Positions 1-37,484 of a DNA stretch of 37,484 nucleotides are shown one piece after another. The DNA is taken from the NCBI GenBank assembly GCA_947165405.1, contig CAMVAG010000001.1:1-37484 (forward strand). The letters are read 5' to 3'. The notes beneath the pieces are model-generated. The model saw only the letters and a list, made by a program, of their open reading frames with translations. It did no database searches and was not told where the DNA came from. How positions within the stretch are numbered: the stretch's first letter is position 1; each line of letters starts with the position of its first letter. A program made the position numbers and the translations under genes. This DNA is from an uncultured Selenomonadales bacterium (GTDB taxonomy: Bacteria > Bacillota > Negativicutes > Selenomonadales > Selenomonadaceae).

Positions 1-6
1 AGGAGG

Positions 7-1554
7 ATGATAACTGTGAATGAATGGGAAAAACTTTCGTTAGGTGAAAAAATTTTTTACGGCGGAATCGGAATTGTCGGCGGCGTTGCTTACCTTGGCG
101 GTAAGGCCGTTTTGGAAGGAGGCAAGCTTGTGGCAAAAGGCGTAAAAACTTTTGCCGACGATTGGCAACTTAAGGAGGAAATTGAAGCAAGCAACGCATT
201 TTGCGCCGAGATTGACAGAAATTTCAAAACCAATGCCGAACACTATAAGCGCGATTTCAAAACGATTCGGGAAGATTATTTGCGGATTGTCGACAACGTG
301 CGCAAGCAGTTCGATACTTTGAATACGCTGGAGAAAATTTATTTTGACCGCGAAGTTTCGGCGAAAAATTTTTCCGAAAGTAATATGAACAAATTTCTTG
401 TCGGCAATGAAGACAAGCAAGTTACGTTCGACGGAAGCACCGCGATAAAAAGCGGATTCGGAGCGGGCTTGGGCGTCGGCGTCAGTGCGGTCGGGCTCAT
501 GACGGCTTTCGGTACGGCGGGCACGGGCGCGGCAATTTCTGGCTTGACGGGCACCGCTTACGCACATGCTTTGCTTGCGGCTTTGGGCGGCGGCACCTTG
601 GCAAGCGGCGGGCTCGGCATGGCAGGCGGCGCGGCAGTTTTGGGAGTAGCATTTTTCTTGCCTGCGATTGCCGTAGCGGGGCTTGTCGCTCACAATCAGA
701 TAGCGGACGCCCACAAAAAAGCAACGGCTCAACGGGCAGCTTACGAGAAGCGGCGCGAGTCCGATAAAATTTATTTCGCCGGCGTAGAAAATGGCTTTAA
801 GATTTTGCGCGAGATGAATCACGAATTCTATCGTTCCGCCGAATTTTTTCAACATTTGGTTGCTTTGTCTTTCACCGCGCCAGAAATCGGTTGCGACGAA
901 AATTATCGCAAAATCCTTCGGGACACCGCGCAGGTCGTTCAAACTTACGGTTCGATGAAGGTCGTCGACAAAAACGACAATCTCAACGAAAATCTTAACG
1001 CGGAAGTTTCGGCGACTAAAAAATCTTTCGAGCGGTGTTTTGAACGCTACATTGAATTTCGCACGAAGATAAGCCCGCAAGTTTTGGAGCTGACGGAACG
1101 ATTGAAAAACTTGGAGCTTCAACCGCTCAAGGACGAAGAAATTCGGCAACGCTTTGACAAAGCGGTCGAGTCGGCTCAAGTTGAACTTGATATTACGGCA
1201 ATGAAATTGAATTACGTGGCGGACAGATACATTCCCAAATTTCAAGCATTGCTGGAACGCGGCGTCAAGATAAAAATTTTTTACGGCATCGGCGAGGAGA
1301 ATGCTGACGAAAATCGCAAAACGAACGAGACCGCCGAAAGGCTTGAAGAAATTTTCCGCAACTATCCGAATTTCAAAATCAAGCGGACGGACACGCACGC
1401 GAAGGTTTTTATTTGCGACGATAAATTTTTGGTGCTGTCCAGTTACAACGTGTTGTCGAAGGACGGAAAACGTTACACGTTCGGCGAGGCAGGTCTCCTG
1501 TCCAACGACGCTGAATTGATTGCACACCACAGAAAAGAATACTTCAACTTTTAA
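7..1554 (+). CDS. membrane-associated protein with a glycine-zipper hydrophobic region and a C-terminal single HKD (phospholipase D / Nuc-like) domain
   Basis: 515-aa ORF. AGGAGG at 1-6 abuts the ATG at 7, so the GTG at 16 (9-nt spacing) may be the real start. There is a Gly/Ala-rich hydrophobic block at about aa 150-230 (GFGAGLGVGVSAVGLMTAFGTAGTGAAISGL...GGAAVLGVAFFLPAIAVAGLVA). The C-terminal HAKVFICDD..LSSYN matches the HxK(x)4D..(G)SxN HKD motif (nt 1396-1422), preceded by RGVKIKIFYG as in Nuc-type PLD folds. A terminator follows. Confidence 0.75.
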   Translation: MITVNEWEKLSLGEKIFYGGIGIVGGVAYLGGKAVLEGGKLVAKGVKTFADDWQLKEEIEASNAFCAEIDRNFKTNAEHYKRDFKTIREDYLRIVDNVRKQFDTLNTLEKIYFDREVSAKNFSESNMNKFLVGNEDKQVTFDGSTAIKSGFGAGLGVGVSAVGLMTAFGTAGTGAAISGLTGTAYAHALLAALGGGTLASGGLGMAGGAAVLGVAFFLPAIAVAGLVAHNQIADAHKKATAQRAAYEKRRESDKIYFAGVENGFKILREMNHEFYRSAEFFQHLVALSFTAPEIGCDENYRKILRDTAQVVQTYGSMKVVDKNDNLNENLNAEVSATKKSFERCFERYIEFRTKISPQVLELTERLKNLELQPLKDEEIRQRFDKAVESAQVELDITAMKLNYVADRYIPKFQALLERGVKIKIFYGIGEENADENRKTNETAERLEEIFRNYPNFKIKRTDTHAKVFICDDKFLVLSSYNVLSKDGKRYTFGEAGLLSNDAELIAHHRKEYFNF

Positions 1555-1572
1555 ATCGTGTTGAAAATTTTT

Positions 1573-1601
1573 GCTCGTCGATTATCGGCGGGCGTTTTTT
1601 T
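1573..1601 (+). terminator. intrinsic terminator after the HKD-domain gene
   Basis: gctcgtcg-attat-cggcgggc forms an 8-bp stem (two G-U pairs), followed by g plus T7. Confidence 0.5.
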
Positions 1602-1664
1602 ATAAGCGGCATTCAACGGCGGGCAGGATTTAAATAAACTTTGGCGAAAGTTGCTTTTGTATCA

Positions 1665-1691
1665 TTGACGGCGGATTGATTATGTTAAAAT
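1665..1691 (+). promoter_or_regulatory. putative sigma70-type promoter of the hydrogenase operon
   Basis: TTGACG (1665-1670), 15-nt spacer, TAAAAT (1686-1691) with an extended -10 TG (TGtTAAAAT). Confidence 0.4.
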
Positions 1692-1746
1692 TTTTTTGGG
1701 ACTCATTCATTGCGTATCAATCATCAAACCTGAGGAGGGGCGGAAA

Positions 1747-2829
1747 TTGGAAAAAAGGGAGAGTTTATGGGAGGCATATCTTAGGCGCGGCTTTTCTCGT
1801 CGGAGCTTTTTAAAAGGCTGCGTCGCGTTGACCTCGTTAATGGGCTTGAGCACGGATATGTTCTCGAAAGTCGTGGAGGCAGCGGAAACAAAACCTCTGC
1901 CTGTGGTCGTTTGGATTCACGGACACGAGTGCACGGGTTGCGACGAATCGTTTATTCGTTCGGGAGCACCGCTTGCCTCTGACGTTGTGCTTTCGTCAAT
2001 CGCGTTGGAGTATGACCATTTGTTGAGCGCGGCTTGCGGAGCACCGTTCGAGGCTCACCTCGACGAAACCATTGCCAAATACAACGGGCAATATATCCTC
2101 TGCGTCGAAGGAGCGGTTGCCACAAAAGACAGCGGCGTCTATTGCATGAGCGGCGGGCACACGTTCACTCATCTTTTGGCGAAGGCTGCCAAAGGTGCGG
2201 CGGCGATTATCGCTTACGGAAGTTGTGCGGCTTACGGAGGCATTCAAGCGGCAAAACCGAATCCGACGGGCTCGGCGGGCATTGAACATTTCGTCGGCGG
2301 AAAACCCGTCGTCAAAGTTCCCGGCTGTCCTCCGATTCCCGAAGTCATGACGGGCGTTGTCATGCATGTTGCTTTGTTCGGAAGCTTGCCGCCCTGCGAC
2401 GCCGACGGTCGTCCGAAACAATTTTTCGGCAACAGAATTCATGACACGTGCTATCGTCGTCCGTTCTTCGACGCGGGCATGTTCGCCGAAACTTTCGACG
2501 ACGCAGGTGCAAAGGCGGGCTGGTGTCTTTACAAGCTCGGTTGTCGCGGCCCGGAAACTTACAACTCTTGCGGCAATTTGCGTTGGTGGCAGGGCATGAG
2601 CTATCCGATTCAATCGGGCGCGCCGTGTATCGGTTGTTCCAATGCAAAATTCTGGGACGAAGACCCGTTCACAAGTCGCCTCCCGCAATATGGCAAGCTC
2701 GGTGACGTTGACAAAATCGGCGCGGCTCTGGGTGTCTTGACGGCGGCGGGCGTGGCAGGTCATGCTGTGGCAAGTATCGTTCAGCGCAACCAACGCGAAA
2801 ATCTTATCGACGAGGATCATCACGAGTAA
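1747..2829 (+). CDS. [NiFe] hydrogenase small subunit (Tat-exported, group-1 membrane-bound type)
   Basis: Twin-arginine signal SRRSFLKG, the conserved WIHGHECTGC N-terminal cluster motif, distal cluster cysteines, and a C-terminal hydrophobic anchor (GAALGVLTAAGVAGHAVASIV). The chosen start is the in-frame TTG at 1747, 8 nt after GGAGG (1734-1738). The ORF track starts at an upstream TTG (1696) with no SD. Confidence 0.9.
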   Translation: MEKRESLWEAYLRRGFSRRSFLKGCVALTSLMGLSTDMFSKVVEAAETKPLPVVVWIHGHECTGCDESFIRSGAPLASDVVLSSIALEYDHLLSAACGAPFEAHLDETIAKYNGQYILCVEGAVATKDSGVYCMSGGHTFTHLLAKAAKGAAAIIAYGSCAAYGGIQAAKPNPTGSAGIEHFVGGKPVVKVPGCPPIPEVMTGVVMHVALFGSLPPCDADGRPKQFFGNRIHDTCYRRPFFDAGMFAETFDDAGAKAGWCLYKLGCRGPETYNSCGNLRWWQGMSYPIQSGAPCIGCSNAKFWDEDPFTSRLPQYGKLGDVDKIGAALGVLTAAGVAGHAVASIVQRNQRENLIDEDHHE

Positions 2830-2864
2830 GCTGTCAGCTGTCAGCTTAAAGAGGAGGAAATTTT

Positions 2865-4766
2865 ATGCAACACGTTGTAGTTGACCCGATAACCAGAATT
2901 GAAGGGCACTTGCGCGTTGAAGTTACCGTAGACGAGACAACCGGCACAGTCACCGATGCAATTTCAAGCGGCACTGCTTGGCGCGGACTTGAACTCGTCA
3001 TGAAGGACCGCGACCCTCGCGACGCTTGGGCTTACATTCAACGCATTTGCGGCGTCTGCACGACGGCTCATGCGCTTGCCTCTGTCCGCTCTGTCGAGGA
3101 CGCTCTCGGTATCGCAATCCCGCTCAACGCAAATTATATCCGCAACATTATGGCGGCGACTTTGACTGTTCAAGATCATTTGATTCATTTCTATCATCTT
3201 CACGCGCTCGATTGGGTTAGCCCTGTCGAAGCTTTGAATGCCGACCCTGCCAAGACTGCCGAACTTCAAGTTGCGGTGCTCAATGCTTATCGGCTTGATT
3301 TAAAAGTTCCGGAAGAAGTCAACACCGAAGCTTATCCGCATGACTTCCCCGCCGCAACGCCTCAATATTTCGCAAGCATTAAAGCCAAAGTTCAAGCTAT
3401 CGTTGCAAGCGGTCAGCTCGGAATTTTCTCGGCGCATTGGTGGGATCATCCCGATTACAAACTTTTGCCGCCCGAAGTTCATCTTATGGCAGTCGCTCAT
3501 TATCTTGAAATGCTCGACAAGCAACGCGAAATTATTACGCCGCATGTCGTCTTCGGCGGAAAGAATCCTCACCCGCATTACGTTGTGGGCGGTGTTCCCT
3601 GCGCTATCAGCTTGACAGACGGCAACGCTCCGATTAACACGGCACGCCTCGCGATTGTCGACAGGGCTGTCAATATGGCTCGTGACCTCGTCAACAATTA
3701 TTATCTGCCCGACCTCGTTGCTATCGGCGTGATTTATGCTAAGGCAGGGCGCGTTGACGGCGGCGGCTTGGCTCGCGAACGTGTCATGGCTTTCGGCGAT
3801 TATCCTCTCAACGGCTACAGCGGCACTTCGAACGGCGGCGGCTACTTTGAAAATCTTTTAGTTCGTTCAAACGGCGTCGTCGAAAACTTTGCTCAAGGTG
3901 TCGAGAAGGCTGTTTTCACTCCGATAACCGCGGAAGATTTGAAATCGCCCGACATCATCTCCGAAGGCGTCGAACATGCTTGGTACGAATATCCCGAAAG
4001 TGCCGGCAAAGATTTGCATCCTTGGAAGGGAATCACCAAAGACAAATTCACCGGACCGAAGACCGGAACTCCGACCATGTGGGAAACGCTCAACGAGGGC
4101 GGAAAATATTCTTGGCTCAAAACTCCCAAATGGAAAGGCAAGCTCTGCGAAGTGGGACCGCTCGCACATTATATTGTTATTTACACCAAAGCCGCCAAAG
4201 GTCAGCTGCCCGACCCGACTTGGGCGGAACAAATGATGCTCAAGCAAATTGAAGTTGTCTCGACGGTTTTGGGTGTGCCCGCTCATGTTTGGATGCCGAC
4301 GATGCTCGGAAGAACTGCCTGCCGTTGCCTCGACGCACAACTTGCCGCAGAGGTTAATAAATTTTTCTTCGACAAGCTAATTGCGAATCTTAAGACGGGC
4401 GACACCACGACCATGAACAATGAAAAATGGACACCCGACACTTGGGCACCCGAATGCATGGGCGTCGGACTTTACGAGGCTCCTCGCGGTGGCTTGAGTC
4501 ATTGGGTTTGCATTAAGGACGGCAAGATTGACAACTATCAATGCATTGTCCCGACGACTTGGAATGCCTGCCCTCGTGACGATAAAGCCGGTCACGGTGC
4601 CTACGAACTTGCAATGATGACGACGCACGTCGCTGACCCGACCAAGCCGCTTGAAATTCCAAAAGTCATTCGCTCGTTCGACCCGTGCCTCGCCTGCGCT
4701 ACCCACATGTACAACGCCAAGGGGGAGGAGATTCATATCATTTCGACCGACCCCTACGGGAGGTGA
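2865..4766 (+). CDS. [NiFe] hydrogenase large subunit
   Basis: N-terminal RIEGH and RICGVCTTAH motifs and C-terminal DPCLACATH nickel-binding motif with a short cleavable tail. SD GAGGAGGA lies upstream of the ATG. Confidence 0.95.
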   Translation: MQHVVVDPITRIEGHLRVEVTVDETTGTVTDAISSGTAWRGLELVMKDRDPRDAWAYIQRICGVCTTAHALASVRSVEDALGIAIPLNANYIRNIMAATLTVQDHLIHFYHLHALDWVSPVEALNADPAKTAELQVAVLNAYRLDLKVPEEVNTEAYPHDFPAATPQYFASIKAKVQAIVASGQLGIFSAHWWDHPDYKLLPPEVHLMAVAHYLEMLDKQREIITPHVVFGGKNPHPHYVVGGVPCAISLTDGNAPINTARLAIVDRAVNMARDLVNNYYLPDLVAIGVIYAKAGRVDGGGLARERVMAFGDYPLNGYSGTSNGGGYFENLLVRSNGVVENFAQGVEKAVFTPITAEDLKSPDIISEGVEHAWYEYPESAGKDLHPWKGITKDKFTGPKTGTPTMWETLNEGGKYSWLKTPKWKGKLCEVGPLAHYIVIYTKAAKGQLPDPTWAEQMMLKQIEVVSTVLGVPAHVWMPTMLGRTACRCLDAQLAAEVNKFFFDKLIANLKTGDTTTMNNEKWTPDTWAPECMGVGLYEAPRGGLSHWVCIKDGKIDNYQCIVPTTWNACPRDDKAGHGAYELAMMTTHVADPTKPLEIPKVIRSFDPCLACATHMYNAKGEEIHIISTDPYGR

Positions 4767-4772
4767 GCGGCT

Positions 4773-5471
4773 ATGGCGATTAAATCTGTCAAGGACGTTA
4801 AGCGCAAGGAGTATTATCTTTTCAGCCCGTTTCTAAGAATTTTTCACTGGCTTATGGTCGTAATGATTCTTGTCCTCTTCGGCACGGGACTTATTATCAC
4901 CAAGCCTCTCAACGTCGGCGGAACCGAGCCTGTCTTCGCGGGCATGTATGTTGACATCGTGCGCGATATTCATTTCCTCGCGGCGTTCATTCTCTGTGCG
5001 GGTTTGATTATGCGCGTCTACGGATTCATTATCAACAAAGGCGACAGACTTTTTCCGCGCTTTTGGGAAGGACACTTCTACAGCGAAACCGTCGAGGTTG
5101 CCCTCCACTACATGCTTGTAAAATCTCATCACGCACCGTTTTTGAGAAATCCTCTGGCTCGCGGCTCCTATGCAATGCTTTACGTCTTGCTTGCGATTGA
5201 AATTCTCACGGGCTTTGCAATGTACCTCATGGCGAATCCTTCTTCGACGTTCGGATTTTTATTCGGCTGGGTCAATACCCTCGTCGGCTCCGAAATGATG
5301 AGCCATTACATTCATCATTACGTTGCTTGGTTCATAATCCTCTTCGCTATCGGGCATTTCTACATGGTCGTCCGCGCAGAGTTCATGGAAGGCGAAAGCG
5401 AAGTCTCCAGCATGTTCTCCGGCAAAAAAGTTTTGGCTCACACTCCGAAGGACGCCAACGAACTCGATTAA
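4773..5471 (+). CDS. cybH: Ni/Fe-hydrogenase b-type cytochrome subunit
   Basis: 232-aa, 4-TM protein directly after the large subunit (6-nt gap, SD GGGAGGTGA). Has the RIFHW.. N-terminal motif and conserved His residues typical of HyaC/CybH. Confidence 0.85.
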   Translation: MAIKSVKDVKRKEYYLFSPFLRIFHWLMVVMILVLFGTGLIITKPLNVGGTEPVFAGMYVDIVRDIHFLAAFILCAGLIMRVYGFIINKGDRLFPRFWEGHFYSETVEVALHYMLVKSHHAPFLRNPLARGSYAMLYVLLAIEILTGFAMYLMANPSSTFGFLFGWVNTLVGSEMMSHYIHHYVAWFIILFAIGHFYMVVRAEFMEGESEVSSMFSGKKVLAHTPKDANELD

Positions 5472-5494
5472 AATTTTTCGACGCAAAAAAATTT

Positions 5495-5520
5495 CCCCGT
5501 CAAGTACGGGGATTTTTTTT
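5495..5520 (+). terminator. intrinsic terminator ending the hydrogenase operon
   Basis: CCCCGT-caagt-ACGGGG followed by aT8. Confidence 0.8.
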
Positions 5521-5543
5521 GAAAAATTTTTGGAGGTATATCG

Positions 5544-6167
5544 ATGAAAAATTTTGTTAATCATTGGGCAACGGTCTCTTTGTTTCTCGCTGCGATTGTC
5601 GCGCTGACCATGAACTTTGCCTCATTCAATTTTACTCAAAACATTTTGCTTGCGCTTATCGTCTGCATGCTTTTGCATTTCTTCGAGGAATTCGGATTTC
5701 CCGGTGGCTTCCCTTATATCGGCATGAAAGTTTTGATGAACAGCAAGGAAAAAAATCCTGCGCGCCGGGGAGCAAATAATTTGAATTTGCTGTTCGGCAA
5801 CCGGGGATTTCTTTTTTTGGTGTACGTTTTGCCGCTCATGATTCCGAGCATAAGATTTCTCACGCTTGCCGCGATTTTGTTTTCGTTTTTGGAATTTTTT
5901 ATGCACGCGATACTTTTCAACCGCAAGCTCAAAACTTTTTACAATCCGGGATTAATCACCGCCGTATTCGGAATGACGCCGATAGCGATTTACTATTTGA
6001 TAAGCACACACGGACAAAATTTGTACGCTTGGCATGATTATATCGTTGCGTTCGTTTGGTGCATTGCGGTGTTCATGTTTTGTTTCAGGTCGCCGATTTA
6101 TTGGAGTCTCGGCAAGAAAAGCGGCTATCCTTTTACAAAAAGAGCTGCCTTCGGCTTTGCGCAATGA
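5544..6167 (+). CDS. HXXEE-domain integral membrane protein
   Basis: 207-aa polytopic ORF with HFFEEFGFPGGF (HXXEE motif). SD GGAGG lies 8 nt upstream of the ATG. Confidence 0.7.
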   Translation: MKNFVNHWATVSLFLAAIVALTMNFASFNFTQNILLALIVCMLLHFFEEFGFPGGFPYIGMKVLMNSKEKNPARRGANNLNLLFGNRGFLFLVYVLPLMIPSIRFLTLAAILFSFLEFFMHAILFNRKLKTFYNPGLITAVFGMTPIAIYYLISTHGQNLYAWHDYIVAFVWCIAVFMFCFRSPIYWSLGKKSGYPFTKRAAFGFAQ

Positions 6168-6173
6168 ACTCGA

Positions 6174-6210
6174 CAAAAAAACTTCCCCGTCAAGCGGCGG
6201 GGATTTTTTT
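6174..6210. terminator. bidirectional intrinsic terminator between convergent genes
   Basis: A7-cttCCCCGtcaagcggCGGGGa-T7. It overlaps the stop codon of the minus-strand transferase gene. Confidence 0.75.
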
Positions 6211-7879
6211 ATTTGACGTAAGGCTCGCCGTTGTAAATTCGCGGTCGCGCCTCAAAATTTTTGTTGATAATGCTTTTGCTCTCGTCGAAGGAAGTCGTGC
6301 GAATGTCCATGAGGTCGAGGATTGTGTGAATCAAATAATCCGTGCGATACGGTCGGTCGACAGCTGCCTCGATTGCAGAAATTTTTTCGGGATAACGTTC
6401 GCGAAATTCTTTCGACGCCCAAACAAGCGCGGGAATTTCAATCATGTGGACGTTGCCCGCTTCCTCCATAGAGTGTCCTGCGAAGTTACGACTCTCGTAG
6501 ACTTCTTCAGCGTGGTCGGAAATGTAAATCAAGACGGCGTTTTTATTTTCGAAGCGGCGGATAATTTCGTCGACGATAAAATCGTTGTACAAGACGGCGT
6601 TGTCGTATTCGGCAGTGCCTTGCCGCCAAAGCTCTTCGGGCTTGTCAATGTCTTTTGCGGAAAATTTTTCAAAGTCGGAAGGATAACGTTCCTTGTAAAT
6701 TGCATGCGTGCCGTAAAGATGAATCAGCCAAAAATTTTTCTCCCGCGCATGGTTAAGGTATTCGTCAAGCACGGGAAGCAACACGCCGTCGATTTGTCTT
6801 TGCCTCGCGATTTTGTCTTCCGCCTCGATAAAAAATTTTTCATCGCAACGAACCGAAAAATATTTATCAAAATTTCCCCACAAGCCGAGCGGACTCTGAT
6901 TCGACAGCCACACCGTATGATAATCCGTTCGGCGCAGGATATCGAAAAGATTTGCTTTAAGATACCAATCGCTTTGAGGCTCCTCTTTTTCCGCGAAAGT
7001 AAAAATTTTCGCCATGGCGGGCGAGGTGTTGTTGGCGCAAGCGATTGTGTCGTTGAAGCGAAAAATTTCTCCGCGTTCAAAGCGGGCACTCAAGTGCGGC
7101 GTCGTCGGCAAACGATAGCCGTAAAGTTGCATGTGATTGCGGTCGGTGGATTCGCCCAAGACAAAGACGACGTTCGGAATATTTGATTCGTCAGAAAGAA
7201 TTTTTTCGGTCTCAAGCTGCTTGTCCATCTCCGCGAAAATTTTTTCCTCGCTGCTTATCGGATACTGTGTCAATAAAAAATGGAGGTCATTTGCCGTGCG
7301 CCAAGCCGTCGTGTTGAAGAAAAGGGCATTCGTCAAGCCGAGCAAAATGTGAAATGCATTGTAAGCATAAACCACCAGCGGCAGGAACAAAATTATCAGC
7401 AAGTCAATCGTCAACCGCTTGAGTCTTTCCTCCGAGCGCGTCGCCAAAAATTTTTTCAAGCCGAGAATCAAAGCCGCCGTCAAGATTATGAACGCCGCGA
7501 TTGCCGCGAGGATTTTAAAATTCAAAACGTATTCTTGCAGGAAAGCTTGTGCCGTCAGAGGATTTGTTCCGAGCAAAATTTGCAAGGTGTCCATGTTCAG
7601 CGGCACGCCGAAATTTTTAATCAAGAAAATGTCCGCGACGAACCGGAGCGCGAAAAAAATTATCAGCACGGTTTGAATTACGCGGCGAAGTTTCGGAAAT
7701 AAAAAATGACTCGCCGCCGTGACGAAAAATATCGCCAACGCACCGAACCAAAAATTTATCGCGCCCGCCGAAATATTTTTATCAGCCAAGATTATCGACG
7801 AATTTAAAATTGTGAGGACGACGAAAAAAAATCCGTCCTCTCTAAGAATAATCACCCCCCCCCCGAACGATTGATTCAA
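6209..7879 (-). CDS. phosphoethanolamine transferase, EptA/sulfatase-like family (5' end disrupted or phase-shifted at a poly-G tract)
   Basis: N-terminal multi-TM region plus a periplasmic sulfatase-type domain (VFVLGESTDRNHMQLYGYRLPTTPHL, YISDHAEE). As assembled, the long frame can only begin at the TTG at 7879, which has no SD. The SD-linked ATG at 7904 is in another frame (see findings). Confidence 0.8.
   Translation of the reverse strand: MNQSFGGGVIILREDGFFFVVLTILNSSIILADKNISAGAINFWFGALAIFFVTAASHFLFPKLRRVIQTVLIIFFALRFVADIFLIKNFGVPLNMDTLQILLGTNPLTAQAFLQEYVLNFKILAAIAAFIILTAALILGLKKFLATRSEERLKRLTIDLLIILFLPLVVYAYNAFHILLGLTNALFFNTTAWRTANDLHFLLTQYPISSEEKIFAEMDKQLETEKILSDESNIPNVVFVLGESTDRNHMQLYGYRLPTTPHLSARFERGEIFRFNDTIACANNTSPAMAKIFTFAEKEEPQSDWYLKANLFDILRRTDYHTVWLSNQSPLGLWGNFDKYFSVRCDEKFFIEAEDKIARQRQIDGVLLPVLDEYLNHAREKNFWLIHLYGTHAIYKERYPSDFEKFSAKDIDKPEELWRQGTAEYDNAVLYNDFIVDEIIRRFENKNAVLIYISDHAEEVYESRNFAGHSMEEAGNVHMIEIPALVWASKEFRERYPEKISAIEAAVDRPYRTDYLIHTILDLMDIRTTSFDESKSIINKNFEARPRIYNGEPYVK
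7855..7864 (-). repeat. homopolymeric G10 tract (C10 on the + strand) inside the 5' end of the EptA-family gene
   Basis: Read directly: atcaCCCCCCCCCCgaac. It encodes the GGG in MNQSFGGGV. Confidence 0.95.
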
Positions 7880-7920
7880 AGAAAAATTTCAGTCTGCCGA
7901 GCATAAATGTACCTCTTGCT

Positions 7921-8574
7921 TCAAATTAAAAGTTCTTCGACGAGAGCCAAAATATTTTCGTGAATGTCGGTTGAGCTTCGCGCAAAACTTCTGTCGGCGC
8001 ATTTGACGACCTTCCAACCGAATTTCTGCGCGATTTTTTTGTAGACGTTGTAAATTTTATTCATGTATTCGGCGTCGCTTTCGTGAATGTCCTCATCGCG
8101 TCCGCGTTCCCTGCGGAGGAGGGCACAGATTGCGGGCGGCATGTCAAGGAAAATCGTCATGTCGGGTCGCGGCAAGCCGAAACGATCGTATTCCAAATCA
8201 TTGAGCCAAGCCAAAAATTTTGTGCGTTCTCTTTCGCTGTCAAACTTTGCAGCTTGATAGGCCATGTTCGAGCCGACGTAGCGGTCGCTCAAGACAAGCC
8301 CGCCGCTCTCGTAAAAATCTTTCCAGCTAAAAAAATTTGCGAATCTGTCAACGGCGTAGAAGGTTGCCGCAGCGTAGGGATTGACAGCCTCCGCCGTGCC
8401 GCCGAATTCTCCGCGCAAGTACATTTGTATCAACGCGGAAGATTCGGATTCGTAGTTGGGAAAACTCACACGCCTGACCTTTACTTCCAAATCGCGCAAA
8501 CGTTCGTAAAGTTTTTTCGTCTGCAACGCCTTGCCTGAACCGTCCGAGCCTTCAATAACAACCAACTTCCCCAT
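7921..8574 (-). CDS. tmk: dTMP (thymidylate) kinase
   Basis: MGKLVVIEGSDGSGKALQTK P-loop at the N-terminus and a DRY motif (LSDRYVGSN). The ATG at 8574 is preceded by AGGAGG; the longer ORF-track extension has no SD. Confidence 0.9.
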   Translation of the reverse strand: MGKLVVIEGSDGSGKALQTKKLYERLRDLEVKVRRVSFPNYESESSALIQMYLRGEFGGTAEAVNPYAAATFYAVDRFANFFSWKDFYESGGLVLSDRYVGSNMAYQAAKFDSERERTKFLAWLNDLEYDRFGLPRPDMTIFLDMPPAICALLRRERGRDEDIHESDAEYMNKIYNVYKKIAQKFGWKVVKCADRSFARSSTDIHENILALVEELLI

Positions 8575-8661
8575 ACCGGCCACCTCCTGTTTGATGATTA
8601 ATTTTTGATAATTAGACAGGGCGCGAATATTTCCTGCAAAAAAATTTTTATCGGCTGTGGC

Positions 8662-8703
8662 AAAAAAAATCCTCGTCACTCGTCGAGCGGCGGGGATTTT
8701 TTT
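8662..8703. terminator. terminator-like hairpin downstream of the LysR gene
   Basis: A8-tCCTCG-15 nt loop-CGGGGa-T9. The right arm agcggcggggattttttt is identical to that of the 6174-6210 terminator. Confidence 0.45.
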
Positions 8704-9573
8704 TTACAGCGGCTCTTTGCAAAAATCTATGAATGCTTGCGCCGCCTTCGAGACGTACTTTTCTTTTTTCCAAGCAAGTCCTATATCGACAAATATCGGT
8801 TCGTAAAACGGCACGGCTTTTATGTCCGCCGCGTTTTCGCAAATGAAGTCCAACAAAAATGCTATTCCGACTTTGTGCGCGACGAGCCCTTTTATCGTGA
8901 CGATTTGGCTTGACTCAAGCACGGTGCGCGGCGAAATTTTCAGCGCGGACAATTTCTCTTGAACGACCTCGCGAAGATAGGCTCCTTCCTTCATCATGAT
9001 TAAATCGGATTTTGCAATGTCTTTGGGCGTTATCTTCGTTTTTTCGGCAAGCGGGCTGTCGTGCGCCACGCAAACCATCAGTTGGTTGCGGCTCATTTCC
9101 AATACGTTGAGATTCGGGGCGGATTCGGGGATGATTATAATTCCAAAGTCGAGTTCGTCGCTTTCCAATTTTTCGCGAATGGTCAGCGAGCCTTCCTCGA
9201 ACAACAACACGTCCAGTTTCGGATGAATTCTTCGGAAGCCGGAAAAAACTTTCGGGAAAAGATACGCGCCCATCATCGGCGGGATTCCGATTTTGATTGT
9301 GCCCTTTTGCAGTTGCTTGTAGTCGTTGACTTCAAGCACGGCGTCCTCGATGTTCCTCAAGGCAAGTTCGATTCGCTTGAGAAAAACTGTTCCTTCGGGC
9401 GTCAAGGTAAGTTGTTTTTGACTTCTGTCGAAGAGCTGAACGCCCAGTTCCGCTTCAAGTTTTTTTATTGCAACGGTGATGTTCGGCTGTGAAACTCGAA
9501 GTTTTTGCGCGGCGCGTGTGATGTTTTTCAGGCGGCTTGCCATCTGAAAATACTCAAGTTGTCTCAGCTCCAT
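8704..9573 (-). CDS. LysR-family transcriptional regulator
   Basis: N-terminal wHTH (MELRQLEYFQMASRLKNITRAAQKLRVSQPNITVAIKKLEAELG) plus a LysR substrate-binding-domain length. Divergent from the ABC ATPase gene. Confidence 0.9.
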   Translation of the reverse strand: MELRQLEYFQMASRLKNITRAAQKLRVSQPNITVAIKKLEAELGVQLFDRSQKQLTLTPEGTVFLKRIELALRNIEDAVLEVNDYKQLQKGTIKIGIPPMMGAYLFPKVFSGFRRIHPKLDVLLFEEGSLTIREKLESDELDFGIIIIPESAPNLNVLEMSRNQLMVCVAHDSPLAEKTKITPKDIAKSDLIMMKEGAYLREVVQEKLSALKISPRTVLESSQIVTIKGLVAHKVGIAFLLDFICENAADIKAVPFYEPIFVDIGLAWKKEKYVSKAAQAFIDFCKEPL

Positions 9574-9617
9574 TTTGAATCACTTCCTTTGCTTGCAGAG
9601 TAAATAATCGGTTATAA

Positions 9618-9646
9618 TTGCGATTTATATTTTACACTGTTACAAT
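9618..9646 (+). promoter_or_regulatory. putative promoter of the ABC ATPase transcript
   Basis: TTGCGA (9618-9623), 17 nt, TACAAT (9641-9646). Confidence 0.5.
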
Positions 9647-9657
9647 TTGCCTTGCAA
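9629..9657 (-). promoter_or_regulatory. putative promoter of the LysR gene
   Basis: On the minus strand: TTGCAA (9657-9652), 17 nt, TAAAAT (9634-9629). It interdigitates with the divergent + strand promoter. Confidence 0.45.
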
Positions 9658-9664
9658 GTTTCTT

Positions 9665-9777
9665 CATACTTTCTTTGTCGGCGTCAAAGAAAGTATGCAA
9701 AGAAAGACGCTTTGACCGGCTGTAAAAACATCCATGTTTTTAACGCCGGCGGCCGTCGTCCGTGACGGCCGGGTTTT
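9665..9777 (+). promoter_or_regulatory. structured 5' leader (candidate attenuator or riboswitch-like element) upstream of the ABC ATPase
   Basis: Perfect 13-bp hairpin CATACTTTCTTTG-7 nt-CAAAGAAAGTATG (9665-9697). A duplicated CAAAGAAAG (9698-9706) offers alternative pairing. There is an 8-bp palindrome AAAAACAT-cc-ATGTTTTT (9724-9741) and a GC hairpin GGCCGTC-gtccgt-GACGGCC followed by GGGTTTT (9751-9777). Confidence 0.45.
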
Positions 9778-9812
9778 CACTACCCGCGATTATTTTTGGG
9801 GAGGATTAATTA

Positions 9813-10517
9813 ATGATTGAACTTTGCAATGTTGAAAAAGTTTTCGGTCAAGTGCGGGCGGTCGATAAGTTGAGCTTTGAAATTTTTCGCGGCGAGGTCT
9901 TCGGGCTTTTGGGCAAAAACGGTGCCGGCAAAACCACAACGATAAAAATGTTGACGTTGCAACTCAAGCCGACGGCGGGCGAAATTTTTTTCGAGGGACA
10001 AGCAATCGGCGGCAACGAAATTTTTATCAAGAGTTTGCTCGGAATTGTGCCGCAACATTTGAACTTCGACCAAGACTTGACGGTTGAGGAAAATTTGGAA
10101 TTGCATGCGCGACTTCATCACTTGAAAAAATTTGAACGCCGCGAGCGCATTGACGAGCTTTTGAAATTCGTGGAGCTTGAAAGAGTTCGCAAGTCTTTCG
10201 TGAGAGAATTATCGGGCGGCATGAAACGACGTTTGTTAATCGTCCGCGCACTGATTCATCGCCCGAAAATTTTATTCCTCGACGAGCCGACCGTTGCGCT
10301 TGACCCGCAAGTCCGCCGAAAAATTTGGGAGCTGATAAAAAATTTAAAGGCGCGAGGAATCACAATCGTTTTGACGACGCATTACATTGAGGAGGCAGAG
10401 TCTCTTTGCGACCGCGTGGCAATTTTAAATCGCGGGAAGTTGGCGGCACTTGACACGACGAAAAATCTTTGCGCGGAAAAATCTTTGGAAGAAAAATTTA
10501 TCGAGCTGACCAAATAA
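9813..10517 (+). CDS. ABC transporter ATP-binding protein (ABC-2/DrrA-like), with no adjacent permease
   Basis: Walker A GKNGAGKTT, signature LSGGMKRR, Walker B ILFLDEP, H-loop TTHY. SD GGGGAGG lies 8 nt upstream. Confidence 0.9.
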   Translation: MIELCNVEKVFGQVRAVDKLSFEIFRGEVFGLLGKNGAGKTTTIKMLTLQLKPTAGEIFFEGQAIGGNEIFIKSLLGIVPQHLNFDQDLTVEENLELHARLHHLKKFERRERIDELLKFVELERVRKSFVRELSGGMKRRLLIVRALIHRPKILFLDEPTVALDPQVRRKIWELIKNLKARGITIVLTTHYIEEAESLCDRVAILNRGKLAALDTTKNLCAEKSLEEKFIELTK

Positions 10518-10521
10518 AAAA

Positions 10522-10549
10522 TCCCTCCCGTTTGAGAGGGATTTTTTTA
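10522..10549. terminator. bidirectional intrinsic terminator
   Basis: A6-TCCCTC-ccgtttga-GAGGGA-T7, between the convergent ABC ATPase and pheA genes. It overlaps the pheA stop codon. Confidence 0.8.
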
Positions 10550-11398
10550 AGCGTGTATGACGGGGAAGACGCCGAGATTTTTCAGCCAAATGCTCCTGTC
10601 GTAAACCGCCTTAATCGATTCGCGCAGAGCCTCTTCGCCGGCGTCTGTTTCCAAGTCGAAGAAAAAAATATACGCGCCGAGAATCGTTCGGGCAGGTCGT
10701 GATTCGATTCGGGTCATGTTCACGCCGCGTGAGGCAAATTCTTGAAGGACTTCGCAAAGAGAACCGGCACGCGAGCCGTCGATTTGGCAGATAATCAAAA
10801 CTTTATCGCCGTCGAAATTTTCAATCGGTGAGGCGTCGCGAGGGCGGTAAGTGATTTCAAAAAAGCGCGTGAAGTTGTTCGGGTTGTCTTGAATGTCTTT
10901 TGCGGCGATTGCGAGCCCGTTGAGTTTGCCGGCGCGTTCGGTGCAGATTGCGGCAAAATTTTCTTCGGAAGCGGCAACCAACTCTGCGGCGCGGGCAGTC
11001 GAGGTCGTCGAAATAATTTCGGCGTCGGGAAAATTTTCATGGATAAATTTTCTGCACTGCGCGAGCGGTTGAGCATGAGAAAAAATTTTTTTGATTGCCT
11101 TCGTGTCGACGAGCGGTTTTGTCATTAAAAAATTTTTGACTTTCCAAACAAGTTCACGCGAAATTTTTAAAGTGTCGCTCCTCGCCAAAGTGTCGAGCGT
11201 GATGTTTATCGAACCTTCCAGCGAATTTTCTACGGGCACAAGTCCCGCGTCCAATCTTCTTTCCTTGACCGCCGTCAATACCTCGAAGATGTCAGCGCAG
11301 ATTTCCAAACGATAATCTTCCCGCGAAAATTTTTTCAGCCAAAGAGCCGCCTCTTCCGAGTGTGTGCCCTTCGGTCCGAGTATTCCCAATTTCTTCAT
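10547..11398 (-). CDS. pheA: prephenate dehydratase
   Basis: PDT domain (LGILGPKGTHSEEAA, TRF motif NFTRFF) plus a C-terminal ACT domain (ESRP motif: MTRIESRPA). The ATG at 11398 is preceded by AGGTGA; the ORF track begins at an upstream GTG. Confidence 0.9.
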   Translation of the reverse strand: MKKLGILGPKGTHSEEAALWLKKFSREDYRLEICADIFEVLTAVKERRLDAGLVPVENSLEGSINITLDTLARSDTLKISRELVWKVKNFLMTKPLVDTKAIKKIFSHAQPLAQCRKFIHENFPDAEIISTTSTARAAELVAASEENFAAICTERAGKLNGLAIAAKDIQDNPNNFTRFFEITYRPRDASPIENFDGDKVLIICQIDGSRAGSLCEVLQEFASRGVNMTRIESRPARTILGAYIFFFDLETDAGEEALRESIKAVYDRSIWLKNLGVFPVIHA

Positions 11399-11407
11399 GT
11401 CAATCAC

Positions 11408-12076
11408 CTAATCAAATTTCAACTTCATGAGTTCGGGGTACTTGTCGCCGATTGATTGCGAAAGTTCTTTCGGCTTGAGCAAATCGATTACGGGTTGCAT
11501 GACGCGGAAAAATTCTTCGTCGTCTTGAAGCAGCGCGAGGATTGCGGCGGCGTTTGCGGCGTCGGCAAGGGCGGTGTGTTGCGTGCCCTCGAAGTCGCGA
11601 TTCATTGCGCCGATTGCGTGTTTGAGTGCCAAGCTTGAATGCAAACCGATTCTGTCGTCGAACGCCTTCTGCAAATCTTGCCACTGCTGCTCCAGCTTGC
11701 CGATGTTGTATTTCGGCATTTTGAATTTGCATTCGGCTTTGAGCTGATTGATATCCGAATTGCTCCACGAATAAAGCGTCATGTCCCACGTGCCGATCCA
11801 ATCCATAAAATTTTGAAAGGCTTCGGGGAAGGTCGGCTTGTCAGCGACGGTCTCTTGAGTTATGCCCGTGAGCTTGGTGATATGCTTGGTTATCTCGCCG
11901 TATTCGGGCTTGACGTAGCATTGAAATTCGTCGACAAGATTATAATCATCGTCGAGCTTGACCGCGCCGATTTCTATAACCTCGTCCGTTGTAAATCGGC
12001 GCACGTCTTTAAAAGTTTTGCTGACCGGATTCATTTCCAAATCAATCACAATGTGAACCAAAATTTCAACCTCCAT
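11408..12076 (-). CDS. DEDDh 3'-5' exonuclease (DnaQ-like, KapD-like)
   Basis: Exo I VIDLEMN, Exo II SWSNSDINQL, and Exo III H..ALADAANAA motifs. It sits immediately upstream of pheA. Confidence 0.75.
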   Translation of the reverse strand: MEVEILVHIVIDLEMNPVSKTFKDVRRFTTDEVIEIGAVKLDDDYNLVDEFQCYVKPEYGEITKHITKLTGITQETVADKPTFPEAFQNFMDWIGTWDMTLYSWSNSDINQLKAECKFKMPKYNIGKLEQQWQDLQKAFDDRIGLHSSLALKHAIGAMNRDFEGTQHTALADAANAAAILALLQDDEEFFRVMQPVIDLLKPKELSQSIGDKYPELMKLKFD

Positions 12077-12105
12077 TCCTAATTCCTCATTCCTAATTCC
12101 TAATT
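12075..12105. repeat. copy A of a dispersed repeat (24 nt exact, 30/31 overall) shared with 30969-30999
   Basis: ATTCCTAATTCCTCATTCCTAATT is identical at 12075-12098 and 30969-30992. After one mismatch, the next 6 nt match again. Confidence 0.9.
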
Positions 12106-12188
12106 AATTGAAAATATCCTGCCGAAAAATTTGCAGGATTGCAACAGACAATCCGACAGCAAGAAAACTTTCAACATATGCGGCGCGG

Positions 12189-12217
12189 TTTACTTTTTCA
12201 TAGCGGCGTGCTATAAT
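12189..12217 (+). promoter_or_regulatory. putative promoter of nifJ-leuB
   Basis: TTTACT (12189-12194), 17 nt, TATAAT (12212-12217) with an extended -10 TG (TGcTATAAT). Confidence 0.5.
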
Positions 12218-12265
12218 TCCTCGCAAATTTATTTTCCAATGTTGAGAGGAGAGCTTCGAAAGTTT

Positions 12266-15200
12266 ATGGCAAAAAAAATGAAGACGATGGACGGCAACCA
12301 AGCGGCGGCGTATGTATCTTACGCATTCACGGATGTCGCCGCGATTTATCCGATAACGCCGTCGTCGCCTATGGCTGAAGATGTGGACGTTATGGCGGCT
12401 AAGGGCGTCAAAAATATTTTCGGACAAAAAGTTCGTCTGGTCGAGCTGCAATCGGAAGGCGGCGCGGCAGGAACGGTTCACGGCTCGTTGCAGGCGGGCG
12501 CACTCACGACGACTTACACGGCGTCGCAAGGCTTCCTGCTCATGATTCCGAATCTTTACAAAATCGCGGGCGAACAACTTCCCGGCGTCTTCCATGTTTC
12601 TGCGCGGGCACTGGCAACTTCAACGCTTTCAATCTTCGGCGATCATCAAGACGTTATGGCGGCTCGTCAAACGGGTTGTGCAATGTTCGCCGAATCAAGC
12701 GTGCAAGAAGTTATGGACTTGTCGGCAGTGGCGCACCTCGCGGCTATCAAAGGACGCATTCCGTTTATAAATTTCTTTGACGGCTTCCGCACCTCGCATG
12801 AGATTCAAAAGATTGAGCTGATTGATTACGCAGACCTCGCAAAGCTTTTGGACTTCGACGCCGTGAACAAATTCCGCCGCAACGCACTCAATCCCGACCA
12901 TCCCGTCATGCGCGGCACGGCAACCAATCCCGATGTTTACTTCCAGATTCGTGAGACCGTCAACAACAACTATGACCGCTTGCCCGACCTCGTCGAAGAG
13001 ATTATGGCGGAAGTGGCTAAGGTTACCGGGCGCGTTCATCATGTTTTCGACTACAGCGGCGCACCCGATGCCGAACGTGTCATTATCGCAATCGGTTCCG
13101 GCTGTCAAACTGCAAACGAGGCGGCGGCTTACCTCAACGCGCAAGGCGAAAAAGTCGGCGTCGTCAGCGTGCATTTGTATCGCCCGTTCAGCGTCAAACA
13201 TTTCCTTAACGCAATTCCCAAGACCGTCAAGAAAATCGCTGTCCTTGACCGCACAAAGGAAAGCGGCTCTGTCGGCGAACCTCTTTATCTTGACGTTAAA
13301 GCCGCTTATTATGATGTTGCCGATAAACCCGTTATCGTCGGCGGACGTTTTGGTCTCGGCGGCAAAGACACCACGCCCGACCAGTTGCTTGCCGTCTTTG
13401 AAGAACTCAAAAAAGATTCGCCGCTCAACGGTTTCACAATCGGTATCAATGACGACGTTTCAAATAAATCCCTCGCGACCGCTCATCATGACGTTGACCT
13501 CACGCCCGAAGGAACGACCGCTTGCAAATTCTGGGGGCTCGGCTCGGACGGAACCGTCGGCGCGAACAAATCTGCCATTAAAATTATCGGAGACAACACA
13601 AAACTTTATGCGCAGGCTTATTTCGCTTACGATTCAAAAAAATCCGGCGGCATTACCATGAGCCATTTGCGCTTCGGTGAAAAGCCGATAACCTCGCCTT
13701 ATCTTATCACCAAACCCGATTTCGTTTCCTGTTCGCAGAAAAGCTACGTTCATCATTACAATTTAATCGCGGGCATGAAACGCGGCGGCATTTTCCTTTT
13801 GAATACCGATTGGAGCGACGAAAAGCTCGGTCATAAACTCAAGCCCGCAATGAAACGCTACATTGCCGAAAACGATATTCAAGTTTACACCGTCAACGCC
13901 GTGAAAATCGCGGGCGAACTCGGTCTCGGCGGACGCTTCAATATGGTAATGCAAGCCGCCTTCTTCAAGCTGGCGAATATCATTCCGATTGACGAGGCCG
14001 TTAAATATCTTAAAGACGCCGTCGAAAAATCTTACGGCTCGAAGGGACAAAACGTCGTCGACATGAACTGCGGCGCGATTGATAAAGGTATCGAGGCTCT
14101 GCACAAAGTCGACACGAGCACTTGGGACGTTGAAGATACGAGCATGAATCACAAGTCGCGGCAAGTTGACCCGCCCGAATTTATCAGCGAAGTTCAAAAC
14201 GTCATGAACCGTCAAGAGGGCGATGAACTTTCCGTCAGCAAATTCGTCGGGCTCGCGGACGGCACTTTCCCCGTCGGCGGCACCGCTTACGAAAAACGCG
14301 GCACGGCTATCAAAGTTCCGGCTTGGGATAAATCAAAATGCATCGGTTGCAATCAATGTTCGTTCGTGTGTCCTCACGCGGCGATTCGCCCGATTCTCAC
14401 GACCGAAGACGAACTTAAAAATGCGCCCGAAGGTATGGAATCAATCCCCTCGAAAATTTCTCGCGGCAAATATAATTTGACAATCTCCGTTTCGACTTAC
14501 GACTGCTTGGGTTGCGGCAACTGCGCTCAAGTTTGTCCGAAGCAAGCTTTGACAATGGTGCCCTTCAACGATGCGGCGAAGGCTCGTCAAAAAATTTTCG
14601 ACTACGGTGTTAAACTTCCGCCGAAAGAAAATCCGACGAAGAAAACGACCGTTATCGGCAGCCAATTCGAACAGCCGCTCTTTGAATTCAGCGGTGCCTG
14701 CGCGGGCTGCGGCGAAACTCCTTACGCAAAACTTTTGACGCAACTTTTCGGCGACCGCATGATGATTGCAAACGCAACGGGTTGCTCGTCGATTTGGGGC
14801 GCGTCTGCTCCCGCCATGCCCTATACAAAAAATTTCAACGGTCACGGTCCGGCTTGGGGCAATTCACTTTTCGAAGACAATGCGGAATACGGCTTGGGCA
14901 TGTTCCTCGGCGTCAAGGCGATTCGTGAATCACTTGCAAGCGATGTTGAAAAAGTTCTTGCCGAAAATATTTCCGACGAACTCAAAGCCGCGTTGACTGA
15001 TTGGAAAGAAAATCTCAACGTCAGCGAAAACACTCGCGAACGCGCCGATAAGTTGACGGCTCTGCTTGAGGCTCAAAAGGGCGATAACGTTCTGCTCAAT
15101 AAAATTTATGACAACCGCGATTTCTTTGTTAAGCGTTCGCAATGGATACTCGGCGGCGACGGCTGGGCTTACGACATCGGCTACGGCGGGCTCGATCACG

Positions 15201-15787
15201 TTTTGGCAAGCGGCGAAGATATTAACGTCTTCGTCTTCGACACGGAAGTTTATTCCAACACGGGCGGTCAAGCTTCAAAGGCAACACCGGCTGCGGCTAT
15301 CGCTCAATTCGCGGCGACCGGCAAGAAGACCAAGAAAAAAGATTTGGGCAAGATGGCAATGAGCTACGGCTACGTTTATGTTGCGCAAGTTTCAATGGGC
15401 GCAGACCAAAATCAGTTGCTCAAAGCGATAACGGAGGCGGAAGCTTATCCCGGACCGTCGTTGATTGTTGCCTACTCGCCTTGCATAAATCACGGTATCA
15501 GAAAAGGCATGGGCTCTTCGCAACTCGAAGGCAAGCTTGCGGTTCAGTGCGGCTATTGGGCGAATTGGCGTTACAATCCTCAACTCGTCGGCACCGGCAA
15601 AAATCCTTTCACGCTCGACAGCAAGGATCCCGACTTCAGCAAGTTCCAAGAATTTTTGATGGGCGAAGTTCGTTATTCGTCTTTGAAAAGAAACTTCCCC
15701 GACGCCGCGCAGGCTCTCTTTGAAAAGACTCAACACGACGCAGAAGAACGCATTAACGGTTATAAAATTTTGGCAGGAAAGGTTTAA
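12266..15787 (+). CDS. nifJ: pyruvate:ferredoxin (flavodoxin) oxidoreductase
   Basis: About 1170-aa single-chain PFOR. It starts MAKKMKTMDGNQAAAYVSYAF, has two 4Fe-4S ferredoxin motifs (CIGCNQCSFVCPH, CLGCGNCAQVCP) and a TPP domain (GGDGWAYDIGYGGLDH). The ATG at 12266 follows GAGAGGAGAG; the upstream ORF-track extension overlaps the promoter. Confidence 0.95.
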   Translation: MAKKMKTMDGNQAAAYVSYAFTDVAAIYPITPSSPMAEDVDVMAAKGVKNIFGQKVRLVELQSEGGAAGTVHGSLQAGALTTTYTASQGFLLMIPNLYKIAGEQLPGVFHVSARALATSTLSIFGDHQDVMAARQTGCAMFAESSVQEVMDLSAVAHLAAIKGRIPFINFFDGFRTSHEIQKIELIDYADLAKLLDFDAVNKFRRNALNPDHPVMRGTATNPDVYFQIRETVNNNYDRLPDLVEEIMAEVAKVTGRVHHVFDYSGAPDAERVIIAIGSGCQTANEAAAYLNAQGEKVGVVSVHLYRPFSVKHFLNAIPKTVKKIAVLDRTKESGSVGEPLYLDVKAAYYDVADKPVIVGGRFGLGGKDTTPDQLLAVFEELKKDSPLNGFTIGINDDVSNKSLATAHHDVDLTPEGTTACKFWGLGSDGTVGANKSAIKIIGDNTKLYAQAYFAYDSKKSGGITMSHLRFGEKPITSPYLITKPDFVSCSQKSYVHHYNLIAGMKRGGIFLLNTDWSDEKLGHKLKPAMKRYIAENDIQVYTVNAVKIAGELGLGGRFNMVMQAAFFKLANIIPIDEAVKYLKDAVEKSYGSKGQNVVDMNCGAIDKGIEALHKVDTSTWDVEDTSMNHKSRQVDPPEFISEVQNVMNRQEGDELSVSKFVGLADGTFPVGGTAYEKRGTAIKVPAWDKSKCIGCNQCSFVCPHAAIRPILTTEDELKNAPEGMESIPSKISRGKYNLTISVSTYDCLGCGNCAQVCPKQALTMVPFNDAAKARQKIFDYGVKLPPKENPTKKTTVIGSQFEQPLFEFSGACAGCGETPYAKLLTQLFGDRMMIANATGCSSIWGASAPAMPYTKNFNGHGPAWGNSLFEDNAEYGLGMFLGVKAIRESLASDVEKVLAENISDELKAALTDWKENLNVSENTRERADKLTALLEAQKGDNVLLNKIYDNRDFFVKRSQWILGGDGWAYDIGYGGLDHVLASGEDINVFVFDTEVYSNTGGQASKATPAAAIAQFAATGKKTKKKDLGKMAMSYGYVYVAQVSMGADQNQLLKAITEAEAYPGPSLIVAYSPCINHGIRKGMGSSQLEGKLAVQCGYWANWRYNPQLVGTGKNPFTLDSKDPDFSKFQEFLMGEVRYSSLKRNFPDAAQALFEKTQHDAEERINGYKILAGKV

Positions 15788-15790
15788 GCT

Positions 15791-16855
15791 ATGAAAAAAA
15801 TTATCGTGATACCCGGCGACGGAATCGGGCAGGAAATTACAAAATCCGCTGTCGAAGTTTTGAAGAAGGTCGACGAAAAATTTAATATCGGCTTGGAATT
15901 TGAGACACGCGACGCGGGCGGCACTTCCTATGAAAAATTCGGGACACCCTTAACTGACGAGGCACTTGACGCTTGCAAGAAAGCTGACGGCGTTTTGTTT
16001 GGAGCGGTCGGCGGCAAGAAATGGGATTCGTTGCCCGTGCACCTGCGCCCCGAAAAAGCTATCTTCGGTTTGCGCAAGGGCTTGGGGCTTTTTGCCAATC
16101 TTCGCCCGACAAAAGTTTATCCCGAATTGATTAATTCCTCGCCGCTCAAGCCCGAACTCGTCGGCGGCAGTGATTTGCTTATCGTTCGCGAACTCGTCGG
16201 AGGAATTTATTTCGGTCCTCGTTGCGAATCGGAAATCAAAGACGGCGTCGAGCAGGCTTGGGACACTGAAATTTATTCCGTGCCCGAAATCGAACGAATC
16301 ACAAAGCTTGCCTTCGAGACAGCCAAACTTCGTCGCGGCAAAGTCACCTCCGTCGACAAGGCGAACGTCCTCGCGGCAAGTCGTCTTTGGAGGAAAGTTG
16401 TCGTCGACGTTGCAAAAGATTTTCCCGAAGTCGAATTGAATCATCTTTACGTTGACAACGCGGCAATGCAACTTGTCCTCAACCCGAAGCAATTCGACGT
16501 TATCGTCACGAATAATATTTTCGGCGACATCCTAAGCGACGAAGCGGCGGTTATCGGCGGGTCAATCGGCTTGATGCCCAGCGCGTCTATCGGCGAACTC
16601 ACCAGCCTTTACGAACCGATTCACGGCTCCGCGCCCGACATTGCCGGCAAAGACATTGCAAACCCGATGGGCACGATTTTAAGCGCGGCGATGCTCCTTC
16701 GCTACAGCCTCAAAGAAGAGGCGGCGGCTCAAACAATCGAGGCGGCTATCGATAAAACTTTGGCGGACGGCTGGCGCACGGCGGATATTTTCACCGACGG
16801 CTTCAAAAAAATCGGCACCGCGCAAGCCACCGAAATTATCTGCAAAAATCTTTGA
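15791..16855 (+). CDS. leuB: 3-isopropylmalate dehydrogenase
   Basis: IVIPGDGIGQEI, LFANLRP, VRELVGGIYFG and NIFGDILSDEAA motifs. It starts 3 nt after the nifJ stop. Confidence 0.9.
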   Translation: MKKIIVIPGDGIGQEITKSAVEVLKKVDEKFNIGLEFETRDAGGTSYEKFGTPLTDEALDACKKADGVLFGAVGGKKWDSLPVHLRPEKAIFGLRKGLGLFANLRPTKVYPELINSSPLKPELVGGSDLLIVRELVGGIYFGPRCESEIKDGVEQAWDTEIYSVPEIERITKLAFETAKLRRGKVTSVDKANVLAASRLWRKVVVDVAKDFPEVELNHLYVDNAAMQLVLNPKQFDVIVTNNIFGDILSDEAAVIGGSIGLMPSASIGELTSLYEPIHGSAPDIAGKDIANPMGTILSAAMLLRYSLKEEAAAQTIEAAIDKTLADGWRTADIFTDGFKKIGTAQATEIICKNL

Positions 16856-16873
16856 ACGCATAAAAAATTTTTT

Positions 16874-16898
16874 CCCGTCAATGTGGCGGGATTTTTTT
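16874..16898 (+). terminator. intrinsic terminator after leuB
   Basis: CCCG-tcaatgtgg-CGGG followed by aT7. Weak 4-bp stem; same family look as the other terminators in the window. Confidence 0.5.
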
Positions 16899-16899
16899 A

Positions 16900-16908
16900 T
16901 GTTATAAT
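16900..16908 (+). promoter_or_regulatory. extended -10 element upstream of rsmE
   Basis: TGtTATAAT at 16900-16908, 17 nt upstream of the rsmE ATG. I found no good -35. Confidence 0.35.
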
Positions 16909-16925
16909 CTGCGCGAGGTGAAAGC

Positions 16926-17639
16926 ATGAAGAGAATTTTTTTGAAGAAGATAACCGACGAGGTCACGATAAGCGGCAGCGACGCAAATCATTTGGCGCGG
17001 TCATTGAGAGCCAAGCGCGGCGATAAAATTACGGCGGTCGACGGCACCGGCAACTGCGCGATTCTTGAATTGATAAACTTCGACAAGGAAACGATTAAGG
17101 CAAAGCGTATCAGCGAACTTCAAAAAATCGTCGTCGAGAAAAAAATTATTCTTGCCGACTGCCTGCCCAAACAAAATCGCTTCGATAACATAATCGAGAA
17201 GGCGACCGAGTTGGGCGTCGAAAAAATTCAGCCGCTCATTTCCGAGAGAACGATTGCACGACCGAGAGACAACAAGCTTGAACGCTGGCAACGAATCGCA
17301 AAAGAAGCCGCCGAGCAATGCGCCCGCGACACAATCCCCGAAATCGAAAACGTTCGCGAGCTTGACGACTGGTTGAAGGAAATCACTCCGCTTGACGAGG
17401 ACACGCTCTTTTTGTTTTGTTGGGAGCTTGAGCAGGAAACGACCGTCCGCGAGGTCTTGAGCCTCAACGTCGACAAAAATATTATCGTGCTTATCGGCCC
17501 CGAAGGCGGCTTCAGCGAGCGCGAAGTTTCAAAAATAAAATCGGCGGGCGGCGTGAGTGTCACTTTGGGCAAAAGAATTTTGAAGACGGACACGGCGGCT
17601 GTTTCCGTCTTGGCGATGATAAATTATGAACGCATGTAA
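16926..17639 (+). CDS. rsmE: 16S rRNA (uracil1498-N3)-methyltransferase
   Basis: 237-aa ORF with an N-terminal PUA-like region and a C-terminal SPOUT knot (LIGPEGGFSEREV...LGKRILKTDTAAV). Conserved pairing with mtaB, as in the Bacillus yqeU-yqeV pair. Confidence 0.85.
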   Translation: MKRIFLKKITDEVTISGSDANHLARSLRAKRGDKITAVDGTGNCAILELINFDKETIKAKRISELQKIVVEKKIILADCLPKQNRFDNIIEKATELGVEKIQPLISERTIARPRDNKLERWQRIAKEAAEQCARDTIPEIENVRELDDWLKEITPLDEDTLFLFCWELEQETTVREVLSLNVDKNIIVLIGPEGGFSEREVSKIKSAGGVSVTLGKRILKTDTAAVSVLAMINYERM

Positions 17640-18927
17640 AATTTTTTTTCAAACGCTGGGCTGCAAAGTCAATCAATACGAAACGGAGGCAATGCAAAAA
17701 CTTTTCGAGGCGGCGGGCTGTGAAATCACGGAAGAAATTTCGGAGGCGGAGGTCGTCGTCGTGAACACCTGCACGGTGACGGCTGTCAGTTCGCAAAAAT
17801 CGCGGCAGATGATTCGTCGTGCGGCAAAGAAAAATTGTTTGCTGGTCGTCGTCGGCTGCTACGCTCAAAGCGAGCCCGAAGAAATTTCGAAGATTGAAGG
17901 CGTCGACGTGATAATCGGCACGAAGGACAGAGTTCGTATCGTCGAGCTTGTCGAAGACGCTTTAAAAAATCGCGGCGAAAAAATTTTGCAAGTCGGCAGC
18001 GTCGAGGACATCAAAGACTTTGAGGAATTGCCGCACACGCCTCACAGGACGCGAGCCTTTCTGAAGATTGAGGACGGTTGCAATAATTTTTGTTCCTACT
18101 GCATAATTCCCTACGTTCGCGGGCGCGTGAGGTCGAGGAGCCTTGAAAACATTCGCGCCGAGTGTTTGGAACTCAAAGCGGCGGGCTTCAAGGAAATTGT
18201 CTTGACGGGAATTCATATCGGAGCGTATGGTCGTGACTTCCGCGAAAAAATTTCTCTTGTCGACGCGATAAAGACTGTCCTCGACGCGGCGAATCCTCTG
18301 CGACTTCGATTGGGTTCGATTGAATCCGCCGAAATGACCGACGAGCTGATTGACTTGATAAAAAACGATTCGCGCATTTGCAATCACGTGCACCTGCCTT
18401 TGCAATCGGGCAGCGATAAAATTTTAAAGGCGATGCGCCGCCCGTACACGACGAAAAATTTTTCGGAACTGACTGCGCGGCTGATTGAGGAAGTCCCGGA
18501 AATTTCAATCGGCACGGATTTAATCGTGGGCTTCCCCGGCGAGACGGAGGAAAATTTTTTCGAGACGCTGGAATTTATTCGGGCGCAACCTTTCAGCAAA
18601 ATACACGTCTTCCCGTATTCGGCGAGGGCAGGAACTTTGGCGGCGACGTTCCCGAATCAAATCCCTCCGCAAATAAAAAAAGCCCGCGCAAGTCAGGCGT
18701 TGGAAATTTCACGAGCTAAGGCGAAAAATTTTTCCGAACGACTAATCGGCAGGGAAGTTGAAATTATCGCGGAGACTTCGACGGACGGAATCGTTGACGG
18801 CTTGACAAAAAATTATGTGCGCGTTTATACTTTCGACGAAAAAATTTCTCTCGGCTCGGTCGTGAAAGTCCAAGTCGAAAAATTTTTCAAAGACGGCGTT
18901 ATCGGCGCGGCGAAAAAAATTTTTTGA
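17626..18927 (+). CDS. mtaB: tRNA t6A37 methylthiotransferase (radical SAM, MiaB/RimO family)
   Basis: N-terminal UPF0004 cysteines (LGCKVN, NTCTVT, GCYAQ) and a radical-SAM CNNFCSYC motif. About 430 aa, and it overlaps the rsmE 3' end by 14 nt. Confidence 0.85.
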   Translation: MNACKIFFQTLGCKVNQYETEAMQKLFEAAGCEITEEISEAEVVVVNTCTVTAVSSQKSRQMIRRAAKKNCLLVVVGCYAQSEPEEISKIEGVDVIIGTKDRVRIVELVEDALKNRGEKILQVGSVEDIKDFEELPHTPHRTRAFLKIEDGCNNFCSYCIIPYVRGRVRSRSLENIRAECLELKAAGFKEIVLTGIHIGAYGRDFREKISLVDAIKTVLDAANPLRLRLGSIESAEMTDELIDLIKNDSRICNHVHLPLQSGSDKILKAMRRPYTTKNFSELTARLIEEVPEISIGTDLIVGFPGETEENFFETLEFIRAQPFSKIHVFPYSARAGTLAATFPNQIPPQIKKARASQALEISRAKAKNFSERLIGREVEIIAETSTDGIVDGLTKNYVRVYTFDEKISLGSVVKVQVEKFFKDGVIGAAKKIF

Positions 18928-19002
18928 GGCGTGTAACAAAATCCGATTCGCAACGTATAAGAGGCAGAAAGAAAATTGACAAACACAAAGGAGAAGATAA
19001 AA

Positions 19003-19329
19003 ATGGCAAAGGAAATTTTGAAAGACGAAATCCTCAGCGACGAGGAACTCGACAATGTGGCGGGCGGCACCCTCGCTCAAACCGCAGCCGACATGAACAG
19101 ATTCACGCGCGAAACAGGCTTGCAATTTCACGGCAACGACAGCCAACAGCGCGAACAGTTCCGTGACATCCTCTTCCGCAGCGGCGTCAAGATTAAAGAC
19201 CACGGCGGCTTCAGCGACAACGAATACTATCGCTTGAACGCGCAGGGACAAAAAATCGGAACGCTCAGTGAAAACGAAGCCATGAACTTGGCGATTCACA
19301 ACTACAAGAACGGTCACTTCATCTGCTGA
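19003..19329 (+). CDS. double-glycine (GG) leader peptide / bacteriocin-like precursor with an unusually long hydrophilic core
   Basis: The ATG at 19003 lies 8 nt after AAGGAGAAG. The leader MAKEILKDEILSDEELDNVAGG matches the LSxxELxxVxGG class II/C39-processed consensus and is followed by an 86-aa hydrophilic region ending in Cys. A strong terminator follows directly. Confidence 0.7.
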   Translation: MAKEILKDEILSDEELDNVAGGTLAQTAADMNRFTRETGLQFHGNDSQQREQFRDILFRSGVKIKDHGGFSDNEYYRLNAQGQKIGTLSENEAMNLAIHNYKNGHFIC

Positions 19330-19351
19330 AAGACCTCCCTCACAACAAAAA

Positions 19352-19382
19352 AGACTCGGAACAAATCGTCCGGGTCTTTTTT
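19352..19382. terminator. bidirectional intrinsic terminator
   Basis: A6-GACTCGGA-acaaatcg-TCCGGGTC-T6 (9-bp stem with one G-U pair), between the convergent peptide gene and sstT. Confidence 0.8.
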
Positions 19383-19398
19383 CATTGTCGATAAAATT

Positions 19399-20652
19399 TT
19401 ATTCTTCGGCACGCGGCGTCAAGTCGGAGGCTTTGAGCTTGCCAAGCTTTTTGCGTTCGGCAAATTCGGCAGTCGCCGTGAAGAGCGCGTCGCTTGAGGA
19501 ATTCAAAGCCGTTTCGCAAGAGTCTTGAAGGACGCCGATAATAAATCCGACGCCGACGACCTGCATTGCAATATCGTTGTCGATGCCGAAACTCGAACAG
19601 GCAACGGGAATCAAAAGCAACGAGCCGCCCGCAACGCCCGAAGCACCGCAGGCACCGACGGTTGAAATTATGCAAAGGAGCAAAGCGGTCGGCATGTCGA
19701 CGGAAATTCCCAGCGTGTGAGCCGCAGCCAAGCTCAAGACGGCGATTGTAATCGACGCGCCCGCCATGTTAATCGTCGCGCCCAAAGGAATTGAAATCGA
19801 ATACAAATCCTCGTTCAAGCCCAATCGTTTGCACAGGCTCATGTTGACGGGGATATTTGCCGCACTCGAACGCGTAAAGAATGCGTAAATGCCGCTTTCT
19901 TTGAGCGTCGCCAAGACAAGCGGATAAGGATTCATTCCGATTTTGAAAAAGACGATTATCGGATTCATGATAAGTGCCACGCTGAAGAACGCGCCCAAAA
20001 GTACCGCCAAGAGTTTTGCGTAGCCGAGCAGAGCGTCGACACCGCTGGTTACAATCGCATCGGCAACCAAGCCCATGATACCGAACGGAGCGAAGCGAAT
20101 CACCCATTGCACGACCTTTGTTACCGCCTTAGCCAAATCGCCCAAGACCGTATGCAATTCGTCGCCCGCATGACGGAACGCCAAACCCATGATAACGCCC
20201 CAAGCCAATATGCCGATATAATTTGCCGTCGTCAGCGCGTGTATCGGGTTGTCGACGACGTTCATTATGACGTTCTGTAAAACTTCAATGATTCCGCCCG
20301 GCGGAGTGATTGTCGTGTCAGCGTCGATTTGGAGTTTTAAAGTCGTCGGGAATAAAAATGAGGCAGTGACCGCGACCAGCGACGCCAAAAAAGTTCCGAT
20401 GACGTAGAGTTGAATTATCGGCTTCATTGTTGCGTTCGATTCGGATTTTTGGCTCATGGCGTTCATGACCAAAACGAAAACCAAAATCGGCGCGACACCC
20501 TTCAACGCGCTCACGAATAATTTGCCGAAAACCGCGATGACCGGAACGATTACCGGCACGAACAATGCCAGCAAAATTCCAATCACCAGACCGACGGCGA
20601 TTAACTTTATCAGAGCCGTTTCGCCGTAAACTTTTGCAACTTTTGACAGCAA
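19399..20652 (-). CDS. sstT: serine/threonine transporter (dicarboxylate/amino acid:cation symporter family)
   Basis: 417-aa polytopic protein with DAACS-type motifs ([24 protein letters not shown]). TTG start at 20652, 7 nt after GGAGG. Confidence 0.8.
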
Positions 20653-20715
20653 TTTGCACCCTCCTTAAAAAAATTTCCCCCGCATTATACAACCGAATCA
20701 AGCGCGGCGCAAATA

Positions 20716-20744
20716 TTGAAAAAATTATTTCAAGCAAATATAAT
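20716..20744 (+). promoter_or_regulatory. putative promoter of mfd
   Basis: TTGAAA (20716-20721), 17 nt, TATAAT (20739-20744). Confidence 0.6.
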
Positions 20745-20775
20745 CGCTTTAAAAAGTTTCCACGAGGTAGAGGCA

Positions 20776-23700
20776 ATGCATAAAATTTTGGAAGAGGCAC
20801 TGCGCGACGAAATGATTCGCGAGGCGTCGAAGAAATTTTCAAAGCGCGGAGAGTTTTTGATTTACGGAGTGACGGGCACGCAAAAAATTTTGGCGGCGGC
20901 TGCGGCTTACGAACTCAATCCGCGCCCGACAATTATTTTGGTCAGCGAGCACGAAAGAATTTCCGAATGGCACGACGACCTTGCAGAATTGTTGCCGGGC
21001 GTCGAAGTCGTCGAATTGCCCGAAATGGATTTAATCGACGTGAACGCCTCAACAATCGGCGTGGAGCGGCAGGCAAAACGTTTGGAGATTTTGGCGAGAC
21101 TTTTGCGCGGCGAAAATTTAATCGTGTTGGCAACGGCGGCGGCGGCAGTCAAAAAAGATTTTTCGCGACAAGATTTTTTGAAGTTTCAATTTCGCGTTGA
21201 GGTCGGACAAAATTTATCGCTTGAAAAATTTTTGCTCAAGCTTGACGAATTCGGCTACGAGCGCGCTGATGAAGTCGACGCAATCGGGAAGTTCAGTGTG
21301 CACGGCGGCATAGTCGATATTTTTCCGATTAACGAGGCGTCGCCTTGTCGAATTGAATTTTTCGGCGATGAAGTTGATTCACTGCGTGCGATTGATTTTG
21401 AGACTTTCCGCTCCGTGAAAAAATTGCAAAGCGTGACGATTCTTCCGATAAAAAATTTCGACAAGACGAGCGAACCGTTTTTGAGCTGCGCGGGCGAGGG
21501 CGGCACGATTATTTTCGACGAGCCCGCAAGAATTTACGAGGCGATTCACAAACTCACGACCGAAGACCCCGAACTCAAGAAAAAAATTTTTACCTTCGCC
21601 GAACTGATTCAAAGTTCACGCGCCGGCAGCCTCGTTTATCTTGAGCTGATGTTGAAAAAAATTCGCGCCGTCGAGCCGCAAGAGACAATCGGAATCACCG
21701 CCGCCAATGTCACAACTTTTCGCGGGCAGACGAAATTTTTCTTGGAAGAAATTTCACGCCTGCTTGAGTTCGGACAAAAAATTTATCTTCTCTTCACAAG
21801 CCAATCAAAAATGCTCGGCATGGAAAAACTTTTGGAAGAAAATAATTTGCGCGGGATAAATTTTCAGCTCGGCACACTCAACGACGGATTCACGTTGCCC
21901 AATGCAAAGCTCACTGTCTTGACGGAAAAAAATATTTTCGGCGGGCAAATTCGGCGGCGGAAAAAAATTCATCCCGAGGCGGGCGACAGGATTAAACATT
22001 TCAGCGACATTAAGCCCGGCGATTACGTCGTTCACGTCGAAAACGGTATCGGCAAGTATCTGGGCGTCGAGACTTTGGAGTTTAACGGTCAACGCAAAGA
22101 TTTTTTGCACATTCAATACGGCGGCGCGGATAAGCTTTACATTCCCGTCGAGCAAGTCAATTATCTGCAGAAATATATTTCCGACGATGACGCTGCGCCG
22201 AAATTATCGCGCTTGGGTTCGGGCGATTGGTCACGGGCAAAATCGAGAGCTTCCGCAGCCGTCGAGGACATTGCCGAAAAACTTTTGGAACTCTACGCCA
22301 TGCGCGAAAAGTCTTCGGGTTTTGCCTTCGACGAGGACGACGCCACTCAACGCGAATTCGAGGAGGCCTTCCCTTACGAAGAGACGCCCGACCAAATTCG
22401 TGCCGTTGCCGAAATAAAAAAAGATATGGAACGCCCGCGACCGATGGACAGGCTCGTTTGCGGAGATGTCGGCTTCGGCAAAACCGAAATTGCAATTCGG
22501 GCGGCTTACAAGGCGGCAATGAACGGCAAGCAATGCGCGGTGCTCGTTCCGACGACTGTCCTCGCGCAACAACATTATCAAACTTTTTCGGAAAGATTCG
22601 CGGGCTTCCTTCCGACGGTCGATGTTATCTGCCGCTTCCGCACGCCGAAGGAACAACGCACGACTTTGCAAAAAGTTCGCGCAGGTCAAGTCGATGTGTT
22701 AATCGGAACGCACGCGATTTTGTCAAGCCGAATAAAGTTCAAAGATTTGGGCTTGCTGATAATCGACGAGGAACAAAGATTCGGTGTCAAGCAGAAAGAA
22801 CGGATTCGGGCAATGAGCATGGGTGTCGACGTGTTGACTTTGAGCGCGACGCCGATACCTCGAACGCTGCATATGTCTTTGGTCGGAGCGCGAGACATGA
22901 GCTTGATTGAAACTGCGCCGGCTGAAAGATTCCCCGTGCAAACTTACATAATCGAAGACAACGACGAAATAATTGCGGAGGCTCTTCGGCGAGAGATTCG
23001 GCGAGGCGGTCAAGTTTATTTCGTTTACAATCGGATAGAGACGATTGAAATGATGCGCGACCGATTGACAAAGCTTGTGCCCGAAGCAAAAATTCAAACG
23101 GCGCACGGGCAAATGTCAAACGATTTCCTCGAAAACATCATGATGGAATTTTACGAGGGCGCGTTCAATGTGTTGCTGTCGACTTCGATAATTGAGAGCG
23201 GGCTTGACGTTGCCAACGCGAACACGATAATAATTTACGACGCTGACAATTTCGGCTTGGCTCAACTTTATCAAATGCGCGGGCGTGTCGGGCGTTCGAG
23301 TCGGATGGCGTTTGCTTATTTCGTTCACCGCGCCGATAAAATTTTGGGCGAGACTGCCGAAAAAAGATTGCAAGCCATGAGGGAGTTCGCGCAACTGGGA
23401 GCGGGCTTTAAAATCGCCATGAGAGATTTGCAGATTCGCGGCGCAGGAAATTTATTGGGAGCACAACAGCACGGACACATTGCGAGCGTCGGCTTTGAAA
23501 TGTACTGTCAACTTTTGGAAGATGCGGTCAAAAAACTTCAAAACAAAACGATTGAACAAGACGGCGCGCCCGACCCGATAATCAGCTTGCCGATTGAGGC
23601 GTTCATTGACAGAAATTATATTTCGAACGCGGGCGACAAGATAGAAATTTATCGGCGGCTTGCGGTCGTGCGCGAGGCGGCTGAAGTAAAAGACTTGCGC

Positions 23701-24012
23701 GAGGAATTGACCGACCGTTTCGGGAAAATCACCGAGCCCGTCGAAAATCTTTTGCAGGTTGCGTTGATAAGACTTGCCGCGAAAAATTTGGGCGTGCTTT
23801 CGATTAAGGAAAAAGATTTGCGCGTCGAGATAATTTTTTCCGACTTGAAAAAAATTCCCGCGCAGGGCGTTATCGACTTGAGTAAAATTTTTCGCCGCGA
23901 TTTTAAGTTCATCGAAAGTTCGCAACGAATTTTCCTCACGGTCAAGACGAAAAAAAATCTTCCGGCGAAAGTGCTCAACGTCTTGCAAAGCTTAAAAGCA
24001 ATCGACAATTAA
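20776..24012 (+). CDS. mfd: transcription-repair coupling factor
   Basis: UvrB-homology N-terminus, CarD/RID region (GDYVVHVENGIGKY), superfamily-2 helicase motifs (GDVGFGKTE, DEEQRFG, SATPIPRT) and a TRCF C-terminal domain. The ATG at 20776 follows GAGGTAGAGG. The ORF-track TTG at 20716 coincides with the -35 box. Confidence 0.95.
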   Translation: MHKILEEALRDEMIREASKKFSKRGEFLIYGVTGTQKILAAAAAYELNPRPTIILVSEHERISEWHDDLAELLPGVEVVELPEMDLIDVNASTIGVERQAKRLEILARLLRGENLIVLATAAAAVKKDFSRQDFLKFQFRVEVGQNLSLEKFLLKLDEFGYERADEVDAIGKFSVHGGIVDIFPINEASPCRIEFFGDEVDSLRAIDFETFRSVKKLQSVTILPIKNFDKTSEPFLSCAGEGGTIIFDEPARIYEAIHKLTTEDPELKKKIFTFAELIQSSRAGSLVYLELMLKKIRAVEPQETIGITAANVTTFRGQTKFFLEEISRLLEFGQKIYLLFTSQSKMLGMEKLLEENNLRGINFQLGTLNDGFTLPNAKLTVLTEKNIFGGQIRRRKKIHPEAGDRIKHFSDIKPGDYVVHVENGIGKYLGVETLEFNGQRKDFLHIQYGGADKLYIPVEQVNYLQKYISDDDAAPKLSRLGSGDWSRAKSRASAAVEDIAEKLLELYAMREKSSGFAFDEDDATQREFEEAFPYEETPDQIRAVAEIKKDMERPRPMDRLVCGDVGFGKTEIAIRAAYKAAMNGKQCAVLVPTTVLAQQHYQTFSERFAGFLPTVDVICRFRTPKEQRTTLQKVRAGQVDVLIGTHAILSSRIKFKDLGLLIIDEEQRFGVKQKERIRAMSMGVDVLTLSATPIPRTLHMSLVGARDMSLIETAPAERFPVQTYIIEDNDEIIAEALRREIRRGGQVYFVYNRIETIEMMRDRLTKLVPEAKIQTAHGQMSNDFLENIMMEFYEGAFNVLLSTSIIESGLDVANANTIIIYDADNFGLAQLYQMRGRVGRSSRMAFAYFVHRADKILGETAEKRLQAMREFAQLGAGFKIAMRDLQIRGAGNLLGAQQHGHIASVGFEMYCQLLEDAVKKLQNKTIEQDGAPDPIISLPIEAFIDRNYISNAGDKIEIYRRLAVVREAAEVKDLREELTDRFGKITEPVENLLQVALIRLAAKNLGVLSIKEKDLRVEIIFSDLKKIPAQGVIDLSKIFRRDFKFIESSQRIFLTVKTKKNLPAKVLNVLQSLKAIDN

Positions 24013-24030
24013 ACGTTGCTGTGCTATAAT
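24002..24030 (+). promoter_or_regulatory. putative promoter of alaS
   Basis: TCGACA (24002-24007), 17 nt, TATAAT (24025-24030) with an extended -10 TG (TGcTATAAT). Confidence 0.5.
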
Positions 24031-24062
24031 TCGCCCGCAAAAAATTTTGGGAGGCAGATATT

Positions 24063-26684
24063 TTGAAGTACATGACAGGCAAAGAAATCGCGGCGGCGTG
24101 GTTGAAATTTTTCGAGAGTAAAGGGCATTTGGTTATGCCGAGCTTTTCGCTGATACCCGAAAACGACCCGACGCTTTTAATGATAGGTGCGGGCATGGCT
24201 CCGCTCAAGCCGTTCTTCACGGGCAAGCTCAAACCGCCTTGTCCGCGCGTGACGACGAATCAGCGTTGCGTTCGCACGGGCGACATAGAAAACGTCGGAC
24301 GGACTGCGCGGCATCATACGGCGTTCATGATGCTCGGAAATTTTTCTTTCGGCGATTACTTCAAAGAGAGCGCGATACCTTGGGCTTGGGAATTTTTAAC
24401 GGAAGTTTGCGGCTTGCCTCGCGAAAAACTTTGGGTATCGATTTATCCGAACGACGACGAGGCTGAACAAATTTGGCTCAAGCAACCCGGACTCAATCCC
24501 GAACACATCGTGCGGCTTGAAGATAATTTTTGGGAGATTGGTCCCGGTCCTTGCGGTCCCGATTCCGAAATTTATATCGACCTCGGCGAGGAGCGCGGCT
24601 GCGGAAAAGAAACTTGTGCGCCCGGCTGTGACTGCGACCGCTTCCTTGAAATTTGGAATCTCGTCTTCACGCAATTCGACAAGACGGAGGACGGCGAATA
24701 CAAACCGCTTGAACATAAAAACATCGACACGGGCTGCGGGCTTGAGCGTTTGGCGAGTGTCCTTCAGAAAAAAAATTCCAACTTCGAAACGGATTTGCTC
24801 TTCCCGATAATCGAATACGTCGAGCGCGTCAGCAAACTCAAATACGGCGAGGATGCCAAGAAAGATATTTCCATGAAGGTTATCGCCGACCATGCGAGGT
24901 CGATGGCGTTCATGATTATGGATAAAATTTTGCCGTCGAACGAGGGGCGAGGCTATGTCCTGCGCAGAATTTTGCGGCGGGCGATTCGTCACGGTCGTAT
25001 GCTCGGCATTAAGGACGCTTTCCTTGAGGGCGCGATTGATTCCGTTGCGAAAATTTACGGAGACATCCCCGACTTCGAGGAGCTTGCCAAGAACGTTGCC
25101 TATATCAAAAAAGTTGTCCGCCTCGAAGAAGACAGATTCGCCGCGACGCTTGCGCAAGGCATGGAAGTTTTGACACGCGAAATCGAAAATGCAAAAGCTT
25201 CGGGCAAAACCGAACTTGACGGAGAAATTTGTTTCAAGCTTTACGACACGTTCGGTTTTCCGTTCGAATTGACGGAAGAAATTTTGCAGGAAAATAATCT
25301 TGCGCCGGACAAAAAAGGTTTCGATAAGGCAATGGAGGCTCAACGTCAACGCGCCCGCGCAGCTCGTGCCGCGAACGAACGCCTCGACGTGCCCGATTTG
25401 CTCAACGTCGACACCGAACACCTCACTCACGACGAAACTTGCACCGCGTCGAAAATTTTTGCGTTATGGAAAGACGGCAAGCTTGTCGAGGAACTTCACG
25501 ACGGCGACGAGGCGGGAATCATTCTTGAGTGCACACCGTTTTACGCGGAAGGCGGCGGGCAAGTCGGCGACGAAGGTTATCTTATCGGCGAACTCGGCAA
25601 GATAAAAATTTCCAACGCGAAGAAACTTCCCGACGGCACGATTTATCACGAGGCTTACGTCGAAGAGGGTCAAGTCAAAGTCGGCGAGGTTGTCGAAATT
25701 AAAATCGACATTGACAAAAAACTTTCCTCCGCCCGCAATCACACGGCGACGCATTTACTTCAAGCCGCGCTGAAAAAAGTCGTCGGCAACCAAGTCAATC
25801 AAGCCGGCTCACTTGTCACGCCCGAACGTCTGCGCTTCGACTTTTCAAATTTTGAACCCGTCACGCCTCAACAACTTGCCGACGTTGAAGAATTGGTCAA
25901 CGAGGAAATTTTAAAAGCCGTCGACGTTGACATTAAACAGATGCCGATTGACGAGGCGAAGAAGCTCGGCGCGATGGCTCTGTTCGGCGAAAAGTACGGC
26001 GATGTTGTCCGCGTCGTCAGCGTCGAGGATTTCAGTTGCGAACTTTGCGGCGGCTCTCACGTCAAGAACGTCGGGCAAATCGGCAGATTTAAAATCGTCA
26101 GCGAAGGCGGAATTGCGGCGGGCGTTCGGCGTATCGAGGCTGTCACGGGTCGTGCGGCGATTAAAGACGCTGTCAAACAAAACGAAATTTTAAATTCGGT
26201 TGCGGCGATTTTGAAAGTCCGTGCCGAAGATTTACCCGCGCAGCTTGAAAAAATCCTCGCCGAAGATAAATCCATGCGCAAACAACTTGAAGAGGATCAA
26301 AAGATTAAAGAGCGTGCAGAGGCTCAAAAACTTTTGGTCGGCGTGGAAGAAATCGGCGCGTTGAAATATCTTAAAGGCGTCATTCAAACAAAGACACCCG
26401 ACGAGCTGCGCGGCATTGCTGATTTTCTTATCGACAGGCTCGAAGGCGGCGTTCTCGTGTTGGCGGCAGTCAATGACGGAAAAGTTTCGCTGGTCGTCAA
26501 GGCGGATAAGAAAGCTTGCGCGGCGGGCGTTCATGCCGGAAAAATCGTCAAAGAAATTTCCAAACTCATAAACGGCGGCGGCGGCGGGCGTCCCGATATG
26601 GCTCAAGCGGGCGGCAAAAATCCCGAAGGCCTCCCGAAAATGTTCGATGCTGCGAAAAAAATTTTGGAAGGTCTCGCGAAATAA
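24063..26684 (+). CDS. alaS: alanine--tRNA ligase
   Basis: 873-aa ORF with class II motifs (FTNAGM-like LMIGAGMAPLKPFF, HHTAFMMLGNFSFGDYFK), an editing-domain HxxxH (HTATHLL), CxxxH (CGGSHV) and a C-terminal DHHA1 domain. The TTG at 24063 lies 8 nt after GGGAGG; the ATG at 24072 is an alternative start. Confidence 0.95.
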   Translation: MKYMTGKEIAAAWLKFFESKGHLVMPSFSLIPENDPTLLMIGAGMAPLKPFFTGKLKPPCPRVTTNQRCVRTGDIENVGRTARHHTAFMMLGNFSFGDYFKESAIPWAWEFLTEVCGLPREKLWVSIYPNDDEAEQIWLKQPGLNPEHIVRLEDNFWEIGPGPCGPDSEIYIDLGEERGCGKETCAPGCDCDRFLEIWNLVFTQFDKTEDGEYKPLEHKNIDTGCGLERLASVLQKKNSNFETDLLFPIIEYVERVSKLKYGEDAKKDISMKVIADHARSMAFMIMDKILPSNEGRGYVLRRILRRAIRHGRMLGIKDAFLEGAIDSVAKIYGDIPDFEELAKNVAYIKKVVRLEEDRFAATLAQGMEVLTREIENAKASGKTELDGEICFKLYDTFGFPFELTEEILQENNLAPDKKGFDKAMEAQRQRARAARAANERLDVPDLLNVDTEHLTHDETCTASKIFALWKDGKLVEELHDGDEAGIILECTPFYAEGGGQVGDEGYLIGELGKIKISNAKKLPDGTIYHEAYVEEGQVKVGEVVEIKIDIDKKLSSARNHTATHLLQAALKKVVGNQVNQAGSLVTPERLRFDFSNFEPVTPQQLADVEELVNEEILKAVDVDIKQMPIDEAKKLGAMALFGEKYGDVVRVVSVEDFSCELCGGSHVKNVGQIGRFKIVSEGGIAAGVRRIEAVTGRAAIKDAVKQNEILNSVAAILKVRAEDLPAQLEKILAEDKSMRKQLEEDQKIKERAEAQKLLVGVEEIGALKYLKGVIQTKTPDELRGIADFLIDRLEGGVLVLAAVNDGKVSLVVKADKKACAAGVHAGKIVKEISKLINGGGGGRPDMAQAGGKNPEGLPKMFDAAKKILEGLAK

Positions 26685-26708
26685 TCTTTGTCACGAATCA
26701 AAAAAAAT

Positions 26709-26733
26709 CCTCGACAATGCGTCGGGGATTTTT
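26709..26733. terminator. bidirectional intrinsic terminator between alaS and fbp
   Basis: A8-tCCTCGAC-aatgc-GTCGGGGa-T5. Confidence 0.75.
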
Positions 26734-26786
26734 CTTTTGGCAAATTAATCTTCATGAAAAATGATGCGCGCTTGTAAATTTGCAAT

Positions 26787-28691
26787 TCAGCTCTTCGGTT
26801 GAATCGTTCCGTTTTGATATGCCAGCAAAAGTTTATGCAAGCCGATAATTTCATCGCGAATGCCTTTGCCGTGATCGGTATCGCCAACCGTCATGTGCCG
26901 CGACAAAATTTCAACGGTCTGTGTTGTCGACTCAATGTCTTTGTTTTCGGCGAGGGCAAGCTTAACGTCGGCGATTTTCTGGTGGCGCAGAAGTCTGAAG
27001 CCGCGAGAATTTGAAACAAGCGTGTAACCCGAAATGCCCGTCTTCTCATGATAAGGCGTGCTGAATCCGCCGTCGATAATCACAGCTTTGCCGCCCGCTT
27101 TAATCGGACTTTCGCCTTGCCGCACGCGAACGGGAACATGACCGTTGATGATGTGCCCACGCTCGGCGTCAAGCCCGAACTCTTCCAAAATCTTATCGCA
27201 AATTTTCACGTCGTCAATCAAATTGTAATACGGGTCGGCGGGCTCCTTCCAAGTCTCCTTGTCCTCGACAAAGGCGCGCTCAAAAGTTCTGAACTCTCTG
27301 CCGGCTGTCGGCGAAAGCAATCCGCACCAGAGGAAGTACATGAAATCCAAATCCTCTTGGTTCCTGTCGAAGTAAGCACGGCGGGCTCGGCGGTCGACGT
27401 AATCAAAATAATTTTTGCCGCTGTAAGTTTCACCCTCGAACGAAATTTTTTTAAAGGAGCCGTCCTCTTCAAGCGGCACGTTCGCATGAAAAAGCAAGTT
27501 GCCGTTGTGGCAGGTGTAGACGCCGCCTTTCTTGTAGAGATAATCGACTTGCCTTTGAAAATTTACGCTCGCCAAAAAATTTTCTCGCAAGCCCGAAATA
27601 ATTTCGTATTCGTCTTCGGTCAATCTGTAGAGGTCGTCGGAATTTCTGTCAAGCGTCGGGAAATCGTTGGTGTTGAGCTTGTAACTTTGCCCGTTGAGAT
27701 TAACCGTGCCTTCGTCGAAATTAATCTTGTCCAAAAGAAGCCGCGAAGTCATTTTGAAATCGGGATTGCGGCGAATCAACTGCCCTTCCAACTTGAACAT
27801 CATCATCAAGCTTGCAAGCTCGGCGGCGCGCAGAGGATTTTCATTGGGATAAAGTTTCGAGGCAAAGACGGTCAGCGGGCGAAGACTTATTCCGTAGCCG
27901 CGCTCCAAAACGTCGGTGTTGTTGTAGTGCAGAGAATTCCTCACGACCGCCGCGATACAAACCTCGCTGCCAAGAGCCGCGCCCATCCATAAAATATCGT
28001 GATTGCCCCATTGAATGTCAAGCTCTTCGGGATAATTCATCAGCAAATTCAAAATGGCGTCCGGTCTGTCACCTCTGTCGAAGAAGTCGCCGACCAAATG
28101 CAGGCGGTGAATCGCCAAACGCTTTATCAATTCGGTGAAAGCTTGAATAAAATCTGCGCCGCTGTTTATCTCGACGATTGAGGTTAAAAGTTTTTCGTAG
28201 TAAGTTTTCTGCGCGTCGTCGGATTCGGGGTGCGTGTTGAGCAGTTCCAAAATAACGGTCTCGTAGCTGTTCGGGATAAGCTCGCGCATTTTGAATGAAG
28301 GATATTTAAAACTCATGAACTTTGCAAGCTTGACAAGCCGCGCCAAATTTTTCCGATACCAAGCGGGCGTGTCGCGTCCTTGAGATTTTATCTGCGTGAT
28401 TTTTTCTTTTGGATAATAAATCAGCGTGCAGAACTCGGCAATTTCCTCCTCGCCGAGCAAGTCGCCGAAAATGTAATCGACCTTCTCACGAATGACGCCG
28501 GAGCAGTTGTTGATTATGTGCAGGAACAAATCGTATTCGCCGTGCAAGTCGCTCATGAAATGTTCGGTGCCCTTCGGCAAAGACAGCCGCGATTGCAGAT
28601 AAATCAGTTTCTCGTAGATGGATTCTTTCGTCGGATATTTTTCCGAAAGGATTCGCATCAAGCTCGCCGCAAAATCGTAGTTGTCGGTCAT
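26787..28691 (-). CDS. fbp: fructose-1,6-bisphosphatase, class 3
   Basis: About 634 aa, with N-terminal LLSEKYPTKESIYEKLIYLQSRLSLPKGTEHFMSDLHGEYD and a GNHD metallophosphoesterase motif typical of Firmicutes-type FBPase III. The ATG at 28691 follows GGGAG; the upstream ORF-track extension has no support. Confidence 0.9.
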   Translation of the reverse strand: MTDNYDFAASLMRILSEKYPTKESIYEKLIYLQSRLSLPKGTEHFMSDLHGEYDLFLHIINNCSGVIREKVDYIFGDLLGEEEIAEFCTLIYYPKEKITQIKSQGRDTPAWYRKNLARLVKLAKFMSFKYPSFKMRELIPNSYETVILELLNTHPESDDAQKTYYEKLLTSIVEINSGADFIQAFTELIKRLAIHRLHLVGDFFDRGDRPDAILNLLMNYPEELDIQWGNHDILWMGAALGSEVCIAAVVRNSLHYNNTDVLERGYGISLRPLTVFASKLYPNENPLRAAELASLMMMFKLEGQLIRRNPDFKMTSRLLLDKINFDEGTVNLNGQSYKLNTNDFPTLDRNSDDLYRLTEDEYEIISGLRENFLASVNFQRQVDYLYKKGGVYTCHNGNLLFHANVPLEEDGSFKKISFEGETYSGKNYFDYVDRRARRAYFDRNQEDLDFMYFLWCGLLSPTAGREFRTFERAFVEDKETWKEPADPYYNLIDDVKICDKILEEFGLDAERGHIINGHVPVRVRQGESPIKAGGKAVIIDGGFSTPYHEKTGISGYTLVSNSRGFRLLRHQKIADVKLALAENKDIESTTQTVEILSRHMTVGDTDHGKGIRDEIIGLHKLLLAYQNGTIQPKS

Positions 28692-28736
28692 AATATCAGC
28701 TCCCTTGCGTTTTCCGATATTATAGCTTAATTTTCG

Positions 28737-28764
28737 TTGACAGCGTGAAAAATTTTTGTATAAT
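28737..28764 (+). promoter_or_regulatory. putative promoter of pssA
   Basis: TTGACA (28737-28742), 16 nt, TATAAT (28759-28764). Confidence 0.6.
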
Positions 28765-28887
28765 TTTAAATGAAATCGGGCTGTAAAAAGCCGAGCGACC
28801 TTAAAAAAATTCATAGCTTTTTTTGTATGGAAGATAACATGTCCTTGAAGGACGTTACCGATTGTTTTTATTATGCGAGGTGCTCAA

Positions 28888-29586
28888 ATGAAGTGGCTGC
28901 TGCCCAACGCCTGCACGGCGGCAAATTTATTTTTCGGAATGCTTTCAATCCTCTCAACTTACGAGGGGAATTTTTTCAATGCGTCGATTTTCATCTTGCT
29001 TGCGCTGATAGCTGACGGCATGGACGGACGGGTTGCCCGCGCCCTCAACGCCGCCTCCGAACTCGGCAAGGAAATGGATTCTCTTTGTGACTTGGGCTCG
29101 TTCGGAATCGCGCCCGCGTTTTTGGCTTATGCTTTTTGCATGAACAACTTCGGGCTTTTGGGCAAGGCGGCTGCGATAATTTTTGCCTTGTGCGGCATGT
29201 GGCGGCTTGCTCGTTTCAACGTCAATACAAACGTCGTGCACGGATTTTTTATGGGCTTGGCAATCCCCGCCGGCGGTTGTATCGTGGCGACGACAACTCT
29301 CCTCTTTCTCGAAATGGGCATTAAGCCGGAAAACTTCGGGCTTGTCTATCCAATCACCGTTATAATCGTCGCTTACCTCATGGTCAGCCACGTCCACTAT
29401 CCCGACTTCAAAGGCGACGGCGAAAAAATTTTCCTCGTTTCAAAAATCTGCGCGGCGGCTCTGTTCGCGGGAATAATCTTCTTGACGCAATCGTGGCAGG
29501 GCGTTTTAACGGCAATCTTTGCAACCTATGCGGTCTTCGGTATAATCAACTCACTGATAGCTTTAATGACGCGGGACAAGTTGTAA
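28888..29586 (+). CDS. pssA: CDP-diacylglycerol--serine O-phosphatidyltransferase
   Basis: CDP-alcohol phosphatidyltransferase motif DGMDGRVARALNAASELGKEMDSLCD in a polytopic protein of about 230 aa. The ATG at 28888 lies 5 nt after GAGGTG; the ATG at 28873 is an alternative start. Confidence 0.85.
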   Translation: MKWLLPNACTAANLFFGMLSILSTYEGNFFNASIFILLALIADGMDGRVARALNAASELGKEMDSLCDLGSFGIAPAFLAYAFCMNNFGLLGKAAAIIFALCGMWRLARFNVNTNVVHGFFMGLAIPAGGCIVATTTLLFLEMGIKPENFGLVYPITVIIVAYLMVSHVHYPDFKGDGEKIFLVSKICAAALFAGIIFLTQSWQGVLTAIFATYAVFGIINSLIALMTRDKL

Positions 29587-29600
29587 AGGAGTGATTTGAA

Positions 29601-29954
29601 ATGGCGACAACCGATGAACGTTTGAATACTCTCGAACAACAATTTGCAGTGACGATGACAAAAGTGGATTCGGCACTTGCGGAACTGAAAGAACAGCGTG
29701 AAGACATGCGGCGTTTGTGGGAAAGACAAGACGCCGAACGCGCACAACGTGACGCCGACATAAGAGAATTGCATAAGCGGCAAGAGGCGGCTCAAGAAAA
29801 ACACGAAGCCGATATGCACGAAATGAACGAGCGTTTCTACGGGAAGATTGACGACTTGAGCAAACAGATTAATGACACTTGGAAACAAACGATGATAGGC
29901 GTTGGCGGTATGATTATCGCTTTGGGAGCTTTGATTATAGGGGCGTTGAAGTAA
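29601..29954 (+). CDS. small tail-anchored coiled-coil protein (hypothetical)
   Basis: 117 aa, with SD AAGGAG upstream. It has about 95 aa of charged heptad-like sequence, then a single C-terminal TM segment (MIGVGGMIIALGALIIGAL). It starts 14 nt after pssA and a terminator follows. Confidence 0.65.
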   Translation: MATTDERLNTLEQQFAVTMTKVDSALAELKEQREDMRRLWERQDAERAQRDADIRELHKRQEAAQEKHEADMHEMNERFYGKIDDLSKQINDTWKQTMIGVGGMIIALGALIIGALK

Positions 29955-29962
29955 AAAAATTA

Positions 29963-29997
29963 TCGGCTCTGTCATGTGGCGGAGCCGATTTTTTTTA
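29963..29997. terminator. bidirectional intrinsic terminator
   Basis: A7-ttaTCGGCTC-12 nt-GAGCCGA-T9. The stop codon of the convergent glycosyltransferase lies in the loop. Confidence 0.75.
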
Positions 29998-31066
29998 TTT
30001 GATTTACAATCTCTTGAGCCGCGAACGGTCGAGAAATTTTTTTCGCGCAAAGTCTCATATCCTCAAGCCGCGCAGGGTCGTTGAGCAGTTCCTCAATGAC
30101 GGAGGAAATTTTTTTGTCGCCGACGGAAATCGCCGCGCCGTGAGCTGTTGCATAAGCTGCGTTGAGGGCTTCGGGTCCCGGTATCGGCTCGTGAAGAATC
30201 AACGGCACGCCCGCCGCGAAAGCCTCCGTCATGGTGAGCGCGCCCGGTTTTGTTATCAGCAAGTCCGCCTGCGCCATGAGCTTTTCAACGTCAGCAACGT
30301 AGCCGAAAATTTCTGTCGGGTGCAAAAATTTTTCCCGTTGCAATTTCGCCAAAAGATTTTCGTTCTGCCCGGCGACGACCAAAATTTTCAGCGGGGATTT
30401 TATTTTGTTCAGCTCCGATAAAGTTTCCTCGATTGAGCCCAATCCCAAGCCGCCGCCCATGATTAAAATCGTCGTTCGCGAATTGGGATTTCTTTGCGCG
30501 GAAGAAAATTTTTCGTCAATCGGAATGCCCGTTGCGAAAATTTTTTGTCCCGTCCGACAATGCGCGGCAAGTTCCCGACGCATCTCCTCCGTCGCAACAA
30601 AGTAAGCGTCGACTTCGCCGAAAATCCAAATCGCGTGCAACGAATAATCCGTCAGCACCGTTGCCAACAAAAATTTTTCGGCTGATTTTGCGTGAAGGAA
30701 TTTCCAAAGTGACGCGGCGGCTTCCGGGAAAGGATGCGTGCAAATCACGACGTCCGGTCGAAAATTTTTCAGCAGGCGGGCGAAAGGCAAATACATCAGC
30801 GCGGAACTCAAAAACCTCGCCGAGACTCCGACTTTCTTTCCGTCCGCGAATTTGTAAATTCTGTCGTAGAGGTCGGGAATAAATTTCAGCGCGGCAAGAT
30901 AAAATTTTTTCGTCAACCAATTCAGCGTCGAAATTTCTTTCGCCATGAAGTCGACGACGTGAACATCAATTCCTAATTCCTCATTCCTAATTTCTAATTG
31001 AATTGCCTCTGCCGCCTTCGTGTGACCGGAACCGATTGACGCCGATAAAATTAAAATTTTCAGCAA
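29972..31066 (-). CDS. diacylglycerol glycosyltransferase (MGDG-synthase/UgtP-like, GT28 family)
   Basis: N-terminal ILILSASIGSGHTKAAEAI (MGDG_synth signature) and a C-terminal GT-B Glyco_tran_28_C-like domain (KPGALTMTEA). The TTG start at 31066 lies 6 nt after a GGAGG embedded in the 3' end of the SDR gene. Confidence 0.8.
   Translation of the reverse strand: MLKILILSASIGSGHTKAAEAIQLEIRNEELGIDVHVVDFMAKEISTLNWLTKKFYLAALKFIPDLYDRIYKFADGKKVGVSARFLSSALMYLPFARLLKNFRPDVVICTHPFPEAAASLWKFLHAKSAEKFLLATVLTDYSLHAIWIFGEVDAYFVATEEMRRELAAHCRTGQKIFATGIPIDEKFSSAQRNPNSRTTILIMGGGLGLGSIEETLSELNKIKSPLKILVVAGQNENLLAKLQREKFLHPTEIFGYVADVEKLMAQADLLITKPGALTMTEAFAAGVPLILHEPIPGPEALNAAYATAHGAAISVGDKKISSVIEELLNDPARLEDMRLCAKKISRPFAAQEIVNQIKKIGSAT
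30969..30999. repeat. copy B of the dispersed repeat shared with 12075-12105
   Basis: Lies inside the glycosyltransferase CDS, where it encodes EIRNEELGI on the minus strand. Confidence 0.9.
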
Positions 31067-31779
31067 GTCAAACCTCCGTCGACACTTAAGACCGCGCCCG
31101 TTATGAATTTCGCCGACGACAAAAAATAAATTGCCTCCGCGACTTCTTCGGGCTTGCCGATTCTTCCGAGCGGATAAAATTTTTCCAAGTCCTCAAGCGT
31201 CGAGCCCGAAGTTTTTAATTGATTCAAAGTCAGCGGCGTCAAAATATCGCCGGGCGCGACGCAATTCACGCGGATTGAAAAACTTGCCAACTCCAACGCC
31301 AAAGACTTCGTGAACGCGACGACAGCCCCTTTGCTTGCAGCATACGCCGCGCAGAAATAATTTCCTTTCAAGCCCGCGTCACTTGCCACGTTGACGATTG
31401 AGCCTTGAGTTTTAATCAGCTCGTCGACAGCCGCCCGCGCTAAAAAAAATGTTCCCTTGACGTTCGTGTTAAAGAGGTCGTCGAAAATTTTTTCGTTCGT
31501 CGAAGTGATTGCGCCCTCGTGATAAATGCCGGCATTGTTTATCAAAATGTCGACGCCGCCGAAAATTTCAACAGCCCGTGAAATAATTTTCTCGCAATCC
31601 TCGACGCGCCGAACATCCGCCGAAACAAATTCAAAGTTCCCGACGAGTTCCGATTTAATTTTTTCGAAACGCTCACGACTTCTGCCGACGAGCACGCAAT
31701 TAAAATCGTTCGCCAAAAAAATTTTCGCCGTCGCCGACCCGATACCCGACGTGCCGCCGGTGATAATCGCCGTTTTCAT
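31060..31779 (-). CDS. SDR-family oxidoreductase (classical short-chain dehydrogenase)
   Basis: TGGTSGIGSATA cofactor motif, NNAG, and catalytic YAASKGAV. Its stop codon overlaps the downstream TTG start. Confidence 0.85.
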   Translation of the reverse strand: MKTAIITGGTSGIGSATAKIFLANDFNCVLVGRSRERFEKIKSELVGNFEFVSADVRRVEDCEKIISRAVEIFGGVDILINNAGIYHEGAITSTNEKIFDDLFNTNVKGTFFLARAAVDELIKTQGSIVNVASDAGLKGNYFCAAYAASKGAVVAFTKSLALELASFSIRVNCVAPGDILTPLTLNQLKTSGSTLEDLEKFYPLGRIGKPEEVAEAIYFLSSAKFITGAVLSVDGGLTC

Positions 31780-31793
31780 AAGCTCTCCTAATC

Positions 31794-31825
31794 AAAAACA
31801 GAGCCGAGCTTTTTACTCGACTCTG
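31794..31825 (-). terminator. intrinsic terminator after the HU gene
   Basis: Minus strand: CAGAGTCGAG-taaaaag-CTCGGCTCTG followed by T5. Confidence 0.7.
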
Positions 31826-31836
31826 CGGAAATTTTC

Positions 31837-32112
31837 TTAGGGATTGCAAGCCTCTTTGAGACTCTTGCCCGATTTGAAGGACGGCAGTTTCGACGATTTG
31901 ATTTCAATCTCTTCGCCGGTGCGCGGGTTGCGACCTTTGCGGGCAGCACGTTCTCTGACTTCAAAAGTGCCGAAGCCCAAGACTTGAACTTTGTCGCCTT
32001 CAATAAGTGCCGTTTTAATCGCCTCAAAAGTTGCCGCGACTGCCTTCTCCGCCGTTTTGCGGTCAAGTTTGGCTTTATCGGCAACCTTTACTATCAATTC
32101 AGCTCTTGTCAT
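31837..32112 (-). CDS. hup: HU-family DNA-binding protein
   Basis: 91 aa. MTRAELI..., [25 protein letters not shown] is the classic HU arm. The ATG at 32112 follows GAGGAGGA. Confidence 0.95.
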
Positions 32113-32147
32113 AAAAGAGTTCCTCCTCTTGAAAAAATTACCTGCAG

Positions 32148-32176
32148 AATTTACCAGAATACTCAAGAAAAATCAA
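32148..32176 (-). promoter_or_regulatory. putative promoter of the HU gene
   Basis: Minus strand: TTGATT (32176-32171), 17 nt, TAAATT (32153-32148). Confidence 0.45.
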
Positions 32177-32182
32177 GTACTT

Positions 32183-32362
32183 TTACGCCGTAACGTCAAG
32201 ATTGTTTCCGATTGCGGGGTCGAGGCTTTCGACAAGTTCCAAAGCTTCTTCGACTGCCGCGTTGTCCGTCGACATTGCCATCCTCAAAACCGACAAGCCC
32301 AACTCCTGTTGAGTCTTCGCCATGTTCATATCCACCGAAAGTGCCGCTATCGCCATATCCAT
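32183..32362 (-). CDS. YjfB-family small protein (putative motility protein)
   Basis: MDMAIAALSVDMNMAKTQQELGLSVLRMAMSTDN matches the YjfB_motility pattern (MDIAA.S...Q......S..V.K.AMD). The ATG at 32362 lies 10 nt after AAGGAGT. Confidence 0.6.
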   Translation of the reverse strand: MDMAIAALSVDMNMAKTQQELGLSVLRMAMSTDNAAVEEALELVESLDPAIGNNLDVTA

Positions 32363-32398
32363 TGCCGCCAACTCCTTCCTTGTTTCCGCTATCGATAA

Positions 32399-32734
32399 TT
32401 ACTTCGTGTTGATAATCAGCGCGAAAAAAATTAAATCCTCGTCGCCGATAGTCTCGATACCGTGAGTGTCTCCGTCCGCGCAAAAGGTCGTATCGCCCGC
32501 TTTGACTTCGTAAGTTTTGCCGTTGTCGGTATAAAGCCCTTTGCCTTGAATGATATGATAAGTTTCGTTGGTGCCGACGTGTTGGTGAACGCCGAGCGCG
32601 GCTCCTACGGGGACTGTGACGCGGGCGAACATTGCGCATTTGTCAAGCATTTCTTTGGGCGTCAAAAGGTGCGTGATAAAAATTTCGCCCTTACCTTTTT
32701 TGGCAGTTACCGTCTTCTGCTCAATAATCGGCAT
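32399..32734 (-). CDS. cupin-domain protein
   Basis: 111 aa with a cupin_2 pattern (GVHQHVGTNETYHIIQGKG ... GDTHGIE). SD GGAAGGAGG lies upstream. Confidence 0.75.
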   Translation of the reverse strand: MPIIEQKTVTAKKGKGEIFITHLLTPKEMLDKCAMFARVTVPVGAALGVHQHVGTNETYHIIQGKGLYTDNGKTYEVKAGDTTFCADGDTHGIETIGDEDLIFFALIINTK

Positions 32735-32752
32735 TTTAAAACCTCCTTCCGA

Positions 32753-33163
32753 TTAAATATCGTCGTCGTCCTTAGCCAACCGCTTTGCTTTGATTTTTTT
32801 CATGACTTGAACGGTGCGGACGATTTGTTCTTTGGTATAGGGCTTGTGAATAAAATCTATCGCGCCCATTTTGAGGCACTGCATCAATTTTTGCGGCTCG
32901 CCCATTGAACTGAGCATGATAACGGGCACGTCGGGAGCGACTTCGCGAATAAATTCCAGTGCTTCGATTCCGCCGACGACCGGCATGACGATATCCAAGA
33001 TGATGCCATCGGGTTCTTGTTCCAAGACCAAAGTAATTGCCTCTTTGCCGTTGACTGCCTCTATAACTTCGCAACCTTGTTGTTCGAGTTCTTCGCGCAG
33101 CTTTTTGCGAAGGAGCTTTGAGTCGTCGGTTATCAACACGCGAAGTTTTTCTTGCTCGTCCAT
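32753..33163 (-). CDS. single-domain response regulator (CheY-like receiver)
   Basis: 136 aa with a DD pair (ITDDS), phospho-acceptor Asp (ILDIVMP), S (LSSMG) and K (HKPY). No output domain. Confidence 0.85.
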   Translation of the reverse strand: MDEQEKLRVLITDDSKLLRKKLREELEQQGCEVIEAVNGKEAITLVLEQEPDGIILDIVMPVVGGIEALEFIREVAPDVPVIMLSSMGEPQKLMQCLKMGAIDFIHKPYTKEQIVRTVQVMKKIKAKRLAKDDDDI

Positions 33164-33236
33164 AAAAATCGCCGCCTCCCTAAAAATAATCGCCCGAAGG
33201 CGAAAATATATTTATAATCGTAAAATTTTCATCATA

Positions 33237-33325
<89 letters not shown>

Positions 33326-33336
33326 TAAACGCGCCG

Positions 33337-33365
33337 ATAATAACAAAAACCTCGCGCAATGTCAA
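33337..33365 (-). promoter_or_regulatory. promoter of tRNA-Ser
   Basis: Minus strand: TTGACA (33365-33360), 17 nt, TATTAT (33342-33337), ending 11 nt before the tRNA 5' end. Confidence 0.7.
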
Positions 33366-33482
33366 TGTTTTTTTAAGTCTTGAAGATAAGCTGAAGGCAT
33401 AAGAGCGCGGAGAAAAAGTAACCTCAATCCGACGGTTCGCGTCCACTTCCATATCTTTTTTAGCTTATACATTCATTGGCGG

Positions 33483-33511
33483 TTGAAGTGGCGCAACCTA
33501 TCAGTTATAAT
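33483..33511 (+). promoter_or_regulatory. putative promoter of the MutS-like gene
   Basis: TTGAAG (33483-33488), 17 nt, TATAAT (33506-33511). Confidence 0.6.
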
Positions 33512-33578
33512 GCTTGATAACATTTCCGAAAAAAATTTTCGACGGCGGCGCAGCAAAACTTTAAAAGGTGGAAAAGTA

Positions 33579-35357
33579 ATGAATCGGGAGTTTTACGACA
33601 ACGAGCGCGAGATTGACTTGGCTGAACAAAAGACTTTGCATAAGCGGGAGAAAAAAATTGTCGTCGCCCGTTCGCTTGTATTTCTCGGAGCGGCAGCGAG
33701 CTTTGCAATCGGTTGGGACAGCGGAACACATTACTGCTACATAATCGCGGCGATACTTGCAATGATATTCATACGCTTGATAAATTATCACGACTACTTG
33801 AAACGCCGAAAAAATTTTTTAAAGAGTCGTTTGGCGGTCGTGAATTCTTATTTGGCACGCGCAAAGGGAACGTGGCGCAAGCGTTCCAACGACGGAAGCA
33901 TTTATCTGAAAAACGACAGACCGCAAGACGAAGACTTACACATTTTCGGAGTCGGCTCGGTTTATCAATACATCTGCGCGGCACGGACGAAACGCGGACG
34001 AGATTTATTGGCGGAAGCATTTACACCTGAGGCGAAAGACTTCAACGAATTGAGGAATCGTCAACGCGGAGTGCAGGAACTTTTGCAACGACCGCGCTTG
34101 GCATTGGACTTGGAAGCTTACGGACGCTTAATGCCGAACAATCACGACACGAGCGAATTGGTTGCCAGCGTGGAAGAGGAACAACCTTTAACCGGAAAAA
34201 TTTACGCGCTGCGATACGTGCAACCCGTCTTGGTGATTGCAAGCTTGTTGCTTTATGCGTTCGGTCAAGCGGATTGGGAAATTTTGGGCGGCGTAATTAT
34301 TTTGGGAGTAATGGCGGGAGTGATGGCGATACCTGCCGTGAACGAACGAGTGCGCGGCTTGAAAGTCATTTCAAAAGAATTGCGAGCTTACGAAAGAATT
34401 TTTGAACGCTTGGAAAGTACAAACTTCAGCAGCAAAAGATTGATAGCCGTGCGAGACATCTTGACCGACGAGGTGCAGGCGAGTGAGGAATTGCGACGGC
34501 TTAGAATTTTGGTTGAGTTGGTTCGTGCGAGGAGAAATCCCGTCTTCTTTATCGTGTGGAACGGTTTGCTGCTGGGCGATTTGCATTTGGCGAAAAGATA
34601 TATGCAATGGCGCGAGGCAGTTCGGTGGCATATCGGCAGTTGGTTGGATGCACATGCAGAAGTTGAAGTGCTCATGTCTTTGGCGACGATAGGTCAAACG
34701 CGAGAGCGATACACCTTCCCGACGTTTTACGAGGAAGCGGAGCCTCACATAAAAGCGGAAGGTTTGAAAAGCCTTTTGGTTGCCGAAGAACGAGGCGTCG
34801 GAAACAATGTTGAGTTGAAAGCGGGCACAACGATAATCACCGGCGCGAACATGTCGGGCAAAACGACTTGGATAAGAACATTGGCGGGCGCGGTGATGTT
34901 GGCTTATGCGGGAGCACCGGTTTGCGCGAAAAATTTTCAAGTGAGCAGCTTGAAAGTTTTAACTTCGATAAGAGTGAACGACGACTTGAGTCAAGGGCTT
35001 TCGACTTTCTACGCCGAACTGATGCGAATCAAAACGATGATAGAAGCGACCGAACGCGGCGAACGATTGCTGATATGCATTGACGAAATTTTTAAAGGAA
35101 CAAATTCAAACGACAGAGTGAGCGGCGCGAAGGAGGCAATACGACGTTTGACGACGGAACGAAACATAACTTTGGTGACGACGCATGACTTTGAACTTTG
35201 CGAATTGGAAAAGGAAAACGAGCGGATAAGCAACGGACACTTTGAAGAACACTACGAAGGCGACGAAATAAAATTCGATTACAAGTTGCGCGAAGGTCGA
35301 ACGCACACGACGAACGCCCGTTATCTTTTGCGCTTGGTCGGAATAAATATTGATTGA
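33579..35357 (+). CDS. membrane-embedded MutS-related ATPase (MutS domain V only)
   Basis: The ATG at 33579 lies 7 nt after AAAGGTGG. There are two pairs of TM helices in the N-terminal half. The C-terminal part carries MutS-type ABC ATPase motifs: GANMSGKTT (Walker A), STFYAEL, LICIDEIFKGTNSNDR (Walker B) and TTHDFEL. No mismatch-binding domain, clamp domain or Smr domain is recognisable. Confidence 0.8.
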   Translation: MNREFYDNEREIDLAEQKTLHKREKKIVVARSLVFLGAAASFAIGWDSGTHYCYIIAAILAMIFIRLINYHDYLKRRKNFLKSRLAVVNSYLARAKGTWRKRSNDGSIYLKNDRPQDEDLHIFGVGSVYQYICAARTKRGRDLLAEAFTPEAKDFNELRNRQRGVQELLQRPRLALDLEAYGRLMPNNHDTSELVASVEEEQPLTGKIYALRYVQPVLVIASLLLYAFGQADWEILGGVIILGVMAGVMAIPAVNERVRGLKVISKELRAYERIFERLESTNFSSKRLIAVRDILTDEVQASEELRRLRILVELVRARRNPVFFIVWNGLLLGDLHLAKRYMQWREAVRWHIGSWLDAHAEVEVLMSLATIGQTRERYTFPTFYEEAEPHIKAEGLKSLLVAEERGVGNNVELKAGTTIITGANMSGKTTWIRTLAGAVMLAYAGAPVCAKNFQVSSLKVLTSIRVNDDLSQGLSTFYAELMRIKTMIEATERGERLLICIDEIFKGTNSNDRVSGAKEAIRRLTTERNITLVTTHDFELCELEKENERISNGHFEEHYEGDEIKFDYKLREGRTHTTNARYLLRLVGINID

Positions 35358-35365
35358 AAAAAAAG

Positions 35366-35393
35366 AACCGTCATTCACGACGGTTTTTTTTTT
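35366..35393. terminator. bidirectional intrinsic terminator
   Basis: A8-gAACCGTC-attcac-GACGGTT-T8, between convergent genes. Confidence 0.8.
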
Positions 35394-35406
35394 GCAACAA
35401 AATAAT

Positions 35407-36804
35407 TTAACGCGAAAAATATTTCAGAACTTCATCGATAAATCTGCGGGCAACGAGTTCGGAGAGGACGGCTTCGGATTCATGAGCGGCGATTTCCTCA
35501 CGAAGAGATTTAAGTTGCGGGTCGAGCTTGCCTGCCTTGAGCGATTGAATTGCAATCCTGTCGGCGTGAAGGATTCGCTTGAGCTGTTGAAGTTGCGGTT
35601 TGCATTCGACGAGATATTTTTGCGGCAGGCGATAAAGCAGACGGTCTATCGAATTATCGATTTGAGAAATGCGGCGTTCGAGTGTCGAGAAGTCGGGCTT
35701 GCGATTATGTTTCAAGTCGGCGAGGATGTTGTTGACTTCCGCATTGAATTCGGGGTCGTCGGGCGGCCCGCACTTCGCCCAAGAATTTTCCATGTGCCGC
35801 GAGTGCATTGCGAAGTTTTTAAAATCGATATTGAGTTCCCCGAACAATTCGGCGAGCGCAATATCCCAAGCGAGGTCGGGATTGTACTCGGCGGGATTGT
35901 TTGTGTAAATGGCACCCGTAGTGAGCGCGACTTTGGAAAGCTGAACTTGTTGCATGGGATTGAAGAAGACGGCAGTGACGTGAGCGGTCGGCAAATTTTC
36001 TATGGCACCGAGCGCGAGCTTTACATTGCGGTTGCCGTCGGGCGTGAGCGAGTAATCGTTTACGGGGTAATTCCACCAGATACCGACTTCGCGATTAAAA
36101 ATTTTGTTGACTTTGGCGAGTTCGTTATCCGAAATGCCGGGACACACGACGCCTTTGCCCGAATAGAGGACAACAATTTTATCGTCGAGGTTTTCGGCGA
36201 GGTCACGTGTGTACGGCTTGAGCTTGTTGCCTTTAATCATGTCCTCGTAAAAATATTCGGTCGGAACTGTGATAAGCGGAGCAACGTCTTTATATTTTGT
36301 GCGAAGATATTTTTGGACGCGATTGAGGAATTTTGCTTGAAGCTTGCCGTTTTCGTGATGGTTGCCTTCAGCGTCTTTGAGGTCGTCGAAAAAAATTGCG
36401 AAGTCACGAACGCCGATTTGATAGAGGCTTTCGAGCTTGCGAATCAAAGTTTTAAAATCCTGTTCGCCTTTTGAGCCGGAATAATTTAAATCGAGACCGG
36501 GCGAGACGGCGAAGATAAACCGAACTTTATAAGCTTGTGCGCGTTCGACGAGAGCTTTCAAGTCGGCAAGTTCATTGGCAGGATAAGGCGTGCGCCACTT
36601 GTCACGGTGATAAGGATCATCCTTCGGCGCGTAGATGTAATAATTGAGATTGTGTTGACGGCAGAAGTTTAAAATATCTGCGCGCTCCTCGAAAGTCCAC
36701 GGCGCACCGTAAAAACCTTCGACGACGCCGCGCAGAGGAATCGGTACGGCGTAAACCGTTTGACACGTGAGCAAGAGCATTAGGGCGATAAGAAAAGTTT
36801 TCAT
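35407..36804 (-). CDS. secreted GH84-family beta-N-acetylglucosaminidase (O-GlcNAcase/NagJ-like)
   Basis: Signal peptide [19 protein letters not shown], then [47 protein letters not shown] and the catalytic FFDDL (DD pair). The ATG at 36804 follows AGGAGA and overlaps the upstream stop (ATGA). Confidence 0.8.
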
Positions 36805-37457
36805 GACGATTTCTCCTGATACTGACGGAAGTTTTTCAAAACACAAATCGGACGCTTTTGAGAGGCATTGCCGAAAGGATTATCGATAAGCAAATCGGAG
36901 GCAAGTTGAGCGTTCATGCCCGGTGTTGCAGCGACGATTCGCGAGCGTTTGAGGTCGTTGACATCGGCAATCATCGCGCCGAAGCAATTCATGCGAGCCT
37001 TGAGGGCTGCGACAACTTTATCGGGATTTTCCGGACCGTAGACGACGCACTTATCGAAAGGCGGCATGGTGCCCGTAACGTCATCAATCAGAGCAGCTTG
37101 ACGCCCGCCCCATTTGTAAAAGAGACCGCGAATCCCGACGATCTTTCCGAGAAAACCCGCGAGTAAAGCTCCTGCAACGCGCCATTCGCCTTCCTTTTCC
37201 ATGAGAGCCTGCATACCGTGCGGCGTGGCGAGCGAGCCGTAATCGGGTATGAAGCGGCAACAAAGCTTTGCGAGATTGGAAAGATGCAATTCATCGGGGC
37301 GAACGATATTGCCTTGAGTAATCGCGACGACACTTTCGGCGACGGTGACGACATCATCTTGAGTGACAATATCGCGAGTGTAATGTTCTATCGCGTCGAC
37401 AATATCATCTTTCGGCGTGAGAATACGAGTGGTAATCGGAACAATTTCAACATTCAT
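36801..37457 (-). CDS. F420-0:gamma-glutamyl ligase-like (CofE-fold) protein
   Basis: 218 aa. The N-terminal pattern [21 protein letters not shown]...[17 protein letters not shown] resembles the CofE family. AGGAGG lies 7 nt upstream of the ATG. Family assignment is by eye only. Confidence 0.55.
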
Positions 37458-37484
37458 AAATAAACCTCCTGTTATATAAAAGTG

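Follow-up and report, generated by a model that had tools for sequence, protein, structure and literature searches.

An uncultured rumen bacterium of the Selenomonadaceae carries, near the 5' end of a gene for a phosphoethanolamine (PEtN) transferase, a run of 10 G residues that leaves the gene's SD-linked ATG out of frame. From the sequence, we consider it probable (roughly 0.65) that this gene is phase variable by slipped-strand mispairing and that the window (the whole 37,484-nt stretch of DNA analyzed) holds its OFF or low-expression state. An earlier note on the same DNA had read the locus as a slipped-strand switch, assembled while off or weakly expressed, and had named assembly error as the trivial alternative; the switch is now supported by pairs of relatives with G9 and G10 and by orthologues with G8/G9 and G8/G9/G10.

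The G10 tract and its reading frames

The tract, which is the proposed slippage site, lies at positions 7855 to 7864 on the minus strand (C10 on the plus strand) and spans codons 14 to 17, numbered from an ATG at 7904. With 10 residues, it is longer than the threshold by which we recognized such homopolymers (at least about 8 G or C within the 5' coding region). The next-longest G or C run in the whole 37,484-nt window has 5 bases, and G10 alone exceeds that length; run counts in the window drop about tenfold with each extra base, and G10 is far beyond chance. As the 37-kb window holds no second G/C tract longer than 5, a wider phasome of the organism is not visible here.

Upstream of the tract, a Shine-Dalgarno (SD) sequence, AAGAGG (7912 to 7917, minus strand), is followed after 7 nt by ATG (7902 to 7904), 16 nt past the stop codon of the thymidylate kinase gene tmk (TGA, 7923 to 7921). 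The anti-SD duplex of AAGAGG (-7.3 kcal/mol) falls at about the 5th percentile among random 20-mers. The 564-aa relatives begin at the same ATG, the start of the full-length (ON) protein. As assembled, however, this ATG opens a frame of just 20 codons, MLGRLKFFFESIVRGGGDYS, which ends at TAG 7844-7842 (7842 to 7904, minus strand) and represents the OFF state. With one G fewer (G9), the frame computed from the ATG reads MLGRLKFFFESIVRGGVIILREDGFFF..., the exact N-terminus of real 564-aa relatives (P0001, P0121, P0122, and P0125). A single unit thus toggles the gene between a 564-aa protein and a stop after 20 codons.

In the G10 state, the long transferase frame (556 aa; 6209 to 7879, minus strand) has its earliest start at a TTG (7877 to 7879) that begins 15 nt before the tract and has no SD. 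Its anti-SD duplex (-2.8 kcal/mol) equals the random mean. Because the upstream 20-mer pairs no better than random, we rejected this TTG both as a good start and as a second start provided by design for G10. Translation may begin, weakly and internally, at the GTG immediately 3' of the tract (7853 to 7855, minus strand). This codon shares its first G with the end of the tract and is in the transferase frame at any tract length. The public call for the window's gene (P0127, 548 aa) starts here. The poly-G stretch forms a pseudo-SD for this codon (duplex of -11.5 kcal/mol) but abuts it, with a spacer of 4 nt or less. Because an in-frame GTG directly follows the tract at every length, the OFF state is possibly leaky and may not be null.

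The earlier note had described the G10 run (7864 to 7855, minus strand) about 15 nt into the 556-aa frame, the AAGAGG-7 nt-ATG signal 16 nt after tmk, and the outcomes of G10 (termination at TAG 7844-7842) and of G9 (the ATG joined to the full transferase). All coordinates were correct on rechecking, the G10 reading was reproduced, and the G9 reading has its counterpart in the N-terminus of the 564-aa relatives. The additional statement that the frame can initiate only at TTG 7879 holds insofar as this codon lacks an SD, but "only" does not stand, since GTG 7855-7853 is also in frame.

The codons that make up the tract are unusual for this DNA. GGG is the rarest Gly codon (7.6% of Gly codons, compared with 59% for GGC), and GGG-GGG occurs in 0 of the 71 other Gly-Gly pairs in the window's long open reading frames (ORFs). 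The run is lengthened by the flanking codons CGG and GTG. The tract is thus maintained against codon bias or drift, as expected under selection for mutability, although it has been lost in some lineages.

Tract lengths in relatives and distant homologues

All tract lengths reported here are assembly consensuses, some of them from contigs of low coverage or close to a contig end. On this basis, tract length differs among otherwise identical or near-identical strains: four relatives have G9 (L081 to L084), and two have G10 (L085 and L086). L083 (G9) and L085 (G10) align over 2,903 nt with 0 mismatches, and L081 (G9) and L086 (G10) align over 2,886 nt with 1 mismatch; in both pairs, the tract is the sole indel. 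Between L081 and L082, 9.8 kb could be aligned without any indel. Three allelic backgrounds (that of the window and two further ones) are separated by 30 to 88 substitutions per 1,680 nt, and because each of them includes G10, the change at this one site is recurrent. The comparison of the tract in related genomes, which the earlier note had suggested as a check, therefore favors the switch, with G9 and G10 found in otherwise identical DNA that came from different samples, in the two allelic backgrounds other than the window's.

Within the 90%-identity protein cluster of the window's gene, ON forms are found on about 24 contigs, either as 564-aa proteins (P0001, P0121, P0122, and P0125) or as the ON N-terminus of a 457-aa protein cut by a later frameshift (P0126). 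The 548-aa calls (P0124, P0127 of the window, and P0128) come from 3 contigs. Across 548 codons, the OFF alleles are free of any second lesion and otherwise match the ON alleles exactly, and they therefore fit recent, reversible events. We also considered whether every N-terminally short homologue call is an OFF allele, which is refuted by P0012 (549 aa) of L169. The run in this relative (G7AG) has the same length as the L168 tract and is fully in frame, and the gene finder chose the post-run start.

The tract is kept at the same codon position in orthologues with 69 to 76% amino acid identity. In the lineage at 76% identity, L166 has G8 in frame and L167 has G9 out of frame, with identical flanks. 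In the lineage at about 69% identity (lineage 3), L171 has G8 (coverage of only 5.5×), L170 has G9 in frame with an SD-linked TTG, and L087 has G10 out of frame. The proteins of lineage 3 fall into five distinct G8 types and three G9 types, the majority thus being non-G9, and in the G8 form the ORF is fused to a second TTG in another frame with a modest SD (-5.7 kcal/mol). The nearest species representatives in the scan of genome contigs (L001 and L002, 74% identity) have GGGGCGG instead of the tract, and in L169, a relative with 99.45% identity, a substitution has broken the run to the G7AG mentioned above. Because these three lost or never had the tract, the switch is dispensable. The scan of metagenome contigs gave only two close relatives with the 5' end, L087 (G10) and L114 (no tract). 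All tractless relatives keep the SD and an N-terminal tail (N-tail) of about 16 codons. The post-tract start codon is not conserved (TTA in L170, ATC in L166, and CTGG in L168).

Long G runs also occur in more distant homologues. In Fretibacterium (Synergistota), the homologue L011, on a contig shared with L095, has an SD-linked ATG followed by 11 codons and G11; this assembled length breaks the frame, and G10 would restore it. A Helicobacteraceae homologue of the same enzyme (L058) has a frameshifting G11. At unbiased loci, about 7 of 16 G/C runs of at least 8 lie inside transferase ORFs, which make up about 29% of the DNA, numbers that are too few for a claim. Neighboring methyltransferase genes carry C8/C9 and G9/G11 tracts.

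The enzyme and its proposed switch

The transferase body (6209 to 7855, minus strand) consists, according to profile and structure matches, of five N-terminal hydrophobic segments and a sulfatase-fold domain. The five segments lie within residues 25 to 190, in agreement with the five transmembrane (TM) segments of PEtN transferases, and Pfam Sulfatase (PF00884) matches residues 235 to 526 (5.2e-48); Pfam PF08019 (EptA_B_N) had no match in the window's transferase. The closest solved structure is that of Escherichia coli EptC (PDB 5zzu; E value of 1.6e-46 over residues 238 to 563), with whose counterpart the catalytic-type motif GEST.R..M.LYGY is aligned. The SDH motif is conserved, and the family alignment shows no variation at D463-H464 or H477. 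The protein thus combines the PF00884 domain, the catalytic Thr motif, and the metal-ligand motifs of a PEtN transferase. The invariant residues D23 and G24 lie downstream of the tract. The best NCBIfam profile is CptA (258 bits, residues 25 to 562), but the scores are below threshold for both NF007933 (258.4 bits against a cutoff of 404) and NF012179 (245.9 against 900), and because the score is under the curated cutoff (258 versus 404), we do not regard the enzyme as a CptA equivalog. CptA is the best-matching subfamily; membership in CptA/EptC (heptose-I-phosphate PEtN transferases) is not established by these matches, and the substrate is presumptive. The assignment to the EptA family in the earlier note is therefore right at the level of the PEtN transferase superfamily but not for EptA proper, the CptA/EptC type being closer by both profile and structure.

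The host, a rumen member of the Selenomonadaceae (Negativicutes), is a diderm with an outer membrane and lipopolysaccharide (LPS), and an LPS-modifying enzyme is therefore expected in it. The upstream tmk gene (7921 to 8574, minus strand; a 217-aa call in relatives) is probably cotranscribed with the transferase gene, and no terminator-like site was found between the two. A GC-rich hairpin with T runs on both strands (6184 to 6203) is a terminator-like site 5 nt past the transferase stop and likely terminates the tmk-transferase unit.

We propose that the G tract acts as a hypermutable simple-sequence repeat that would make a CptA/EptC-like PEtN transferase phase variable in rumen Selenomonadaceae. 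Ribosomes from the SD-linked ATG 7904 would, with G9 (or G12), cross Arg-Gly-Gly in the short cytoplasmic N-tail and continue into transmembrane helix 1, giving the 564-aa enzyme. Slipped-strand mispairing at replication would add one G, the ATG frame of the resulting G10 allele would end after 20 codons, and expression would be off or strongly reduced, because the transferase frame is left with only the SD-less TTG and a GTG pressed against the tract. A further slip would restore the ON state. The switched phenotype is presumably PEtN on LPS (on inner-core heptose phosphate or lipid A) or on another periplasmic target. An altered surface charge could then change how well phages adsorb, how antibodies recognize the cell, or how sensitive it is to cationic peptides or bacteriocins, and the selective agent may lie among these.

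It is unlikely, in our judgment, that the G10 alleles are homopolymer consensus errors, with a true sequence of G9 everywhere and an ordinary, constitutively in-frame transferase. All the differences are single bases at a homopolymer in short-read metagenome assemblies, a setting in which spurious indels are known (PMC8808543), and about 3 of the 27 contigs in the window's lineage are OFF, a minority that occasional consensus error would also yield. The L085 contig starts 47 nt before the tract, and the low coverage of L171 likewise speaks for error. Spurious homopolymer indels in Illumina data arise especially above 14 bp (PMC8808543), however, whereas the tracts here have 8 to 10. Moreover, G10 stands mid-contig both in the window's 37-kb contig and in L086. 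The tract varies in length in three lineages whose sequences come from different studies and were assembled with different programs (MEGAHIT k141, SPAdes NODE, and scaffolds); non-G9 is the majority type in lineage 3, and no other indel separates the ON/OFF pairs. Error would also leave unexplained why a rare-codon G run is retained at one codon position in the 69 to 76% identical orthologues, and G9, even if fixed, would be intrinsically slippage prone.

Tract length could instead vary without switching the gene off. The transferase would then be made from the GTG that follows the tract, poly-G serving as a surrogate SD, or through reinitiation once the 20-codon ORF has been translated, or through slippage of transcription at the G run; tract length would do no more than adjust the amount of enzyme or its N-terminal tail. 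We rate this as quite unlikely. It agrees with the permanently in-frame GTG and its strong poly-G duplex (-11.5 kcal/mol), with the preference of gene callers for the post-tract GTG (P0124, P0127, and P0128), with an OFF-frame stop just 11 nt beyond the GTG, with the lineage 3 fusion of G8 to a second TTG that has an SD, and with family conservation that lies entirely 3' of the tract (the CptA profile from residue 25, and D23 and G24). A spacer of 4 nt or less is poor for initiation, however, and the pseudo-SD abuts its start codon; in addition, that codon is not conserved, and the shortened product would be without most of the basic N-tail residues. Since tractless relatives retain the SD and an N-tail of some 16 codons, it is this tail, with its start, that is argued to be functional. 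Very unlikely, finally, is a nonadaptive hotspot in which a conserved Gly-Gly happens to be encoded by a G run and G10 is a recent loss of function on the way to pseudogenes. The Gly-Gly ahead of the conserved L-[KR]-E-D-G-F-F-F motif is indeed ancestral and widespread in the family, and the run has been lost without harm in L001, L002, and L169. Codon bias should nevertheless erode such a run, yet 8 to 10 G residues persist beside diverged flanks; the OFF alleles, identical to ON alleles, show no second lesion in 548 codons, and the same design is also present in the Synergistota homologue.

With the slipped-strand switch as the preferred reading, a broader interpretation can be put forward only tentatively, and we doubt that all of its parts hold together: independent poly-G switches in at least two phyla, an unrecognized phasome, and a three-state tract. 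The switches would target the same short cytoplasmic N-tail of CptA/EptC-like PEtN transferases in diderm rumen and gut commensals of the Bacillota (Negativicutes, Selenomonadaceae) and the Synergistota (Fretibacterium). The phasome would comprise envelope-modifying genes in nonpathogens, and the neighboring methyltransferase genes, with their C8/C9 and G9/G11 tracts, would be part of it. Three states may exist for the tract of one Selenomonadaceae lineage, with G9 using the SD-linked TTG, G10 being off, and G8 leading to the second TTG in another frame and hence to a different N-terminal leader.

Implications and comparison with known systems

For mucosal pathogens such as Neisseria, Haemophilus, and Campylobacter, phase variation of LPS decoration through repeats is textbook knowledge. 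In the open-access literature, we found no report of repeat-mediated phase variation in Selenomonas, Veillonella, the Negativicutes, or rumen bacteria, an absence that is no proof. By analogy, the mechanism matches that of Neisseria eptA/lptA and would be a known device newly placed in another phylum. If this is true, diderm Firmicutes in a dense, phage- and peptide-rich ecosystem share a bet-hedging device that acts on the outer membrane, and contingency loci are detectable from metagenome assemblies through the comparison of near-identical contigs. Annotations of "N-terminally truncated" or "frameshifted" PEtN transferases in MAG catalogues would then be partly biological states and partly gene-caller artifacts, the latter arising where gene finders take poly-G for a ribosome-binding site. 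The switch would also be relevant to the prediction of polymyxin and cationic-peptide susceptibility from MAG gene content.

In the phasomes of Campylobacter and Helicobacter, G/C tracts of 8 to 11 are located in the 5' parts of surface-structure genes, and ON and OFF forms differ by one base among clonal relatives. Poly-G contingency loci are reportedly also the subject of a study of H. canadensis (PMC2823697). The genomes of these genera have tens of tracts and incomplete mismatch repair, whereas one tract is visible in the 37 kb analyzed here. E. coli EptC (CptA) and the window's enzyme have the five-TM and sulfatase-fold architecture in common; to our knowledge, E. coli eptC is under transcriptional control (PhoB/PhoR) and lacks a repeat tract.

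As in the window, eptA (lptA) of N. gonorrhoeae and N. meningitidis encodes a PEtN transferase of the same superfamily and has a homopolymer in its 5' coding region, where a one-base slip leads to early truncation. In the Neisseria gene, a 5' poly-T8 tract is responsible for switching at about 1e-4, and the phenotype is one of surface charge and cationic-peptide resistance (PMC6111236, PMC10525099). The ON-to-OFF insertion in poly-T8 gives a 62-aa product, whereas the slip in poly-G9/10, at codons 14 to 17, would give a 20-aa product. In Neisseria, a proteobacterial pathogen, the enzyme is EptA, a lipid A transferase, and switching has been measured; here, the best match is CptA/EptC, the host is a rumen commensal of the Bacillota (Negativicutes), and we infer switching from sequences. 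A further PEtN transferase family member, the pilin phospho-form transferase PptA of N. meningitidis, is, according to its citation in PMC10525099 (Warren & Jennings 2003), under homopolymer-mediated phase variation like that proposed here. The target of PptA is the type IV pilin of a proteobacterial host, whereas here LPS is the presumed target and no pilin context was seen. Within the Bacillota, a 5' poly(A) tract in inlA of Listeria monocytogenes is responsible for the reversible truncation of a surface protein, which ends after a few codons, through frameshifts of independent origins (Orsi et al. 2010, PMC2831843). There, a poly-A tract acts on a surface protein of a monoderm host, whereas the tract described here is poly-G, in a diderm, and lies in the gene of an envelope-modifying enzyme.

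Start region and product of the transferase gene

We read the minus strand of the window directly from 8100 to 7700 for starts, tract and frames. The stop codon of tmk (thymidylate kinase; TGA, 7923-7921) is followed by a Shine-Dalgarno (SD) sequence (AAGAGG, 7917-7912), a 7-nt spacer and an ATG (7904-7902) lying 16 bases past that stop. The frame of this ATG translates as MLGRLKFFFESIVRGGGDYS and ends at a TAG (7844-7842), beyond a tract of 10 G (G10, 7864-7855). The transferase lies in frame +1 with respect to the ATG, as a long open reading frame (ORF) of 556 aa from a TTG at 7879 (6209-7879) with a match to the sulfatase domain PF00884 (5e-48). The coordinates given in the earlier note all hold, as does the lack of an SD sequence at the TTG, where pairing with the anti-SD does not exceed the random level. 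The TTG had also been taken as the only start of the long ORF, but a GTG (7855-7853), which overlaps the tract by its first base, is in frame as well and begins the public 548-aa gene call for this contig, P0127. The transferase starts 16 nt downstream of tmk, with no terminator found in the intervening 16 nt, and a hairpin with T-runs lies past its stop. Among A/T runs, the window's longest are T9 (8697-8705), A8 (8662-8669) and T10 (35384-35393). T9 and A8 fall within the likely promoter region of the tmk-transferase unit, the 129-nt gap separating tmk from a LysR-type regulator gene; T10 lies between convergent genes.

The G tract is a nonrandom, real feature. The longest other G or C run in the 37,484-nt window is 5, and run counts drop about tenfold with each added base. 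Among glycine codons in 25 long ORFs of the window, GGG is used least (7.6%, versus 59% for GGC), and GGG-GGG encodes 0 of 71 other Gly-Gly pairs. The run continues into flanking codons that are likewise minority choices (CGG, 12.5% of Arg; GTG, 16% of Val).

The top curated family for the protein is CptA (258 bits over residues 25-562, below the cutoff of 404), and the top solved structure is Escherichia coli EptC (5zzu; 1.6e-46). EptA and MCR models score far lower. The earlier assignment to a sulfatase-type transferase stands, whereas EptA proper gives way to the better-matching CptA/EptC. These matches, together with a layout that places the catalytic domain behind five N-terminal hydrophobic segments and with the conserved motifs GEST.R..M.LYGY and SDH, predict an intact CptA/EptC-like phosphoethanolamine (PEtN) transferase of unproven substrate. 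Homologues come from Selenomonadaceae metagenome-assembled genomes (MAGs) and metagenomes of the goat, sheep and deer rumen. Selenomonadaceae belong to the Negativicutes, diderm Firmicutes that have an outer membrane. The tract-encoded Gly-Gly sits in a basic, weakly conserved N-tail of ~22 residues, directly preceding the conserved L-[KR]-E-D-G-F-F-F entry to TM1. Relatives carry GG, GGG or GGGG at this position, so one or two additional glycines are tolerated.

Tract length among relatives

The 90% protein cluster that includes the window's protein was taken as its own lineage. The N-terminus expected when the tract keeps the SD-linked ATG in frame (ON), MLGRLKFFFESIVRGGVIIL, is found in P0001, P0121, P0122, P0125 (564 aa each) and P0126, together on about 24 contigs; the 548-aa calls P0124, P0127 and P0128 come from one contig each. 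P0126 (457 aa) is shortened by a later frameshift: its frame is lost after …AVLYND, reading LSSTKLSAASKIKTPS, which points either to another frameshift site or to misassembly in a different part of the gene. At the DNA level, the tract is G9 in contigs L081-L084 and G10 in L085, L086 and the window. With the tract removed, the alleles form three backgrounds, 30-88 substitutions per 1,680 nt apart, and G10 is present in all three. L083 (G9) and L085 (G10) have 0 mismatches over 2,903 nt, and L081 (G9) and L086 (G10) have 1 over 2,886 nt, the tract being the sole indel in each pair. L081 and L082 (both G9) differ by 1 mismatch and no indels over 9,808 nt. No second lesion was found in the OFF (out-of-frame) alleles. 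Because the G9/G10 pairs are otherwise nearly identical and G10 occurs in all three backgrounds, the tract appears to change recurrently, on a time scale without other change in the gene. The comparison of relatives proposed in the earlier note thus yields lengths that differ between near-identical alleles, in support of a switch. Elsewhere on these contigs, L083 and L084 have T8 versus T9 in their own LysR-tmk gap, a run that we do not equate with either window run. The P0001-type strain has, in place of the window's HXXEE-family gene after the transferase (5544-6167), a gene for a 972-aa protein with no Pfam match (L081 6967-9885; L082 6677-9595) and internal repeats of ~108-nt period (self-matches of 69% over 420 nt).

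A 76%-identity orthologue adjoins the same hydrogenase cytochrome b gene, and its upstream gene differs. In this lineage, L166 has GGT-G8 in frame (AGGGGI) and L167 has G9 out of frame, with identical flanks. A third lineage (~69% identity) includes G8, G9 and G10: the G9 of L170 puts an SD-linked TTG (anti-SD, -9.3 kcal/mol) in frame, the G10 of L087 is out of frame, and with the G8 of L171 a second TTG, lying in another frame (anti-SD, -5.7), becomes fused to the enzyme. The MRGVILFERLEKISEHRRTRRGG leader of this G8 fusion occurs in five distinct database proteins. In a fourth lineage, L168 has G9, and the tract of the 99.45%-identical L169 is interrupted to G7AG, still in frame. The nearest species representatives (L001 and L002) have GGGGCGG at the tract position, and more distant ones (L003 and L007) have AGGGGA. 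Since some orthologue lineages carry G8-G10 and others these shorter or interrupted forms, several lineages have turned a conserved Gly-Gly into a long G-run, which persists against codon bias and has occasionally been lost. Gene finders tend to choose start codons just after or inside the G-run (L168 1242-1250, L169 1191-1197, P0012, P0018 and P0134), because poly-G resembles a ribosome-binding site, which makes database N-termini of the family unreliable. "Truncated" entries arise even from in-frame genes, as in L169.

That the window's G10 is unreal, a homopolymer artefact, seems unlikely to us. All tract lengths are short-read assembly consensus, one OFF contig starts 47 nt ahead of the tract, coverage of L171 is just 5.5x, and ON contigs predominate in the window's lineage. 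However, spurious Illumina indels are reported especially for homopolymers over 14 bp (PMC8808543), longer than the 8-10 bases here, and the length variants come from several assemblers and studies. Non-G9 states are the majority in the third lineage, and an artefact leaves the upkeep of a rare-codon run unexplained. Even if G10 were an artefact, the resulting G9 would still be prone to slippage.

Homopolymer tracts in distant homologues and neighboring genes

Tracts recur independently in further loci, which were fetched by C-terminal motifs in a search blind to tracts. A Fretibacterium sp. MAG (Synergistota; CALCEM010000008.1) carries a homologue with ~36% identity to the transferase (L011 2832-2875; L095 2365-2375 is the same contig), in which an SD-ATG (GAGGGGAG-ATG) is followed by 11 codons and then G11. 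As assembled, it is out of frame, and the ATG frame ends after 18 codons; G10 would carry it on as MKNNLYVKLLKGGGALLNKF... through the full ORF. Its layout matches that of the window, in another phylum. Mid-gene G11 tracts split the ORF of a Selenomonadales paralogue into two frames (L028 3278-3288) and likewise frameshift a Helicobacteraceae homologue (L058 2826-2836). The G10 of L133 (2632-2641) is in frame.

A PEtN transferase paralogue in Selenomonadaceae MAGs is immediately preceded by a SAM-methyltransferase-like gene with a poly-C tract, which is C8 and in frame in L013 (2460-2467; …KEKYNNPPRSNLIFDSF…) and C9 and frameshifted in L027 (626-634); the flanks do not differ otherwise. The methyltransferase-like gene may be a second contingency gene of the family, and the adjacency is suggestive. 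An FkbM-like methyltransferase gene ~3 kb downstream of a Selenomonadales transferase homologue has a conserved internal poly-G, in frame as assembled both as G9 (L005 6146-6154; NGGGGY) and as G11 (L090 5686-5696; NWGGGY). A conserved cassette of ~100 nt ends in poly-C that varies widely in length, being 8 (L156 2260-2267; L157 5454-5461), 9 (L150 5855-5863), 11 (L157 1725-1735) or 17 (L159 2251-2267), and is directly followed by a Bacteroidetes-promoter-like ATTTTGCAAAG…TAACTTTG. It lies upstream of a PEtN transferase homologue (~27% identity) and of a leucine-rich-repeat (BspA-like) lipoprotein gene, and looks like a promoter-located phase-variation module.

A candidate slipped-strand switch and known systems

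The best reading of the locus is classical slipped-strand phase variation of the transferase, with the window in a G10 OFF state, as proposed earlier and as the tract lengths among relatives support. G9 or G12 would be ON; with G10, the SD-linked ATG would give a 20-aa peptide. The OFF state could be leaky through low-level initiation at GTG 7855, through slippage of transcription on the G-run or through re-initiation after the short ORF, whose stop lies 11 nt beyond the GTG. By G-U wobble, the poly-G upstream of the GTG can pair with the anti-SD (-11.5 kcal/mol), but in a poor geometry (spacer of ≤4 nt). The other lineages compared do not share a start codon right behind the tract; the conserved design is therefore not one of internal initiation.

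Neisseria eptA/lptA switches at ~1e-4 through a poly-T8 in its 5' coding region (PMC6111236; PMC10525099); the related pptA is also phase-variable, according to a reference cited in PMC10525099. Orsi et al. (2010) described 5' homopolymers as general gene-inactivation devices, the Firmicutes case being Listeria inlA (PMC2831843). The literature searched yielded no account of repeat-mediated phase variation for Selenomonas, Veillonella, Negativicutes or rumen MAGs. The window locus would operate in the same way as Neisseria eptA/lptA, although it differs in tract base, in its CptA/EptC-like subfamily, in host phylum and in the rumen-commensal lifestyle of its host.
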